Below are positions 1 to 64,000 of a stretch of DNA of 64,000 nt, in pieces. This DNA is from Candidatus Xenobia bacterium (GTDB lineage Bacteria; Vulcanimicrobiota; Xenobia; Xenobiales; QWHO01). The stretch is taken from contig BTUM01000014.1 in assembly GCA_045863235.1 (NCBI GenBank), positions 1 to 64,000 on the forward strand. Direction: 5' to 3'. The position numbers and the translations under genes are program-made. Under the pieces are notes generated by a model that worked only from the letters and a program-made list of their open reading frames with translations, made no database searches and had not been told where the DNA came from. How positions within the stretch are numbered: position 1 is the stretch's first letter; the number at the start of each line of letters is the position of its first letter.

Positions 1-105
1 CAGGACTGGTGCCGAGTGACTTCGGATTACACCACTTCCTGAGACACGATCCAACGGTTACAACGGGCCATCGATAAGGCCCTCGGACTTGCTGAACATA
101 CAGAT

Positions 106-621
106 TTGGAAACGTCTGTGCTGCCAACCCTGCTCCGATTGGCGCGAGAGGTCGCCAGGGAGCGAGCCTCGCCCCCCGATTTGGAGGAAGGCCTGACCGG
201 ACACCGCTTGCAACAGTTGTTCCGCAATCTCTCGGATGTCGACAGGGCCGACCTGATTGTCTCGCTCGAGCGTCTGGGACTTCCCCTGCGCCAACTAGCC
301 GACCAACTGGGGGTCGGCGTCCGAAGACTTCAAATGCTGCGAATGCTGACCCGGTTTCCGGCGGATGTGAAAGATCTTCTTCGTCAGCGAAACATTCGGG
401 AGGCGAAATTACGGCCACTCTGGCGATTCCCTGCCGAGACACGGGACGAGCTTGCACGGGTGATCGCACTGCACTCTCCAACCTGTACCCAGGTCAATGC
501 GTGGGTAGAACGGTTGGAACACGCCATGGAACTTGAGAATCCTGGGCCTGCACCGAGCCTATTGCTAGAAGGAATATCAACAAAGCGATCTACCCAGATC
601 GCAGGCGACTCGGGTCTATAA
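106..621 (+). CDS. ParB/Spo0J-like HTH-domain protein, possibly a fragment
   Basis: The segment 'LFRNLSDVDRADLIVSLERLGLPLRQLADQLGVGVRRLQMLRMLTRFPADVKDLL' resembles the ParB HTH region. No N-terminal ParB nuclease/CTPase domain is present, and an in-frame stop lies upstream at 40-42. Confidence 0.45.
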   Translation: METSVLPTLLRLAREVARERASPPDLEEGLTGHRLQQLFRNLSDVDRADLIVSLERLGLPLRQLADQLGVGVRRLQMLRMLTRFPADVKDLLRQRNIREAKLRPLWRFPAETRDELARVIALHSPTCTQVNAWVERLEHAMELENPGPAPSLLLEGISTKRSTQIAGDSGL

Positions 622-667
622 GCGAATCACCGATATCAGATCCAGAGACATAGGGGGAGAACGAGAG

Positions 668-1615
668 ATGGCAAGAACCGCTGCTAAGCGCACCCTTACA
701 TTGGACCTCAAAGTTGGGGACAGAAACCAAGAGGTCGCTATGGTTTACTGGTTCATGAAACGTTTTGGCTACTTTGATGGGATCCGCAGCTGGCATCCGA
801 CCGATTTGTATACACCGGCCCTAGAAGAAGCCGTTATCCGTTACCAGTCTTTCAACGGCTTGGCAACCACCGGCTTGGTTAACGCAGAAACCCGCGCCCA
901 GATTTCAGCACCTCGCTGTGGGTGCCCCGACATCGTGCCGGTTAAACTCGCCAATCGATGGCCCTCTAAGAATCTCAAATATCACTTTGAGAACTATACA
1001 GCCGATATGACTCAACAACGAGTGCGTGCTGCAGTGCAGCGCGCACTCTCCACCTGGGCGGCGGAGGGATTCACCTTTACAGAGGGAGACAATACGTCTG
1101 AGATCAGAATCAAATGGGGAACTGGCGACCACGGCGACGGCTATCCTTTTGACGGTCCGGGGAAGGTCTTGGCACATGCATTTTACCCCCCGCCGCCTGC
1201 TAATCCGGTAACGGGGGATGCCCACTTTGACGACGCAGAGAAATGGTCAGACGACAACCCACCCACCGGTTTCGATCTCGAAACGGTGGCTCTGCACGAG
1301 TTCGGGCATACATTAGGGCTGGACCATTCACCCGATAGGAACTCAGTAATGTATGCTTCCTACAGTGGAATTCGAAGAGTCCTCACGGCAGACGACAAGA
1401 AGCGTCTTAAGGACCTTTATAAACCATTCTCGGGCAACCCTTCCTTCGAAGCAGTTGATTCGGCCCTGCTAGTCGCGATCGCCAACAATGCTGCGGCACT
1501 GGCGGAGAAAGTTTTCGAGAAGGAGTCCAATGCCAGTCGGCCGACCATGGTGACCAACGTCGAGGCCATTATCAGCGCATTCAAGAGAGGCCTTATTGAC
1601 AGCCACGATGACTGA
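668..1615 (+). CDS. Matrixin (M10A, MMP-like) metalloprotease with peptidoglycan-binding-like prodomain
   Basis: Cysteine switch PRCGCPD, 'HGDGYPFDGPGKVLAHAF', zinc motif HEFGHTLGLDH and Met-turn SVMY. Confidence 0.92.
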   Translation: MARTAAKRTLTLDLKVGDRNQEVAMVYWFMKRFGYFDGIRSWHPTDLYTPALEEAVIRYQSFNGLATTGLVNAETRAQISAPRCGCPDIVPVKLANRWPSKNLKYHFENYTADMTQQRVRAAVQRALSTWAAEGFTFTEGDNTSEIRIKWGTGDHGDGYPFDGPGKVLAHAFYPPPPANPVTGDAHFDDAEKWSDDNPPTGFDLETVALHEFGHTLGLDHSPDRNSVMYASYSGIRRVLTADDKKRLKDLYKPFSGNPSFEAVDSALLVAIANNAAALAEKVFEKESNASRPTMVTNVEAIISAFKRGLIDSHDD

Positions 1616-2293
1616 TTGTCGGCTTTCTGTCGCCGTGAACATTTTTCTTGCCACCCCTCGTAATGTTTATCTGGCGCGGTATCCGAGCTCCGAGCTCGCC
1701 CGTCTCTGCAGAGCTCCAGCTCTGCCCGAAGGTCGCCGAGGAGGATAGGTGCCTTAGGTGCCTCGTGTTCGTAGGCTGCGCTACTCGCTACTCCAAACGA
1801 CGCATGTGGACCGGCTCAAGCGGGCGACCAAGTCAAGTCGTCTGATCGTCTGCTCGTGATTGAACGCCCGACATGAGGATCGACAAAGTCGCGTTTGGCG
1901 GGGGTCGGAGGGAGGCAGCCCCCGTGGTGCCATGTTGTCCTGCCCAAGCATCCTGCTCAGGAGGGTTTCTGGACCCTGCACCGTACATTCCGCCAGTCAC
2001 AGACTTCGCGTACATCGTACACCGGCTGGGTCTTCAACCTTCAATCATCTCCGCTGGACGTTGAAGTGCAAGCTCTCTGGTCTTGCAGTTCTGGCGCGTT
2101 CATTCCCTGATGCCCGCCCCGCAGGCGTCGGAGACTCGTCGAGCGTCAGCACCTGGCTTCCTGGCTCGACAAGACGACAAGATGGAGGATGGAGGACTGC
2201 TGAGCCAGATAGATCGATAGATCGGCTCGAGCAACTCGCCCACTCTGTGCGTGAGCCGCGTGAGCGTCCTGCGGGCCACGAATACGCCCGGCG

Positions 2294-3544
2294 TCAACCA
2301 GGATTGGAGACTGCCAGGACCTGGGCCAGGGCCATAAGCAGCTCGGGCCCTTGAAGCGGCTTGGAGAGAAGGCCGTTCATCCCCGCCTGCAGGCAGGGCC
2401 GCAGGGCGGTCTCTCGCTTGCCGGCCGTGAGGGCCAACATGGGGCAGGCATGGCCCTGGGCGCGCAGGAGGCTGGCCACCTCGGCGCCGCCCATCCCGGC
2501 GACCTGGAGATCGATCAACAGGACGTCAAAGTCCATCAGGGCACACATATCGATGGCCGTTGGCCCGTCCGGGGCGATGATCACCTCATGACCGATCGGG
2601 GCCAGCACCTGGTGAACCAGCGCCTGAGTGGCCGGGTCGGCGTCCACCAGCAGAACCTGCAGCGGCCCGGCCGGGAGCTGCTGGGGCACGGTCGCGGAGG
2701 GAGGCGCCAGGTCCAGGGCGGGGGGATCGAGGGCGCGCAGCAGGACCTCGCGCACCTGGCTGGCAGGCGGGCGCAGCTCAGGGGTCTTATCGAGCAGGCG
2801 GACGATGACGGCGTCGAGCTCGCGGGGCAAGTCAGGCCTGAGGTCGCGCAGGCGGGGCGGGGGCTGGTCCAGGTGGGCCTTCATGATCTCGAACTCGTTT
2901 TTTCCGGGGAAGGGCCACTGCCCGGTCAGGGCGTGGAACATGGTGCAGCCCAGGGAATAGAGATCACCCGGCGGCCCCACCTCCCGCGTGCTGCGGATCT
3001 GCTCGGGGGAGACATAGGCGGCGGTACCCATCATCACGCCCGGCTCAGTCAGGCCCGACTGCTGGCCCTGGCGCCGCACCAGCCCGAGGTCTGCGATCTT
3101 GGCCACCCCGTCCCGACTGAAGAGGATGTTTCCTGGCTTGATGTCGCGGTGCACCAGGCCTTGATCGTGGATGTACTGCAGCCCCAGGCAAACCTGGGCG
3201 AAGATCTCCAGGGTGCGGCTCAGGGTGAGCGTGCCCTGCAAGAGCTCGGCCAGGTCGCCGCCCTCGAGCAACTCGATGAGCAAGAAGTGCTGCCCCTCCC
3301 ACTCGAAGCTCTCGATGAGGGAAACGACGTTGGGGTGGGAAAGGGCGGCCAGCGCCTCGGCCTCGTGTCGCTGGCGCTGCGTAAACTCGGGATCGCAGCC
3401 CACGGGCAGGACCTTGACGGCGACTTCCAGGCCCCAGCGGGTGTCGAGGACCTTGAGCACCTCTCCCATCCCGCCATGCCCCAGGACGGAGAGGTAGTTC
3501 AGGAAATGAGGCAGCTCCTGTGGCACGCGGACCCACTTCCCCAT
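2294..3544 (-). CDS. Hanks-type Ser/Thr protein kinase fused to a C-terminal receiver (REC) domain
   Basis: GHGGMG, VAVK, HRDIKPGN, DLG and SPEQ kinase motifs; C-terminal 'VLLVDAD...DVLLIDLQ...LALTA...SKP' receiver fold. Confidence 0.9.
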   Translation of the reverse strand: MGKWVRVPQELPHFLNYLSVLGHGGMGEVLKVLDTRWGLEVAVKVLPVGCDPEFTQRQRHEAEALAALSHPNVVSLIESFEWEGQHFLLIELLEGGDLAELLQGTLTLSRTLEIFAQVCLGLQYIHDQGLVHRDIKPGNILFSRDGVAKIADLGLVRRQGQQSGLTEPGVMMGTAAYVSPEQIRSTREVGPPGDLYSLGCTMFHALTGQWPFPGKNEFEIMKAHLDQPPPRLRDLRPDLPRELDAVIVRLLDKTPELRPPASQVREVLLRALDPPALDLAPPSATVPQQLPAGPLQVLLVDADPATQALVHQVLAPIGHEVIIAPDGPTAIDMCALMDFDVLLIDLQVAGMGGAEVASLLRAQGHACPMLALTAGKRETALRPCLQAGMNGLLSKPLQGPELLMALAQVLAVSNPG

Positions 3545-3581
3545 GCTGGCGCGTCAGTTCCTGGTGAACCTGGGGTCCATA

Positions 3582-4043
3582 TCAGAGTTTGCCCAGGTCC
3601 GCGTCCCGAAGTCCCACCAGCACCGAATCGCCCGCCGGGGTCACGCGCAACTCGCCGTAGCGAGCCGCGGCGAAGTGCTCGGCCTGGCCCTCCTGGAAGA
3701 AGTAGCTCTCGGCTCCCAATCGGGGCTCTCCCTCGGGTCCGCCGCGATAGCGCAGCAGCAGCTCGCCGGGAGCCAGCTGGCCACCCTCGTAAGGACGCAC
3801 GAACTGAGCCACGCCCCGGGCGTCGAGCTGGATCACCATGCGACCCGAGCCGCTGACCCGGCTGGCCAGGGCATAGCGAAGGCGCATATAGTCTCCCTGC
3901 ATCAGCGAGCGGGGGTCCACCGGAGCAAGCTCGAGCAGAACCGGTTGGCCTCGCGCCAGCAACATTTCCTTTTGAGCCACGAGCAGGCTGGGAACCCCCA
4001 GCGCCAGAACCAGACCCAGCCAGAGCAGCAGACGACGGCTCAT
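3582..4043 (-). CDS. GDYXXLXY-domain membrane-anchored protein
   Basis: 'LAPVDPRSLMQGDYMRLRY' signature plus an N-terminal TM helix. Confidence 0.9.
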   Translation of the reverse strand: MSRRLLLWLGLVLALGVPSLLVAQKEMLLARGQPVLLELAPVDPRSLMQGDYMRLRYALASRVSGSGRMVIQLDARGVAQFVRPYEGGQLAPGELLLRYRGGPEGEPRLGAESYFFQEGQAEHFAAARYGELRVTPAGDSVLVGLRDADLGKL

Positions 4044-5005
4044 CGCAGCAACCTCCAGCGCACCAGCAGCAGCACGCCCCCGCTGAGGGCCATCAGGCCC
4101 GACTTGGCCAGCAGCGTGAGTCCCAGGTCATAGTAGTAGAGGGCTCCGCAGACGATCAAAAAGATCCAGGCCAGACCCTGTAGCAGCAGGCTGCGCCGGT
4201 AGAATCCCAGCATCAGGGCTCCCAGAGCGGCCGGTATGCCGGGCGCGCTCAAGGTCGACAGCCCCAGCACCGCCACGCCCAGCGGGCCCCAGAATCGGCC
4301 CGACAGTCGCCAGGCCAGCCCGGACACGGCCAGGGTCAAGACAGCGGCAGTCCAGTAGCCGGGCTTCAAGATCAAGATCAGAGCAAAGCAACCCACCACC
4401 GAGGCGAAGGACAGCGGTGGGAGGGCGGGCCCCAGGGGGGTGGAGGCCAACCGGGGGGCCTGGAGCCACAGCCATCCAGCCGTCAGGGCGATTGGCACGA
4501 CCACCATGGCGGGGGTGAGCCACCCGTACTCGAGACAGAGATAGGCCAGGATGGCGCACATGGCCAGGCAGGTGAGAAAACGGCCGGTTCGGTCGGGATA
4601 GACCCCGATCAACAGGGCCATGAAGACCATCGTGACGGGGGCCCAGAGCTCGTCCATCAGCCACCCCAGACCCACGGCCACCAGGATCTGGCTGGTCAGC
4701 ATCCCGGCCAGGGCCAGCTGATTGAAGAAGTCGTTGCTGCCCTCGCGGATGGACCTGCGCAGGAACGTGGCCCCCAGCCCCAGGATCAGCCCCAGCACCA
4801 GGAGCGACAGCTCTGAATTGAGCAGCTGGGCCAGAAGGAGGCAGACCACAGCGAAAAGCGAGGCAAGCCAGGCTCCCAGGCCCAACAGCAGGCGGATGAA
4901 CCAGGGAGGGCGGTCATGCTCGTCCATGGCTTCCAGTTGGGGCAGGGCCTCGGGATCGATCAGGCCCTGGCGGCTCAGCTCTTGCAGAAGCTGGGGCCAG
5001 TTCAT
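4040..5005 (-). CDS. DUF4401-like multi-pass membrane protein
   Basis: Start MNWPQLL at 5005 overlaps the upstream stop (ATGA). Many TM helices and C-terminal 'YYYDLGLTLLAKSG'. Typical partner of GDYXXLXY and DUF2157 genes. Confidence 0.75.
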   Translation of the reverse strand: MNWPQLLQELSRQGLIDPEALPQLEAMDEHDRPPWFIRLLLGLGAWLASLFAVVCLLLAQLLNSELSLLVLGLILGLGATFLRRSIREGSNDFFNQLALAGMLTSQILVAVGLGWLMDELWAPVTMVFMALLIGVYPDRTGRFLTCLAMCAILAYLCLEYGWLTPAMVVVPIALTAGWLWLQAPRLASTPLGPALPPLSFASVVGCFALILILKPGYWTAAVLTLAVSGLAWRLSGRFWGPLGVAVLGLSTLSAPGIPAALGALMLGFYRRSLLLQGLAWIFLIVCGALYYYDLGLTLLAKSGLMALSGGVLLLVRWRLLR

Positions 5006-5901
5006 CGGCGGGCCTCGAAGCGCAGCCAGGAGGCGGCCAGAGCCAGCTGGGCCAGCAGAATGACGGCCAGCAGAAGCCAGAAAGCCGGGCTGTCGGCCAT
5101 CTGCCCGAAGGCTTTGATGAAGGCCGTGGTCAAAAGCGTGATGACCGAGCCGGCCGCCAGAGCCAGGAAGAAGAGCTGATGACGCGGGCGATACCACAGC
5201 ACCACCAGAGGCAGGGCGACCAGGGCGGCCAGGGGGGCCTCGCCCGAGATCTGCTGGCAAACGGAGGCCCAGGTCAGGCAGCCCACCGCCAGGGTCCCCA
5301 GGGCGGCCACCAGCCAGCCCCGCTGAGCGCGTTCGCCCACTACCCAGAAAATCGCATTGCATCCAGCCAGAATCAGGGTAAAGGCCGGCTCCTCAGGGCC
5401 CATCCCCAGCTCCTGGGAGAGATAGAGCCCCAGAGACAGGTTCCCCAGCAAGGTCCATCCCAACCAGAGCGGAGAAAGCCCGGCCGCCGCCACCCAGGGA
5501 ATCGCCAGCAAGGCCCAGGTGGTGAAGAGCAGGTAGGAGTCGGCGCCGGTCTGGTAGGCCTGGCCATAGACCGCCAGCAGAGCGCCGATCAGGGTGCTGG
5601 CGGCGGCCAGACAAACCCGCCCGGCCAGGTTGTCGCGCCGACCGGCCAGGAAAAGGGCCACGATCAGTCCCTCCAACAGGCCCAGCTTGGCCAGGTGGCT
5701 TAAATCTCGCCAGTTGTAGGCAAAAAAGAAGAAGACACCGGCCAGGAGCAGCAGGGCGCCCAGTCCGGCCAGTGCCCGATCCAGGAAGCTCCGCCAATCC
5801 TCCGCCGAGGGAGGGGCATAAATCAGCTCGAGACCGCGCTCCACAGCCCCCGGTGCGACTCCCGGTTGGGCCCGCAGGGCGGCCACTCGCTCGGGATCCA
5901 T
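5002..5901 (-). CDS. DUF2157 membrane protein
   Basis: 'GVFFFFAYNW' and 'YGQAYQTGAD' motifs; first gene of the DUF2157-DUF4401-GDYXXLXY operon. Confidence 0.85.
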   Translation of the reverse strand: MDPERVAALRAQPGVAPGAVERGLELIYAPPSAEDWRSFLDRALAGLGALLLLAGVFFFFAYNWRDLSHLAKLGLLEGLIVALFLAGRRDNLAGRVCLAAASTLIGALLAVYGQAYQTGADSYLLFTTWALLAIPWVAAAGLSPLWLGWTLLGNLSLGLYLSQELGMGPEEPAFTLILAGCNAIFWVVGERAQRGWLVAALGTLAVGCLTWASVCQQISGEAPLAALVALPLVVLWYRPRHQLFFLALAAGSVITLLTTAFIKAFGQMADSPAFWLLLAVILLAQLALAASWLRFEARR

Positions 5902-6207
5902 ACCGCCATCATGAGGGGTGGTCCATCCCGAGTAAAGGGGGCATCTGACCCAACGTAGCTCGCGCCCGCCTTTCTGCTGAGCAAACCTCGATGCGACCGG
6001 ATGATGCCCAAAGTTGACACGCTCGGTGTCGGCTCATGAGCAGACACGGTGCCCGGATGGTGGTTGAACCGGTCGTGGTCGCGAACTCGAAGTCGCTGTG
6101 GGGCGCGCCCGCACAGCGCCTGACGGAGTGCGACGAGCGCCCCCACGCGGGCGAGCCTGAGTCCCGCTTGCGAAAGGCCGGGCCGCAAGGTCCTCGAATC
6201 ATCGCCC

Positions 6208-7593
6208 ATGAGGACCCTGTGGGTGTGGCTCATGACCCTGGCCCTGGCTGCGGCTGAGCCCACTACATTGCCCGTTTCCCTCGACCCGGCCGGGCCCTAC
6301 CTGATTCTGGTCAGCGCCCGGGCCGAGAAGGCGAGCCCTCAGGCCCTGACTCAGGCCCTCGAGCTCCATCCCAGAGCGATCCGAGGGCGCCTCGACCTGC
6401 CCGAACTGGCCCAGGCTTCGAAGTTGCTCGAGCGTCACCGCCCGCACTTCACGCTGGTCGTGCTCATGCCCGACGAGTTGGACGCCAACCTGGCCTGGAA
6501 GTGGCTCGAACGGACCGCGGGGGTGGACAGCGATCCCTTCGTGGACACGCGCACGGGCTTTCTGACGGCCCCCCAGGCGAGCGCCTACTTCCAGCGACTG
6601 ACAGACGTTCTGGCCGGTCGCGAGCGCGTTCCAGGCATTCTGGTGGACAACCTGGGCCCCATGAGCCAGGGGCTGAAGAGTGGCCAGCTCCAGACTTCGC
6701 GGTCGAGCTTCTTTCTACGGGCCCTCAAGGGGCTCCAGGTGATCACGCTGTCCCACGGACCGGGCAAGCCCCCGGCGGCCGCCCTCGAGTCGATGAGCAC
6801 CGCGGGGGTTCTCCACCTGGGCGGACACGGGGTTCCGGATCGTGTCACAGAGGGAATGACGGCCTCCCAGGTCGGCCAGCTCCAGCTCCCGCCAGCCTTC
6901 GTGTTCAACGGCTGCTGCTACGGCGGGGTGACCGGCCGCTACTACGAGGCCGGGCGCTGGCAGACAGCTGGCACAAGCTTCTGCCTGGCCCTGCTCGGCC
7001 GCCGCCCGCTGGCCTACTTCGCCAGCCTGCACCCTGATCACGGAATGCCGGTGTATCAAGAGATCGAGCGCCTGGCCTGGCAGGGGGGCTCGGCGGGCAG
7101 CCTCATCAAAGCCACCCACGACGAGGTGATCCTGGCTCTGGGCTCGGCCGACATGCCTATTCTCAAGTCCGGACAGCCGCCCAGCTGGACCCCGGGCCAG
7201 TTGATGCTCTACGGCACCGCCTCCCGGGTCCTGTTTGGCGACCCGGCGGTGGTGCTGGGCCTGCCACAGGTGCCGGCCCCGCTCTCGCTCGCGCCCGGGG
7301 AAGTGCGGGTGCAAAACCCGGCCCTGGCCGCCTCCCTGACCGACACGTTCGCCGGCGATCTGTGCAGCACGCCCAACATGTTCAACGCCCGGGCCGTGTT
7401 CTTGTTGAGCGGGCAACAGGGCCCCGTGAAGATCACCGGCGTGAGGGTCGGCCAGCGAGCCCTCCGCTTTCGGGTGGTTGGGCAGGCCGTGGAACTGGGG
7501 AAAGGGTTGCATGTCCAGGTCGACTGCGAGTCGACCGGGATGTTTCGCTCGCCGTTCTTCTCACGCCGCTCTCGCATCCTCTGGCAGAAATGA
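6208..7593 (+). CDS. Secreted protein with a clan CD (gingipain/C25-like) cysteine peptidase domain
   Basis: Signal peptide; 'LHLGGHG', 'FVFNGCCYGG' and 'LFGDPA' match the His-Gly, Cys and LxGDP pattern of C25 peptidases. Confidence 0.6.
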   Translation: MRTLWVWLMTLALAAAEPTTLPVSLDPAGPYLILVSARAEKASPQALTQALELHPRAIRGRLDLPELAQASKLLERHRPHFTLVVLMPDELDANLAWKWLERTAGVDSDPFVDTRTGFLTAPQASAYFQRLTDVLAGRERVPGILVDNLGPMSQGLKSGQLQTSRSSFFLRALKGLQVITLSHGPGKPPAAALESMSTAGVLHLGGHGVPDRVTEGMTASQVGQLQLPPAFVFNGCCYGGVTGRYYEAGRWQTAGTSFCLALLGRRPLAYFASLHPDHGMPVYQEIERLAWQGGSAGSLIKATHDEVILALGSADMPILKSGQPPSWTPGQLMLYGTASRVLFGDPAVVLGLPQVPAPLSLAPGEVRVQNPALAASLTDTFAGDLCSTPNMFNARAVFLLSGQQGPVKITGVRVGQRALRFRVVGQAVELGKGLHVQVDCESTGMFRSPFFSRRSRILWQK

Positions 7594-7613
7594 AGGTCCC
7601 GGCCCACAAGGAA

Positions 7614-7637
7614 GCGGGCCTGCCAGGGCAGGCCCGC
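7614..7637. terminator. GC-rich hairpin between convergent genes
   Basis: Inverted repeat GCGGGCCTGCC / GGCAGGCCCGC. Confidence 0.5.
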
Positions 7638-7671
7638 CGCTCAAGCCGAATCGAGAGTTCGATGCGTGTGC

Positions 7672-8352
7672 TCAGGCCCCGGCCAGCACGAACTTGAAGG
7701 TGTGCACGTTCTCGCCCTCGGTGCCCATCACGAGGGACGGATCGTAACCACGCTCGCCTTCCTCGCGATCGATGATGGGGTCGACGGTGTTGTAGGGATC
7801 GTCGTGGAAGTAGAGCTGCGAGAGCAGCGGCTGGTAACCGGGGGCGCTCACCTTCACATGCACGTGAGCCGGCCGGAAGAGCCGCTGGCCGGTGCCCGGG
7901 TCGACGCCCAGGTCGTAGTTGCCCGGGCGCACGGCGTCAAAGTCGGCTTTGCCCTCGCCATCGGCCTGCTGGCGGGCACGGCCGCGGAACTCGGAGCTCT
8001 CCATGTCGTAGACGCCGTTCTTGTCGGCCGTCCAGACATCCACCATGGCACCCGGGATGACGTGGCCATCGGTGTCCACCACCTGAGTGCGGTAGCTGAC
8101 CCGGGTGCCCTCTTCGGCGGCCGAGAACAGCTCGGAGCGCACGGGGGCGTTGGGGCGGTAGTAAGGTCCCTGCACGTCCCCGAGGGTGGGGGCGAGCCGC
8201 TCGGCCGGCCTGGTCAGGCTGAGCAGCTGGGCGCGGGTAGGAAAGGCCTGCGGCGAGGCGCTGGACTCGAAACGGTCGCTCGCGCCGGCCGTCTGGGGCT
8301 GGCTGGCGATGCGGCTATACTGAAGCTGGGGCGCGGTGGCGGTGATAACCAT
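7672..8352 (-). CDS. Intradiol ring-cleavage dioxygenase family protein
   Basis: GPYY, 'VDVWTADKNGVYD', 'RPGNY' and 'RPAHVH' retain the Tyr/Tyr/His/His iron ligands. Confidence 0.85.
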   Translation of the reverse strand: MVITATAPQLQYSRIASQPQTAGASDRFESSASPQAFPTRAQLLSLTRPAERLAPTLGDVQGPYYRPNAPVRSELFSAAEEGTRVSYRTQVVDTDGHVIPGAMVDVWTADKNGVYDMESSEFRGRARQQADGEGKADFDAVRPGNYDLGVDPGTGQRLFRPAHVHVKVSAPGYQPLLSQLYFHDDPYNTVDPIIDREEGERGYDPSLVMGTEGENVHTFKFVLAGA

Positions 8353-8490
8353 GAAAGGGTCCTCCCCGATATATTTTGCTTGATTCGCGCAGACTAGCAG
8401 ATCGGCAACAGGAGGCTTGTTACGCTTTGTCGCCCGGATCGTTAACGCCCGGACAGGGGCGGGAAGCCCGCTGGCAGAAGCTCAGCCAGC

Positions 8491-10506
<2,016 letters not shown>

Positions 10507-10533
10507 ACTTCGTCGCCTTGACGCGTTGGAAAT

Positions 10534-11121
10534 TCAGTTTCGAAAGAACACCCTCAAGGGGAGCTGGACGACCTCCAGAGTCTCCGACCCGTAGCGCTTG
10601 CGGGAAAGCTCGAGCTGCAGCTCCAGCATGTCCTCGCTCAGAGTAAAGTCGCAGCGGGTGACGTTGCGGGCCAGCAGCTTGCCGCCGGTACGAAATCCGG
10701 CCAGACCGACGAGCGGCGCCGGGGTGGAACTGGGTGGCACCAGCGGCGTCTCGGTCCAGAAGACCTCCCGAGTGGCCGAGTTGTAGTAGCAGATGAGGTA
10801 CTTGTGCCAGAGGGGGCTGCGGGTGCCGGGATCATAGTCGTACTCCTGGGTGGCATCGTTCCAGCAGGTCAGGAATGCGACCGCTGTTCCCGTGCCCGGA
10901 CCGGGGTCGAGCACGGCGCTGGCGTAGACGCTGCGCTCGATCTCTCGGCTCAGGCGCCCGGTGATGACCTGGGCCTCCTGAAGCAGTTGGGTCTGAGCCT
11001 CGGACTTCTTCCAGGCGCTGGCCCCGGTGCGGTAGATGAAGAACATCATGAGAAACAGGATGGCCAGCAGCATGTAGGCAACCATGGCCTCGATCAGCGT
11101 GAATCCCTGTCTGTTCGTCAT
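10534..11121 (-). CDS. Prepilin-type (PilW/pseudopilin-like) protein
   Basis: N-terminal '[11 protein letters not shown]' type IV prepilin cleavage/methylation motif. Confidence 0.8.
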
Positions 11122-11645
11122 GGGTGCAGGTGGGTCTCCAGCACGACATTGCCCGTCTGGCCCCAACGAACCTGGACGGAGATGCTCCTGAGGGTGGGGG
11201 AGATCTCCTGACCGGTCACGATGATGTCGAACTTCTGGCTGCTGAGGGTCTGTCCCGGATAAGGCCCGGGAGGAAAGAGCAGCGGGGGGGCGCCGACCGT
11301 GGGGTCGGGATTGCGTCCGTCAAAGGTGTAGGCGCCGTTGGGGATATAGCCAAAGCCGCCCTTCTTGATGTTGAACTTGACCTGCTCGAGAACCTGGTGA
11401 GCAAGCTCGGTGCCGGTGGCCAGGTCGCGCGAGCGGGCCGACAGTTGCACGCCCCCCAGGAAGACTCCCACCAGACCGAGGATGGCCACCGCCACGATGC
11501 CAAAGGCCAGCACCAGCTCCGCCACGGAGAAGCCTCGGGACCTGGCGGCTGTAAACCACTTCAGAGCTGGACCTTTGCCGGACAGGAAAACCGGGCCAGG
11601 GGCCGCGCTCCCCGACGCGATCAAAGAGCGCGTTTCTGAAGACAC
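11118..11645 (-). CDS. Prepilin-type (PilV-like) minor pilin; start codon uncertain
   Basis: 'SRG|FSVAELVLAFGIVAVAILGLV' prepilin motif; C-terminal 'ISVQVRW'. Confidence 0.75.
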   Translation of the reverse strand: MSSETRSLIASGSAAPGPVFLSGKGPALKWFTAARSRGFSVAELVLAFGIVAVAILGLVGVFLGGVQLSARSRDLATGTELAHQVLEQVKFNIKKGGFGYIPNGAYTFDGRNPDPTVGAPPLLFPPGPYPGQTLSSQKFDIIVTGQEISPTLRSISVQVRWGQTGNVVLETHLHP

Positions 11646-13454
11646 CTAACGCCCGATCCAGGTCTCCACCGCGACGGTGGGGCCAGCCGCCGAGCCGATG
11701 GGATTGGTGAACAGGCTCTCTACATAGGTCACCCGGGTGCCGTTGGCCAGATAGATGTCGCCGGGCTTGACCGTCTTGCCGTTGATGGTGGCCGAGGGGA
11801 GCGAAGAATCGCCCTGGGTCAGGACGGCTCCCAGCACGTTCACCTCATGGGCGGCGTAGACATAGCCGTTGGTGTAGATCATTCCCTGGAAGTAGGAAGT
11901 CCCCAGCTTGTCGTAGTCGATCTGGTTGGTCAGGTTCACCAGCTCGGGCATGATCAAGTCATAACCGCCGTCGATGGCGGCATCGAAGATTCCGATATAG
12001 GCGTTGCTGCCGGTCTGCCAGGCCCCGGACTGCCATTCGGTCACAACCTGGGCGGCGGTGATGGTGGCCGGGTTGACCCCGTTCTCCGGGCCCCAGTTGA
12101 CGTAGACATCCTTCAGGCCCAGGAACTTCTTGGACAGAAAGTCGCGGGCGCTGCTGGGAGGCTGGGCCTGAATGGTGGTGGCCAGGCGCCCCATCAGGTC
12201 ATTGTTGTAGCCCTTCCAGAGACCGGAACCGGACGGGTAACCCAGAGTGCGGCGCTGCGAATCGAGGTCGTTCTTCAAAGCCCCGGCACCGACCATGTCC
12301 GTGTTGGCGGCCGCCGAGGCCATGGTGGCCTGCATGTCCATGATGGTGCCCTGGGCCTGGGCCCAGTTGGTGGCGAAAGTCGGATCGCTGGAGGCCAGCG
12401 AGTTGAGAAAGAGGTTGCCATCGAACCCGGTCAGGGAAACGTTGCCGCGGCTGTAGAGAGCGATGTTGTCGTTGCCGGCGATCTGAGAGTCGCCCTTGAG
12501 GGCCGTCTCTCCGCTGACATACACCGAGCCCGTGCCGGTAATCGAGCCGTTGACGGTCAGATTGCCGTCGATGTAGAGGTTGGTGCCGTCAAGCTTCAGG
12601 TCACCGTTGAGCACCACATCCCCGCTGTTGTAGAAGTCGCCGCCGCCCAGCGCCGAGGTGCCCATCGGGTTCAGCGCCGGGGAAGGGGCGGCGCTCTTGG
12701 AGGACACCGTTCCGGCGATATTGATGTTCGGGAAGGGAGCCGGGGCCTTTCCATCCTGGGTCCCGCCCTGCGGGGTGTAGCCGGCCAGGTCGATGGCCGA
12801 GGCCCCGCTGGCAACCGACGAAACCATGCCGGTAATGAGGGCCGAGCCCGCCATGGGGTCCCACTTGACGGCCGTACCAGAGCTGGCATTGCTGTGAACG
12901 CTGCCCGGAACCGGGGTGGCGTCATTGAGTGCCTTCACGCCGTCGATCTTGACGTTGCCTTCCATCACCAGGGCGCCCGAAGTCTGGATGGCGTTGGTCA
13001 GGTTGATCGGTCCACCCCCGCGGGTGATGACCGCCTCCAGAACCCGCTCGATCCCGCCTGCCCTGGCCCGAACGATAATCAGAGCAGAACTGGGGGGAAC
13101 GGTGGCGGGGCCCCGATAGCTCTCGGCCCAACCGTTGGGGTTGGTCAGGTTGTTCACTGAATCCAGGTCGGTGTAGGGGGGCCCGGCCGCGAACTGAACG
13201 TCCCAGGTTCCCCCGGAGGGCAACGTGCCGCTGAGAGGTCCGGGAAGATTAAAGTTGGCCGCCTCCAGCGCCTCCATGGTGTCGGCCAGCCCCGCCTCGG
13301 CCGTGTACAGCGACTGGGTGCGCCGCTGGTGGTTCATGCTCGAGAAGAGCCCCCCACGGGCTGAAAGATACAGCGAGATGACCATCATCAAAAGGATGCT
13401 GGTCAGAGTCAGCACGCTGATCAGGGCCATTCCGCGTCGTGATGACACTCTCAT
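11646..13454 (-). CDS. PilX-like N-terminal domain protein with a large beta-rich C-terminal region
   Basis: 'RRG|MALISVL...SLYTAEAGL' PilX/GspK-type N-terminus lacking E5; in an operon with two prepilins. Confidence 0.75.
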   Translation of the reverse strand: MRVSSRRGMALISVLTLTSILLMMVISLYLSARGGLFSSMNHQRRTQSLYTAEAGLADTMEALEAANFNLPGPLSGTLPSGGTWDVQFAAGPPYTDLDSVNNLTNPNGWAESYRGPATVPPSSALIIVRARAGGIERVLEAVITRGGGPINLTNAIQTSGALVMEGNVKIDGVKALNDATPVPGSVHSNASSGTAVKWDPMAGSALITGMVSSVASGASAIDLAGYTPQGGTQDGKAPAPFPNINIAGTVSSKSAAPSPALNPMGTSALGGGDFYNSGDVVLNGDLKLDGTNLYIDGNLTVNGSITGTGSVYVSGETALKGDSQIAGNDNIALYSRGNVSLTGFDGNLFLNSLASSDPTFATNWAQAQGTIMDMQATMASAAANTDMVGAGALKNDLDSQRRTLGYPSGSGLWKGYNNDLMGRLATTIQAQPPSSARDFLSKKFLGLKDVYVNWGPENGVNPATITAAQVVTEWQSGAWQTGSNAYIGIFDAAIDGGYDLIMPELVNLTNQIDYDKLGTSYFQGMIYTNGYVYAAHEVNVLGAVLTQGDSSLPSATINGKTVKPGDIYLANGTRVTYVESLFTNPIGSAAGPTVAVETWIGR

Positions 13455-13559
13455 GACCTCCCCTGGTCCCCCTCCCAAGGATATAGCACCATATCCCTGG
13501 GTTTCCAAGGCTAGATCGGATTGGATACACGAACAAACTACCTGGTATAATCTACCCGC

Positions 13560-14957
13560 TCAGTCCACCGGAAGGCCGCTGGGCACGCTCGCAGGAGCCG
13601 CAGGCAACGGAGCGGGATCGGTCAGCGAGCGCAGGAACTCCACCAGGTCGGCCACCTCTCCGTCATTGAGCGGGTTGGGCTGGCGCAGGACGGGGTCGAG
13701 GCTCTCGAGCAACCCGGCCGCGATCGACTCCTGATTGTGGACCTGCCCCTGCAGCCTGGCCTCGAGCTGGCCCGGGTCGTAGGCTTGCAGGGCCCGAGCC
13801 GGGTTGATGTAGTGCCGCACGACCGCCTCCAGGCTGGTGTAGGCCCCGGAGTGGGTCCAGGGGCCGGTGAGGGCCACGTTGCGCAGGGGAGGGGTGCGAA
13901 AGGCGAAGCGGTCGGCCGCCAGCCCCGTTTCGCGAGCGCGCCCGAAGTCGAGGGGAGCCTCGTCCCCCTTGCCCGGGCCGACCTGGGGAGCAGCGATGCT
14001 ATGGAAGCTGAAGTCACTGAGCAGCCCTCCCCGGTGGCAGACCGAGCAGCGAGCCGTCCCGAAGAAGAGCAGGGCTCCGCGTTTCTGAGCCTCGGTCAGG
14101 GCGGCGTTGTCACCCGCGAGATAGCGGTCGAACGGGGAGCCGAGGCGGCTGAGCTGGCTGGACTCAAAGGCCGCGATGGCATTGGCCGCGTGCTGAAAGC
14201 CGATCTGGTCAGGGGGCACCTCGGGGAAGGCGGACTGAAACAGGCTCACATACTGGGAATTGGCCTTCAAGCGGGCAGCCAGGGCATTCCAGATTCCGGC
14301 GAAGTCGTCATCGCCCAGAGCGGCCAGCTCGTTGACCGAGCCGTCCACGGCCAGGTCACCCGGCTGGCCGCGCATCTCATCGCGCGAGGTGACCGGGAAC
14401 ATGGCCTGAGCCGCCAGCGCACCCGTCAGGCCAGCCGGAAGCTGAGCCCCGGCCGGGGTCTGGAGGCCGGCGGCGCGGTTGCCGCTGACCCGTCCGTCCC
14501 AGAAGAGAACCTCAACCTGCGACAGGTTGAAGAGGGCGTTGGCATTGCGGGGAATGAAGGTCTTGCCCGGGCCCAGCGTGCGCCCCGGCCCGAGCCCCGA
14601 GCCTCCGGTGCCGATGGACAGGCTCAGGCCGTCCCCGGTCTCGAGGCGGGGATGGTGGCAGGTGGCGCAGGCGATGTCCTGGTTGCCGCTGAGCAGCTTG
14701 TCGAACATGAGAGCCTGGCCCAGGGCGACGCGGGCCGGGTCGGCGGCCGGGACGATGACCGGACCCACGCCGGCAGCCGTCAGGGCGGTCCGGAGCGGGG
14801 TATCCAGGTCGGCCGGAGCAGGGGGGGCTGGCTCCACCACCGGCTGAGGGGGATCAGTCGGAGGGGCCGGGTCGGTCGAGGCGGCAGGCGAGCTGGTGCT
14901 TCCCCCGCCACAGGCGAGGCACAAGAGCAGGGCACAGGCGGCAATCTGGTTTCTCAC
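13560..14957 (-). CDS. Di-heme cytochrome c peroxidase/MauG-family lipoprotein
   Basis: Lipobox LAC, two heme motifs (CATCH, CSVCH), 'LFWDGR' and 'FRTPPLRNVALTGPWTHSG'. Confidence 0.92.
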   Translation of the reverse strand: MRNQIAACALLLCLACGGGSTSSPAASTDPAPPTDPPQPVVEPAPPAPADLDTPLRTALTAAGVGPVIVPAADPARVALGQALMFDKLLSGNQDIACATCHHPRLETGDGLSLSIGTGGSGLGPGRTLGPGKTFIPRNANALFNLSQVEVLFWDGRVSGNRAAGLQTPAGAQLPAGLTGALAAQAMFPVTSRDEMRGQPGDLAVDGSVNELAALGDDDFAGIWNALAARLKANSQYVSLFQSAFPEVPPDQIGFQHAANAIAAFESSQLSRLGSPFDRYLAGDNAALTEAQKRGALLFFGTARCSVCHRGGLLSDFSFHSIAAPQVGPGKGDEAPLDFGRARETGLAADRFAFRTPPLRNVALTGPWTHSGAYTSLEAVVRHYINPARALQAYDPGQLEARLQGQVHNQESIAAGLLESLDPVLRQPNPLNDGEVADLVEFLRSLTDPAPLPAAPASVPSGLPVD

Positions 14958-15014
14958 AGGCCGATCCTACCAGCCGAGGGTGTTGGAAGGTCGGGCGATC
15001 GTGTCGAAAGTGTA

Positions 15015-15350
15015 TCACCACCAGGGGCCCCACCAGCCATTGGGGCCTGGCCAGTAGTTCGGGGCGAAGGGCGTGGGATACCGTCCGTAGAGATAGAGCC
15101 AGCCCGGATCTTCCCAGGGGTCGTACCACAGCCAGTTGGGATAGACGGTGTAGCTGGGAGGCTCGTTGCGAGAAAGGGTGGGCGTCAGCTCGACTTCCTG
15201 AGACGGTGGGTTCTGCAGGTGCAGCTCGCCGCTTGGGTCCATGTAGACGCGGATCTCATCAGCCGGAAACTCGACCGGAGTCTCGTCCGCGGGCTGGGCG
15301 TCCACGGGGACGGCCAGGAGCAGAGCCAGCAGCAGCTTCGCGAGCATCAC
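15015..15350 (-). CDS. Small secreted hypothetical protein with a Trp/Tyr/Pro-rich C-terminus
   Basis: Signal peptide; TATAAT lies 6 nt upstream of the GTG start. Confidence 0.65.
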   Translation of the reverse strand: MMLAKLLLALLLAVPVDAQPADETPVEFPADEIRVYMDPSGELHLQNPPSQEVELTPTLSRNEPPSYTVYPNWLWYDPWEDPGWLYLYGRYPTPFAPNYWPGPNGWWGPWW

Positions 15351-15461
15351 GTCGTGATTATACCACCCCCGCACAGGTGGCGGACTGATGCAAAGCAGGT
15401 TCCGTCAGATCAGCGACGACAGGAGCGGTCGAACGAGCGGGCGGCGACGGTCGAAGGCATC

Positions 15462-15935
15462 TCAGAGCTCGCGAAACATCACCAGTGCATCCACGCGGCC
15501 CAGCTGGGGATGGCGGAAGGCGCCCGACAAGCGGCCCACTGTAGCGAAGCCCAGGCTCTCCCAGAGTCGAATTGCGCTGGTGTTGGTGCTCACCACCAGG
15601 TTGAACTGCATGGAGAGAAAGCCGAGCTGGCTCGCCAGCTCGAGCGAGTGCTGGCCCAGCCGCTGGCCGACCTGCCGGCCCCGGGCTCGCTCGGACACAG
15701 CGTAAAACGCGTTGGCCACGTGGTCGGAGCGACCCGGGAAGTTGGCTTTGATCCCATAGCTTCCCAGCAGGCGGCCTTCCTCCTCGGCCACCCGAAGCGT
15801 GCAGCCGGGGCCCAGCCAGGCCTGCTCGAAGGCGGCCAGGTCGGTGTAAGCAAAGGTGGTGCCCTCCTCGATGACCTGCTGCAACAGAACGCGCCAGGCC
15901 CCCAGGTCGCGAGGCTCGAGAGGGCGGATCAGCAT
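15462..15935 (-). CDS. GNAT family N-acetyltransferase
   Basis: Start MLIRPLEPRD; acetyl-CoA motif 'ARGRQVGQRL'; 'FNLVVSTNTSAIRLWESLGF'. Confidence 0.9.
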   Translation of the reverse strand: MLIRPLEPRDLGAWRVLLQQVIEEGTTFAYTDLAAFEQAWLGPGCTLRVAEEEGRLLGSYGIKANFPGRSDHVANAFYAVSERARGRQVGQRLGQHSLELASQLGFLSMQFNLVVSTNTSAIRLWESLGFATVGRLSGAFRHPQLGRVDALVMFREL

Positions 15936-15989
15936 AGGCGTGGCTTCACCGGGAAGGTATGGGACCCTGCAGACGGAAGCAGCCTCCCC

Positions 15990-16673
15990 ATGCGCAAGAT
16001 GCTTCTGACCGCCCTCATCCTCGCCACCACGGCCCTGGCCCAGACCCCTTTCAGCACCTTCGACTGCGCCATTTACGGCACCAAGGTCGAACTCGACGAG
16101 CAGTCCTCGGTGGACGTGTGGAACGCGCCCTCCAAGAGCGAGAAGAAGGACGGCCTGGTGGTGCAGGGCACCGAGGGCCGCATCCCGGTGCAGTCGCCCA
16201 GCGTCTTGAGCCCGAGCGGGCCGAGCCACAACCTGAAGAAGAGCGAGGAGTTGCAGCTTCGGCCGGGCAGCTACACGCGCCTGGAGGGCTACAATTCAGC
16301 CCGATTCCTGCTCGCTCCCGGGGTCTACCGCATCAACTCGATCGAGCTTCACAACTCAGCCTCCATCGACCTGGATGGCCCGGTGGTGCTCTACCTGGGT
16401 AAAAGCCTTACCCTGCGCAATTCAGGCGGCCTGAACGAGCGCGGGCGTCCGGCCGACCTCGAAGTCTACCAGGCCGAGCCCCACCGGCCGGTGGAGGTGC
16501 AGGTGCTCAACTCGGCCCGGGCCCACATGGCTTTCTGCGGGCCCACCGCCAAGATCTTCATCAAGAACAGCGGCCAGGTCTACGGCTCGCTTTTAGCCCA
16601 GCAAGTGGTGCTGAGCCAGCAGGGCGCGGTGCACTATGACCCGGGCCTCAAGTCGGTGAAGATCCGCAAGTAA
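15990..16673 (+). CDS. Secreted beta-solenoid-like hypothetical protein
   Basis: Signal peptide MRKMLLTALILATTALAQ; repeated 'l.l.NSa' strands and 'GQVYGSLLAQ...VHYDP'. This is the real part of the spurious 978-aa ORF. Confidence 0.7.
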   Translation: MRKMLLTALILATTALAQTPFSTFDCAIYGTKVELDEQSSVDVWNAPSKSEKKDGLVVQGTEGRIPVQSPSVLSPSGPSHNLKKSEELQLRPGSYTRLEGYNSARFLLAPGVYRINSIELHNSASIDLDGPVVLYLGKSLTLRNSGGLNERGRPADLEVYQAEPHRPVEVQVLNSARAHMAFCGPTAKIFIKNSGQVYGSLLAQQVVLSQQGAVHYDPGLKSVKIRK

Positions 16674-16725
16674 AGGGCCAGGCCTCTGGTCTTGCACTTA
16701 CGTGCTTCCGGCACGTTCGTCAGAT
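16671..16725. repeat. REP-like palindromic repeat (degenerate)
   Basis: TAAAGGGCCAGGCC..TGGTCTTGCACTTA ... CGTTCGTCAGAT, colinear with the copy at 48225. Confidence 0.65.
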
Positions 16726-16729
16726 CCGG

Positions 16730-17218
16730 CTACTGGGGCGAGCAGACTCGCCTGGCTTTCGCGGCGATCTCCTCGGGGCTGAGGCGTTTGACGGCTCCGA
16801 ACAGGTTCCAAAGCCTGGTCTTCATCCGCCACTCGAAGACCAGCTTGCCATCAGAGGTCCACATCAACACGGAGGGCTGCAAGAAGGCCTTCCTGGGGTA
16901 GCGCAGGGCCTGCGGGTGCTTGCCAAAAGTCGGGACCTTCAAGCTCTGGGCCAGCGTAAGCTGCGGGTCGCTCAGGATCGGGAACGTGAGCGAGAGCTGC
17001 TCGCGAAAGCGCGCGCTGACCTCAGGCGGGTCGGCGCTGACAGCCAGGAGCCTCACCGAGGGCGGCTCGAGCTTCTGGGCCTGGAGGCTCTGCACGAAAG
17101 CCTTGCAGAAGGGTCACCAGTGGCCTCGAAAGCTGGTCAGCACGGTCAGGCCGGTGCCGGGCGGCGGGGGCAGCACCTGCACCGGCGTGCCGGTGTGATC
17201 GGGCAAGGTCAGTTCCAT
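16730..17218 (-). CDS. Peroxiredoxin-like (AhpC/TSA, redoxin) selenoprotein with a UxxC motif
   Basis: ATG at 17218 reads MELTLPDHTG...SFRGHW-TGA-PFC. The in-frame TGA (17116-17114) occupies the first Cys position of CxxC, and the frame continues into the 16730..17095 ORF (LAVSAD, FPILSDP). Confidence 0.85.
17085..17103 (-). promoter_or_regulatory. Candidate bacterial SECIS hairpin
   Basis: AGGCUUU-CGUGC-AGAGCCU. The apical loop starts 18 nt after the UGA and has GU at loop positions 2-3. Confidence 0.55.
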
Positions 17219-17347
17219 AAGGGGCAAGTTAGCGATGGATGAGCCCTCCCCTCCCCCGATACTTCAGTGAAACAGGCGGCCGGCAAGCTTAGGGACTTGA
17301 GCGCCCCCTTCTGGCGCGGCTCGTCCCAGCGACCCTCGGTGATGAGC

Positions 17348-18890
17348 TCAGTTCGACTGCCCGTTGTTGGTGAACGAGAGTTGCTCCGGTGAGAACAGGT
17401 AATTCCCGGCTAACTCGGCGCCCAGACACGGGATGGGAAAGGCCAGCCGGAGGGCATCGGGGAAGAGCTGGCGCTGGACCGGGCTGGCTAACTGCCAGAG
17501 CGAGCGCGCGCCCTGAGCGCCACCCTGGAAGTTCACCACCAGGTGGGCCGAGCTCGAGGCCTCGTGACCGGTGATGTCTCGGGCGGTAACCACCATCACA
17601 TAGCTTCCGTTGGCCACCCGCTGGCCGCTGGCATCTGTTCCGTCCCACACCAGCTCGAGTTGCCCCGTTCGGGGCTGGCAGACCCTGCACCGTTAGCACC
17701 GCAGGGCCCTGGTGCGATCCACCCTGGCCGTCCCGATAGATGGAGTAGCTGAGGCTGCTGGGTGGACTGGTGGCGGTTGCCCGCACCCTGGCCAGCTCGT
17801 TCTTGTGGGGCTTGACATGCTTGGAGAGCACGTCAAGCTCCACGCTCAACGGCTGGGAGGGCGGTACCACGAAGCTCCAGGTGGTGACCGTTTTGTTGCT
17901 GGGACTGACCACGGTGCCGTGATCGCCCACGGTCAAGGTGGCCGAGTGGGCTCCGGGCGCGAGGCCGGGTGGCAACGGGTAGCGGATTGTCAGGATCTCA
18001 AAGTGCGGCCGGGTCGGGTCGAGAGTCAGGTCGGTATCATAAAGAAGCTGGTTGGTGACGTCTTGTCCGTCGACCAGGAGCTGGATCTCCTCGATGTCGA
18101 TCTGCTGCTGCCACATGTTGCCGTCTCCCGCCCGGATGATGAGCGATCCGCTGGCGGTATCCCCGGGGCCCGGCTGGAGCGAAAGGATGACCGGCGGAAC
18201 GTGCTCGGGCTCCATTCCCTGGTTTTGCGGGGGTACTCCGGGTAAGTCCATCATGAGCTCAACCAGAACGCGCTTCTGTTCGCTGCCATCGGTCCGGGGG
18301 AAGGCGCGGCGAAGAAAGCGAGTGGTGTTGAGGAGCTCGGGTGGGGGTGCGGCGCGACTCACCAACATGAGAGAATAAGCTTTGCAGGCGTACCAGCGGT
18401 AGTATCGCGGCAGGGAGTCCTCAGTGAAGCTTGGGTCGACCTGGCCCGAGGCCACCTGCTCGAGCGAGGGAGCGCCGATCTCTGTCAGCACCTGGTTGGT
18501 CGCCTCGCGATAGGAAAGTCCGCTACGGTCTTGCAGCTGGTCCCTGCGGGCAATGAACCAGTAACTCGAGTTCGGGAACCGCGCCACCACCTGATCGGTC
18601 TCCATCCGGGCCCGGTCGTTCTGCTTGAGGCGGTACCAGATATCGGCGATGCAGATCCGGGCCGTGGCCTCGTACCCGGTGTTGGGGTGATCGGCTGCGA
18701 TCTGCTCGTACCTGACGAGCGCCTTATCCCACTCGTAGTTCTCGTAGAAGGCGTTGGCGCTGGCGAAGATGGGCTCGCGAATCAGGGGGCCGAAGTCGGA
18801 GTCGTAATCGGTCGTCTCGGGGAGCTGCCCCCAGACCGGCCGGGTCAGGCTCGCGAGTAGCAAGAGCGCGAGCAGGAGTCTAGATCGCAT
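17348..18890 (-). pseudogene. Secreted TPR + Ig/FlgD-Ig domain protein with an apparent +1 frameshift at about 17663-17666
   Basis: Signal peptide MRSRLLLALL and a BamD/YbgF-like TPR. Removing one G from a GGGG run joins the frame to 'NGQLELVWDGTDASGQRVANGSYVMVVTARD', a FlgD-Ig motif. Could be a sequencing error. Confidence 0.7.
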
Positions 18891-21467
18891 TGACGTCTCC
18901 CTTCTTGGCGTTGGGCAGCTTTCTGAGCAGCTCTTTTCCAAACGGACTTACTGGGATGTCATCGAACAGTTTCGATCCAATGGAAGTCCAGTAGAGCCGG
19001 TAGACTCTGTAGACCGCGCGATCTGTGTTGCGGGCATCGGAATCCTTCCAATTTGTAGTGAACTTAATAAAGTAGTAGTAATCATTCTCCAACGCGCAGG
19101 CATCGTCGCAGGCGCGGTCCGCATTGGAGGCGTTGGCGAGCAGCCAGGCCATTGGCCGGGTCAGACCAACGATGGGATTCCCGTTGCGGTCCTCGCGCTG
19201 GCCTGCAAGGAACTTTTGATAATCGATCAGGATCTTTGTGTCGGTGTTAATCTCATCAAGAGGGAACGGATAGAGCGGGTGCGGGGCGCCCCCAAAGGGA
19301 GCTTTGGCGTTGTAGCCCAGCAGCAGCGACCCGGGGGTGACGGACTCGTAGAAAGCGCGACCCGGAGCGGGATTCGCCGTGCCAAAACCGCGGTAGTCGT
19401 TGAAATTGCCCACGTCCAGGACCGAGCAGCCCGCCAGGATGACGGTCTTGAGCCCGTCATTCCAGTCGTCCGGGCTGAAGGTGACGCTCTTGTAGTCCGC
19501 ATGTTCCGGGTCTGGAAAGGGCAAAAAGCTCCCGTTCTGCGGACGGACGAAGACCCTTGCAAAGTCGAGACGTATTCCATAGTCGTGGTATCCCTCCCCG
19601 CTGTAATAGAGACTGGTGGCCTGGTTCTTCAGTCTCAGCCAGCATCGTCTGGGCGGGCGTGAACCCTGCGGGTAGGTGACGAGCAGGGTCTGGTAGCCCG
19701 CAGCCCGGAAGGCGTCCGCCGAGCATGGAGCATCATACTGGAATTGTTTTCGCCGAGCGGCGCCCATCGTGTCGGCCGAGTCGCGCGCCCAACCATACTG
19801 ATTTTCGCGCAACGCGAGCCGCCAGCTTTGATATTCTTGAGAGTCTTGCAGATGCACCCCGTCACCGGACATATCGAAAAGGGTGAAGCTGTCACGCTTT
19901 TCCTCGAGGAAGATTTTGTTCTGCGTACCCGGAACGGGGGTGCCGACGACCAGAGCCAGGGTGCCCTCGAAGGTGGACAGCCCTCTGGAGGTGCCGGTTT
20001 TATGGAGCACAACGTTGGCCCTACCGTCCGTCTGGCTGCTCGATAGTGTGGCCTCGACCTCGACTGTCTGGAGTTGGCCAGGAACCTTCTTCAACCGAAC
20101 CGTGACCTGCTTGGATTGGCCAGCTCCGCGCAGGAGAAAGCTGTTGTTCGGTTTGTCCAGGCTCAGCTCGACTTCGGCCAGTGCGAGCGGGGACTCCGAG
20201 CTAACGCCTCCCCCAGCCGCCGTACCGGCTCCGCCACCGACAATCGCGGTCTCCTCGGCGGCCTCCGTGGAACTGGCGAGCAACGTCTGCGAGTCTTCGT
20301 CCTCGACCTCGAGCACTGGGGCTCCGACCGCCACGGTCGTCTCCGCGGACCCATCGAGTCGCTCCTCCGACCCGGGCAGGGAGCTGCTCACCCTCAAAGT
20401 GGCCAGGTAGACCCCTTCCTCCACCAGAGCCCCGCTTCATTTCGGCCATCCCAGAAGGTCTCGAAACGAGTCGGCTGCTGCTCCTGGATCTCTGGATCAA
20501 CGGTCAGGATGACCTGTCCGGCCAGGGTGCGCACGGGCTTCCCGTCAACCAGCCTGATCTCCAGGGTCCAGTCTGCCGCGGCCGATCCGGTCAAACCAAT
20601 CGGGGTGATATCGGCCGAGACCGTGCCTCCCTCCATTCCCGCCTCTTGTTCCTCGAAGCTGAGCGGGTTGGGGTTGATGGCCAGGCCATCGATCTGCAGC
20701 AACTGAGCAGCCCCGATCGAGTAAGGAAAACTCTTCTCAACGATGAGTCCGTCCGATGCGATTTCGGCCCGAAACTGCACGGTGTAGACCCCGTCCGGGA
20801 GGGCTCCGCCATCGGCTCCAGCCGCCTCCCAGGAGACCTCGAAGAAGTCAAGGTTGTTGGCTCCCTGGAAGATTTGATCGCCCAGGCCCGGCACCTCGAT
20901 TGTGATGCTCCAACTCACCTCGGGCGGATTCGGGAAGCCGCGGATGATGGCGTAAGGGATGAGGGTTACGGGCCCCACATGCCCGCTCTCCAGGGAGGGG
21001 GGCTCGCTGAAGAGGTAATCCAGCTCCAGGGTTTTTGTGCCGGGGACGAAGTAGTCGATGGTCTCTTCGGCCAGCACCTGAGGATGGGTGCCGTTGGGGT
21101 TGGTGAGCGCCTTCTCCCGCACCCAGACCCTGAGCGTGGCGCGGTGATTGCCGGTGGAGGGCTGGCCCTGGTCGTCGGTTCGATCCCAGGGCACCTGGAG
21201 CAGGAAGCTCTCGTCGAAGTCGAGCCAGTCGGCCTGCTCGAAGGTTCGCACTGTGGTACCCTGCTCATCGTTCTCGATCCGCAGGGTCCATTTGATCTGG
21301 GGGTCCTCGAAGAAGTAGGACTGCACCTCAGCGCGGAAGACCGAGGGGTGCTCCGGGTCGGGTGGGCTGGGCGCTCCACGGCTCCGCATTCGACCTCCTG
21401 CCCCGGAACTCGAGTTGTCCGATTCTTCGACGGCTTCCATTGAATCGCTTTCCAGGTCTTGTCGCAA
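18880..21467 (-). pseudogene. Large protein with three FlgD-Ig-like repeats and a C-terminal clan-CD-like domain, split by an apparent -1 frameshift at about 20430-20433
   Basis: Repeats 'WDRTDDQG', 'WEAAGADG...DGVY' and 'WDGRNEAG'. Adding one G gives 'WDGRNEAGALVEEGVYLATL', which joins ORFs 20394..21467 and 18880..20424. The N-terminus is unclear. Confidence 0.65.
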
Positions 21468-21772
21468 GCGGACCGACGCGCGCTATGATCTGAGAATTCA
21501 TCAGCAAGTATTGGCTGGGACGTTGAACACGTGCGCGAGCAGGTCGAGACATCGTTGGCGGCGCTGAGGGGCAAGGTCTCACTGCCTGCTCCCGGGTCTC
21601 ATCAAGGCCGAACAAGTTTTCCAAAAATGAACCGCCGGTTCAAAAATTGAAACAAGCAAGACCGCAACGGAGCGCACTCAGAGCATCGTATCGAACACGA
21701 GCCCGAGCCTTGCGCAATCGCCAACAATCTCCTCGATGAGCCGTTAAGAGTCGATGAGCGCCCGGTGATGCG

Positions 21773-21801
21773 TTGACATCAAATTTCTTTGACGCTATGA
21801 T
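21773..21801 (+). promoter_or_regulatory. sigma70-type promoter of vapBC (leaderless) with an overlapping operator-like inverted repeat
   Basis: TTGACA (21773-21778), 17 bp, TATGAT (21796-21801), 6 nt, then ATG at 21808. Inverted repeat TGATG-N6-CATCA at 21766-21781. Confidence 0.85.
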
Positions 21802-21807
21802 GTCTGC

Positions 21808-22071
21808 ATGCGGACGACCGTCAATATCGACAACGATCTGCTCGAGAAGTTGAAGCGCGAGGCTCGACGCAACCGAACGTCACTCGGCCAGACCTTGAAC
21901 AGGGTCCTGCGGATCGGGGTGGAGCGTCTCCATCCCGAGGGCCGCAGCGAGTCGTTCGTGAGCCCCACCTTTGACCTGGGCTGCCCACTGACCAGCATGG
22001 ACAAAGCCTTGCAGATGTCGGCCTGGCTCGAGGACGAGGAGACGCTCCACAAGCTGCGCCTGGGCAAGTGA
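21808..22071 (+). CDS. vapB: VapB-type antitoxin (ribbon-helix-helix)
   Basis: 'MRTTVNIDNDLLEKLK...SLGQTLNRVLRIG'; overlaps the PIN toxin start (GTGA). Confidence 0.88.
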   Translation: MRTTVNIDNDLLEKLKREARRNRTSLGQTLNRVLRIGVERLHPEGRSESFVSPTFDLGCPLTSMDKALQMSAWLEDEETLHKLRLGK

Positions 22072-22499
22072 AGATCGTCGATCTCAACTTGCTGCTGTAT
22101 GCAGTGAATGCTTCGGCCCCCGGCCACGAGCGGGCTTTCAACTGGTGGAATCAGGCCCTCAACGAGGAGGAGCAGATCGGTCTGGCCTGGAGCGTTGTGC
22201 TGGGGTTTCTCCGGCTCACCACGCGTCCGGGCCTCTTCAGTCGACCTCTCAAAGCCGAGCAGGCTATCCAAGTGCTCGATTCGTGGATGAGTCGACCCAA
22301 CGTGCTGGCGCTTCAGCCCGCAGCGCGCCACTGGTCCATCCTCTGCGAGTTGATCCGAGCCGCGGGCACGGCTGGCAATCTGACCTCCGATGCACACCTG
22401 GCCGCGCTTGCCATCGAGTATGGAGCGACGCTCTACTCCAGCGACAACGACTTTCGGCGTTTTGGACTCGGGCTGACCTTCGTCAATCCGCTGGAGTGA
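22068..22499 (+). CDS. vapC: VapC PIN-domain ribonuclease toxin
   Basis: 'IVDLNLLLYA', 'NLTSDAHLAALAIEYG' and 'SSDNDFRRF' PIN acidic residues. Confidence 0.93.
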   Translation: MKIVDLNLLLYAVNASAPGHERAFNWWNQALNEEEQIGLAWSVVLGFLRLTTRPGLFSRPLKAEQAIQVLDSWMSRPNVLALQPAARHWSILCELIRAAGTAGNLTSDAHLAALAIEYGATLYSSDNDFRRFGLGLTFVNPLE

Positions 22500-24300
22500 C
22501 CCCGGTGGGCTCCTCCGGTTTTGATGAGGGCGCCGGCGCGTGTCCGCCGTGGCCCATCTCCTCCTCGGGGAACGGCTCCAGGCTTTCCTTGGTGAAGGAG
22601 AAGGCCAGCATCATGGCTGCCATCACCAGGTAGGCCGCCGTGAACTGATAGGGAATCTGGCGCGCCGCCGCCTGGAGCTGCTCTTCGGTCAGCTCGGACT
22701 TCCTCTTGAGCACCTCCAGCTTGTGCGGGTCAACCGCCGCCTCGGGCGCGGCCAGCTGCTCGCCGGCCTTCTTGCGCGTCTCCTCCACGAAGGGCTTGAT
22801 CAGGTGCGCCGGGGCCAGCTGGCCCCAGGGCAGGTACATCTTGCCATCGGGATCAACCGAGTGGACGATGCCAAAGAAGGTCAACCCGGCCAGGATCACC
22901 AGGTAGGCCGAGGCTGCGCGCAGCTTGCGGTCGATCAGGCAGGACACCACCGCGCCCCACAGCATGGCCGTCAGGATGAAGCCGTTGCCGAGGGCCACGG
23001 TGACGATGTTCTCGGGCAGGATCTTGGAGTGCCCGATGCCCGGCACCACCTCGAGCAGCTCCTCGCAGTACTTGTTGGTGGGGGGCATCAAGAGGGCCAG
23101 AATCTTGATCTGCACCAGCCGGGCCACGCTGGGGATGTAGGCGAAGGCCACGGCCGGGGTGTGACGGGCCGGGACGGCCAGAAAGGCCTGCACCATGATG
23201 TCCAGGGCCACGAAAATCAGGATGGGCGCCAGCACCGCCTTGGGGATCAGCTCCACGATGAAGCCGATGTAGCCCAGAATGCCGCCCAGCCCCACGAAAA
23301 GACCGGTCAGCAGGGTGTAGCCGGCGCGCGCGCCCATCGCCTTGTAGGCCGGCTGCCCGATGTAGGGGGTGCTCTGGGCCACGCCGCCGCAGACGCCGGC
23401 GATCAGGGTGGCCACCGCCTCGGTGAGCAGGATGTCGCGGGTGCTGTAGTCGTCGCCGCCCACGCGGGCGCTCTCGGTCACGTTGATGCCGCCCACCACC
23501 GTCAAGATGGCGAAGGGGAAGGCGATGGGCAGGTAGTTGAGGGCCTCGGCGAAGCCTTTGAGGAAGCCCAGCGTGGGGGTGGGGAAGCCCATGTGGAAGG
23601 TGGCCGAAGGGGCCGAGTAGATGCCGCCGGTCAGCCCGGCCGGGGCCAGCAGGTAGTAGAGCATCGTACCGAAGAGCACCGAGGCGGCCACCCCGGGAAA
23701 GTTGCCGGGCAGCCGGATGCGGGCCACCAGGTTGTAGAGGATCAGACCCAGCGCCACGCAGCCCACCAGGGGGGCGCCCATGATCTCGACCATGGGGATG
23801 AAGCCGATCAGGGCCAGGCCGATGCCGGCCAGCGAGCCCAGGAGGCCCGCCTGGGGCACGATGCGCTGCAAGAAGCTGCCCGTGAAGGAGAAGACCAGCT
23901 TGATGATGCCGATCAGCACCATGGTGGCCATGCCCACGTACCAGGTCATCAAGGCCGCATCCTCGGGGGTCATGCGGCCCTTCATGGTGAGATAGCAGGG
24001 GCCCAGCACCGTGAAGGCCACGCCGATGGTGGAGGGCGTGTCCAGGCCCAGCGGCATGGCGGTCACGTTGTTGTTGCCCGTCTTCTTGGCCAGCTGGAAA
24101 GCCATCCAGGTGTAGACCATGTCTCCGAAGAACACGCCGAAGGCCGTGCCCGGGAACATCTTCGTGTAGACGATCTCGGCCGGGAAGTCGAACACGAAGA
24201 CCAGGATGCCGGACAGGAACGCCAGCACGGTGAGATTGTCGAACATCAGCCCGAAGAACCCGTTCAGGTCTCCGGCCACGAACCAGCGGTAGCGCTTCAT
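22483..24300 (-). CDS. NCS2-like (xanthine/uracil/vitamin C) permease
   Basis: Start MKRYRWF; 'GDLNGFFGL', 'TAMPLGLDTP' and 'PYIGQPAYKAMGAR'; many TM helices. Confidence 0.85.
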   Translation of the reverse strand: MKRYRWFVAGDLNGFFGLMFDNLTVLAFLSGILVFVFDFPAEIVYTKMFPGTAFGVFFGDMVYTWMAFQLAKKTGNNNVTAMPLGLDTPSTIGVAFTVLGPCYLTMKGRMTPEDAALMTWYVGMATMVLIGIIKLVFSFTGSFLQRIVPQAGLLGSLAGIGLALIGFIPMVEIMGAPLVGCVALGLILYNLVARIRLPGNFPGVAASVLFGTMLYYLLAPAGLTGGIYSAPSATFHMGFPTPTLGFLKGFAEALNYLPIAFPFAILTVVGGINVTESARVGGDDYSTRDILLTEAVATLIAGVCGGVAQSTPYIGQPAYKAMGARAGYTLLTGLFVGLGGILGYIGFIVELIPKAVLAPILIFVALDIMVQAFLAVPARHTPAVAFAYIPSVARLVQIKILALLMPPTNKYCEELLEVVPGIGHSKILPENIVTVALGNGFILTAMLWGAVVSCLIDRKLRAASAYLVILAGLTFFGIVHSVDPDGKMYLPWGQLAPAHLIKPFVEETRKKAGEQLAAPEAAVDPHKLEVLKRKSELTEEQLQAAARQIPYQFTAAYLVMAAMMLAFSFTKESLEPFPEEEMGHGGHAPAPSSKPEEPTGVTPAD

Positions 24301-26747
24301 GGGCCGTCCTTCGTCTCGGGCGAGGGGGTGCCCTCCGGTCGCCTGATCGGCACGCGCACCGAGCCCACCCGCAGGGAGTCTCCCTCCACGCCCACCACCA
24401 GACCGGGCCCGCCGGTCGAGCCATCCTCGTAGAGCCAGCCTTTGAGAGCGGCCTTCCAGGCCTCCTCGGGGCTCTGGCCGCGCTCGATGGCGCTCTCCAG
24501 GGCCCGGCTCGCGTTCAGGGCATCGGGGAACTTGCGGTCGGTGAGCGCATAGAGCTTCTCGAAGCGATCCCAACGCTCGCTCTGATCGCCCAGGTGCTCC
24601 AGGGCGGCGCGCAGCTCTCCGTCTTTCTTGAGCTGCTCGCTGCAGCGAGCGCGAGAGTCCTCGCCCTGGCTCAGCCCCTGGCGCAGGGCCTGCCAGGCCT
24701 CCCGCGAGTTGCCCGCCAGCTCGAGCTGCTCCAGGCGCTCTTTCACGGGCAGCTCTCCGCTCCTGAGCTGCTCCAGGGCCTCCTTGAGGGCGGCCTGGCG
24801 CAGACGGCGCACCACGCCCTCGAGCAAAGTTGGACGCTCCTTGTGCTCGCGCAGCTCGAGCCCGAAGCGATCCAGGAAAGCCTTGCGCTCGGGCCTTCCG
24901 CGGGTCATCCCCTCGCAGAGCTCCACCTCGGCCAGTTGCTCGGGCGTGAAGCTCTCCAGCTTGCCGGCGGCCAGCACGGGCAGCTCACTGGCCTCGCTCC
25001 GATGCCGCTGCACGAGTTCCTCCACCACTTTGTCCACCGGCGGGGGCGAAAAGCCCCTCTGGGACGGCATCTTGTAGGCCAGCTGCAGCGCCTCGCGAGC
25101 CGGCAGGGCGGCCATGCGGCGAGGACGGAACTGCTCGGCGATGCGCCCCAGAGTGTCCAGGTCGCGTCGATCGGGGGGTGGCTCCCGGCGCATCTCGGGC
25201 TCGAGTCGCTCGGCGAGGCGCTCGGAGAGCTCCTCGGGCAGCTCGAGCGAGGCCAGCAGGGCCAGAGCCGCTTCCCCGCGAGGGCCGTCCAGCTCGCTCA
25301 CCAGCCGGTCGACGCGCCCGCCCGGCGGGTGGAAGACGAAGGCCATCGCGTCTCCCATCATGCGGTAGGGATCCACCCCGTTGGGCTCGCGATAGAGGCC
25401 CTCGCTCAGTTTGGGGGTGGGATCGCTGAGCAATCGCTCGAGCAGGCGGTCGCGCAGGTCCTCGGAGAAGGCGGTCGGGTCCTGCTCGGCCGCCATCCGC
25501 ACGCTCCGTAGCGTATAGCGGAAGTTCTCGGCCGAGCCTTCGTACTTGAAAACGCTGGCGTCGGGCAGCTCCAGGCGGCGGGCCAGCCACTCCTGCTGGG
25601 CGGCGTCGGGGCGCCAGTGGCCTTCTTTGAGGCCCTGGTGCATCAGGCGGTGCTGCTGCTCGTCCAGGCGCAGGTCGCTCTGGGAGGTGTAGAGATCCAG
25701 CGCCTGGCGGGTCCAGTCGGGCCTCGTGCCGGCCAGCTCGACGGCGGCGTGCGAGCTGTTCAGCTCGTCGCAGAGCAAGAACGGGGCAAGCTCGCGCTCG
25801 AAGAAATCTGTTGGCCGCTCCTGTCGTCGCTGAGGATCGGCCACCTGCGGGAACACCTGCACCAGCTCTTTGAGCAGCCACACCTTGTGGCGCCCCTCCC
25901 CGAAGCTCCAGGCCAGGCGGCCCCGGGCCTCGGCCTCCGAGCCCACCCGGGCCAGCCGCTCGGCGTGGGGCTCGAGGGCCTGTTTGAGGGGAGCGTGCTT
26001 GACCAGCCGGATCACCCGGTCGATGTCGTCGGCGTTGCCCACGAGGTCGAAGCGATCGAGCAGCGCGCCCACCACCAGGGCGGCCTCCATGGGCTCCATT
26101 GCGGCCAGCTTGTCCAGACCCGGAGCGGGCACATTGGACTGGGCCGGCAGCTCGGACAGCACCTCCTCGGCCAGGGCGGCGATGCGTGGAGGGGCGGGAG
26201 GCGGAGGAGCGTGGAGGTGGACCACGCCGTCGCGCACGGCCGGTCGTCCGGCCGCTACCAGGCCGTAGAGGTCGTCCTCGGGCGTAATGGGGCGGCCTTG
26301 ATAGCGGATCTCGAGCTGGCCCTTATCGCGCCAGTCGGTCAGAGCCTTGAGACAGGCGCGGGCCCAGGCGCGGTCCTGCTCCACCGGCTCGCGATGGCGG
26401 TGGCCAGGTGGGAGGTTGGCCCGCTCGCGCACCGTGCACGAATGGGCGACTCCCGTCAGGGCTCGGGCCGCCTGGTCGGGCACTCGACCGCGCCCCACGG
26501 CCTTCACCAGGGCGTCGATCTCGGGTTGGGGCGAAAGCTCGGCGTCGAAGTAGGTCATGGTCTGCAGGCCCATGCGGAAGTCGAGTTTGCTGAGCCGGTC
26601 GAGGTCTTGCGAAGGCAACACCACGGTCGACTCGGTCGGCGGACCCGGGACGTAGGCGTCCACGGGGCCCGTCGTGACCGACGTGGAGCCGTCCCGAGCC
26701 GCCGCCACGGGGCGCAGGGCACCACTCCAGAGGGCGTGAATCTGCAT
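24297..26747 (-). CDS. Large alpha-helical hypothetical protein
   Basis: Long ORF with GC3-biased codons; its stop overlaps the permease start (ATGA). Confidence 0.7.
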   Translation of the reverse strand: MQIHALWSGALRPVAAARDGSTSVTTGPVDAYVPGPPTESTVVLPSQDLDRLSKLDFRMGLQTMTYFDAELSPQPEIDALVKAVGRGRVPDQAARALTGVAHSCTVRERANLPPGHRHREPVEQDRAWARACLKALTDWRDKGQLEIRYQGRPITPEDDLYGLVAAGRPAVRDGVVHLHAPPPPAPPRIAALAEEVLSELPAQSNVPAPGLDKLAAMEPMEAALVVGALLDRFDLVGNADDIDRVIRLVKHAPLKQALEPHAERLARVGSEAEARGRLAWSFGEGRHKVWLLKELVQVFPQVADPQRRQERPTDFFERELAPFLLCDELNSSHAAVELAGTRPDWTRQALDLYTSQSDLRLDEQQHRLMHQGLKEGHWRPDAAQQEWLARRLELPDASVFKYEGSAENFRYTLRSVRMAAEQDPTAFSEDLRDRLLERLLSDPTPKLSEGLYREPNGVDPYRMMGDAMAFVFHPPGGRVDRLVSELDGPRGEAALALLASLELPEELSERLAERLEPEMRREPPPDRRDLDTLGRIAEQFRPRRMAALPAREALQLAYKMPSQRGFSPPPVDKVVEELVQRHRSEASELPVLAAGKLESFTPEQLAEVELCEGMTRGRPERKAFLDRFGLELREHKERPTLLEGVVRRLRQAALKEALEQLRSGELPVKERLEQLELAGNSREAWQALRQGLSQGEDSRARCSEQLKKDGELRAALEHLGDQSERWDRFEKLYALTDRKFPDALNASRALESAIERGQSPEEAWKAALKGWLYEDGSTGGPGLVVGVEGDSLRVGSVRVPIRRPEGTPSPETKDGP

Positions 26748-26814
26748 GCTTACCATGCAACCAAGAGGCGCTGAAAGAAGGCTCAAAGGCGCTCGAGGAG
26801 CAATCTCCCGGGCC

Positions 26815-28614
26815 ATGGTCAGATTGTGGACCGCTCCTGTCGTCGCTCAATTGTTGCTGGTCGTGCTCTTGCTCCTCACCGGCTGCGGCCAGCCGGCGGG
26901 GAACGAGCCGAGCCCCGAGAGCAAGGCGCCGCCCGGTTTTCTGGCCGTGGGCGAGCATCACCTGAGCTTCCAGCCTCCGGCTGGCTTTCAACCTACCGAG
27001 CGGGTCTGGTCGCACGGCAAGGAGGGCACGTTGCGCGCCACCGACGCCGGAGCCGACCCGCACCGCGCGTCCGCCGACCGCCTGGAGAAGGCGCTGGCCG
27101 ACTCGGAGATAGACCCCGAGGAGCGCTCGCTCGAGCTATCCCGATTCCCGTACGTCAGCTTCGAGTTCGAGCCCGACCGGGACGAAGTCTACGCTCTGCG
27201 CAAGAAGGTCGACCAGGCCCGGCGCGCGTTCCTCACCGACCCGGCCCGAGGCAAGAAGCTGGGCGCGCAGGTGCTCGAAGAGCTGCGCCGGCGCCAGCTT
27301 CCCGAAGACCTCCAGGCGCGCGTCGAGCACTACTTCGTGGTCGAGAGCCGACGCTCGGAGGCAAAGGCTCTCAACTGGCTCAAACCGATCGAGGGCTTGG
27401 ACCCTCCCCGCGCCCTGGCCAGCTATCGCAGCCGCTATGGAGCGAGCACGGCGCTGTTCGTGCTCTACCGCGGCCACCTGGTGGCGTTCGTCCTGAGCGG
27501 TCCACCGGAGGCCTCCGAGCAGCGCCTGCGCGAGCTGGCCTCGAGCCTGAGCTTCGATGTGGCCGCCCCGGCGGTGGTGGCCTCGGCCACTCCCCCACCG
27601 CCCCCCTCTTTGCTCGAGCAGCAACAGCAGCAGCGCGAGAAAGAGGAGCAACGGCGCCGCGGCAAGTCGTCCAGCCGGGCCTGGCTCACCTTGCTGCCGG
27701 TCTTCATCTTGCTGCTCTTCACCTCGCTGCCGGCCTATCTCGGGGCCACCGGCGGCTACCAGGCGGCCGTTTCGTCGGGACGAAACGTGCGCGCCAAAGC
27801 GGGCGAACGGGCCTTCTACGCCACCCTGGCGGGGGTCTTCGTGGGTTGCCTGGTGGCTTCGTTTGCGCTCTTTCTGGTGGCAGCCAGCGCGGAAGGAGGC
27901 GGCGGGATCATGAGCCCGCTGATGGGCTGGTTCGTGATCACCGTGTTCATGGCCATCTACGGCATCGTGGCCGGGCTGGTGGGGGGCGCGCTGGCCGGGG
28001 TGGGCGCCTGGATCGGGGCCGGCACGGGCCCCCGCTTCAGCGGCCTGCTGGCCGCGATTTTTGCCGCTCTTGGAGCGGTGGTGGGGCCTTTCATGCTGGG
28101 CTGGATGCCGGTCAAGAAGAAGCACCGCTACCGCACGGCCCTCCCGGTTCCAGAGGTCTCAGTGCAGCGAGAAAGCCTCCACCAGGGAGGAGAAGTCGGC
28201 GTAAGTCCGGGGGAGGAAGTGATGCTGCGAGCGCCGGTCCGCCTCGCGCACCGCGCCGGCCAGCTGGCTGCCCAGCAAAGCCCCCAGGGCCGCTCGTCCC
28301 CAGTCCAGGGTGGGTGGCGTGGGCGGGAGAGCGATCTCCTTCCAGAGGCGGTCGAGGGCCTCCTCGACGAGCAGCTGCTGGAGCTGGGGGCTGAGGTCGA
28401 ACTGGTCCGCGCCCCGGCGTCGGCCGCGTCGTCGCCTGGAGCGCTGCTCGGAGGGCTCCGACTCGATGAGCCAGGAGGGCACCATCAGCGCACGCTGACG
28501 GTTCCATTCCGGATTGGTCATCTGGACAGGCGAGACGATCATTGCGATGGCATGAAACCCTGCCAGCCTGAAAAAAGCCTGAAGCCCGGCTTCAGGCGGG
28601 GTCGATCAGCTTGA
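26815..28614 (+). CDS. Hypothetical lipoprotein with a C-terminal multi-TM region; true end probably near 28130
   Basis: Lipobox LTGC, soluble domain, Pro/Gln linker and about four TM helices. The tail after KKKHRY overlaps an antisense ORF. Confidence 0.6.
   Translation: MVRLWTAPVVAQLLLVVLLLLTGCGQPAGNEPSPESKAPPGFLAVGEHHLSFQPPAGFQPTERVWSHGKEGTLRATDAGADPHRASADRLEKALADSEIDPEERSLELSRFPYVSFEFEPDRDEVYALRKKVDQARRAFLTDPARGKKLGAQVLEELRRRQLPEDLQARVEHYFVVESRRSEAKALNWLKPIEGLDPPRALASYRSRYGASTALFVLYRGHLVAFVLSGPPEASEQRLRELASSLSFDVAAPAVVASATPPPPPSLLEQQQQQREKEEQRRRGKSSSRAWLTLLPVFILLLFTSLPAYLGATGGYQAAVSSGRNVRAKAGERAFYATLAGVFVGCLVASFALFLVAASAEGGGGIMSPLMGWFVITVFMAIYGIVAGLVGGALAGVGAWIGAGTGPRFSGLLAAIFAALGAVVGPFMLGWMPVKKKHRYRTALPVPEVSVQRESLHQGGEVGVSPGEEVMLRAPVRLAHRAGQLAAQQSPQGRSSPVQGGWRGRESDLLPEAVEGLLDEQLLELGAEVELVRAPASAASSPGALLGGLRLDEPGGHHQRTLTVPFRIGHLDRRDDHCDGMKPCQPEKSLKPGFRRGRSA
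28159..28542 (-). CDS. Hypothetical protein
   Basis: Protein-like composition and a 'DQFDLS' leader motif shared with other genes here. Confidence 0.55.
   Translation of the reverse strand: MIVSPVQMTNPEWNRQRALMVPSWLIESEPSEQRSRRRRGRRRGADQFDLSPQLQQLLVEEALDRLWKEIALPPTPPTLDWGRAALGALLGSQLAGAVREADRRSQHHFLPRTYADFSSLVEAFSLH
28577..28597 (-). terminator. Hairpin followed by T6 on the minus strand
   Basis: GCCTGAAGC-CCG-GCTTCAGGC with A6 at 28571-28576 on the + strand. Confidence 0.4.
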
Positions 28615-28736
28615 GGCTGACGGCGCCGCCGTGAACCAGCGAGCAGTCAATCGCTCCCCCCTATCGCGGCAGGAGGGAACTATGGAGAAGAAACATAATG
28701 TAACTGATGCATAATCACTGAAAAGGGATTTTCACC

Positions 28737-30080
28737 TTGGAGCTTCCCTTCCTGAATCGAGTCGAGGAGATGCGTCGTCTGACGCGATTCCTCCGACGAG
28801 GCACCGGCTCGCTGGCCACGGTGTTCGGCCGCCGTCGCGGCGGAAAGTCCAGGCTGCTGCAAGAGGCAGTCGCGTCGGACCGCGGCATTTACTTCCTGGC
28901 CGATGAGCGGGAGCCTTCGCTGCAGAGAGCCTCCCTGGCCAGGGAGATGGCACGGCTGCTGCCCGGTTTTGCCGAGGTGCAATACCCTGACTGGGAGGCT
29001 CTGCTCGGCCGGTGGTGGCGGGAGGCCCCGCGGGGGACGACACTGATCCTCGACGAGTTCCCCGCCCTGGTGAGCATGGATGCGAGCCTCCCCGGCGTGC
29101 TGCAGCGCCAGCATGATCTGGGGAAAAATCAGGGAGTCCACCTGATCCTCTGTGGCTCGTCCCAGCGGATGATGCAGGGTCTGGTGCTCGATCGCACGGC
29201 GCCGCTGTTCGGCCGGTCCACGGAGATTCTCAAAATCGACCCGCTCCCGGCCGGCTGGATCCGCGAGGCGCTGCCGGGATTGTCGGCCACCGAGGCCGTG
29301 GAGGCTTTCAGTCTCTGGGGTGGAGTTCCGCGCTACTGGGAGCTGGCCGCTGACTTTTCCGACTCCTGGTCGGCCCTGCAGGACCTGGTGCTCGACCCCC
29401 TGGGAGTGCTGCACCAGGAGCCCCTGACGCTGCTGCTCGACGACCTGCGTGACCCGGCCCAGTCAGCCTCAATCCTGGAGCTGATCGGACGAGGGTGCCA
29501 CCGCCCGTCGGAACTGGCGGCCCGTCTGGAGAAGCCGGTCACATCGCTCTCTCGTCCGCTGCAGAGGCTGGTGGAGCTGGGCCTCGTGGTGCGCGAACGT
29601 CCGTTTCCCGGCCTGGAGAAGCGCACGCTCTATCGCCTGGCCGACCCTTTCTTGCGATTCTGGTTCCGCTTCGTTGCACCCAATCGGTCCGCCCTGGCCC
29701 GCCGGAACGAGGGCATGGTGGCCTCGATTCGGGCCGACCTGGGCCTGCACGTGGCCACAGTGTGGGAAGACCTCGTACGGGCCGCAGTGCCGGGCTCGAA
29801 GCTGTTCGGGCTCGAATGGGGCGAGGCACAACGCTGGTGGAGCAAAGCTGCAGAGGTCGACGTCGTAGCCGAGAGCACTGATGGGAGTGCTTTGCTGGTG
29901 GGAACGGTGAAGTGGGAGCAGCGCACGGACGTCGGGCGGGCTCTGGGAGAGTTGGAGCGAGTGAATGCGCTCATCCCAGGCAGCCAGGGGCGCGAGGTCT
30001 TCCGGTGTGGCTGGGTGCGCTCGGGGAAGGCCCGAGCGAATGTGCTGGGGCCGGAGTGGGTGCTCGACAGGCTCAGGTGA
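28737..30080 (+). CDS. AAA+ 'archaeal ATPase' family protein (ATPase, wHTH, DUF234/PD-(D/E)xK-like tail)
   Basis: 'FLNRVEE', Walker A GRRRGGKS, Walker B ILDEF, 'LCGSS', 'WGGVPRY', 'DPFLRFWFRF' and 'EVDVV...VKW'. Confidence 0.9.
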   Translation: MELPFLNRVEEMRRLTRFLRRGTGSLATVFGRRRGGKSRLLQEAVASDRGIYFLADEREPSLQRASLAREMARLLPGFAEVQYPDWEALLGRWWREAPRGTTLILDEFPALVSMDASLPGVLQRQHDLGKNQGVHLILCGSSQRMMQGLVLDRTAPLFGRSTEILKIDPLPAGWIREALPGLSATEAVEAFSLWGGVPRYWELAADFSDSWSALQDLVLDPLGVLHQEPLTLLLDDLRDPAQSASILELIGRGCHRPSELAARLEKPVTSLSRPLQRLVELGLVVRERPFPGLEKRTLYRLADPFLRFWFRFVAPNRSALARRNEGMVASIRADLGLHVATVWEDLVRAAVPGSKLFGLEWGEAQRWWSKAAEVDVVAESTDGSALLVGTVKWEQRTDVGRALGELERVNALIPGSQGREVFRCGWVRSGKARANVLGPEWVLDRLR

Positions 30081-30270
30081 GGACGACCCCGTCAGTATCT
30101 CGGCCGGTCGCGAGCTCCGGGTTGCGGCCCTTGAACCCGGGGCTTTCCGGCGCGGCAGTACGCGCAGGTGGAGTGCGGCTATGGCCGCAGGAGTCAAATT
30201 GCTGACGGGCGTTCGATTTCCTCCGGATCGCAAGCTTGATTCTCCTGGATGTCCGAATTACGATCAGGGC

Positions 30271-31020
30271 GTGTCGGTGCTCGCTCAACTCTACGAGGCC
30301 TTCCTCGAAAACGGTATTCACGGGCCTATCGCGCTTCAGGACTCCTGCGCTCAACTCGATGAGCTCGTCGAGCTCGAGCTCGTCAGCGCCGATCCATTCC
30401 AGCGCGGTTATAGCCTGTCCGCGCTGGGAGTGCTCTACTGCGAGCACCACGAGCTGGCCGGGAGTGCCCAGGCTCAGGAGTTGCGTCGCGATATCCTGGC
30501 GACGCTATCGCGAGAGAGTGTGACCTTCGGCGAGCTGGTGGCCGTGCTGAGGCGGCCAGCCAGGGCCGTGCGCCACCAGTTGGAAGTCCTGGTGGCTTGC
30601 AGAAGGGTAGGCTTCTCTCGTCGCCACCTGCGCCTGCAGGATGGACTCCTGGACTATCCTGAGTACCTGGCCCACATCCTGGAGCGGCGCGAACGTGAGC
30701 AGGAAGCCCGCAGGCTCCTTTCCGAGGGGCTCACTCTGCCTCCCTTCGCATCGCTGGAAGAGCTGCTCCGAGCGCGTGTGCAGCGAGCCGATGTCCTCTA
30801 CCGGGAGGGGCGAACTGAGGACGCCCTGGGCGAACTGCGCCGCTGTCGCCAGGCTGTGCCCGAGGATGGGCGCATTCGACGCATTCTCGAGCGCGTTGAA
30901 CGCGAGGCACGCCGTGACTTCTGGGAAGGTTTCTGGGGTGAGGGCGACCTGGGAGGGGGGCTGGCCCCTCGTAAACCCCCTCCCCGACGACCCGGGCCAG
31001 GTTTAGGCCAGGACTTCTAA
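30271..31020 (+). CDS. Hypothetical protein with wHTH-like and TPR-like segments
   Basis: GTG start 6 nt after TACGAT; a single TPR-like helix pair near the C-terminus. Confidence 0.55.
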   Translation: MSVLAQLYEAFLENGIHGPIALQDSCAQLDELVELELVSADPFQRGYSLSALGVLYCEHHELAGSAQAQELRRDILATLSRESVTFGELVAVLRRPARAVRHQLEVLVACRRVGFSRRHLRLQDGLLDYPEYLAHILERREREQEARRLLSEGLTLPPFASLEELLRARVQRADVLYREGRTEDALGELRRCRQAVPEDGRIRRILERVEREARRDFWEGFWGEGDLGGGLAPRKPPPRRPGPGLGQDF

Positions 31021-31021
31021 A

Positions 31022-32182
31022 TTAGCCCAACCGCATGCGCGTGATCTGCTCCTCGCTGGGAAAACCGAGCGTGGCCACGCGGGGAGGGTGGTAGGCCAGC
31101 GGCTCGAGCAGCTCGCCGCACACCTCGTGAAGCTTCTCCCAGCGGAAGTAGCCCTGGCTGCGCCCCTGGCGCACCAGCGAGACCGTGGAGGCTCGGGGCA
31201 GAAGCTGCTGGCCGGCGGCCTCGTCCCAGCTGACCAGATCCACCCAGTGGCCGGTGTCACGGTCGCGGGCCAGCTCGTAGCCGGCCAACTGAGCCTCGGG
31301 ATGGTAGCTCTGCAGCAAGGGCGCCTGCAGCGCGTAGTCGCGAGCGGCGCTCTGCATGAACAGGCGGCGCACCGCTTCATAATGGGGGTGCTCCACCGCC
31401 GGCACGAACGGGTGCCAGGCGCCCCCGCGCCAGACCACCGGGATGGGCGAGAGCAGGCCGTCCTGACCGATGGCTTCCTGGGCCAGAGCCGCCAGGCGGC
31501 CGACTCCGGCCGCATCCTCCGAGCCGGTCACGGCCAGGGTGTCGGCCCGCAGGGCCAGGGCCACCGGGGAGCCCTTCACGGCCAGCGCCACCAATCGCTC
31601 GGCCAGCAGCAGGCGGGTGGCGTCGTAGCCGTCCTTCCAGGTCGAGACGAAGTAACCCGGGGCCAGCTCGCGGAACTCCGCCTGGCTGCGCTCGGCCAGG
31701 TTGAGGCGAGCCACCTTGAGGGCCTCCTCGAAGGAAACGTCCCACTCCTCGAGGTGCTCCAGGGTGAGCGCCACCGAGTCCTCGTGCACCAGCTCGAGGC
31801 CCAGCTCGGTGGAGAGGAGGCGGAAGGGGATGTCGGCCCCCAGCTGCAGGCGCGACTGCTCGAAGTAGATCCGCTCGCGCACTCGGGGAAGAAGCCCCGC
31901 GCGAGCTTCGGCGAAGGTATCCGGTGGCCCCTGGGCCTGTCCGCCCTCGAGCCAGACGCCGACGTAACGCTCGATGACCCCCCGGCGCTCGCGCCCGGCG
32001 GCGGCCACGTACTCGTCGTAGGCCTGGGCCAGGAAGAGGCGGATCTTGTCCTGCTCGACCTGCAGGCAGAAGTTGTCGCGGTCGAGGCGGATGGGACGCT
32101 CGTCGCCGGCTCGCCGGATGGCGTTGAGCAGGCTGGTTGCGAACGTCTCGCGATTGGGGGCTCCGAACAGGTTGCCGTACAT
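31022..32182 (-). CDS. Hypothetical protein (DUF1444-like)
   Basis: RBS GGAGG; 'LLPRVR', 'LEEWDVSFEEALKVARLNL' and 'DGYDATRLLL'. Confidence 0.65.
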   Translation of the reverse strand: MYGNLFGAPNRETFATSLLNAIRRAGDERPIRLDRDNFCLQVEQDKIRLFLAQAYDEYVAAAGRERRGVIERYVGVWLEGGQAQGPPDTFAEARAGLLPRVRERIYFEQSRLQLGADIPFRLLSTELGLELVHEDSVALTLEHLEEWDVSFEEALKVARLNLAERSQAEFRELAPGYFVSTWKDGYDATRLLLAERLVALAVKGSPVALALRADTLAVTGSEDAAGVGRLAALAQEAIGQDGLLSPIPVVWRGGAWHPFVPAVEHPHYEAVRRLFMQSAARDYALQAPLLQSYHPEAQLAGYELARDRDTGHWVDLVSWDEAAGQQLLPRASTVSLVRQGRSQGYFRWEKLHEVCGELLEPLAYHPPRVATLGFPSEEQITRMRLG

Positions 32183-32276
32183 CAGTTCCTCCTTGGGGGG
32201 CAGGGCAATTCTCCCCCCGGGCCCCAGATCCTCCGGTCGGAACGCACAGTGAGCGACCAGTTCGCCGTACTGCAGT

Positions 32277-32328
32277 TAAAGTGCACTCTACAACGTGCCA
32301 AAACTACGCTCCGGCGCGCACATTAGCG
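32277..32328. repeat. REP-like repeat (internally deleted)
   Basis: TAAAGTGCAC-TCTA-CAACGTGC ... GCACATTAGC. Confidence 0.55.
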
Positions 32329-33471
32329 CGGCTTGAGCACGATGGGAGGGACTTCGGCCGTCAGCGGATCACCCTTGAGAGGGATCTCCTTGAGATGCTC
32401 CTCGCGATAACCTGGCATGCTGGCGGTGATCTCCACCCGAGCCGGCAGGCGAGAGCTCTGGAAGTTCATTTCGACCTGAAAATCGCCCTCCTGGCTGAGC
32501 TTGAGCTGCTCGCCCTGGCGGGTTACATCCAGAGGGATCTGGGGCAGGTGGATGGTCAGCCGTGCGTCTCGTGGGGCTCCGCTGACATCCCCGAGGCGCA
32601 GACGGCCCCGCACCAGCACTTTGACGTCGTGTAACTTGAGCTGAGCCGTCTGAGATGTGCTCGAGGGCGAGTTGGACCGGCTCTGATAGACCCAGACCAC
32701 CAGGCCCACCAGGATCAGAGCCCCGATGGCCAGGAAACGCCAGGATGAAGTCGGGGTGTGGGTCGGGTAGGAGCGACGAGGCTCGGGGGCCGTTCGCGGC
32801 CCTGACCCGGCATCTCTGCCCGGCCGGGAAAGGGAACCCGAGGGCGGACCAGCAGCCTCCCGGCCCGGCGGGGGCCGAGAAGAGACGCCCGAGGGAGAGC
32901 CAGCGGCCTCCCGGCCCGGTGGCGGCCGAGAAGAGACGCCCGAGGGCGGGCCAGAGGCCTCCCTGCCTGGCTGCGGCCGAGACAAGGCGCCCGAGGGCGG
33001 GCCAGCACCCGGCCGAGAGGAGACGCCCGAGGGCGGGCCGGCTCCCGGCCGAGAAGAGACGCCCGATGGCGGGCCACCGGCCTGTGGCGGCCGAGAAGAG
33101 ACGCCCGAGGGCGGGCCACCGGCCTCCCTGCCCGGCGGTCGAGAGAAGGTGCCCGAAGGCGGCCCCGACGCGGAGGGCCTGGTAGGCTTCAGCGCCTCCT
33201 CCAGAGCCTGATCGAGCTGCGGTCGGGCCGACTTGGACCCGGGATCGGGTGCGGGGGGAGACTTCTTCTCGAAGACCTCGCTGAAGTCCACCATGGCGGG
33301 CGGCCGTGGAAGAGGCTGGGCGGGAGCAGCCGGGTCGGCCGGTGCCAGAGTCTCGATCTTCCAGCCAGCGGCCACCAGGTCCTCGCGGGCCAGGCGATGG
33401 TCGAGCGCCTCCAGAACTCCGGTCTTGAGCCCACCGTGTTGGTCACGAAGTCGGTAGGAGAACTTGGGCAC
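32323..33471 (-). CDS. Membrane-anchored protein with a PilC/GspF-like N-terminal beta module and a Pro/Ser/Gly repeat linker
   Basis: GTG start 'PKFSYRLRDQHGGLKTGVLEALDHRLAREDL', then tandem repeats, one TM helix and a C-terminal beta domain. Confidence 0.65.
   Translation of the reverse strand: MPKFSYRLRDQHGGLKTGVLEALDHRLAREDLVAAGWKIETLAPADPAAPAQPLPRPPAMVDFSEVFEKKSPPAPDPGSKSARPQLDQALEEALKPTRPSASGPPSGTFSRPPGREAGGPPSGVSSRPPQAGGPPSGVSSRPGAGPPSGVSSRPGAGPPSGALSRPQPGREASGPPSGVSSRPPPGREAAGSPSGVSSRPPPGREAAGPPSGSLSRPGRDAGSGPRTAPEPRRSYPTHTPTSSWRFLAIGALILVGLVVWVYQSRSNSPSSTSQTAQLKLHDVKVLVRGRLRLGDVSGAPRDARLTIHLPQIPLDVTRQGEQLKLSQEGDFQVEMNFQSSRLPARVEITASMPGYREEHLKEIPLKGDPLTAEVPPIVLKPR
32825..33170 (-). 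repeat. Intragenic tandem repeat encoding about eight 'GPPSG(V)SSRP' units
   Basis: Recurrent 'ggccgagaagagacgcccgagggcgggcc' on the + strand, with variable spacers. Confidence 0.9.
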
Positions 33472-33506
33472 GTCGGCTGATTCTTCGTGGAGGAGAAGGA
33501 GCAGTC

Positions 33507-34841
33507 CTATGGATGCCAGAGGATGCTGATCACGAAGAGGATCGCCATCACCCAGGTGGTGGCCATGATCTCCCGGACCCGCCCGGTGCAGATCTTCAAG
33601 ATCACGTAGCTCAGGATCCCCCAGATCAAGCCGTGGGCGATGCTGAAGGTGAACGGCATCATGACCATGGTCAAGAAAGCGGGCAGGGCCTCGGTCATGT
33701 CCTCCAGGTCCAGGTCGCGGATCGGCTCGAGCATGAGGAAACCGACCAGGATGAGAATGGGAGCGGTCGCCGCGGCGGGGATCACGGAGGCCAGGGGCGA
33801 GAGCACGGTGGCTGCCAGGAAGCACAGACCGGTGCACACCGCCGCCAGGCCGGTGCGCCCCCCTTCGGCGATGCCCGTAGCGCTCTCGATGTAGACCGTG
33901 GTGGTGGAGGTGCCCACGGCCGATCCGAACACGATCGAGCTGGCATCGGCCACCAGGGCCCGGGAAAGCCCGGGGAAGGTCTGGCGCTCGCGGTCGATCC
34001 AGCCCAGCTTGGTGGTCAGACCGACCAGGGTGCCGGCGGTATCGAAGATGGACACGAACGTGAAGGTGAACACGATGAAGAGAAGGCCGCGATTCCAGGC
34101 TCCCGAGAGATCCAGCTGGAAGGCCACCTTGCCCAGCACCTGCGGATCAGGCCAGGCGAACAGCCTTCCGTCCGCGGGTAAGTTGGCCACGTGGCCCTCT
34201 CCACTGGGAACGAGCAGGGCCACCAGGGTGGCCGCCATGATCCCCAGAAAGAGCGCCCCTTTGACCTTGCGGGCCAGCAGAAAGGCGGTCAGCAAGAGTC
34301 CGAAGATGGCCACCAGCGCCGTGGGCGAGGTCAGGCTGGCCATGGTCACCAGCGTGGCCGGGTGGGGCACGACGATGCCGGCGTTCTTCAGCCCGATGAA
34401 GGCGACGAACATGCCGATCCCGACCGAAGTGGCCACCTTGATGTTGAACGGGATCTCCTTGAAGATGCGCTCGCGGATCGGCAGGAAGCTGAGCACCAGA
34501 AAGATGCAGCCGTCGATCAGGGTGGCTCCCAGGGCCTGTTGCCAGGTGAGACCGAGTTGCTTGACGGCGGTGTAGGTGAAGAGGGCGTTCATCCCCATGC
34601 CGGGGGCCAGGCCGAAGGGCAGGTTGGCCAGCAACCCCATCAAGATCGAGCCGAAGGCGCAGGCCAGGGCCGTGGCCATCAAGAGCGCCTGTCGGTCCAT
34701 CCCGGCGTCGCCGAGCACGGCCGGGTTGACGAACAGAATGTAAGACATCGTGATGAAGGTGGTCAGCCCGGCCAGGACCTCGATGCGGGCGCTCGAGCCC
34801 CGCTCGCTCACCTTGAAGGTGCGCTCCAGCCACGCGTTCAC
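33507..34841 (-). CDS. AzgA/PbuG-type NCS2 purine permease
   Basis: 'GLTTFITMSYILFVNP', 'LAPGMGMNA' and 'YIESATGIAEGGRTGL'. Confidence 0.93.
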   Translation of the reverse strand: MNAWLERTFKVSERGSSARIEVLAGLTTFITMSYILFVNPAVLGDAGMDRQALLMATALACAFGSILMGLLANLPFGLAPGMGMNALFTYTAVKQLGLTWQQALGATLIDGCIFLVLSFLPIRERIFKEIPFNIKVATSVGIGMFVAFIGLKNAGIVVPHPATLVTMASLTSPTALVAIFGLLLTAFLLARKVKGALFLGIMAATLVALLVPSGEGHVANLPADGRLFAWPDPQVLGKVAFQLDLSGAWNRGLLFIVFTFTFVSIFDTAGTLVGLTTKLGWIDRERQTFPGLSRALVADASSIVFGSAVGTSTTTVYIESATGIAEGGRTGLAAVCTGLCFLAATVLSPLASVIPAAATAPILILVGFLMLEPIRDLDLEDMTEALPAFLTMVMMPFTFSIAHGLIWGILSYVILKICTGRVREIMATTWVMAILFVISILWHP

Positions 34842-35662
34842 GCGGGGCGGCTCCGCAAGGTCAGGTGGCTCAGCTCCGGGGGGCAGCCCAGCCGGATGGG
34901 CGGGGATACCACCCCCAGCCCCACGTTGGTGTAAACCTGGGTGCCGCTCGCCAGGCGGTAGAGACCCATAGGATACTTGCGTCCGTGGGGAGGCAGCACC
35001 ACCGGGCCCAGCAGGGGCAGACGGACCTGTCCCCCGTGGGAGTGCCCGCTGAGCTGGAGCGGCACCCCGAAGCTGGCGGCCAGATCGGCGAAATCAGGCT
35101 CGTGGGCCAGCAGCAACCGGAACTGGTCGGCTGGAACATCCCTCAAGGCCAGAGCCAGATCGGGCCGACCGGCCCAGCAGTCGTCCACCCCCACCACCCA
35201 GAAGGCTGCCCCGCGGTGGCGCAGTTGCACGGCCCGATTGATCAGCAACTGGATGCCGTGGCGGGCAAAGCCACGCGCCAGGGGCTCTCGACCTCGCACC
35301 CACAGGTCGTGGTTGCCCAGCACCGCGTAGACGCCCAGAGGCGCTCGCAGCTCGCTGACCAGGGCCACCAGGCTGGGAGCATAGCTGGCCGACACGCTGA
35401 GAAAGTCGCCCGTGAGCACGATCATGTCGGCGCCCAAATTCCGGGCCGCCTCCAGGCCGTTGCGCAGCAGCGCCTCGGGCACCCAGGGTCCGCGATGCAG
35501 GTCGGACAACTGGGCGATGGTGATACCGTCGAGCTCGGGCGGCAGGCTGTCGAGCTCGATGGTGACGCGCCGTGTCTCGAGCCACCAGGGCTCCAGGGTC
35601 ACCCGGGCCAGGCCCAGGCCGGCCGCGGCCGCTCCCAGCTTGAAGAAGTTGCGCCGTTTCAT
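34838..35662 (-). CDS. Metallophosphoesterase (YkuE/YaeI-like) with a Tat-like signal
   Basis: 'MKRRNFFK' twin-arginine motif; DLH, GD, GNHD, H and GHSHGGQ calcineurin-like motifs. Confidence 0.92.
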   Translation of the reverse strand: MKRRNFFKLGAAAAGLGLARVTLEPWWLETRRVTIELDSLPPELDGITIAQLSDLHRGPWVPEALLRNGLEAARNLGADMIVLTGDFLSVSASYAPSLVALVSELRAPLGVYAVLGNHDLWVRGREPLARGFARHGIQLLINRAVQLRHRGAAFWVVGVDDCWAGRPDLALALRDVPADQFRLLLAHEPDFADLAASFGVPLQLSGHSHGGQVRLPLLGPVVLPPHGRKYPMGLYRLASGTQVYTNVGLGVVSPPIRLGCPPELSHLTLRSRPA

Positions 35663-36402
35663 GCCCCGAGCACCTGGCAAGCGATCCGGTAGTCGGCCTC
35701 TTCGTCGATGTCCACGGCCACCTCGGGATAGGACATCAGGATTCCTACCATCCGGGTGTGGAAGCGCCTGGACAGCGCGGCCGTGAACTGCTCCAGGCCC
35801 AGCTTGTGAAAGTAGTGCACTCCCAGCACGTAAGTCAGCCCCAGCTTGAGCCCCAGCGCCAGGGCCGAGCCCACCGGGCTGGTCCGGTTTCGATAGATGT
35901 TGTTGACCCGCTCCATGGCGAGCCGGTTCTGGAGCAATGAAGGGCGTACCAGAGCCAGGTTGCCGTGACAGACCGAGCCGTCGGAGAAGTGGCTGAAGTG
36001 CTTGCGCGTGGTGGCGAAAACGCCCGTGAAGCGCTCTCGGGGCACCAGGGCGAGATAGAAGTCGCCACCAGGCCTGGCCCGGCACAGGGTCAGGAACTGC
36101 TCCACCATCACCGCCCGAAGCAGCGGCTGGTCGGCGGGGGCGATCAGCACGTACTCCTCCTCGGGAAAGGCCAGCAGGGCCGCCTCGAAGCTCTGCAGGG
36201 GCTGATCCCCACCGGGCACACTTCGGTAGCCCGGGAGGGCCAGCTCACCGACGATGGCGATCTCGTCCATCCCGGACAGGGCCTCGAGCACGTAGTCGAT
36301 CAGCCGGCGCCCCCCGATCTCGAGGGTCGCCTTGGGCCCTGGCTGGTAACCGGGATAAAGAGACCGGGTATTGATCCCTCCGGCCAGGACGATGGCCCGC
36401 AT
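35659..36402 (-). CDS. Nucleotidyltransferase family protein (MobA-like NTP transferase)
   Basis: 'AIVLAGG', 'PKATLEIGGR', 'ADQPLL' and 'VDIDEEAD'. Confidence 0.85.
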   Translation of the reverse strand: MRAIVLAGGINTRSLYPGYQPGPKATLEIGGRRLIDYVLEALSGMDEIAIVGELALPGYRSVPGGDQPLQSFEAALLAFPEEEYVLIAPADQPLLRAVMVEQFLTLCRARPGGDFYLALVPRERFTGVFATTRKHFSHFSDGSVCHGNLALVRPSLLQNRLAMERVNNIYRNRTSPVGSALALGLKLGLTYVLGVHYFHKLGLEQFTAALSRRFHTRMVGILMSYPEVAVDIDEEADYRIACQVLGA

Positions 36403-37004
36403 CAGCGCAGGTTGGCCTTCAGCTCCAAGGCAATGGCCTTCAGGTCGGCCGCAATCATGGCGGCATCGGCCCGATCCACGCCGCTGGAAACCAGGATCGC
36501 CTGGGCCGAGGCGATGACCGCCTGCAACTCGGATGGAGGGATGTTGGCGCTGTTGAGCACGGCGTTGATGTCGTTCATGAGCTGGTACATCTCCTTCTGG
36601 GAGATGGTCGAGTCCACCATGGCCTCGCTGAGATGGTTGGCCAGCGTTTGCACGCTCTGCTGGGAAGGTCTCGTGGTCCCCTCGGCCAGGGTCATCAGGT
36701 CAGAGGCCAGTTGCTGCTTCTGGGCCGGGGTGACCTGCGAGCCCGCTTTCAGGGCCATCAGGTCGCTCTGCAGCTTGGCCACGTTCTGCTGCTGGGTGGC
36801 CGACATCTCGGGGCGCTTGAGCTCGCCGGCCGTCGGGCGGGCGGTTGGGGTAGCCGTGGGGCGAGTCGTGGGCATCGCCGTGGGAGTCGTCGTGGGACGA
36901 GCCGTAGGGGTCGTCGCAGGGCGGTCGGGGCGGTCGGGACGATCCGGTCGCGCCCACGCCAGGCCCGCCAGGATCAGGCAGATCATCAGCACCCATCGCA
37001 GCAT
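36402..37004 (-). CDS. Secreted protein with a Thr/Pro-rich linker and helical domain
   Basis: Signal peptide, RPD and TTPT repeats, then a helical C-terminus. Confidence 0.75.
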   Translation of the reverse strand: MLRWVLMICLILAGLAWARPDRPDRPDRPATTPTARPTTTPTAMPTTRPTATPTARPTAGELKRPEMSATQQQNVAKLQSDLMALKAGSQVTPAQKQQLASDLMTLAEGTTRPSQQSVQTLANHLSEAMVDSTISQKEMYQLMNDINAVLNSANIPPSELQAVIASAQAILVSSGVDRADAAMIAADLKAIALELKANLR

Positions 37005-37203
37005 GACCTGGGGTTCGCAAACCCTCGGGCGGGCTCCTCTGGCGTGCGGCGCAAATGACTTCGCGCTCAATTCTCAACCGGGTTGAGCTTCACCCACAAC
37101 ACCTTGGAAGCTGTTCGTGGCACCGTCCATGCGCGAAGTTGGAGGGAGCGGAACCAGCCCGGCTCGAAGGCGCTCACGACCCCAGCGACAGGAGGCACAT
37201 GCC

Positions 37204-38646
37204 ATGGCGGAGACAGCCTTGAAGCACCACCAGATGTTCATCGACGGCCAGTGGGCCGACTCGGCAGGAGGCGCCAGCGAGGAGGTCCTCAACCCGGCCA
37301 CCGAGCAGGGCCTGGCCCAGGTTTTCAAGGGCACCTCCCAGGACGTGGAGCGGGCCGTCCAGGCCGCCGGCAAGGCCTTCGAGAAATGGTCCCAGTTCAC
37401 CCCGGCCGACCGGGCCACGGCCCTCTTGAAGCTGGCCGACCGGATCGACGAGCACGCCGAGGAGCTGGCCCAGCTCGAATCGGCCAACGTGGGCAAGCCG
37501 ATCAGCTACTCCCGGGGCGAAGTGCCCTTCATGAGCGACAACCTGCGCTTTTTTGCGGGAGCCGCCAGGCTGATGGAAGGGCGGGCCGCGGGCGAGTACA
37601 TGGCCGACCACACCAGCTGGATCCGCCGCGAGCCGGTGGGCGTGGTGGCCTCCATCGCCCCCTGGAACTATCCCCTGATGATGGCCGTTTGGAAGATCGC
37701 GCCCGCCCTGGCGGCCGGGAACACGGTGGTGCTCAAACCGTCCGAGCAGACCCCCCTGACCACCCTGCGCCTGGCCGAGCTGGCCGCCGACCTCTTCCCC
37801 CCGGGCGTGCTCAACGTGATCACGGGCCACGGCGACGTGGGGGCGGCCATGGTGGCCCATCCTCGGGTGGCCATGGTGTCGTTGACCGGGGATACCTCCA
37901 CCGGCAAGAAGGTGGCCCGGGCCGCGGCCGACAACCTCAAGCGGGTCCACCTCGAGCTGGGCGGCAAGGCCCCGGTGCTGGTCTTCGATGACGCCGACCT
38001 CGAGTATGTAGCCGGCACCCTGCGCACGGCCGGTTTCTACAACACCGGGCAAGACTGCACCGCGGCCACTCGCATCTACGCCTCGGGCAAGGTCTACGAC
38101 AAGCTGCTCGAACAGTTGATTCCCAAAGTGTCCACCTTGAAGGTCGGGGACGTTGGCTCGGAAGACTCCGAGATGGGTCCGCTCATCTCGCGCTCCCAGC
38201 AAGAGCGCGTGAATGGCTTTGTGGAGCGGGCCCGAGAGCAAAAGCACGTGGATGTTCTGCTGGGTGGCAGCATTCCCGACGGGCGCGGCTACTACTTCCA
38301 GCCGACCATCCTGGGCGGAGTGGAGCAAAAGGACGAGGTCGTGCAGCGGGAGATCTTCGGGCCCGTGCTGACGGTGACCCGCTTTGCCTCCGACGAGGAA
38401 GCCATCGCCCATGCCAACGATACCGATTACGGCCTGGCCTCCTCGGTCTGGACGCGGGACGTCAACCGGGCCTTGCGGGCCTCGAGAGCCCTTCGCTTTG
38501 GATGCGTGTGGATCAACACCCACATGTCGCTGGTCAGCGAGATGCCTCACGGCGGCTTCAAGCAGTCCGGCTACGGCAAGGACCTCTCGATGTACGGGCT
38601 GGAAGATTACACCGTCGTCAAGCACGTGATGGCGCGGTTCGGCTGA
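37204..38646 (+). CDS. patD: Gamma-aminobutyraldehyde dehydrogenase (PatD/Prr-like ALDH)
   Basis: RBS AGGAGG; PWNYP, LELGGK, catalytic GQDCTAATR, '[25 protein letters not shown]'. Confidence 0.88.
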
Positions 38647-39959
38647 TGGGCGCCATCTCGCTCAGGACCGAGGTGCCGGGGCCGGTCAGCCGGGCACTCT
38701 ACGAAAGGCTGCAGGCGGCCACTCCCCGCTCGGTGGGGCACACCACCCCGATCGCAGTGGCCCACGCCGAGGGCGCCCGCATCACCGACGTGGACGGGAA
38801 CGTGCTGCTCGACTTCGGAGGCGGCATCGGCGTGGTCAATGTAGGCCACCGGGCCAAGCGCGTGGTGGCCGCCCTGCACGATCAGGCCGACCGCTACCTG
38901 CACCAATGCTTTCAGGTCATGGTGTACGAGCCTTACATCGAGCTGTGTGAGCGGCTCAACCGCCTCACCCCCGGCTCGTTCGCCAAGAAGAGCGTGCTCT
39001 TCAACAGCGGGGCCGAGGCCGTCGAGAACGCGGTCAAGGTCGCCCGCTCAGCCACCGGTCGACGGGCCGTGCTGGCCTTCGACCGCGCCTTCCACGGGCG
39101 AACGCTGCTGGCCCTGGGACTGACCGGCCAGGTCCAGCCCTACAAGGCCGGCTTCGGGCCTTTCCCGGCCGACATCGTGCGCTTGCCAGTCCCCTATTGC
39201 TATCGCTGCCCCCACCAGCGCACTCCGTGCTGTCAACTCGAGCTCTCCGCCCTGGAAGACCTGGTCCGCTCCCACGTGGCGCCGGACGAGGTAGCGGCCC
39301 TGATCGTGGAGCCGGTGCTGGGCGAGGGGGGATTCATCGTGCCGCCCGAGGGCTATTTGACCAACCTGCAAGCCTTCTGTCGCAAGCACGGCATCGTGTT
39401 CATCGCCGACGAGGTGCAGAGCGGCTTCGGGCGCACCGGTCGCTGGTTTGCCTCCGAGCACTTCGGAATCGAGCCCGATCTGGTCACCATGGCCAAGTCG
39501 CTGGCCGGAGGCACGGTGCTGAGCGCGGTCACCGGGCGCGCCGAACTGCTGGACGCGCCCGGCCCGGGCGGCCTGGGAGGCACCTACGGGGGCTCACCGA
39601 TGGCCTGCCGGGCGGCCCTGGCCACCCTGGCCACCCTGGAGCAGGACGGGCTGCTGCCGCGAGCCGAGGAGATCGGCCGCCGCCTCGTCGAGCGGGGACG
39701 CACCTGGCAGCAACGCTTTCCCTTCATCGGAGAGGTGCGCGGGCTGGGGGCCATGGTGGCCCTGGAGCTGGTGGAGGCCGACAAGGCCCCGGCCAGCGAC
39801 CGTGCCGCCCGGGTGCTCAAGCGCTGCTACGAGCGAGGGCTGATCCTCCTCAAAGCGGGGGCCGGCGCCAACGTGCTGCGCTTCTTGATGCCGCTCTCCA
39901 TCGCATGGGAGGAACTCGATGAGGGCCTGGATGTGCTCGAGGCCGTGCTCAGCGAATGA
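38646..39959 (+). CDS. gabT: 4-aminobutyrate aminotransferase (class III)
   Basis: 'DFGGGIGV', 'NSGAEAVENA', 'DEVQSGFGRTG', PLP lysine 'AKS' and 'GGTYGG'. Coupled to the ALDH by TGATG. Confidence 0.88.
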   Translation: MGAISLRTEVPGPVSRALYERLQAATPRSVGHTTPIAVAHAEGARITDVDGNVLLDFGGGIGVVNVGHRAKRVVAALHDQADRYLHQCFQVMVYEPYIELCERLNRLTPGSFAKKSVLFNSGAEAVENAVKVARSATGRRAVLAFDRAFHGRTLLALGLTGQVQPYKAGFGPFPADIVRLPVPYCYRCPHQRTPCCQLELSALEDLVRSHVAPDEVAALIVEPVLGEGGFIVPPEGYLTNLQAFCRKHGIVFIADEVQSGFGRTGRWFASEHFGIEPDLVTMAKSLAGGTVLSAVTGRAELLDAPGPGGLGGTYGGSPMACRAALATLATLEQDGLLPRAEEIGRRLVERGRTWQQRFPFIGEVRGLGAMVALELVEADKAPASDRAARVLKRCYERGLILLKAGAGANVLRFLMPLSIAWEELDEGLDVLEAVLSE

Positions 39960-40584
39960 AGTAGGGCCCCGGTTGCAGCACCGGCCGCACGATGGGCGGA
40001 CTGACCGTGTTGAAGACCGGGTAGCCGGTGATGGCCGGTGGACCGCTGGGCAGGCCGGGCATGAAGCCTGGATAGGTGTTGGGATAGACCGCCCGCACCC
40101 CGGGCACCACCCGGGCCCCGGCCGGGTAGAATGGGCCATAGTTGTTGCAGTTGCCATACCAGGGCTGGCCATAGCCGTAACCCCAACCCCAGTAGGGTGC
40201 GGTTGGCAGCACCGTGGAGGCGAAGGCTCCCCCGCCCCCGCCCGGGCTCATGGTCTTGTTGGGACCAGGAGAGTACGTCTGGCTGTAAGTTTGCACGCGC
40301 TGCACAGGCTGGCGAGCGGTCTCCATCGGCTGGGGGGCGTAATTTTGCATCACCGGCTGGGCGGAGGGAGCCGGGCTGGAGTACTCTACGTTCGACTGGC
40401 CCAGATCGTATTCTTTGAAGGCTGGCTGTCGCTTCAGGGGCCGCTTCTTCTTGGGCCGGAAGTCCTTGATGACGATGGTCTTGTTGCCCTGAGCATCGGT
40501 GCGGGTCTGGGTCACGAGGCCCTTCTCGGCCCAGGCGCCCGCGCTCAAGGTGCAGATCATGAGGGCGGTCACGAAGCGCTTCAT
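39949..40584 (-). CDS. Secreted Pro/Tyr/Gly-rich hypothetical protein
   Basis: Signal peptide; start overlaps the rluD stop. Confidence 0.7.
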   Translation of the reverse strand: MKRFVTALMICTLSAGAWAEKGLVTQTRTDAQGNKTIVIKDFRPKKKRPLKRQPAFKEYDLGQSNVEYSSPAPSAQPVMQNYAPQPMETARQPVQRVQTYSQTYSPGPNKTMSPGGGGGAFASTVLPTAPYWGWGYGYGQPWYGNCNNYGPFYPAGARVVPGVRAVYPNTYPGFMPGLPSGPPAITGYPVFNTVSPPIVRPVLQPGPYFIR

Positions 40585-41564
40585 GCTGATAGTGTACTAC
40601 TTCCGTAGCGAAGTCGCAACTCTTGAACGATCTCCTCCAGCACCGCCGGCATGGGGGCCGTAAAATCGAGCGTCTGGCCGGTGATCGGGTGCTGCAGCTC
40701 CAACCGACAGCAGTGGAGCGCCTGGCCTTCCAGTCCGAATGGATTGGGCCGCTTGCCGTAGGTCGGGTCGCCGACCAGGGGATGGCCCAGCCAGGTCAGG
40801 TGGACCCGGATCTGGTGGGTTCGTCCCGTGTGCAGATGGCACTCCAGCAACGCATACTGGCTGGCGAAGCTTTCCTTGACGTCATAATCGGTGCGCGCGT
40901 CGCGCCCGCCGGCCACCACCGCCATGCGCTTACGGTCAATGCGATGACGGGCGATCGGCTGCTCGATCCGTCCCCGCGCAGGGGAAGGAGCCCCGTGCAC
41001 CAGGGCCTGGTAGACTTTGATCACGCTGCGATCCTGAAACTGCTGCTGGAGGCGAAAGTGGGCCTGGTCGTGCTTGGCGACGACCATCAGACCCGAGGTG
41101 TTCTTGTCCAGGCGGTGCACGATGCCCGGCCGCTCCACACCCCGAATGCCAGACAAATCGCGGCAGTGGGCCAGCAAAGCGTTGACCAGGGTGCCGCCGG
41201 GGGCCCCCGAGCCGGGATGGACGGTGAGTCCCCGCTGCTTGTTGAGCACCAGGATGTGCCCGTCCTCGTACACGATGTCGAGCGGGATGCCCTCTTCTGG
41301 CTCGGGCTCGGCCGGGACCGTGGGAGGAATCTCCACCAGCACCTGCCAGCCGGCCTTGAGCCGGGTGGAGGACCTGGGATGCTGATTGGCCAGAATCACG
41401 CGGCCCGACTCGATCCAATCTTGAATCTGCGAGCGCGAGCACTCCAGCCGGCTCACCAGAAAGTGATCCAGCCGCGCGCCGACGTCCTCGGGCCCGACCT
41501 GGAAGCTGCACACGCTGGGCTCGGGCTTGATGTCCTCAGGGCGGGTGAAGAAATCGTCCGTCAT
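40581..41564 (-). CDS. rluD: RluA/RluD family pseudouridine synthase
   Basis: S4 domain 'RLDHFL', 'HRLDKNTSG' and 'TGRTHQIRVH'. Confidence 0.93.
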   Translation of the reverse strand: MTDDFFTRPEDIKPEPSVCSFQVGPEDVGARLDHFLVSRLECSRSQIQDWIESGRVILANQHPRSSTRLKAGWQVLVEIPPTVPAEPEPEEGIPLDIVYEDGHILVLNKQRGLTVHPGSGAPGGTLVNALLAHCRDLSGIRGVERPGIVHRLDKNTSGLMVVAKHDQAHFRLQQQFQDRSVIKVYQALVHGAPSPARGRIEQPIARHRIDRKRMAVVAGGRDARTDYDVKESFASQYALLECHLHTGRTHQIRVHLTWLGHPLVGDPTYGKRPNPFGLEGQALHCCRLELQHPITGQTLDFTAPMPAVLEEIVQELRLRYGSSTLSA

Positions 41565-42925
41565 ATCCAGCTGCGAATGAAGAAGAGGCGACGGAAGTAG
41601 CCTTCCGGGATGCTCAACCCGGTCAGCAGGGGAAAGAAGACCGCAAACGAGATCAGGATGCAAACGAAATAACCGATCAACGCCCGGCGCCAGAAGGGCG
41701 TGTCGGTCCACTCCAGCAGGGCCATCCCGGAGATCAGGGCCATGATGGGGATGCAGGGCAGCATGTAGTAGATGAACCCGCCCGTGGTGGCCGAGGCCCA
41801 CAGCAGCACCTGAGGGAAGTAGGTCAGAACCAGGAAGGCCCGGGCCCGGTCGCGCCGGGTCCAGGCCAGAATGCTGGCCTCCAGCAAGAACATCAAGAAG
41901 GGCAGCCAGAACAGGGGATTGCCGATGGTCACCACGCCTCGAACGGTCTTGTTCTCGGCCAACGGGTCGTCCTTGGGCTCTTCCTCGTAGACGTACCATA
42001 CGGGCTTGTAGTCGACTGGCCAGGAGTAGAACGGGGACAGGTAGCGGTGGTCGAACTCCTTCTTGTTGTAGCGAAAGCGCACCATGCGCTGGTGATAGCC
42101 TTTGATGGTCTCGAGTTGCTTGGGACCGATGGCCCCTTCACGCACAAAGAGAGGGGTGTAGGAGAGCAGGTAGACGGCCGGGATCACCAGTGAAAAGAGC
42201 ACGATCAGTGCGACCAGACGCCTGAAGTTGAACCCGGCCGGCCAGAGCAAGACCATGGCCAGAAAGGCGCCCACGGCCGCGAACAGGCCGCTCCACTTGC
42301 AGGCGGTAGCCAGACCGAACATGATGGCCGCCGTCAGGGCCCAGAGAGAGGACCGACGGCCGGCCTCGAGGTACTTCCAGGCCGCCACCAGGCCGAGCAT
42401 GATCCAGAAGGCCTGGTACATGTCCAGCATGGCGATGCGCGACTGCACCAGGTGCATGAAGTCGAAACTCACCAGGCCAGCGGCTGTGAAGGCCACGAAA
42501 CGGCCCCCCCCGGGGATGATCCAGCCCAGGTAGAAGGTGAGCGGAATGATGGCCACCCCCAGCACCAGGCTGCCCAGTCGCCACCCCACCGTCTCGTTGA
42601 GGGGAACGCCCCGAAAGCGCAGGAAGTCCACCAGCTCGATACCCAGGCCGAGTTGGAGCTTGCCCAGCAGAGGATGCACGCTGTTCGGGTCCTCCTGGCC
42701 GGCATAGATCTTCTGGGCCGCATCCACGTAGTAGATCTCGTCGAAGTACTCGCGGGAGGGGAAGTCGATGCGGTAGGCCCTGCTTGCGAAGGCGAAGAGG
42801 ACGAGCAACAGCAACCAGACCAGGTCTCGGCGCGTGAAGGAGGGTGGGCGAGGGCCCCCCTCCCGGTGCTCCTCGGGCCCGGCCGAAGCGGAATGGGGTT
42901 GGCTGTCGGGCGGATGCTCGGACAT
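41561..42925 (-). CDS. Dolichyl/polyprenyl-phosphate-mannose protein O-mannosyltransferase (GT39/PMT-like)
   Basis: 'FDEIYY', 'HPLLGK', 'SRIAMLD', 'KWSG', 'H.Y.S...SWP' and 'GNP'. Confidence 0.88.
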   Translation of the reverse strand: MSEHPPDSQPHSASAGPEEHREGGPRPPSFTRRDLVWLLLLVLFAFASRAYRIDFPSREYFDEIYYVDAAQKIYAGQEDPNSVHPLLGKLQLGLGIELVDFLRFRGVPLNETVGWRLGSLVLGVAIIPLTFYLGWIIPGGGRFVAFTAAGLVSFDFMHLVQSRIAMLDMYQAFWIMLGLVAAWKYLEAGRRSSLWALTAAIMFGLATACKWSGLFAAVGAFLAMVLLWPAGFNFRRLVALIVLFSLVIPAVYLLSYTPLFVREGAIGPKQLETIKGYHQRMVRFRYNKKEFDHRYLSPFYSWPVDYKPVWYVYEEEPKDDPLAENKTVRGVVTIGNPLFWLPFLMFLLEASILAWTRRDRARAFLVLTYFPQVLLWASATTGGFIYYMLPCIPIMALISGMALLEWTDTPFWRRALIGYFVCILISFAVFFPLLTGLSIPEGYFRRLFFIRSWI

Positions 42926-42937
42926 CGGGAAATGCAA

Positions 42938-43013
42938 TGGCCTCCACGGACGGACTCGAACCGTCGACCTACCGCTTAGGAGGCGGTCGCTCTATCCCCT
43001 GAGCTACGCGGAG
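42938..43013 (-). tRNA. tRNA-Arg(CCT)
   Basis: 76-nt cloverleaf: acceptor stem CTCCGCG/CGTGGAG, anticodon loop CT-CCT-AA, T-loop TTCGAGT, encoded CCA. Confidence 0.97.
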
Positions 43014-43058
43014 ACGCAGGTTGAGTCTAAACCATGTCGGCCCGGGGAGCAAGGCCCG

Positions 43059-43514
43059 TCAGCGCAACTTGCTGTCCTCGACCTTGCCGTAGAGGGAGCG
43101 GTAATAAGGCTCGTCCTTCTTGAGCCCGGCCTCGCTGTGATAGGTCCCCGCGCACCGCAGCGTGAAGACCGGGATGCCACCCTGCTTGAACTGATAGCCG
43201 TTGGGCTGCTCGTAGGTCAACTTCCCGGAGGCCGGACAGAGCGGGAGCTTGGGGAGCACCGGCTCCTTGCCGTCGGTCAGAGCGCTCAGACGAGCAGGCA
43301 AGCTTCCCCCGTTCTTCTTCTGGTAATCCTCCAGGGCTTTGCTGATGGTCATCAAGTTCTGACGGCAGCCCTCCAGATCGGAGACCAGCTTCTTGGAAGC
43401 ATTGACTGCCGCCAGACCCGGCAAGATCACCGCGATCAACACTCCGGCCAGAAAGAGCAGCGAGCAGAGCTCGACATAGTTTGCCCCCCCTGACTTGTTG
43501 CGCTCGCCACTCAT
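43059..43514 (-). CDS. Pseudopilin/prepilin-like protein with an atypical cleavage motif
   Basis: 'GG|ANYVEL...IAVILP' followed by 'CRQNLMTISKALEDY....LP..L..L'. Confidence 0.65.
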   Translation of the reverse strand: MSGERNKSGGANYVELCSLLFLAGVLIAVILPGLAAVNASKKLVSDLEGCRQNLMTISKALEDYQKKNGGSLPARLSALTDGKEPVLPKLPLCPASGKLTYEQPNGYQFKQGGIPVFTLRCAGTYHSEAGLKKDEPYYRSLYGKVEDSKLR

Positions 43515-44170
43515 TTTAGCGTCTTCACCCTCTCCTGGGCTCGCTCGATGTACTTGGCCATCTTCTGGCCCGGGGCCATGTCGCTCTGGGCGATCTCCAA
43601 GAACGCTTTGTAAGCATCCAGGGCTTTGTCCTTCTCGCCCGTCAGCTCATAGGCCTGGGCCAGGATGAAATGGGCCTCACTGAAGTCTGGTTTGAGCTGG
43701 ATGGTCCGGCGGAACTCGGAGATGGCCTCGAAGATCTTCTGCTCATTGAGATAGACCGTGCCCAGGGCATAGTGGGCCCGGAAACTATCCTTCTTGATGT
43801 CCAGCGCCTCGACCAGGGCTCGTCGAGCCTTCTCATAATCTCGCTCGAGACTGTAGAGCTCGCCTCGGGCGACTCGCACCTCGAAGCAGCCATGATCGAG
43901 CTTGAGGGCCTCGCTGAGCTTGTTGCCGGCCGCATGCATCTGGCCCTTCTCCATCAGCTCGCGCGCCTCGCCCACCAGCGACAGGGCACCCTGCTTCTTT
44001 TGCACCTGGACATCCCACAGATTGGCCACCAGCAAGCCCCACGAGAGCAGGGCCGATAGAAAGAAGGTTCCCGAGTCGATGGCCTTATGGGCAAAGAGCC
44101 AGAAGAGCGGACCCGGCAGGAGCAGCAGCCCCAGCATCAAGAGGATCTTCTTGGCGTTCAGCACCTTCAT
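43511..44170 (-). CDS. Membrane-anchored TPR protein
   Basis: Two TM helices followed by about four TPR motifs. Confidence 0.85.
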   Translation of the reverse strand: MKVLNAKKILLMLGLLLLPGPLFWLFAHKAIDSGTFFLSALLSWGLLVANLWDVQVQKKQGALSLVGEARELMEKGQMHAAGNKLSEALKLDHGCFEVRVARGELYSLERDYEKARRALVEALDIKKDSFRAHYALGTVYLNEQKIFEAISEFRRTIQLKPDFSEAHFILAQAYELTGEKDKALDAYKAFLEIAQSDMAPGQKMAKYIERAQERVKTLK

Positions 44171-44311
44171 GGTTTCGGGGATTTCGGACTTGTTTCATGG
44201 GTTCCCTGTAATTTCAGCAACGACAGGAGCGCTCGACCGAACACGGGCGGTCGAGTTTGTAACAAGATTGTTAACTTCTGGACACGCCCCCGGGTCCCGC
44301 CCCCCGTCGGG

Positions 44312-44340
44312 TTGCACCCAAAGATGGGCTTGACTATATT
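44312..44340 (+). promoter_or_regulatory. sigma70-type promoter
   Basis: TTGCAC, 17 bp, TATATT upstream of the 44390 gene. Confidence 0.6.
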
Positions 44341-44389
44341 GGTAACTGACGACCCGTGCGTGCGAGCGCGGGCGCGAAAGGTGGAACAG

Positions 44390-46183
44390 ATGTCGATCGG
44401 CAATGTGAATGTCCCTCCGGGTGGGGCCAATGCCCATGTAAACAACGCCACCCACACCGGGGCAGCCCAGCGACAGAGCGCGGCGGCCCGAGGGGATGTC
44501 ACGGGGACCCGCGAGCAAACCCAGCGCGAGCAAGTCGGCGATACCGCCACGGTGAGCTCGACTCCCGATCCGCAGGCTCAGCAGCAGCAGGCGCCTCCGC
44601 CCGAGCAAGAAAGCGTCGAATTCAAGTCGCTCGGAAAGCGGAACGGGGTCGAGCGCTTCGGAGTGGAAGGCGACCCGAACATCCAGCTTTACGTTTCTGA
44701 CTCAGGAGTTCAGTTGCAGCGGATGCCCGGCCAGATGATCGTGGGCATGCCCGACGGCAACATCCTGATGCGCGACATGAACTCGGGCAAGGTTTCCGGA
44801 CATTCGGCCGACGGCAAGAAGCTCGAGGTGACCTCGGACGAGGTCAACAAGACGCTCAGCTACGTCGACGCCGAGGGCAACCGCATCACGGTGAAGCCCG
44901 AGAACCTGACGGTGGTCGTCAATGACGAGGCGCGCATCCACCCCGACAAGTCGGTGGAGAACTTGAAGGGGCAGCAGTTCGTCCAGCAACCGGCTCCCCA
45001 GCCGAGCGGCATTCTCAACCCCGATCTCGGCATGGGCGCCGATCAGGTCAACCTGGGAGGGGCCGGCGCGGGCGCTGCCGGGGTCTACGGACCTCAGGGC
45101 GGCCTGCAGGGCGCCCGTCAGGAGCAGACTCCCTCGGGCTTGATGCGCACCATCACCCCCGATGGCATGATGGTCATCGGCTTGCCCAACGGAGTGGCCA
45201 TCAGCCACGGTCCCGCCGGGGCCATGGCCATGGACTCGCGCTCGCAGCAGCCCATCCCCGTGCAGGTGGCCATGCACCGCCGACCCGATGGCGGCGAGGA
45301 GTATCGCTATCAGTTCAACGATGCGGGCGGAAACCTGTACACGCTGTTCTCGCAGAGCATGGACTTTACCGTGGAATCTCCCGACCGCCGCGTGGCCCAG
45401 ATGGTCCTGCCGCAAGGCAACGTGATGACGGCCGTGCGGGGCGACAACGGGCAGTACTCCCACGAGGTTCTGCCCGACGGCAGCCAGATCAACCGGGGCG
45501 GGGCACAGTTCGCGGGCGACCGGGTGATCATGCCGCAGGGCGAGTTCTCCCAGATGAGCGCCCTGCCGTTCCCCGTCTCGGGCTTCATGGCTCCCGCCTT
45601 CCAGGAGCAGGCAGCCCGCCAGGCCCAGGCCCGGGCCACCGGCCAGGCCGGCCAGCAGGCAGCCCAGAACGCCAACGGCCAGTTCCAGACCCAGGGTGTC
45701 CCCGGCGGAGGGGTCAATCCCGGGGGCGGCATTCCCGGGACACCCGACAATCCGCTGGGGAACGCTGGCAATGTGGCCAACGGCGAGTTCTCGCCCCACC
45801 CCAGCATCCATCACCGCCCCAACTTTCCTCAGGCCGAGGTTCGCCCCAGCCTGTGGCAACGCTTCAAGAACTTCCTGTCCGGACGGCCCTCCAACTACGT
45901 TCCGCCGGATCAACACCAGCAGCAGTGGGGGCCGCAGGGTCCCCAGCAGACACAGGGTCCCTGGGGTCCGCCGCCCTATGCGCAGTACAATCCTGGCGGG
46001 GTGATGCCCAGCCCCTGGCCGGGCCAGCAGTTCCCGCCCCAACAGTCCAACAACTGGATCAACTGGGTGATGGGCGCCACCATGCTGACCAGCGTGCTGT
46101 CCAGCGTGACGCTGCTGGGCACGGTGATGAGCGCCAGCCCCTGGAACATCGGGTTCTTTCCGCCCATGATGGGTTTCCCCTGA
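44390..46183 (+). CDS. Gln/Pro/Gly-rich hypothetical protein with beta-hairpin (PDG) repeats and a C-terminal hydrophobic helix
   Basis: Strong codon bias; AAAGGTGG RBS before ATG 44390. Confidence 0.75.
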   Translation: MSIGNVNVPPGGANAHVNNATHTGAAQRQSAAARGDVTGTREQTQREQVGDTATVSSTPDPQAQQQQAPPPEQESVEFKSLGKRNGVERFGVEGDPNIQLYVSDSGVQLQRMPGQMIVGMPDGNILMRDMNSGKVSGHSADGKKLEVTSDEVNKTLSYVDAEGNRITVKPENLTVVVNDEARIHPDKSVENLKGQQFVQQPAPQPSGILNPDLGMGADQVNLGGAGAGAAGVYGPQGGLQGARQEQTPSGLMRTITPDGMMVIGLPNGVAISHGPAGAMAMDSRSQQPIPVQVAMHRRPDGGEEYRYQFNDAGGNLYTLFSQSMDFTVESPDRRVAQMVLPQGNVMTAVRGDNGQYSHEVLPDGSQINRGGAQFAGDRVIMPQGEFSQMSALPFPVSGFMAPAFQEQAARQAQARATGQAGQQAAQNANGQFQTQGVPGGGVNPGGGIPGTPDNPLGNAGNVANGEFSPHPSIHHRPNFPQAEVRPSLWQRFKNFLSGRPSNYVPPDQHQQQWGPQGPQQTQGPWGPPPYAQYNPGGVMPSPWPGQQFPPQQSNNWINWVMGATMLTSVLSSVTLLGTVMSASPWNIGFFPPMMGFP

Positions 46184-46195
46184 TAAGTAGCCGTC

Positions 46196-46726
46196 TTGTC
46201 TGAGACCACCCTGTCGAGCTCGATCTGCTTTGAGGGTCGCATCGTGCGCCTGGAGCTGCTCGAGGTGGAGCTGGCTGATGGCAGCCGTGCCCCTCGCGAG
46301 ATCGTGCGCCACGATGATGCAGTCTGCGCGGCGGTTTTGACCCGCTCGGGCTCGGTCGTCTTGGTGCGCCAGTATCGCAAAGCCGTGGAACGGGCTTTAC
46401 TGGAGATCCCCGCCGGACTCATCAATCGCGAAGAAGCACCCGATGACGCAGTGCGGCGCGAGCTGGCCGAAGAGATCGGCATGTTGGAGGGGACCGTGGA
46501 ATACCAGCTGGCCTGCCTGGCCTCTCCCGGCTTCTGTGATGAGACCATGCACCTCTATTTGGTGACCGACGCCGTGCTGGGCCCCAATCAGCCCGACCCG
46601 GGGGAGTTGCTCGAAGTGGTCGAGCTCGAGCCCGCTGAGGCGTTGCGTCGAGCCCTGGCTGGCGAGCTGGGAGACGCCAAGTCGGCCCTGGGCGTGCTGC
46701 TGCTGGCCCGCAAGATGGGATGGTAG
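46196..46726 (+). CDS. NUDIX hydrolase, ADP-ribose pyrophosphatase-like
   Basis: 'RQYR', 'EIPAG' and Nudix box 'G.....E.......RELAEEIG', then 'SPGFCDE'. Confidence 0.88.
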   Translation: MSETTLSSSICFEGRIVRLELLEVELADGSRAPREIVRHDDAVCAAVLTRSGSVVLVRQYRKAVERALLEIPAGLINREEAPDDAVRRELAEEIGMLEGTVEYQLACLASPGFCDETMHLYLVTDAVLGPNQPDPGELLEVVELEPAEALRRALAGELGDAKSALGVLLLARKMGW

Positions 46727-47868
46727 TCGGTCTTTACCTGCACTTTGCCTACTGCCGCACCCGCTGCACGTACTGCGACTTCAACGCTTACAGCGAGCCC
46801 GATGCGGTCGACGAGCAGCGCGCCTACTTCGAGGCCTTGCTCGAGGACGTGCGCCGAACCGGGGCCGAGCGAGCCTACACGGTCCGCACGCTGTTTTGCG
46901 GGGGGGGAACCCCCAGCCTCACCCCCGCGGCCTGGATGGGCGAGCTTCTGGAGGCCTGCAGAACCAGCTTCCAGCTCGATCCTCAGGCCGAGGTCACCCT
47001 GGAGGCGAACCCTGGCACCGTCGATCTGGCATATCTGACCGCTCTGCGTCAAGCCGGCTTCAATCGCCTCTCCCTGGGCGTTCAGAGCTTCCAGGACGAG
47101 CTCTTGCAGCGAATCGGTCGCATTCACAGCTCTGCTCAGGCGGCCCAGGCGCTGGCTGACGCCCGGACGGCCGGCTTCGACAACGTGAGTCTGGACTTGA
47201 TCTACGGGCTGCCCGGCCAGAGCCTGGCCGACTTCCAGGCTGACCTGGAGCGGGTCGGTGAGCTGCGACCCGAGCACCTCTCAGCCTATGCCCTGACGGT
47301 CGAGCCCAACACCCGCCTGGAGGCCCAGATTCGCCTGGGGGAGATCGCCCCCCCCGATCCCGACCTGCAGGCCGACATGGCCGACCTGCTCCCCCCCTTC
47401 CTGCGACCGCTGGGCTACCGGCGCTACGAGATCTCCAACTGGGCTCGAAGCGGGAGGGCCTGCCGGCACAACCTGATTTACTGGCGCAATCGCCCCTACC
47501 TGGGTCTGGGTTGCGGCGCGACCAGCTACATCGACGGCTGGCGCACCCGCCGCATCCTCCACCCCCGCTACTATGCGACGGCCCTGGCCCAGGGACGCAC
47601 ACCCGTCATCGAGCACGAGCGGCTCGGGCTAGAGGGAACGCTGAAGGACGTCATCACCCTGGCGCTGCGCACCCGGCGCGGCCTCGACCTGGATCGGTTG
47701 TATCGTCGCTATCCGGTCCTGCCGGAACGCGTGGAGGGCTTTCTGGATGGGCTTCCCACGGGGTTGGTCCGCCGGCAGGGGTCCCGCATCCGCCTCACGG
47801 GCCGGGGGCGCAACCTGGCCAATGTGGTCTTCGTCGAGTTGCTCGACACGCTGCTGACGTCTGGGTGA
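46720..47868 (+). CDS. hemW: Radical SAM heme chaperone HemW
   Basis: 'LYLHF.YC...C.YCDF', GGGTPS, 'YEISNW' and 'CRHNLIYW'. Confidence 0.9.
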   Translation: MVVGLYLHFAYCRTRCTYCDFNAYSEPDAVDEQRAYFEALLEDVRRTGAERAYTVRTLFCGGGTPSLTPAAWMGELLEACRTSFQLDPQAEVTLEANPGTVDLAYLTALRQAGFNRLSLGVQSFQDELLQRIGRIHSSAQAAQALADARTAGFDNVSLDLIYGLPGQSLADFQADLERVGELRPEHLSAYALTVEPNTRLEAQIRLGEIAPPDPDLQADMADLLPPFLRPLGYRRYEISNWARSGRACRHNLIYWRNRPYLGLGCGATSYIDGWRTRRILHPRYYATALAQGRTPVIEHERLGLEGTLKDVITLALRTRRGLDLDRLYRRYPVLPERVEGFLDGLPTGLVRRQGSRIRLTGRGRNLANVVFVELLDTLLTSG

Positions 47869-47950
47869 CCGATGCAGGACCTGCCCTTCTTGTTGCGTAT
47901 TCTTGGCCAACCGGTGAAGCCGGAATCTTCGACCCGGGGGTGACTGACCT

Positions 47951-48166
47951 GTGGCCCTGTCCCGACGCGAATTTCAGATCCTGCAAGAGCGAGTGGCCAA
48001 ACTGGAGATGCAGGTGCGTGCCCTGGATAACCGGCTCAAAGCCAGTGAGAGCATGATGAAACCCTCCAACCTGGCCCGCCGGGTGCGCGAAGGCGACGAG
48101 GAGATCAAGCGCGCGGCCGAACGGGGCGAGATGTTCGACGCCCTGAGGCCTGAGTCCGAGCCCTGA
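47951..48166 (+). CDS. Small coiled-coil hypothetical protein
   Basis: GGGGGTG RBS-like site, GTG start and a heptad pattern. Confidence 0.6.
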   Translation: MALSRREFQILQERVAKLEMQVRALDNRLKASESMMKPSNLARRVREGDEEIKRAAERGEMFDALRPESEP

Positions 48167-48224
48167 AGGGGGCGAGGAATCCGCGCCGCGTAAGCGGCTA
48201 ACAATGGTCCCCTCCAATCCCTGC

Positions 48225-48321
48225 TAAAGTGCAAGGCCTTTGGTCCTGCACTTTACAACGCGCTGGAACCGCGTTCGTCAGATTGTGCTAATGTGCAAAA
48301 CCTAAGTGCGAGCACATTAGC
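48225..48321. repeat. REP-like palindromic repeat (most complete copy)
   Basis: TAAAGTGCAAGGCC..TGGTCCTGCACTTTA-CAACGCGC, then a second palindrome GCTAATGTGC...GCACATTAGC. Confidence 0.75.
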
Positions 48322-48712
48322 GCTTCCAGAACTGCCACGAGGGCGGCTCAGGCGCGGCCGGACCCGGCACCACCCGGTTCAAGAACCACCACCAGTAAGA
48401 CAGCGGGGGGTCGTTGACGATCTGGTATTGCTTGAAGTTGGCGTGACCGATCTCGGCCACGATCTCGGACGCTCGGGCCCGAACGGCATTGTCCAGAGCC
48501 ACAACCTCGAGCCAGACCTCCCGAGGGTCGACCCCCCGGACGCGGAGCTCGTCCAGGCTCTCTTGCACTTCGTCGCGATAATAGAGCAAGTTGGGGGCCG
48601 CCAGCCCCAGACGGCCGATGTCCTTGACATAACGGCGATAGTCCTCGAGAACCTCAAGCAGATACTTGTACTCTTCGCGAGCCTCCTCGTCCAGCCCCTC
48701 GGGAACTTCCAC
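48317..48712 (-). CDS. Hypothetical protein downstream of ispD
   Basis: Starts 1 nt after the ispD stop; good codon bias. Confidence 0.75.
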   Translation of the reverse strand: MEVPEGLDEEAREEYKYLLEVLEDYRRYVKDIGRLGLAAPNLLYYRDEVQESLDELRVRGVDPREVWLEVVALDNAVRARASEIVAEIGHANFKQYQIVNDPPLSYWWWFLNRVVPGPAAPEPPSWQFWKR

Positions 48713-48713
48713 T

Positions 48714-49412
48714 TCACACCCCGGCGCTCTCGCTCAACAGCCTCTCGGCTACGGCCAGGTCCTCGGGGGTGGTGATTTTCAGGTTGCGGTAGTCGCCCTC
48801 CACCACCCCCACGCGCCCGCCGCGCCACTCGATCAAGGAGCAGTCGTCGGTTCCAAGAAATCCCGCTCGGGCTGCGCTGCGGTGCGCTTCCAGGATGGTC
48901 TGGAACGGAAAGAGCTGTGGCGTCTGGGCGGCAAACAGCTCCTGTCTGGGCAAGGTGCGAGCCACCCGCCCCTCCTTGACGATCTTGACCGTGTCCTTGA
49001 CGGCCACCATCGGCAGAACGCCATCCAGGTCGCCCAAACCCTGCACCAGCCGGTGCAACATCTCGTGGCTGAGGAAAGGACGGGCTGCGTCGTGAATGGC
49101 CACCACGTCCTCGGGGCCGGCCCGACGAACAGCCAGGGCCTCCAGAGCATAGCCGATCGATTCCTGCCGCTCGGCGCCTCCGGTCACCACGCAGGTCACC
49201 TTGGTCAGACCAGCCTGAGCGAAGAGAGCTCGATACTCGTCCTCATCCCCTTCAGCGGCCGAGACCACCATCCGGGCCAGGGGGTCGAAGCTCTGCAGTG
49301 TTCGCAAGCTGTGCAACAGCAACGGGCTGCCCCCCAGGGACATGAGCAACTTGTTCGTGCCGCCCATGCGCCGGCTCTTGCCGGCTGCGGTCACCACTGC
49401 CAGAAGGGCCAA
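48714..49412 (-). CDS. ispD: 2-C-methyl-D-erythritol 4-phosphate cytidylyltransferase
   Basis: 'AAGKSRRMG', 'GGAERQES', 'IHDAARP', 'QTPQ' and 'NLKITTPEDL'. Confidence 0.95.
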   Translation of the reverse strand: MALLAVVTAAGKSRRMGGTNKLLMSLGGSPLLLHSLRTLQSFDPLARMVVSAAEGDEDEYRALFAQAGLTKVTCVVTGGAERQESIGYALEALAVRRAGPEDVVAIHDAARPFLSHEMLHRLVQGLGDLDGVLPMVAVKDTVKIVKEGRVARTLPRQELFAAQTPQLFPFQTILEAHRSAARAGFLGTDDCSLIEWRGGRVGVVEGDYRNLKITTPEDLAVAERLLSESAGV

Positions 49413-49413
49413 G

Positions 49414-50646
49414 TCAGGTGCTCCGCTTGGGGGTGCTCTCCTCGGCCAGAAGCTTGGTGATGTCGCGCGAGGCGCTGCCGTTGGAGCCGTTGGAATCGTA
49501 GTCGGCCAGGCTGGACGAGGGCTCGTCCACCGCTTCGGTAGACGAGGTCACGGGCCCACGAATTCCCCCGACCAGACCTTTGAAGCGGCCGAAAATCATC
49601 TTGCCGGCATTGTTCTGGACGATGGAGGTCACCTCGACAAAGACCCGCTCACCCACGTGCCGCCGACCTTTCTCGACCACCACCATAGTGCCATCCTCCA
49701 GGAACCCCACCCCCTGGCCGGCCTCCTTGCCGTCGCGGATCAGCTTGACGGGAATCTCCTCGCCGGGAAGCACGACCGGCTTCATGGCGCTGGCAAGCTC
49801 GTTGATGTTGAGCACCCGAATGTTCTGCAAACTGGCCACTTTGTGCAGATTGTAGTCCGTGGTCAGAAGGGGGAGCTTGAGATCCTGAGCGAGCCGGATC
49901 AACTTGGAATCGACGGCTGTCTCCTCGAAGTCTTTCTTCTCGATGTGAAGACCCGGGTGCTGGCGAAGCTTGTGGAGAATGTCCAGGCCCCGCCGACCGC
50001 GATTGCGCTTCTGCGCATCTTCCGAGTCGGCCACCCTCTGCAACTCATTGAGCACGAACTGGGGCACCACCAGCGTGCCCTCCAGGAAGCCCGCCTCGCA
50101 AACGTCGCAGATGCGACCGTCGATGATGACGCTGGTATCCAGAATGAAGTAGCTGCGGCCCCAGGGCGCGGCCGTTCCGGTCTCGAGCAGATTGCGGAAG
50201 CTGTGGATGAACACCAGCCGGCTGCCGAAGAAGGCCCCCAGGAAGCTGAAGAAGACGGTTGTCAGGACGATCAAGAACGGCCCGAGGTAGTCGCCAACGA
50301 AGGGGATCTTGGAGAAATTGATGGCCTGCAGGGCCAGATTGATGAAAAAGGCTACGATCAGGCCAAAGAGGAGTCCCGCCGAGCCCATCAACACTTCTTG
50401 CAGGGAGAGTTTCTGCAGACCAACGGCCACCGCGTCGACCGAACGAACCATCAGGTTGGCCAGCAGTGGAGCCAGGATGATGCCCACCAGAATTCCAAGG
50501 AGAATCAGGGCTGCGAAGTTGGTATAGAGCGGCACCCCGCTCAGAGCGGAGTAGAACTTCTGACTCTGGAGGGCAACGTTATAGCCGCACAGTCCACCAA
50601 AGACTGCGAAGATGCAGTAGAACATGCCCCGAATCAGTTTGGCCAA
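49414..50646 (-). CDS. yacL: Membrane PIN/TRAM domain protein (YacL family)
   Basis: Four TM helices; 'LDTSVIIDGRI', 'RGRRGLDIL' and TRAM 'GVGFLEDGTMVVVE'. Confidence 0.92.
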   Translation of the reverse strand: MAKLIRGMFYCIFAVFGGLCGYNVALQSQKFYSALSGVPLYTNFAALILLGILVGIILAPLLANLMVRSVDAVAVGLQKLSLQEVLMGSAGLLFGLIVAFFINLALQAINFSKIPFVGDYLGPFLIVLTTVFFSFLGAFFGSRLVFIHSFRNLLETGTAAPWGRSYFILDTSVIIDGRICDVCEAGFLEGTLVVPQFVLNELQRVADSEDAQKRNRGRRGLDILHKLRQHPGLHIEKKDFEETAVDSKLIRLAQDLKLPLLTTDYNLHKVASLQNIRVLNINELASAMKPVVLPGEEIPVKLIRDGKEAGQGVGFLEDGTMVVVEKGRRHVGERVFVEVTSIVQNNAGKMIFGRFKGLVGGIRGPVTSSTEAVDEPSSSLADYDSNGSNGSASRDITKLLAEESTPKRST

Positions 50647-50830
50647 TTGTCACCAACCTTCGCAAGGTTGCGATCTCGCAGCCCACACTGGCATCTAAAG
50701 GAGACACTGCGCCTGGTTCGATCTCTTAACTCTTAAGCGTTACGTCCTGAAGGTCTTGCCTATCCTACCGACAGACAAATCTATCGGCGCAAATAACTCC
50801 AAAACCCCTGGGACCTCACTCTAGAAAAGT

Positions 50831-51337
50831 TCAGTCTCCTGGCCGATTCTCCTCCCCCTCGCCCAGGCCCAGGTCGAGCAAAGCTTGTCGCACGCTGGGA
50901 AAGGCCAGTTCCTTCCAGGGGATGTCTCCGGGCAAGAACCAGCGAGCCTCCGAGCACTCCGGACCAGGGTTGGCACTACCGGAGAGCACCTCCGCCTCGT
51001 AGACGATGACCACCACGATGCTGGTCGGATAGCTGTAGACACCCAGCAACCGCCGGCAAGAGACCTCCAGTCCGGTCTCCTCGAAAACCTCGCGAGCGGC
51101 CGCTGAGGGAGCGGTTTCGCCGCGATCCATGTAGCCCCCGGGGTAGGACCACAAACCCCGGCCAGGCTCGATGTCACGCCGAATCAGCAAGATACCCTCA
51201 GGACCTTGCACAACCGCGCAGCAGGCGACCTTGGGGTCGAGAAAGTGCACCCTGTCGCAAGCCCGGCAGTAATGGCGGTCCTTGCGATCCACCAGGCGCA
51301 TGCTCAGCTCGGCCGAACACTCGCTACAGTATCTCAA
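50831..51337 (-). CDS. NUDIX hydrolase with an N-terminal zinc ribbon
   Basis: TTG start 'RYCSECS...YCRAC'; Nudix box 'PGGYMDRGET...AAREVFEETG'. Confidence 0.88.
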   Translation of the reverse strand: MRYCSECSAELSMRLVDRKDRHYCRACDRVHFLDPKVACCAVVQGPEGILLIRRDIEPGRGLWSYPGGYMDRGETAPSAAAREVFEETGLEVSCRRLLGVYSYPTSIVVVIVYEAEVLSGSANPGPECSEARWFLPGDIPWKELAFPSVRQALLDLGLGEGEENRPGD

Positions 51338-51382
51338 GGGGTTGCCCCCGGCTGGCAGGATTCGTACAATACTTGCAGCCTC

Positions 51383-51955
51383 ATGCGTCACTATCGCTTT
51401 CGTATCGACCTTCGCGTCCTCAAGCGCGGCGGACCTGCCGGCCCCCCCCGAGAGCGGGTCGACTTCTCGCCCGAGGAGGAGCCCGAGGAAGAAAGGCTCT
51501 TCCCGCTCGAGGAAACCGGCGATCCTCAGGTGCGCGCTTACAATGCCAGCCTGAGCTGGGCTTGCAGCCATTTGCCGGGCCGTTTCGTCACCGGGACCCT
51601 CGAATTTAACGTCTTCAAGGGTCCCGAGCAAACCTTCCACGTCATCACGCGACCGCGCAATAGTAAGAGCGAGCGCGTCTCGGAGGTGGTCGTCTTCCCG
51701 GACGGACAACTCTTGAGCCGGAGCCTGAGCCTCCAGGAAGGCGAGCCACAAGATCTGGAGGAGCTCTTCAAGGAAGGGCTGGAGTGGCTCGATCAGGACG
51801 ACCAGGCCCTGGCTGACCTGCCCGGCTACGAACTCCAGGCCACCTGGTATCAGCGAGAGGGCAGCCACCTTGTGGGCGTGGAACGCTGGCAACGCTACTG
51901 GGACCTGGAAACAGACAGCCTGGTCCATCACCAGGCCGGCGGCGCCCGCGCCTGA
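51383..51955 (+). CDS. Hypothetical protein
   Basis: ATG 'MRHYRFRIDL'; acidic, GC3-biased ORF divergent from the NUDIX gene. Confidence 0.65.
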   Translation: MRHYRFRIDLRVLKRGGPAGPPRERVDFSPEEEPEEERLFPLEETGDPQVRAYNASLSWACSHLPGRFVTGTLEFNVFKGPEQTFHVITRPRNSKSERVSEVVVFPDGQLLSRSLSLQEGEPQDLEELFKEGLEWLDQDDQALADLPGYELQATWYQREGSHLVGVERWQRYWDLETDSLVHHQAGGARA

Positions 51956-52393
51956 TCACTCGCCCGGCCCGTCGCTCGTAGGCGCTTCCCGGCGAACCTC
52001 CAGGCCAGCCCGATGCACCTCTCGCCCATCCACCTCGAAAGCCAGGGCGTAGAGCCCGAAGCGCGGAAAGACCACCTCTTCCAGGCCGATGATCAGTCGC
52101 ACGGTCGGCTCACCCGCATAGTTGACCTGGTTGAAACTGAGCGAGCCCTGCATCTCGTATTCGGCCTGGCCATCCGCATTCATCATCCGCAGTCTGAAAG
52201 GCCGCTCCAGCGGCGTTCCTGGCTCGGCGCGCAGCTGCAGCACGTAAAACATGCCATCCAGGCTGCAGGGTACCCCGGGAACGTTGAGCCGATCAAAACC
52301 GATTCCGCGAGCGTAGAGTTTGCCAGCGTCCTGCTGGGCAAAGTGGCACAGGAAGCCAAAATCCATCATGGGCATGGGGGCGCCTTCGGTCAC
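51956..52393 (-). CDS. DUF6941-like hypothetical protein
   Basis: 'FLCHFAQ..GKLY..GIGFD' and 'FPRFGLY'; overlaps the radA stop (GTGA). Confidence 0.65.
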   Translation of the reverse strand: MTEGAPMPMMDFGFLCHFAQQDAGKLYARGIGFDRLNVPGVPCSLDGMFYVLQLRAEPGTPLERPFRLRMMNADGQAEYEMQGSLSFNQVNYAGEPTVRLIIGLEEVVFPRFGLYALAFEVDGREVHRAGLEVRREAPTSDGPGE

Positions 52394-53844
52394 CCGGCTG
52401 GAATTCTCCTCCCCGGTCGAGGACCCGAAGGGGCGCCACCCGAAGGCCCGGGACTGGCCTCCAGGCCGGCGACCTGAAGTGCCTCCACCAGCCAGGAGAT
52501 GCCGACCAGCTGCAAGGGTCGATAGTCTCCGGGCTCCAGGCCCTCCAGGTTGCGAGCCGGCACCAGACAGCGCCTGAAACCCATCTTGGCCAGCTCCTTG
52601 AGCCGGGTCTCGAGTTGAGTGACCGCCCGCACCTCGCCCCCGAGCCCGAGTTCGCCCACGGCGGCAAGTTCCGCGTCGAGGCTTACGTTCTGCCGGCTGG
52701 AGACGACAGCCAGGGCCAGGGGCAGGTCCAGGGCGGGCTCGAGCAGGCGCAGCCCGCCGGCCACGTTCACGTAGACGTCCGAGCGGGCCAGGTTCAGGTT
52801 GCTGGCGCGTTTATGGACCACGGCCAGCAACAGGCTGACCCGATTGGGATCGACCCCGACCGACCGCCGCGTGGGCGGCACCCCGTTGTCGCTGACGGGG
52901 TTCGTGCTGACAAGCGCCTGGATCTCCACCAGCAAGGGGCGAGTGCCTTCCAGGGAGGGAAACACGATCGAGCCCGGACCGCCCCCGGCGCGCTGGGACA
53001 GAAAGAAGGCCGAGGCATCGGGAATTGACTCCAGCCCCCGGGCGCCCATCCGAAACAACCCGATCTCCTGGGTGCTTCCGAAACGGTTCTTGACCGAGCG
53101 CAGAGCCCGCACGTTGTGCATTCCGTCGCCCTCAAAATACAAAACCGTGTCCACCAGGTGCTCGAGCACGCGCGGGCCGGCCAGCTCGCCCCCCTTGGTC
53201 ACGTGACCCACCAGCAGGACCGGAATGTTCTCGGCCTTGGCCAGACGCATCAGGCTTGCCGCACACTCGCGTACCTGAGTGACGCTCCCGGGAGCCGGCG
53301 CAAGATCGGAGCGGAACAGCGTTTGAATGCTATCGATGAAGACCAGGCCAGGCCGGGTAGAGCGAATGTGTCCTTCGATGGCTTCCAGTCGGGTCTCGGA
53401 GACCATGAGGATGCCAGGAGCCAGCGCGTTCAAACGCTCGGCCCGCATGCGAATCTGGCGGGCCGACTCCTCGCCGCTCACATACAAGATCGGCGCCCTG
53501 GTCTGAGCCAACTGGCGGGCAATCTGCAGCAAGAGTGTAGACTTTCCGATGCCGGGGGGGCCGCCAAGCAGCACCAGGGAGCCCGGCACCACTCCGCCCC
53601 CCAGGACCCGGTCGAGCTCTTCCACGCCGGTGTTGAAGCGCGGCTCGTCATCGAGGGCGACCTGATCGAGGGCCACCGGGGCCTGACCCGGATCGAGCGA
53701 GAGGGCGGCACCTAGAGAGGCGCGCTGGACAGCCTCTTCCTGGAAGGTATTCCACTGGCCACAGTCAGGGCAGCGCCCCTGCCACTTGGCCGACTGGCCT
53801 CCACATTCCTGACAGACGTAGTGGGTCTTGCCGCGAGCCTTCAC
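52390..53844 (-). CDS. radA: DNA repair protein RadA/Sms
   Basis: C4 zinc finger (CQECG...CPDC), Walker A GPPGIGKS, KNRFG motif and Lon-like C-terminus; RBS GGGAGG before GTG. Confidence 0.97.
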   Translation of the reverse strand: MKARGKTHYVCQECGGQSAKWQGRCPDCGQWNTFQEEAVQRASLGAALSLDPGQAPVALDQVALDDEPRFNTGVEELDRVLGGGVVPGSLVLLGGPPGIGKSTLLLQIARQLAQTRAPILYVSGEESARQIRMRAERLNALAPGILMVSETRLEAIEGHIRSTRPGLVFIDSIQTLFRSDLAPAPGSVTQVRECAASLMRLAKAENIPVLLVGHVTKGGELAGPRVLEHLVDTVLYFEGDGMHNVRALRSVKNRFGSTQEIGLFRMGARGLESIPDASAFFLSQRAGGGPGSIVFPSLEGTRPLLVEIQALVSTNPVSDNGVPPTRRSVGVDPNRVSLLLAVVHKRASNLNLARSDVYVNVAGGLRLLEPALDLPLALAVVSSRQNVSLDAELAAVGELGLGGEVRAVTQLETRLKELAKMGFRRCLVPARNLEGLEPGDYRPLQLVGISWLVEALQVAGLEASPGPSGGAPSGPRPGRRIPAG

Positions 53845-53867
53845 AAGGACCTCCCGAAAAAAAAAGA

Positions 53868-54610
53868 GCAAGACCCCGGGAACTCTTCCTGGTCACCCTG
53901 GCTCGCCCCGTAGGGCGGCTGACATCGCTGACACTCTGACCGTAGCGCTTGGCGGCGAGTGGGACCGTTTCCGGTCCAGTGATACCCTCTGCTGGCCAGT
54001 CATTTCTGGCGGACCTTCTCAGGTCTGGCCTGGGAGAACTCCCCGGCCCGGTGCTTGCTTCCGTGGAAGCAGCCTTGAGGTCGACACGAGTTGCCTTTTG
54101 AGCAATTCGTTCCGGGCAACCCCCGTGGGGGTTGGATACCGCCCCGAGGGGCGGTTCGCGCCATCTCGACTCGCAGGCCGGAGCCTGTTGTTCGAGTCGT
54201 GCTCGGAAGCACTTGGCTTCCAGAGCAAGAACGTGAATCGCAAGGTTCAACGTTCATTCGGGCGGGCGATGCGAGGCTCCTGAGCCTCTGCCATCCGGTC
54301 TTGCCGGGCCACTTCGGTTTCTTGCACTGGCAGTTCGCCGTCGCGATGGACCTCAGGGGGTCTCTCTGCAGGGCGGTTGAAGTAGCTTCGCCGCTCGGAT
54401 TCCGTCAGGGCGTACCCCGTCGGATGATGGCGCCCTCGTTACGGACACACCTTTCGGTGCGGTCGCCTTCTTCGTCCGGAGGCGGTTCGCGCCACCGGAA
54501 GCGTCCTCAGTTCTCTGCAGAGGTCGCAGAGGCTTTACTGGAGACGAGAGGGTTCGATTCAGCTTTGATGTCTTCGGGTGCCTGGTTCCTCCGTTCGCTC
54601 GGGGTCTTGC
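53868..54610 (-). ncRNA. Candidate large (743 nt) highly structured non-coding RNA of unassigned family
   Basis: Own promoter; the 5' end GCAAGACCCCG pairs with the 3' end CGGGGUCUUGC, followed by U9; more than 12 hairpins, many with GNRA/UNCG/YNMG loops on the minus strand; no credible ORF. Confidence 0.8.
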
Positions 54611-54616
54611 AGGCGG

Positions 54617-54645
54617 AATATACCATCCGGGGGTGGTTCACACAA
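54617..54645 (-). promoter_or_regulatory. sigma70-type promoter for the large RNA
   Basis: TTGTGT (54645-54640), 17 bp ending in TGG (extended -10), TATATT (54622-54617), then 6 nt to the first G of the closing stem at 54610. Confidence 0.8.
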
Positions 54646-54760
54646 GCCAACAAGTGTTCGATTTTTAGAGTCTCATTCAAGTGGCGCCAGAGCGCCATTC
54701 AATCGAATGAAGACCCGAGAACCCCGTCAGGATGCCGATCTGTCAACGAACACAGGAACG

Positions 54761-54822
54761 CTAAAGTGCAAGACCAAGGCCTTGCACTTACAACGCGCCA
54801 GATGGGGCTAATGTGCAAGACC
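54761..54822. repeat. REP-like palindromic repeat
   Basis: TAAAGTGCAAGACC-AAGGCCTTGCACTTA-CAACGCGC ... GCTAATGTGCAAGACC. Confidence 0.75.
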
Positions 54823-54825
54823 AGA

Positions 54826-56205
54826 TCAGTTCCTCTCGGCCTCCTGAGTGCGCCAGTAGTTCTGGCCGGCTTCGCCCAGGGTGTAGACCGGGTCAAAATA
54901 CTCATAGCGCCGGTTGACCGCCTCGGGATCATCTCCCTCGATGCTGGTCCGGTAGTTCTTGGTCCAATACGAGATGCCACGCTCGCGATCATAGTCGGCG
55001 ATCTGATGCACCCAGCGCTTGCCCACGTAGGGGACGTCGCAGATGATGCGGGGAGTGGCGTAGCCGGGCAGATAGCCCATGATGTCGTGCTGCAAGCGTT
55101 GGGCCTCGTGCACCGCCAGTCGCCAGTGCTCTGAATTGGGAATCATGTCGCACATGTAGAAGTAGTAGGGCATGATATTGGCCCGGTCGAGCAAGGTGAA
55201 GCAGAGATCGAGCAAATCTTTGGAGGTCCCGTTGACCCCCCGCAGCAAGACGCCCTGATTGCGCACGTCACGGAAACCGGCTTCGTCGAGCAGATGCCGA
55301 GCCGCTCGAGCGACCAGCGGGGTCAGTTGCTGGACGTGATTCACGTGAGTGTGCAGGGCCAGGTCCACGTCGTGCTGACGGGCCTTCAAGCCCAGCCGCT
55401 CCATGGCATAGCGCACCTCGTCTTGCAGAAAGTGTTGAGGCAGGCCCATCAGGCCCTTGGAAGCCAGGCGGATGTCCCGGATGTGGGGGATCTCGATCAG
55501 GGCCGACACGAACGACTCGAGCGAGCTGATGGGCAGGTTGGCCACGTCTCCCCCCGACACGACCACGTCGCGAATGGTGGTGGTGCGGCGCAAGTAGTCC
55601 AGAATCTGCTGGTGACGCTCGGTCTGCTTGACCAGGAAGCGGTGCTTTTTGACCTGGGGAACGTCCCGCCCGACCAGGTCCATCCGGGTACAGTGACCGC
55701 AGTATTGGGGACAGGTCGAGAGCAATTCGGCCAGGACCTTTGTGGGGTAACGGTGGGTCAGGCCCTCGACCACCCACATCTCGGACTCGTGAAGGCTGTC
55801 ACGACTGGCCCGGGGGTGGTTGGGCCAGTCCGGGTTGCGGTCCTGGATGGCAGGCAACATGTAACGGCGCACCGGGTCGTTCTCGAGGTCGTCCAGGTTC
55901 ATGGTGTTCAGCATCTGGGGGGGGACCAGCATGGACATGGTGGCGCGCTCTTCCAGGTCACGGGCCATCCCTTCGGCCAGGCTGTCGCTGAGGTGCGAGC
56001 CCAGGGTCTCCTTCAGCTCAGCCAGGTTCTTGACCGTGTGCTTGCGCTGCCAGGTGGCGTCCTCCCATTCCTTCTCGGTCACACGAGCATAGCCGGGAAT
56101 GCGCCGCCAGTCGGGCTCGACGAACTCGCGCTGGGGAGGATAGGCGTATGGTTGCTCGGAGGCCTCAATGCTCCGCGCTTTGGGTTCATTGGAGATGATT
56201 GTCAT
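54826..56205 (-). CDS. kamA: KamA family radical SAM protein (lysine 2,3-aminomutase-like)
   Basis: 'GLTHRYPTKVL', CPQYCGHC, 'VVVSGGD', 'NQGVLLRGVN', 'PYYFYMCD' and 'GKR'. Substrate not established. Confidence 0.85.
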   Translation of the reverse strand: MTIISNEPKARSIEASEQPYAYPPQREFVEPDWRRIPGYARVTEKEWEDATWQRKHTVKNLAELKETLGSHLSDSLAEGMARDLEERATMSMLVPPQMLNTMNLDDLENDPVRRYMLPAIQDRNPDWPNHPRASRDSLHESEMWVVEGLTHRYPTKVLAELLSTCPQYCGHCTRMDLVGRDVPQVKKHRFLVKQTERHQQILDYLRRTTTIRDVVVSGGDVANLPISSLESFVSALIEIPHIRDIRLASKGLMGLPQHFLQDEVRYAMERLGLKARQHDVDLALHTHVNHVQQLTPLVARAARHLLDEAGFRDVRNQGVLLRGVNGTSKDLLDLCFTLLDRANIMPYYFYMCDMIPNSEHWRLAVHEAQRLQHDIMGYLPGYATPRIICDVPYVGKRWVHQIADYDRERGISYWTKNYRTSIEGDDPEAVNRRYEYFDPVYTLGEAGQNYWRTQEAERN

Positions 56206-56265
56206 GACGCCGTTTCCTTTCCATGGGCACTGCCGGGCTCAGTGTAGCCGGCCGAGACGGGTTTT

Positions 56266-56562
56266 TCAAGCGGTGCGACGGATGAGGTGGTAGCCGAACT
56301 TGGTCTGCACGGGCTCAGAGAGCTCTCCCACCGACAACTGGAAGGCGACCTTGTCAAAAGCCGGTACCATGGCTCCGCGATGAAACTCTCCGAGGTCGCC
56401 GCCGCTCTGCTTGCCGCTCGGGCACTGGGAGTGCTCTCGCGCCAGGGCAGCAAAATCTGCCCCGGCCTGAATCTGCTCTCGCAGCCTGGCAGCGGTCGCC
56501 TGATCGCTCACCAGGATATGTGAGCAACGGCACTTCTCTTTGGGCTTGAAGAGGCTCCCCAT
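56266..56562 (-). CDS. ppiC: Parvulin-type peptidyl-prolyl isomerase
   Basis: 'CSHILV', '[13 protein letters not shown]...GGDLG.F' and 'TKFGYHLI'. Confidence 0.92.
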
Positions 56563-56765
56563 CGCTCGACATTTGGGCAAACGCGCACGGAACTCCTCTG
56601 CGCAAGCTCCATGCGAGGAATAATCAGGGTTCCCTCTCACCCCTGGCCGCTGTCGAGTTGTCAATAGGTTGGAAATATCTTCCCCGGCCGAGTGGCATAC
56701 ACTGCCCCCGATGACCCGCCAAACATACGGGACGCGCTTCAAACAACAGGGAGGATCTAGATAAC

Positions 56766-57602
56766 ATGCTCAGCACCATCGCCCCCAGCTTTAACAGCCC
56801 GGTGTCCGCCACCAGCCTGCGGCCCAAGAACGAGGAGCCGCCGGCTCCCCCCACCCCGCCCGCTCCCCCGCCGGACCAGGTCGACTTCAGCGTGATCGAC
56901 ACGGCCGCCAAGGCTGCCGCCCTTCCGGCCATGGACCCGGCCGTTCAGCTCGGCCTGGCTGCCGGCATCGCCGCCGTCATCATGGCCGGCATGGGTGGCG
57001 GTTCGATTCCGCTGATCACCCTGGACGTGGCCACCAAGACCGCTGGCCAGGACGGCAACCTCAGCTTCGGCCTCGACATGCAGAACGAGCAGAGCCCGGT
57101 TACGGTTTCCGGTGACTTCGCCGGCCAGGCCGTCAACGGCGGCCTCGTGGTCAACGAAGAGACTCAGGAGATCGGCTGGGCCGGCACCATCGGCGGCAAC
57201 GAGGAGCGCATCAGCTTCCTCGGCGTCAACGAAGAGACCATGACCGCCCAGGTGGGCGTGCAGTTCGGCAGCGTAGCCGGCACCCTGAACCTCAAGCCCA
57301 TCATGGACGAGAGCGGCGAGACCCCCCTGGGTTACAACGTTTCCGGCGACCTGGGCGGCGAGGCCTACGACGTCACCACCACCTGGAAGCTGCCGGAAGG
57401 CCTCCAGAACGGCGACGAGCCCCCGCAGAAGCTGGAGGCCACCATCTCTTCCACCGGCAGCCTCGGCGGCCAGGCCATCCAGAAGGACTACAAGGTTGAG
57501 GCTCAGATGACCGGCGGCGGCCTGATGGTCAACGTGACCGGCGGCGGCAACGTGGCCGGCATCGCCCAGGAAGTCAACGGCACTCTGGCTATCGTTCCCT
57601 GA
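56766..57602 (+). CDS. Beta-rich, acidic hypothetical protein, probably highly expressed
   Basis: RBS GGGAGG, extreme C-ending codon bias and its own terminator. Confidence 0.8.
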
Positions 57603-57693
57603 TAGAGCGAAAGCGCAGAAGTCGGGCCCTTCCGTGCCCGACTCCTGCCGACGATATGCGCGCACCGTAACGCGCGCGATCTGCGCCCAATCC

Positions 57694-57718
57694 AAGAGCC
57701 CCTCACGGGGCTCTTTTT
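57694..57718 (+). terminator. Rho-independent terminator
   Basis: AAGAGCCCC-TCAC-GGGGCTCTT followed by TTT. Confidence 0.85.
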
Positions 57719-57807
57719 CTATCTCCCCAAGGGAAGGTCGTAAGCGGCTCGAAACGGCCCGAAAATGCGCGCGAGCGCGATCGGTCCGAGGCGAGGAAGG
57801 AATCGAA

Positions 57808-59031
57808 GTGCTTTTGCTGGCTGCCACCCAGGGCGATGGGTCCTTGCACAGCCCCGTCGTGGTCATCGTCCTGGCCTCCGTGCTGGCTCCGCTCCTGGTC
57901 GAGTGGCTCAAGTGGCTGCGCATCCCTCTGGTCGTTTTCGAGCTCCTGCTCGGAATCGCCATCGGCCCTCACGCGCTGAACCTCGTCCAGCCCAGCGGCG
58001 TGCTCGACTTTCTGAGCAAGATCGGGCTCTGCTTCCTCTTCTTCATGGCCGGCCTCGAGCTCGATCTCTTCAAACTCAAGGGACCACCCCTCAGGCTGGC
58101 GGCCCGAGCCTGGGTCGCGTCCTTGACCCTGGCCCTGGCCGCCAGCGCGCTTCTGGCCTGGGCAGGCCTGGTCAAGAGCCCGCTCATGATCTCGGTCGCA
58201 CTGTGCAGCACCGCTCTGGGAACCCTGATGCCGGTCCTGCGCGAGCGCGGCGAGCTCAAGTCTCGCTTCGGAAGCTTTCTGCTCGCGGCTGGGGGGCTGG
58301 GCGAATTCGGGCCCGTCTTGCTGATCTCGGTGCTTTTCTCTGGCTCCGCCAACGGCTGGGTGGAAGGATTGGTCTTCCTGGGTTACTCGGCAACCATCGC
58401 CGGGGCCGGTTGGCTGGCCCTCCAACTACGGCCGCCCGCTCTGGTCGCTCTCCTCGGCCGAACCCTGGACACAAGCTCGCAGCTTCCTATCCGGGTCTGC
58501 CTCCTGCTGATCGTGGTACTGGCTTATGCGGCCCACAAGTTCGGCCTGGATCTCATTCTGGGCGCATTCGGAGCCGGCCTGATGGTAGGTCTGGCAACCC
58601 GCGACACCGCGACCAGCGGCACCCTGCGCCAGAAGCTGGATAGCCTGAGCTTCGGGCTCTTCGTTCCCACTTTCTTCATCTACAGCGGAGCCAATTTCGA
58701 CCTGGGAATGCTCAGCCAGCCTCAGACCCAGGCCCAGGTCCTCCTCTTCCTCGCTCTGTTCTTGCTGGTGCGAGGGCTACCCACTCTTCTCTACCGGGAC
58801 GAGTTGACCGCGCGAGAGCGCTGGGGACTGGCCTTCTACTCGGCCACCTGCCTGCCGATCGTGCTGGCGATCGCTCAGATCGGCGCGTCCTCCGGCCGAA
58901 TGCTTCACCAGAACGCGGTCGCCCTGGTGGGAGCCGCCGTCCTCAGCGTGCTGATCTTTCCCATCCTGGCCGATCGCATCAAAGGAGCCGGCCCGGCAGC
59001 CTCCTCGTTGCCGTCACATCGCTCCTCTTAG
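57808..59031 (+). CDS. Cation:proton antiporter (CPA2)
   Basis: 'FLFFMAGLELD', 'STALG', 'LGAF.AG' and 'FVPTFFI..G...D'; many TM helices. Confidence 0.9.
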   Translation: MLLLAATQGDGSLHSPVVVIVLASVLAPLLVEWLKWLRIPLVVFELLLGIAIGPHALNLVQPSGVLDFLSKIGLCFLFFMAGLELDLFKLKGPPLRLAARAWVASLTLALAASALLAWAGLVKSPLMISVALCSTALGTLMPVLRERGELKSRFGSFLLAAGGLGEFGPVLLISVLFSGSANGWVEGLVFLGYSATIAGAGWLALQLRPPALVALLGRTLDTSSQLPIRVCLLLIVVLAYAAHKFGLDLILGAFGAGLMVGLATRDTATSGTLRQKLDSLSFGLFVPTFFIYSGANFDLGMLSQPQTQAQVLLFLALFLLVRGLPTLLYRDELTARERWGLAFYSATCLPIVLAIAQIGASSGRMLHQNAVALVGAAVLSVLIFPILADRIKGAGPAASSLPSHRSS

Positions 59032-59168
59032 ACCGCGGACCGAGCGTGAGGTGCTTGCCTATCCTTCGGGGACGCCTCCACACAAGTCTGTCGGCGCAAG
59101 TTCCCAGCAAGCACGCACTTTACAAGCCGGCAACCTCGGCGAGCCCGGTGGTATGGCATTCTCAGTGT

Positions 59169-59777
59169 ATGGTCATCTCCGAAGCAGCAGTCCAATGGCA
59201 GCCCCGTCAGCCTTCCAGGCCGTGCACAGCCAGCAGCGGCTGGGGAGTGGACCGGGTCGAGCTTTCAGGCTGGCAGGGTTGGGCACCAGACCCGGATCGG
59301 CAACGCCAGATCGAGGTGGTGAAAGCCGAGATCGAACGCCTGAGGGCCAGCATCGGCAACCTGGACGCCAAGAAGCGAGATGTCGATCAGCGGCTCTATT
59401 CGCTGGCCAACGAGATCTACGGCCTGAGAAACGGGATGGACCAGATCAACTACGAGATCGAGAGCCTTCGTTACACCATCCAGACCATCCAGGACCGGAA
59501 GGAGACCGTGCGCTGGCAGCTGGAGAGCGCCCGAGACCCTCAAGAGAAGGCTGCCCTGCGGTATCAGCTCGACCAGCTCAACGAGGAAATCCAAAACAAT
59601 CGCTACCGACTCGACGATCTTCGCTACAAGAAGAGCGACCTCGAGTCTCGGATCCGCGACCGGCACTCCCAGAGGGACTCACTCTTGCGCGAGCAGCAGT
59701 ACTATGAGGACCAACTCCAGCGCGAGCGCTACCAACTGGTGAGCCAGCAAGAGTTGTTACGACAGCTGCAGCGCTGA
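59169..59777 (+). CDS. Long coiled-coil hypothetical protein
   Basis: ATG 6 nt after TG-G-CATTCT; continuous heptads after a 'DRVELSG' leader. Confidence 0.75.
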   Translation: MVISEAAVQWQPRQPSRPCTASSGWGVDRVELSGWQGWAPDPDRQRQIEVVKAEIERLRASIGNLDAKKRDVDQRLYSLANEIYGLRNGMDQINYEIESLRYTIQTIQDRKETVRWQLESARDPQEKAALRYQLDQLNEEIQNNRYRLDDLRYKKSDLESRIRDRHSQRDSLLREQQYYEDQLQRERYQLVSQQELLRQLQR

Positions 59778-59814
59778 CCCCCCTGACCCTGCGAAGAAGG
59801 GTCTGCAATAGGCA

Positions 59815-59843
59815 AAGAGGACCGCCCGATGGGCGGCCCTCTT
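59815..59843. terminator. Hairpin between the convergent clpC and coiled-coil genes
   Basis: Imperfect inverted repeat AAGAGGACCGCCC-GAT-GGGCGGCCCTCTT. Confidence 0.6.
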
Positions 59844-59850
59844 CAGCTTC

Positions 59851-62364
<2,514 letters not shown>

Positions 62365-62442
62365 AGATTCTCCTCCTTAGTGTCCTGTCAGACAGGCCCC
62401 GAGGGAAACACTTCGCAATCTTCGCCCGAATCCTTCTCGAAG

Positions 62443-63975
62443 CTACGTCGGTTTGGGACGCAAACGTACGTTCACCTTCGCCTCGCGCGGATAGTGGGAA
62501 ACGTCGGAGGCGGACTGAAAGCCTGAAATGGGCTCAAGCTCAAAACGCTGCAGGAACCGGCCCAGGAAGACGGTCGACTCCAGCCGGGCCAGGTTCTGGC
62601 CCAGGCAGAGCCGGGTCCCACCGCCGAAGCCAAACATCTTGGCTGCCTGACCCCGAAAGCGCTCGGGACGAAACTGCTCTACGTCCTCCCCCCAGGCCTG
62701 CCGGTCTCGATGCGACTCGAGGGGGCTCATGACCAGGGTGGTGCCCCGCGGGACGAAAGTCTGGCCCAGGTAGGTATCCTCCTCGGCGACCCGCGCCAGC
62801 AGGTAGGCCGGGGAGTGGAGCCGCATCGTTTCCAGCAAGACCGCCTTGATCTCGCCCGACTGCCCGGGGCGAGGCAGACCGTCGTCCAGCGAGCCCCGAA
62901 GCTGCTGCTGGACTTGCGGGTGATGAGCCAGCTCCAGCAGGGCCCAGCTGAGCAGGCTGGCGGTCGTTTCATGGCCGGCCAGCATCAAAGTCAGCACCTC
63001 ATTGCGAAGCCGCTCCTGGCTCAGCGGCGGATCAGCCGCCAGCAACGCCCCCAGTGCATCCTGGCGCTGCTCTCCCGCGTCGCGCCGGTCAACGATCAAC
63101 CGGTCGGCCAGAGAACGCAGGCGCTGATGAGCGTCTGCCAGGGAGGAGGCCCCCAGGTGGGCCAGGCTCAAGCCGGTCGGATTGAGCGTCTCGGCGGCCA
63201 GCGTCTTACGGACCACCGCAAAGTCCTCCAGGGTGCCGTCCAGCTCGGCATCCGAGAGCCTGGCTCCAAACAGCATCTGGAAGGCCGCATCCAGGGTGGC
63301 CCGCTGGGTCAGGCGGCGAAGGTCGAGCTCCCCCTCCCCCACCGGATCGAAGTGGCGGTCGAAGACCCCGGCCAGGTGCTCGATGTTGGCCTGAGTATGG
63401 ATCTGGCTGCCACGCAGGACGGGCTCGAGCAGCTCCCGGCTGGTGCGCCAGGCCTCGCCAGTGCCGGAGAACACGTTCTCGGTGCCGAACAGATGACGAA
63501 AGCCGTGGGCCAGCTCGGGCGTCTTCTCCCAAACGCCCTGACCCTTCTTGTTGCGGGTGCCGGCCAGGGCCTGGTGCATCACCTCGGGGCGCGAATCAAA
63601 CAAGAGCAAGGGCTTGCCCGGCAGCCTGACCTGGAAGTGGCTGCCGTGGCGCTGGTGCAGTTCGCCCAGCACCTGGCGAGGATCGTCCAGGTGGCGCACC
63701 ACGCTGCCGATCAGCTCCAATCCGCTGGCTCGCGGAGTGGCCGCCAGGTAGGGACAGTTGCCCCCCGTAGCGCGAGCGAAAAGACCGAGTAACGGCGCCG
63801 CGGCCTCAGCTGCCGTGCGGCGGCCTTCCCCGGCCAGTCGCTGACTGGAGGGGCCCGACAGCTCGACCCCAGACAGGTCAACCGACTCGACTGGCTCGGA
63901 TCCGTGCGCCGCGAAAGCCCGGCTGGGCTGATACGTCGGGGCGGGCATGAACGGGCTGGCCGCATAGAGCTGCAT
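62443..63975 (-). CDS. Cytochrome P450 with an N-terminal extension
   Basis: I-helix AGHETT, ExxR (ETMR), PERF and heme motif FGGGTRLCLG. Confidence 0.95.
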   Translation of the reverse strand: MQLYAASPFMPAPTYQPSRAFAAHGSEPVESVDLSGVELSGPSSQRLAGEGRRTAAEAAAPLLGLFARATGGNCPYLAATPRASGLELIGSVVRHLDDPRQVLGELHQRHGSHFQVRLPGKPLLLFDSRPEVMHQALAGTRNKKGQGVWEKTPELAHGFRHLFGTENVFSGTGEAWRTSRELLEPVLRGSQIHTQANIEHLAGVFDRHFDPVGEGELDLRRLTQRATLDAAFQMLFGARLSDAELDGTLEDFAVVRKTLAAETLNPTGLSLAHLGASSLADAHQRLRSLADRLIVDRRDAGEQRQDALGALLAADPPLSQERLRNEVLTLMLAGHETTASLLSWALLELAHHPQVQQQLRGSLDDGLPRPGQSGEIKAVLLETMRLHSPAYLLARVAEEDTYLGQTFVPRGTTLVMSPLESHRDRQAWGEDVEQFRPERFRGQAAKMFGFGGGTRLCLGQNLARLESTVFLGRFLQRFELEPISGFQSASDVSHYPREAKVNVRLRPKPT

Positions 63976-64000
63976 AGCCTCAGTCTACCTACCAGCCTGG

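What the first reader, a model, noticed from the sequence alone, without database searches (positions are those of the whole stretch)
53857..54645. Candidate novel large structured RNA (743 nt) transcribed just upstream of radA
Seen: the ~980-bp gap between kamA and radA has no credible CDS. The minus strand carries a promoter TTGTGT-17bp-(TGG)TATATT whose predicted +1 is G54610, using the same 6-nt spacing as the leaderless promoters in this window. That G begins GCAAGACCCCG, which pairs over 11 bp with CGGGGUCUUGC ending at 53868, followed by UC and U9. Between the ends lie nearly contiguous helices. Many have stable tetraloops on the minus strand: GAAA (54446-54461 and 53962-53977), GAGA (54012-54025), cUACGg (53904-53917), cUCCGg (54174-54187, nested in 54167-54199), cCACGg (54056-54071 and 54117-54134) and cCUCGg (54138-54155). 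Further stems lie at 54201-54226, 54229-54255 and 54273-54288, with possible long-range pairing of ~54512-54525 to ~54349-54371. Established: large bacterial ncRNAs such as OLE, ROOL and GOLLD fall in this size class. Inference: this is a discrete, folded RNA. I see no hallmarks of RNase P, tmRNA, SRP, 6S, rRNA or group I/II introns, so it may be a new class. Caveat: a few stems pair slightly better (G-U instead of A-C) on the plus strand.
Basis: partly seen in the sequence, partly recalled or inferred. Interest (0 to 1): 0.93.

Follow-up and report, generated by a model that had tools for sequence, protein, structure and literature searches.

The report
New large RNA beside DNA-repair genes
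An uncultured sludge and soil bacterium makes an abundant, intricately folded RNA of about 743 bases that belongs to a previously undescribed RNA family, sits directly in front of DNA-repair genes, and appears to be switched on by the cell's DNA-damage alarm.

Summary
Window 54610 to 53868 (minus strand) is a discrete 743-nt structured RNA. Its fold z-score is -12.4. Across 5 homologues, 21 of 235 pairs show compensatory changes, against 5.1 in shuffles. Metatranscriptome assemblies from three studies each hold one 717-721-nt contig covering only this stretch.

No Rfam 15 family matches. RNase P, SRP and tmRNA lie elsewhere in the genome, as does a weak 6S candidate.

It belongs to an undescribed family: 27 distinct RNAs of 278-1025 nt, found only in one order of Eremiobacterota (Ca. 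Xenobia). Members share:
- an invariant promoter element, CGAACNNNTGTTGGCTTG;
- a terminal stalk, in which the 5' and 3' ends pair around a GGAGGRA loop;
- a U-rich tail.

The interiors differ between subtypes. This genome has a second copy of 978 nt.

The promoter element resembles the GAAC-N4-GTTC LexA box that I found in this clade upstream of lexA (10 of 10 genomes) and uvrA (3 of 3). The gene immediately downstream on the same strand is radA or uvrA in 8 Pfam-tested loci.

Best reading: a stable non-coding RNA under SOS control whose end-to-end helix also gates read-through into the repair gene. Its function in trans is unknown.

The parts
53868..54610 (-). The RNA itself, 743 nt ('A-type' member of the family)
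   Evidence: Fold z = -12.4. The 5-sequence alignment has 235 pairs, 21 with compensatory change against 5.1 +/- 1.9 in shuffles. RNA-library contigs cover 53876/53883 to 54592/54599 in 3 studies.
54647..54660 (-). CGAACACTTGTTGG, a LexA-box-like element (GAAC-N4-GTTg) just upstream of the -35
   Evidence: The surrounding motif GAACNNNTGTTGGCTTG is invariant in all 27 family members. In each genome it occurs only at these RNA genes. It resembles the boxes upstream of lexA and uvrA in this clade. Binding by LexA is inferred, not shown.
54640..54645 (-). -35-like hexamer TTGTGT
   Evidence: Read from the sequence. It matches the consensus at 3 of 6 positions, so the consensus scan does not report it. 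TTG is conserved in all members.
54617..54625 (-). Extended -10, TGGTATATT, 6 nt before G54610
   Evidence: Read from the sequence. The same position holds TAnnnT in other members. RNA contigs stop 11-18 nt inside the predicted +1.
54600..54610 (-). P1 5' strand, GCAAGACCCCG
   Evidence: Pairs with 53868-53878 in the fold. The pairing is kept in all subtypes, with C-G to U-A and U-A/U-G exchanges between them.
54586..54592 (-). GGAGGAA, the conserved 7-nt 5' side of the stalk's internal loop (a Shine-Dalgarno-like sequence)
   Evidence: GGAGGRA is present in all 27 members and unpaired in the two-strand folds of most members of all five subtypes (exceptions: L062, L055, L059), while the opposing strand varies in sequence and length.
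54576..54585 (-). P2 5' strand, CCAGGCACCC
   Evidence: Pairs with 53888-53898. P2 differs in sequence between subtypes but remains complementary.
53888..53898 (-). P2 3' strand, GGGUGACCAGG
53939..53956 (-). Hairpin whose loop holds the self-complementary hexamer AGCGCU
   Evidence: The loop is conserved in 5 of 5 A-type sequences. It is a possible kissing-loop contact. This is only a lead.
53868..53878 (-). P1 3' strand, CGGGGUCUUGC
53857..53867 (-). UC plus U9 tail directly after P1, a probable intrinsic termination signal that uses the long-range P1 as its stem
   Evidence: Read from the sequence. A U-rich tail follows P1 in all 27 members, weakest in the E subtype. Not found by the terminator scan, which allows loops of 3-8 nt only.
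52390..53844 (-). radA (DNA repair protein RadA/Sms). Its GTG start is 13 nt after the U-run, with GGGAGG at 53855-53850 as ribosome-binding site
   Evidence: TIGR00416, 550.8 bits against a cut-off of 403; Pfam domains. There is no room for a separate promoter between the U-run and the start codon.
54826..56205 (-). Upstream neighbour, a KamA-family radical SAM protein. It is not part of the RNA unit
   Evidence: It matches lysine 2,3-aminomutase and KamA-family models, all below their cut-offs. Pfam gives no family at 1e-5.

Best explanation
This is the gene for a stable, abundant, non-coding structured RNA. It is the 743-nt 'A-type' member of a previously undescribed RNA family confined, as far as searched, to one order of Eremiobacterota (Ca. 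Xenobia).

Shown:
- It folds far better than chance.
- Its helices covary.
- It appears in RNA libraries as a species of about 720-743 nt without its flanks.
- All family members share one architecture: the first ~35 and last ~40 nt pair into a stalk made of P1, a GAAC:GUUC helix, an internal loop with invariant GGAGGRA, and P2. This stalk carries a subtype-specific, fast-evolving 'crown' of tetraloop-capped hairpins.

Inferred:
- Transcription starts at about G54610 from an extended -10 promoter.
- The invariant upstream element CGAAC-N4-GTTGG is an operator for the clade's LexA, so the RNA belongs to the SOS (DNA-damage) response.
- When the 3' strand of P1 emerges it pairs with the waiting 5' end. 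Together with the U-run this releases the RNA.
- Polymerases that read through are the only, or the main, source of radA mRNA here, and of uvrA mRNA in other genera. The RNA gene therefore also gates a repair gene.

Speculative: the released RNA acts in trans as a scaffold or decoy. Its partner would be recognised through the exposed GGAGGRA loop of the stalk.
For: Structure.
- Fold z-scores are -12.4 for this RNA, -9.0 for the B-type and -5.7 for the D-type.
- A-type alignment: 94.9% of 1168 cells pair; 21 pairs change on both sides against 5.1 +/- 1.9 in shuffles (0 of 500 reach it) and 1-4 in slid controls.
- D-type alignment (9 sequences): 16 such pairs against 5.9 +/- 1.7, and 1-4 in slid controls.
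- The stalk architecture recurs in all 5 subtypes (the two-strand fold gives it for most members; exceptions L062, L055, L059), and P2 differs in sequence while staying complementary.

Expression.
- 14 RNA runs from 6 studies hold 0.60-0.68 of the sampled words of a 1061-nt stretch of which the RNA makes up 0.70.
- In the 3 metatranscriptome runs laid that behaved this way (X5, X7, X8; three studies), one contig of 717-721 nt with 0 differences covers only 53876/53883 to 54592/54599.
- In X7 that contig has depth 171.6 in a run of only 2.1 million letters.

Family.
- There are 27 distinct full-length RNAs plus one cut by a contig end.
- The promoter motif hits 19 sites in 16 of 44 genomes of the class, all of them at these RNAs, against one hit of the reversed control pattern.

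LexA link.
- A real LexA is present (TIGR00498, 121.2 bits against a cut-off of 111).
- A GAAC-N4-GTTC box with at most 1 mismatch lies at -85 to -98 from the lexA start in 10 of 10 genomes of genera g1, g5 and g4. Only 268 of 5000 random windows hold such a box.
- Perfect boxes lie upstream of uvrA in 3 of 3 g1 genomes. One of them, CGAACACTTGTTCC, differs from the RNA's box only in its last two letters.

Repair-gene linkage (Pfam-tested).
- radA lies directly downstream in the window, G004, G039 and G034.
- uvrA lies directly downstream in G013, G025, G017 and metagenome locus L108.
- In G031, G007 and G023, uvrA lies 5.7-8.5 kb downstream on the same strand and has no box of its own.
Against: Against LexA control.
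- LexA binding is not shown.
- The RNA's box always reads GTTG instead of GTTC, and it lies next to the core promoter rather than over it.
- The element is far more conserved than the lexA boxes, so it may serve another factor.
- recA has no box within 450 nt upstream of the region matching the RecA domain.
- GAAC-N4-GTTC is not enriched over other spacings in the genome: 108 sites against 147 and 158.
- Twenty ORFs next to perfect boxes gave D-Ala-D-Ala ligase, HNH, integrase, PilZ, CHAD and FGase families, plus 14 with no family. None is clearly an SOS gene.
- No box was found upstream of lexA in 0 of 11 genomes of g8, g9 and g2, although g8 and g9 carry the RNA.
- The RNA is abundant in environmental RNA samples with no known DNA damage.

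Limits of the expression data.
- Contigs give neither strand nor exact ends.
- The fourth run laid (X4) shows low-depth contigs that bridge both ends of the RNA and has a hole from 53967 to 54207. These could be DNA or read-through.

Limits of the covariation. All 21 A-type double changes come from one diverged sequence (G004), so they amount to a single evolutionary comparison.

Against gating as the main role.
- The consensus scans find no promoter or terminator here.
- B-type copies and several D and E loci are not followed by a repair gene.
Confidence: 0.6

Rival explanations
1. The RNA is mainly a giant cis-acting leader (attenuator) of radA or uvrA. Whether the long-range P1 forms decides between termination and read-through. 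The accumulated RNA would then be only the terminated by-product.
For: - In 8 Pfam-tested loci a repair gene starts directly after the RNA on the same strand. The distance from the U-run to the start codon is 13 nt in the window and about 17-23 nt for G013 and G017, which leaves no room for a promoter.
- P1 plus the U-run is the only terminator-like feature.
- Only the promoter and the stalk are conserved between subtypes.
Against: - The B-type copies (5 distinct sequences) and loci such as G023, G030 and G036 are followed by unrelated genes, genes with no family match, or genes on the opposite strand.
- In G039 and G034 the gap to radA is about 85-200 nt, which could hold a separate promoter.
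- The interior is under selection for structure (compensatory changes in crown helices), which a simple spacer would not need.
- No interior pocket is conserved across subtypes, as a ligand sensor would require.
- The RNA accumulates to high depth while its flanks are not seen.
Confidence: 0.2
2. It is a self-assembling 'ornate' RNA of the GOLLD/ROOL/OLE kind. On this reading its function lies in a homo-oligomeric particle, and the link to repair genes reflects only a shared promoter type.
For: - It falls in the same size class and has many GNRA, UNCG and CNCG-capped hairpins.
- A-type (5 of 5) and D-type (7 of 9 in single folds, the loop conserved in 9 of 9 aligned) each keep one loop with a self-complementary hexamer, AGCGCU or CCUAGG, as kissing-loop dimers use.
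- That GOLLD, ROOL and OLE form homo-oligomers I took from the abstract of PMC12286853, seen in the search listing.
Against: - No palindromic loop was found in B, C or E types.
- One such hexamer among a few loops is not far from chance.
- There is no Rfam match to those families.
Confidence: 0.1
3. It is the structured mRNA of a small SOS-induced peptide. The model is a type I toxin transcript such as tisB, dinQ or hok, which are also closed by 5'-3' pairing that hides a ribosome-binding site.
For: - A LexA-like box is present.
- The 5' and 3' ends pair with each other.
- A perfect GGAGG lies near the 5' end.
- The comparison with tisB, dinQ and hok is recalled from memory and was not tested.
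Against: - No start codon lies 5-12 nt after GGAGG in the A or D types.
- No ORF is conserved between subtypes, or even within the A-type.
- No hydrophobic peptide with a ribosome-binding site was found.
- Substitutions fall 89/80/63 by position modulo 3, and only 1 of 31 indels is a multiple of 3.
Confidence: 0.03
4. It is a mobile or selfish element, or a decayed remnant of one (MITE, intron or retroelement RNA).
For: The unit of promoter, RNA and terminator sits at different loci in different genera, and it is duplicated in genus g1.
Against: - There are only 1-2 copies per genome.
- Only one short second match exists in the window's own genome, and it is the paralogue's 5' end.
- radA linkage is shared by families f1 and f3, and uvrA linkage occurs within f2, which argues for vertical descent.
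- None of the flanking ORFs submitted to Pfam gave a reverse transcriptase or transposase family; many flanking ORFs gave no family.
- There is no group I or group II intron hit in Rfam.
Confidence: 0.03

Closest known systems
GOLLD, ROOL and OLE RNAs (large 'ornate' bacterial ncRNAs)
   Same: They share the size class (hundreds of nucleotides), dense helices capped by stable tetraloops, their own transcription unit, a narrow phylogenetic range and an unknown biochemical function.
   Different: - No match to any Rfam 15 model, even at E <= 10 on the region or E <= 0.1-1 on other subtypes.
- Here only the promoter and the terminal stalk are conserved, while the interior is replaced between genera (278-1025 nt).
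- It lies next to radA or uvrA. GOLLD and ROOL, as I recall, lie next to tRNAs or in prophages.
- It carries a LexA-box-like promoter element.
6S RNA with its downstream gene (the ssrS-ygfA arrangement; recalled)
   Same: Both are abundant stable RNAs closed by pairing of the 5' and 3' ends. Both sit directly upstream of a protein gene on the same strand that must be reached by read-through.
   Different: - It is 4 times longer here, and up to 5 times in the family.
- The fold is branched rather than a rod with a central bubble.
- A separate weak 6S candidate exists at G000:C34:8852-9026 (35.5 bits, below the 46.4 cut-off).
Bacterial Y RNA with Ro (Rsr) of Deinococcus (recalled)
   Same: Both have a terminal stem built from both ends that carries a conserved loop or bulge as a likely protein-docking site, plus a variable module. 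Both are linked to the response to UV or DNA damage.
   Different: - No TROVE/Ro gene was found in this 97.6%-complete genome.
- The RNA is several times larger.
- The stem sequence is unrelated, and no Rfam Y RNA hit was found.
LexA-controlled type I toxin transcripts (tisB/istR, dinQ, hokE; recalled)
   Same: Both combine an SOS box at the promoter with a highly structured RNA whose ends pair and bury a Shine-Dalgarno-like sequence.
   Different: There is no conserved or plausible ORF. The RNA is 2-3 times longer, and no antisense partner is evident.
Gram-positive type LexA operator (Cheo box, GAAC-N4-GTTC; consensus recalled)
   Same: The RNA's promoter element CGAACACTTGTTGG shares the GAAC-N4-GTT core. 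The clade's own lexA and uvrA promoters carry such boxes.
   Different: The second half-site always reads GTTG. The conserved block extends further (…GGCTTG) and abuts the promoter hexamers instead of overlapping them.

Membership tests
Any described RNA family (Rfam 15, 4227 models, including GOLLD, ROOL, OLE, raiA, HEARO, group I/II introns and riboswitches) | A covariance-model score at or above the family's gathering threshold | tested here: not met
   The whole window gives only a tRNA at 42941-43013. On 53600-55000 at E <= 10, only three sub-threshold hits appear: RsmY, HOTAIR_3 and PhotoRC-I. One of them (PhotoRC-I, 11.4 bits, 17 nt) lies inside the RNA. The D and C types at E <= 1, and the B, C and E types at E <= 0.1, gave nothing on the RNAs.
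RNase P RNA, tmRNA, SRP RNA and 6S RNA | The RNA would have to be the genome's copy of that housekeeping RNA | tested here: not met
   Each lies elsewhere in G000: RNase P at C1 (272.9 bits), tmRNA at C2 (168.8), SRP at C13 (66.5), and a weak 6S candidate at C34 (35.5 bits, below the cut-off).
Y RNA / Ro RNP | A Ro60/Rsr (TROVE-domain) protein encoded in the genome, usually nearby | tested here: not met
   PF05731 gave 0 matches in G000 (97.6% complete), while the control genomes Deinococcus radiodurans and Bacteroides thetaiotaomicron scored.
Structured non-coding RNA (general) | Folding energy well beyond shuffled controls | tested here: met
   z = -12.4, with 0 of 20 shuffles as stable.
Structured non-coding RNA (general) | Compensatory base changes that keep the helices | tested here: met
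   21 of 235 pairs (A-type) and 16 of 57 pairs (D-type) change on both sides. 0 of 500 shuffles reach these counts, and slid controls give 1-4. Caveat: there are few sequences, and the A-type signal comes from one diverged homologue.
Structured non-coding RNA (general) | Transcribed as a discrete species | tested here: met
   Single contigs of 717-721 nt in 3 metatranscriptome studies stop 8-18 nt inside the predicted ends and do not cover the flanks. Strand and exact ends cannot be read from contigs.
Structured non-coding RNA (general) | No conserved reading frame | tested here: met
   Only 1 of 31 indels is a multiple of 3, there is no strong codon periodicity of substitutions (89/80/63), and no ORF is shared between subtypes.
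SOS (LexA) regulon member | An operator matching the clade's LexA box at the promoter | tested here: inconclusive
   The box CGAAC-N4-GTTGG has 1 core mismatch. The clade's boxes were defined here from lexA (10 of 10 genomes) and uvrA (3 of 3). However, recA lacks a box, and neighbours of perfect boxes are not clearly SOS genes.
SOS (LexA) regulon member | LexA binding and induction by DNA damage | not testable with these tools
   This needs an EMSA or footprint with this clade's LexA, and expression data after DNA damage.
Intrinsic (Rho-independent) terminator | A GC-rich hairpin immediately followed by a U-run | tested here: inconclusive
   The U9 run follows an 11-bp GC-rich helix, but that helix closes a 721-nt 'loop'. 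The consensus scan (loops of 3-8 nt) does not report it. RNA contigs end 8-15 nt before the end of P1.

The most novel reading that the evidence does not exclude
This would be the first large structured RNA wired into the bacterial SOS response. On this reading a LexA-controlled RNA of 0.3-1 kb is released by an end-to-end 'terminator' helix. It then works in trans during DNA-damage recovery, as a scaffold, a decoy or a self-assembling particle. Its conserved GGAGGRA loop would dock a protein or the ribosome's anti-Shine-Dalgarno sequence. At the same time its termination efficiency would meter transcription of radA or uvrA.
Probability: 0.2. Interest if true: 0.9.

Novelty: categorically new. 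Interest (0 to 1): 0.8.

Why it matters
Large structured bacterial RNAs are rare, and each class found so far (RNase P, tmRNA, OLE, GOLLD, ROOL, raiA) has opened a line of biochemistry.

This family has features that make it both unusual and tractable:
- It is abundant in environmental RNA data.
- It comes from a phylum with almost no cultured members.
- It has a short natural form of about 300 nt that suits structural work.
- Its architecture is odd: invariant ends and promoter around an interior that is replaced and expanded more than three-fold between genera.

Its apparent LexA-type promoter and its position as the only transcriptional route into radA or uvrA suggest an RNA layer in the DNA-damage response that has not, to my knowledge, been described. 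That suggestion can be tested with LexA binding assays, termination assays and damage-induction experiments.

Tried and rejected
- **Housekeeping RNAs.** A divergent RNase P, tmRNA, SRP or 6S RNA is rejected, because each was found elsewhere in the genome.
- **Y RNA.** Rejected for lack of a TROVE/Ro gene.
- **Coding or toxin mRNA.** Rejected.
- **Motif hit in G039:C216.** Dropped as chance, because it has no upstream similarity. G039's true member is on C23.
- **Genome-collection scan.** 4 of 21 stretches (L073, L082, L083, L088) lack the RNA's 5' motif and were dropped.
- **Metagenome scan.** 12 of 22 stretches lack the motif and were dropped, and L110 is cut by its contig end.
- **Genus g2.** No RNA was found by motif in 0 of 8 genomes. 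In 5 of 5 genomes examined, radA is preceded by a divergently oriented ORF (unnamed here; not run against Pfam) and only a short intergenic gap.
- **SOS regulon from perfect boxes.** Defining a regulon from perfect GAAC-N4-GTTC sites led nowhere: 108 sites, 40 site-ORF candidates, 20 ORFs tested, none clearly an SOS gene.
- **K-turn.** I considered by eye whether the stalk loop is a K-turn. The strand opposite GGAGGRA varies too much (AAGA, GCAA, GGAA, and longer in E) to support this, and no tool test was run.
- **Pseudoknot.** A pseudoknot between GGAGG and an interior CCUCC was considered. The CCUCC of the window RNA is not kept in G004.
- **11-nt tetraloop receptor in the D-type.** The two halves lie in different helices.
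- **Run X4.** Its low-depth contigs bridging both RNA ends, and its hole from 53967 to 54207, cannot be told apart from DNA carry-over.
- **Earlier findings.** Three look-ups (near, by sequence, by words) returned nothing on this RNA.
- **Literature.** Three searches found no paper describing this RNA. I saw only listings and the starts of abstracts.
Full report
**1. What is at the coordinates**

Reading the minus strand, a KamA-family radical-SAM gene ends at 54826. radA begins with GTG at 53844, preceded by GGGAGG (RadA TIGR00416, 550.8 bits). The gap between them holds no conserved ORF.

- TTGTGT at 54645-54640;
- a 17-nt spacer;
- TGGTATATT at 54625-54617;
- 6 nt to G54610.

The 11-nt 5' end (54610-54600) is complementary to 53878-53868, which is followed by UC and U9.

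The 754-nt stretch folds at -362.8 kcal/mol against -292.0 +/- 5.7 for shuffles (z = -12.4). The plus strand gives z = -8.2. The suggested long-range pairing of 54512-54525 with 54349-54371 is not reproduced. The simple consensus scans find neither the promoter (the -35 matches 3 of 6) nor the terminator (the stem is long-range).

**2. It is not a known RNA**

Rfam 15 (4227 models) gives only a tRNA elsewhere in the window at gathering thresholds. On 53600-55000 at E <= 10 it gives three sub-threshold hits, and only a 17-nt one lies inside the RNA.

The genome's RNase P, tmRNA and SRP RNAs, and a weak 6S candidate, lie on other contigs. No Ro/TROVE protein is encoded. Three literature searches returned nothing on such an RNA; I saw listings and abstract starts only.

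**3. It is conserved and covaries**

BLAST in 41 genomes (40 related genomes plus G000) found full-length homologues in three genomes of the same genus: 96%, 96% and 71% identity.

On the 5-sequence alignment, which adds one metagenome sequence:
- the RNAalifold structure has 235 pairs;
- 94.9% of cells pair;
- 21 pairs change on both sides, against 5.1 +/- 1.9 in shuffles (0 of 500) and 1-4 when partners are slid.

All 21 come from the one diverged homologue, so this is a single comparison. There are 59 G-U cells against 15 A-C cells, which favours the minus strand.

**4. It is expressed as a discrete RNA**

14 RNA-library runs from 6 studies hold 0.60-0.68 of the sampled words of window:53700-54760, of which the RNA makes up 0.70.

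I laid four runs:
- Three metatranscriptome runs from three studies (X5, X7, X8) each gave one contig of 717-721 nt with no differences. These contigs cover 53876/53883 to 54592/54599 and nothing of the flanking genes. In X7 the depth is 171.6 in an assembly of only 2.1 million letters.
- The fourth run (X4) covers the flanks at a depth of about 4, bridges both ends, and has a hole inside the RNA. I cannot tell this apart from DNA or read-through.

Contigs give neither strand nor exact ends.

**5. It belongs to a family**

The short BLAST matches to the first ~60 nt led to a shared 5' motif and then to an invariant promoter element, GAACNNNTGTTGGCTTG.

- In the class (44 genomes) the promoter element occurs at 19 sites in 16 genomes. 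Every site is at one of these RNAs, against one hit for the reversed control pattern.
- Scans of the genome and metagenome collections added members, after 4 of 21 and 12 of 22 chance stretches were dropped.
- In all I have 27 distinct full-length RNAs of 278-1025 nt, plus one cut by a contig end.
- Record titles and earlier notes name the organisms Vulcanimicrobiota / Eremiobacterota, Ca. Xenobia / UBP9.
- A degenerate 5' motif found the family in 16 of 401 genomes of the phylum. All 16 are in the window's order, and 0 of 361 outside it have the motif.
- Within the order it was found in genera g1, g4, g5, g8 and g9. It was not found in those searched of g2 (0 of 8), g3 (0 of 10), g6 and g7.

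The window's genome has a second copy of 978 nt on contig C103 (z = -9.0). None of the other subtypes hits Rfam.

**6. Architecture**

Between the five subtypes I call A (the window), B, C, D and E, only the first ~30-55 nt and the last ~30 nt are alike. In every subtype these ends form the same stalk:
- P1, 10-12 bp, GCARGACCYYN with its complement;
- a 1-3-nt bulge;
- GAAC:GUUC, or GGAC:GUUC, or CGAAU:GUUCG;
- an internal loop whose 5' side is always GGAGGRA, while the 3' side varies (AAGA, GCAA, or longer in E);
- P2, whose sequence differs by subtype but stays complementary (for example GGCACCC/GGGUGaCC, CCUAC/GUAGG, CCAGGCCGCC/GGUGGCUUGG).

P1 itself shows a C-G to U-A exchange in the B-type. 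A U-rich tail follows P1 in all members and is weakest in E.

The interior is a crown of hairpins with GNRA, UNCG and CNCG loops, and it is specific to each subtype. In the ~300-nt D-type (9 sequences), 16 of 57 pairs change on both sides, against 5.9 +/- 1.7 in shuffles (z = -5.7).

**7. Genomic context**

The gene directly downstream on the same strand, tested with Pfam or NCBIfam, is:
- radA in the window, G004, G039 and G034;
- uvrA in G013, G025, G017 and metagenome locus L108.

G001 and G003 align with the window through the radA start, but I did not run their ORFs against Pfam. In G031, G007 and G023, uvrA lies 5.7-8.5 kb further down the same strand.

Other loci are followed by alpha/beta hydrolases (G031, G019, G007), a glycoside hydrolase (G030, G036), an opposite-strand PEP mutase (G023), or ORFs without a family (all B-type loci). 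In the window, and in G013 and G017, the repair gene starts 13-23 nt after the U-run. It can therefore only be reached by read-through or from a promoter inside the RNA gene.

**8. The promoter element looks like a LexA operator**

The genome encodes a LexA (TIGR00498, 121.2 bits against a cut-off of 111).

- Upstream of lexA in the 10 genomes of g1, g5 and g4, a GAAC-N4-GTTC box with at most 1 mismatch sits at -85 to -98. This is 10 of 10, whereas 268 of 5000 random windows hold such a box. In the 11 genomes of g8, g9 and g2, lexA follows another gene and no box was found.
- Upstream of uvrA in the three g1 genomes there are perfect boxes:
  - G000: CGAACAGGCGTTCC;
  - G001: CGAACACTTGTTCC;
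  - G004: GGAACGCCTGTTCT.
- The RNA's element is CGAACACTTGTTGG.
- In g4 genomes where uvrA lies downstream of the RNA, uvrA has no box of its own.

Points against:
- recA has no box within 450 nt upstream of its RecA-domain match.
- The motif is not enriched genome-wide.
- Neighbours of perfect boxes are not clearly SOS genes.
- The RNA's element is more strictly conserved, and longer, than an operator alone would need.

I hold LexA control at about even odds.

**9. Mechanism**

Shown: the RNA is real, structured, expressed and non-coding, and it has a conserved promoter and stalk.

Inferred:
- Transcription starts at about 54610.
- LexA controls it.
- Release occurs when the 3' strand of P1 pairs with the 5' end ahead of the U-run.
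- Read-through supplies radA or uvrA.

Speculative:
- The RNA acts in trans as a scaffold or decoy through the exposed GGAGGRA loop, which is also a perfect Shine-Dalgarno sequence.
- It self-associates through palindromic loops (AGCGCU in 5 of 5 A-type, CCUAGG in D-type, none in B, C or E).

The main rival is a purely cis-acting leader. It is weakened by three things: copies without a repair gene downstream, selection on crown helices, and high accumulation of the RNA.

**10. Verdict**

The RNA is a member of a new, clade-restricted family of large structured RNAs, with an unusual size plasticity and a probable tie to the DNA-damage response. Its function in trans is unknown.

Noticed in passing
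G000:C103:22427-23404 (minus strand; locus L071:491-1468), outside the window: This is a second, 978-nt paralogue ('B-type') of the RNA in the same genome. It has the same promoter element and stalk and folds at z = -9.0. The ORFs flanking it have no Pfam family. uvrA lies on the same contig about 5 kb away and is convergent.
   Followed up: partly
window 54700-54825: The spacer between the KamA-family gene and the RNA promoter holds two direct copies of TGGTCTTGCAC(A/T)TTAGC and an inverted GTGCAAG/CTTGCAC hairpin. There is also a sub-threshold RsmY-like hit on the plus strand (54675-54788, 20.9 bits against a cut-off of 57). One RNA-library run shows a 31-nt contig of depth 50 at 54762-54789. 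GGTCTTGC is also the RNA's own 3' end. I have no explanation for this.
   Followed up: no
G000:C1:322933-323115 and G000:C85:7938-8117 (loci L116, L117): The genome encodes two further proteins with a LexA DNA-binding domain besides the true LexA. The one on C1 has a different palindrome (TGGACAAATGTCCA) in its promoter, so it is probably a separate repressor.
   Followed up: no
G000:C5:192826-192963: Three tandem GAAC-N4-GTTC boxes, two of them CGAACGTGCGTTCC, lie upstream of a D-Ala-D-Ala ligase gene. The same 14-mer lies upstream of an ORF with no family match on C22.
   Followed up: partly
L149 and L151 (genus g2, region upstream of radA): Perfect palindromes TCGAAACAATGTTCGA and TCGAACCCATGTTCGA, flanked by T- and A-runs, lie next to an unidentified opposite-strand ORF about 0.9 kb from radA. 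They are likely LexA-type operators in the genus that lacks the RNA.
   Followed up: no
L183, L184 and L187 (genus g4, upstream of uvrA): uvrA is directly preceded by a gene for a highly repetitive Gly/Ser/Trp-rich protein (repeats such as GGWSGGNRSGGF). It lies 5.7-8.5 kb downstream of the RNA on the same strand.
   Followed up: no
Order-wide: With the G000 LexA as query, LexA was found in only 1 of 10 genomes of genus g3 (genomes of about 2.4 Mb), but in all genomes of g2, g4, g5 and g8. g3 also lacks the RNA.
   Followed up: no
window 42941-43013 (minus strand): A tRNA gene. It is the only Rfam match in the window at gathering threshold.
   Followed up: no
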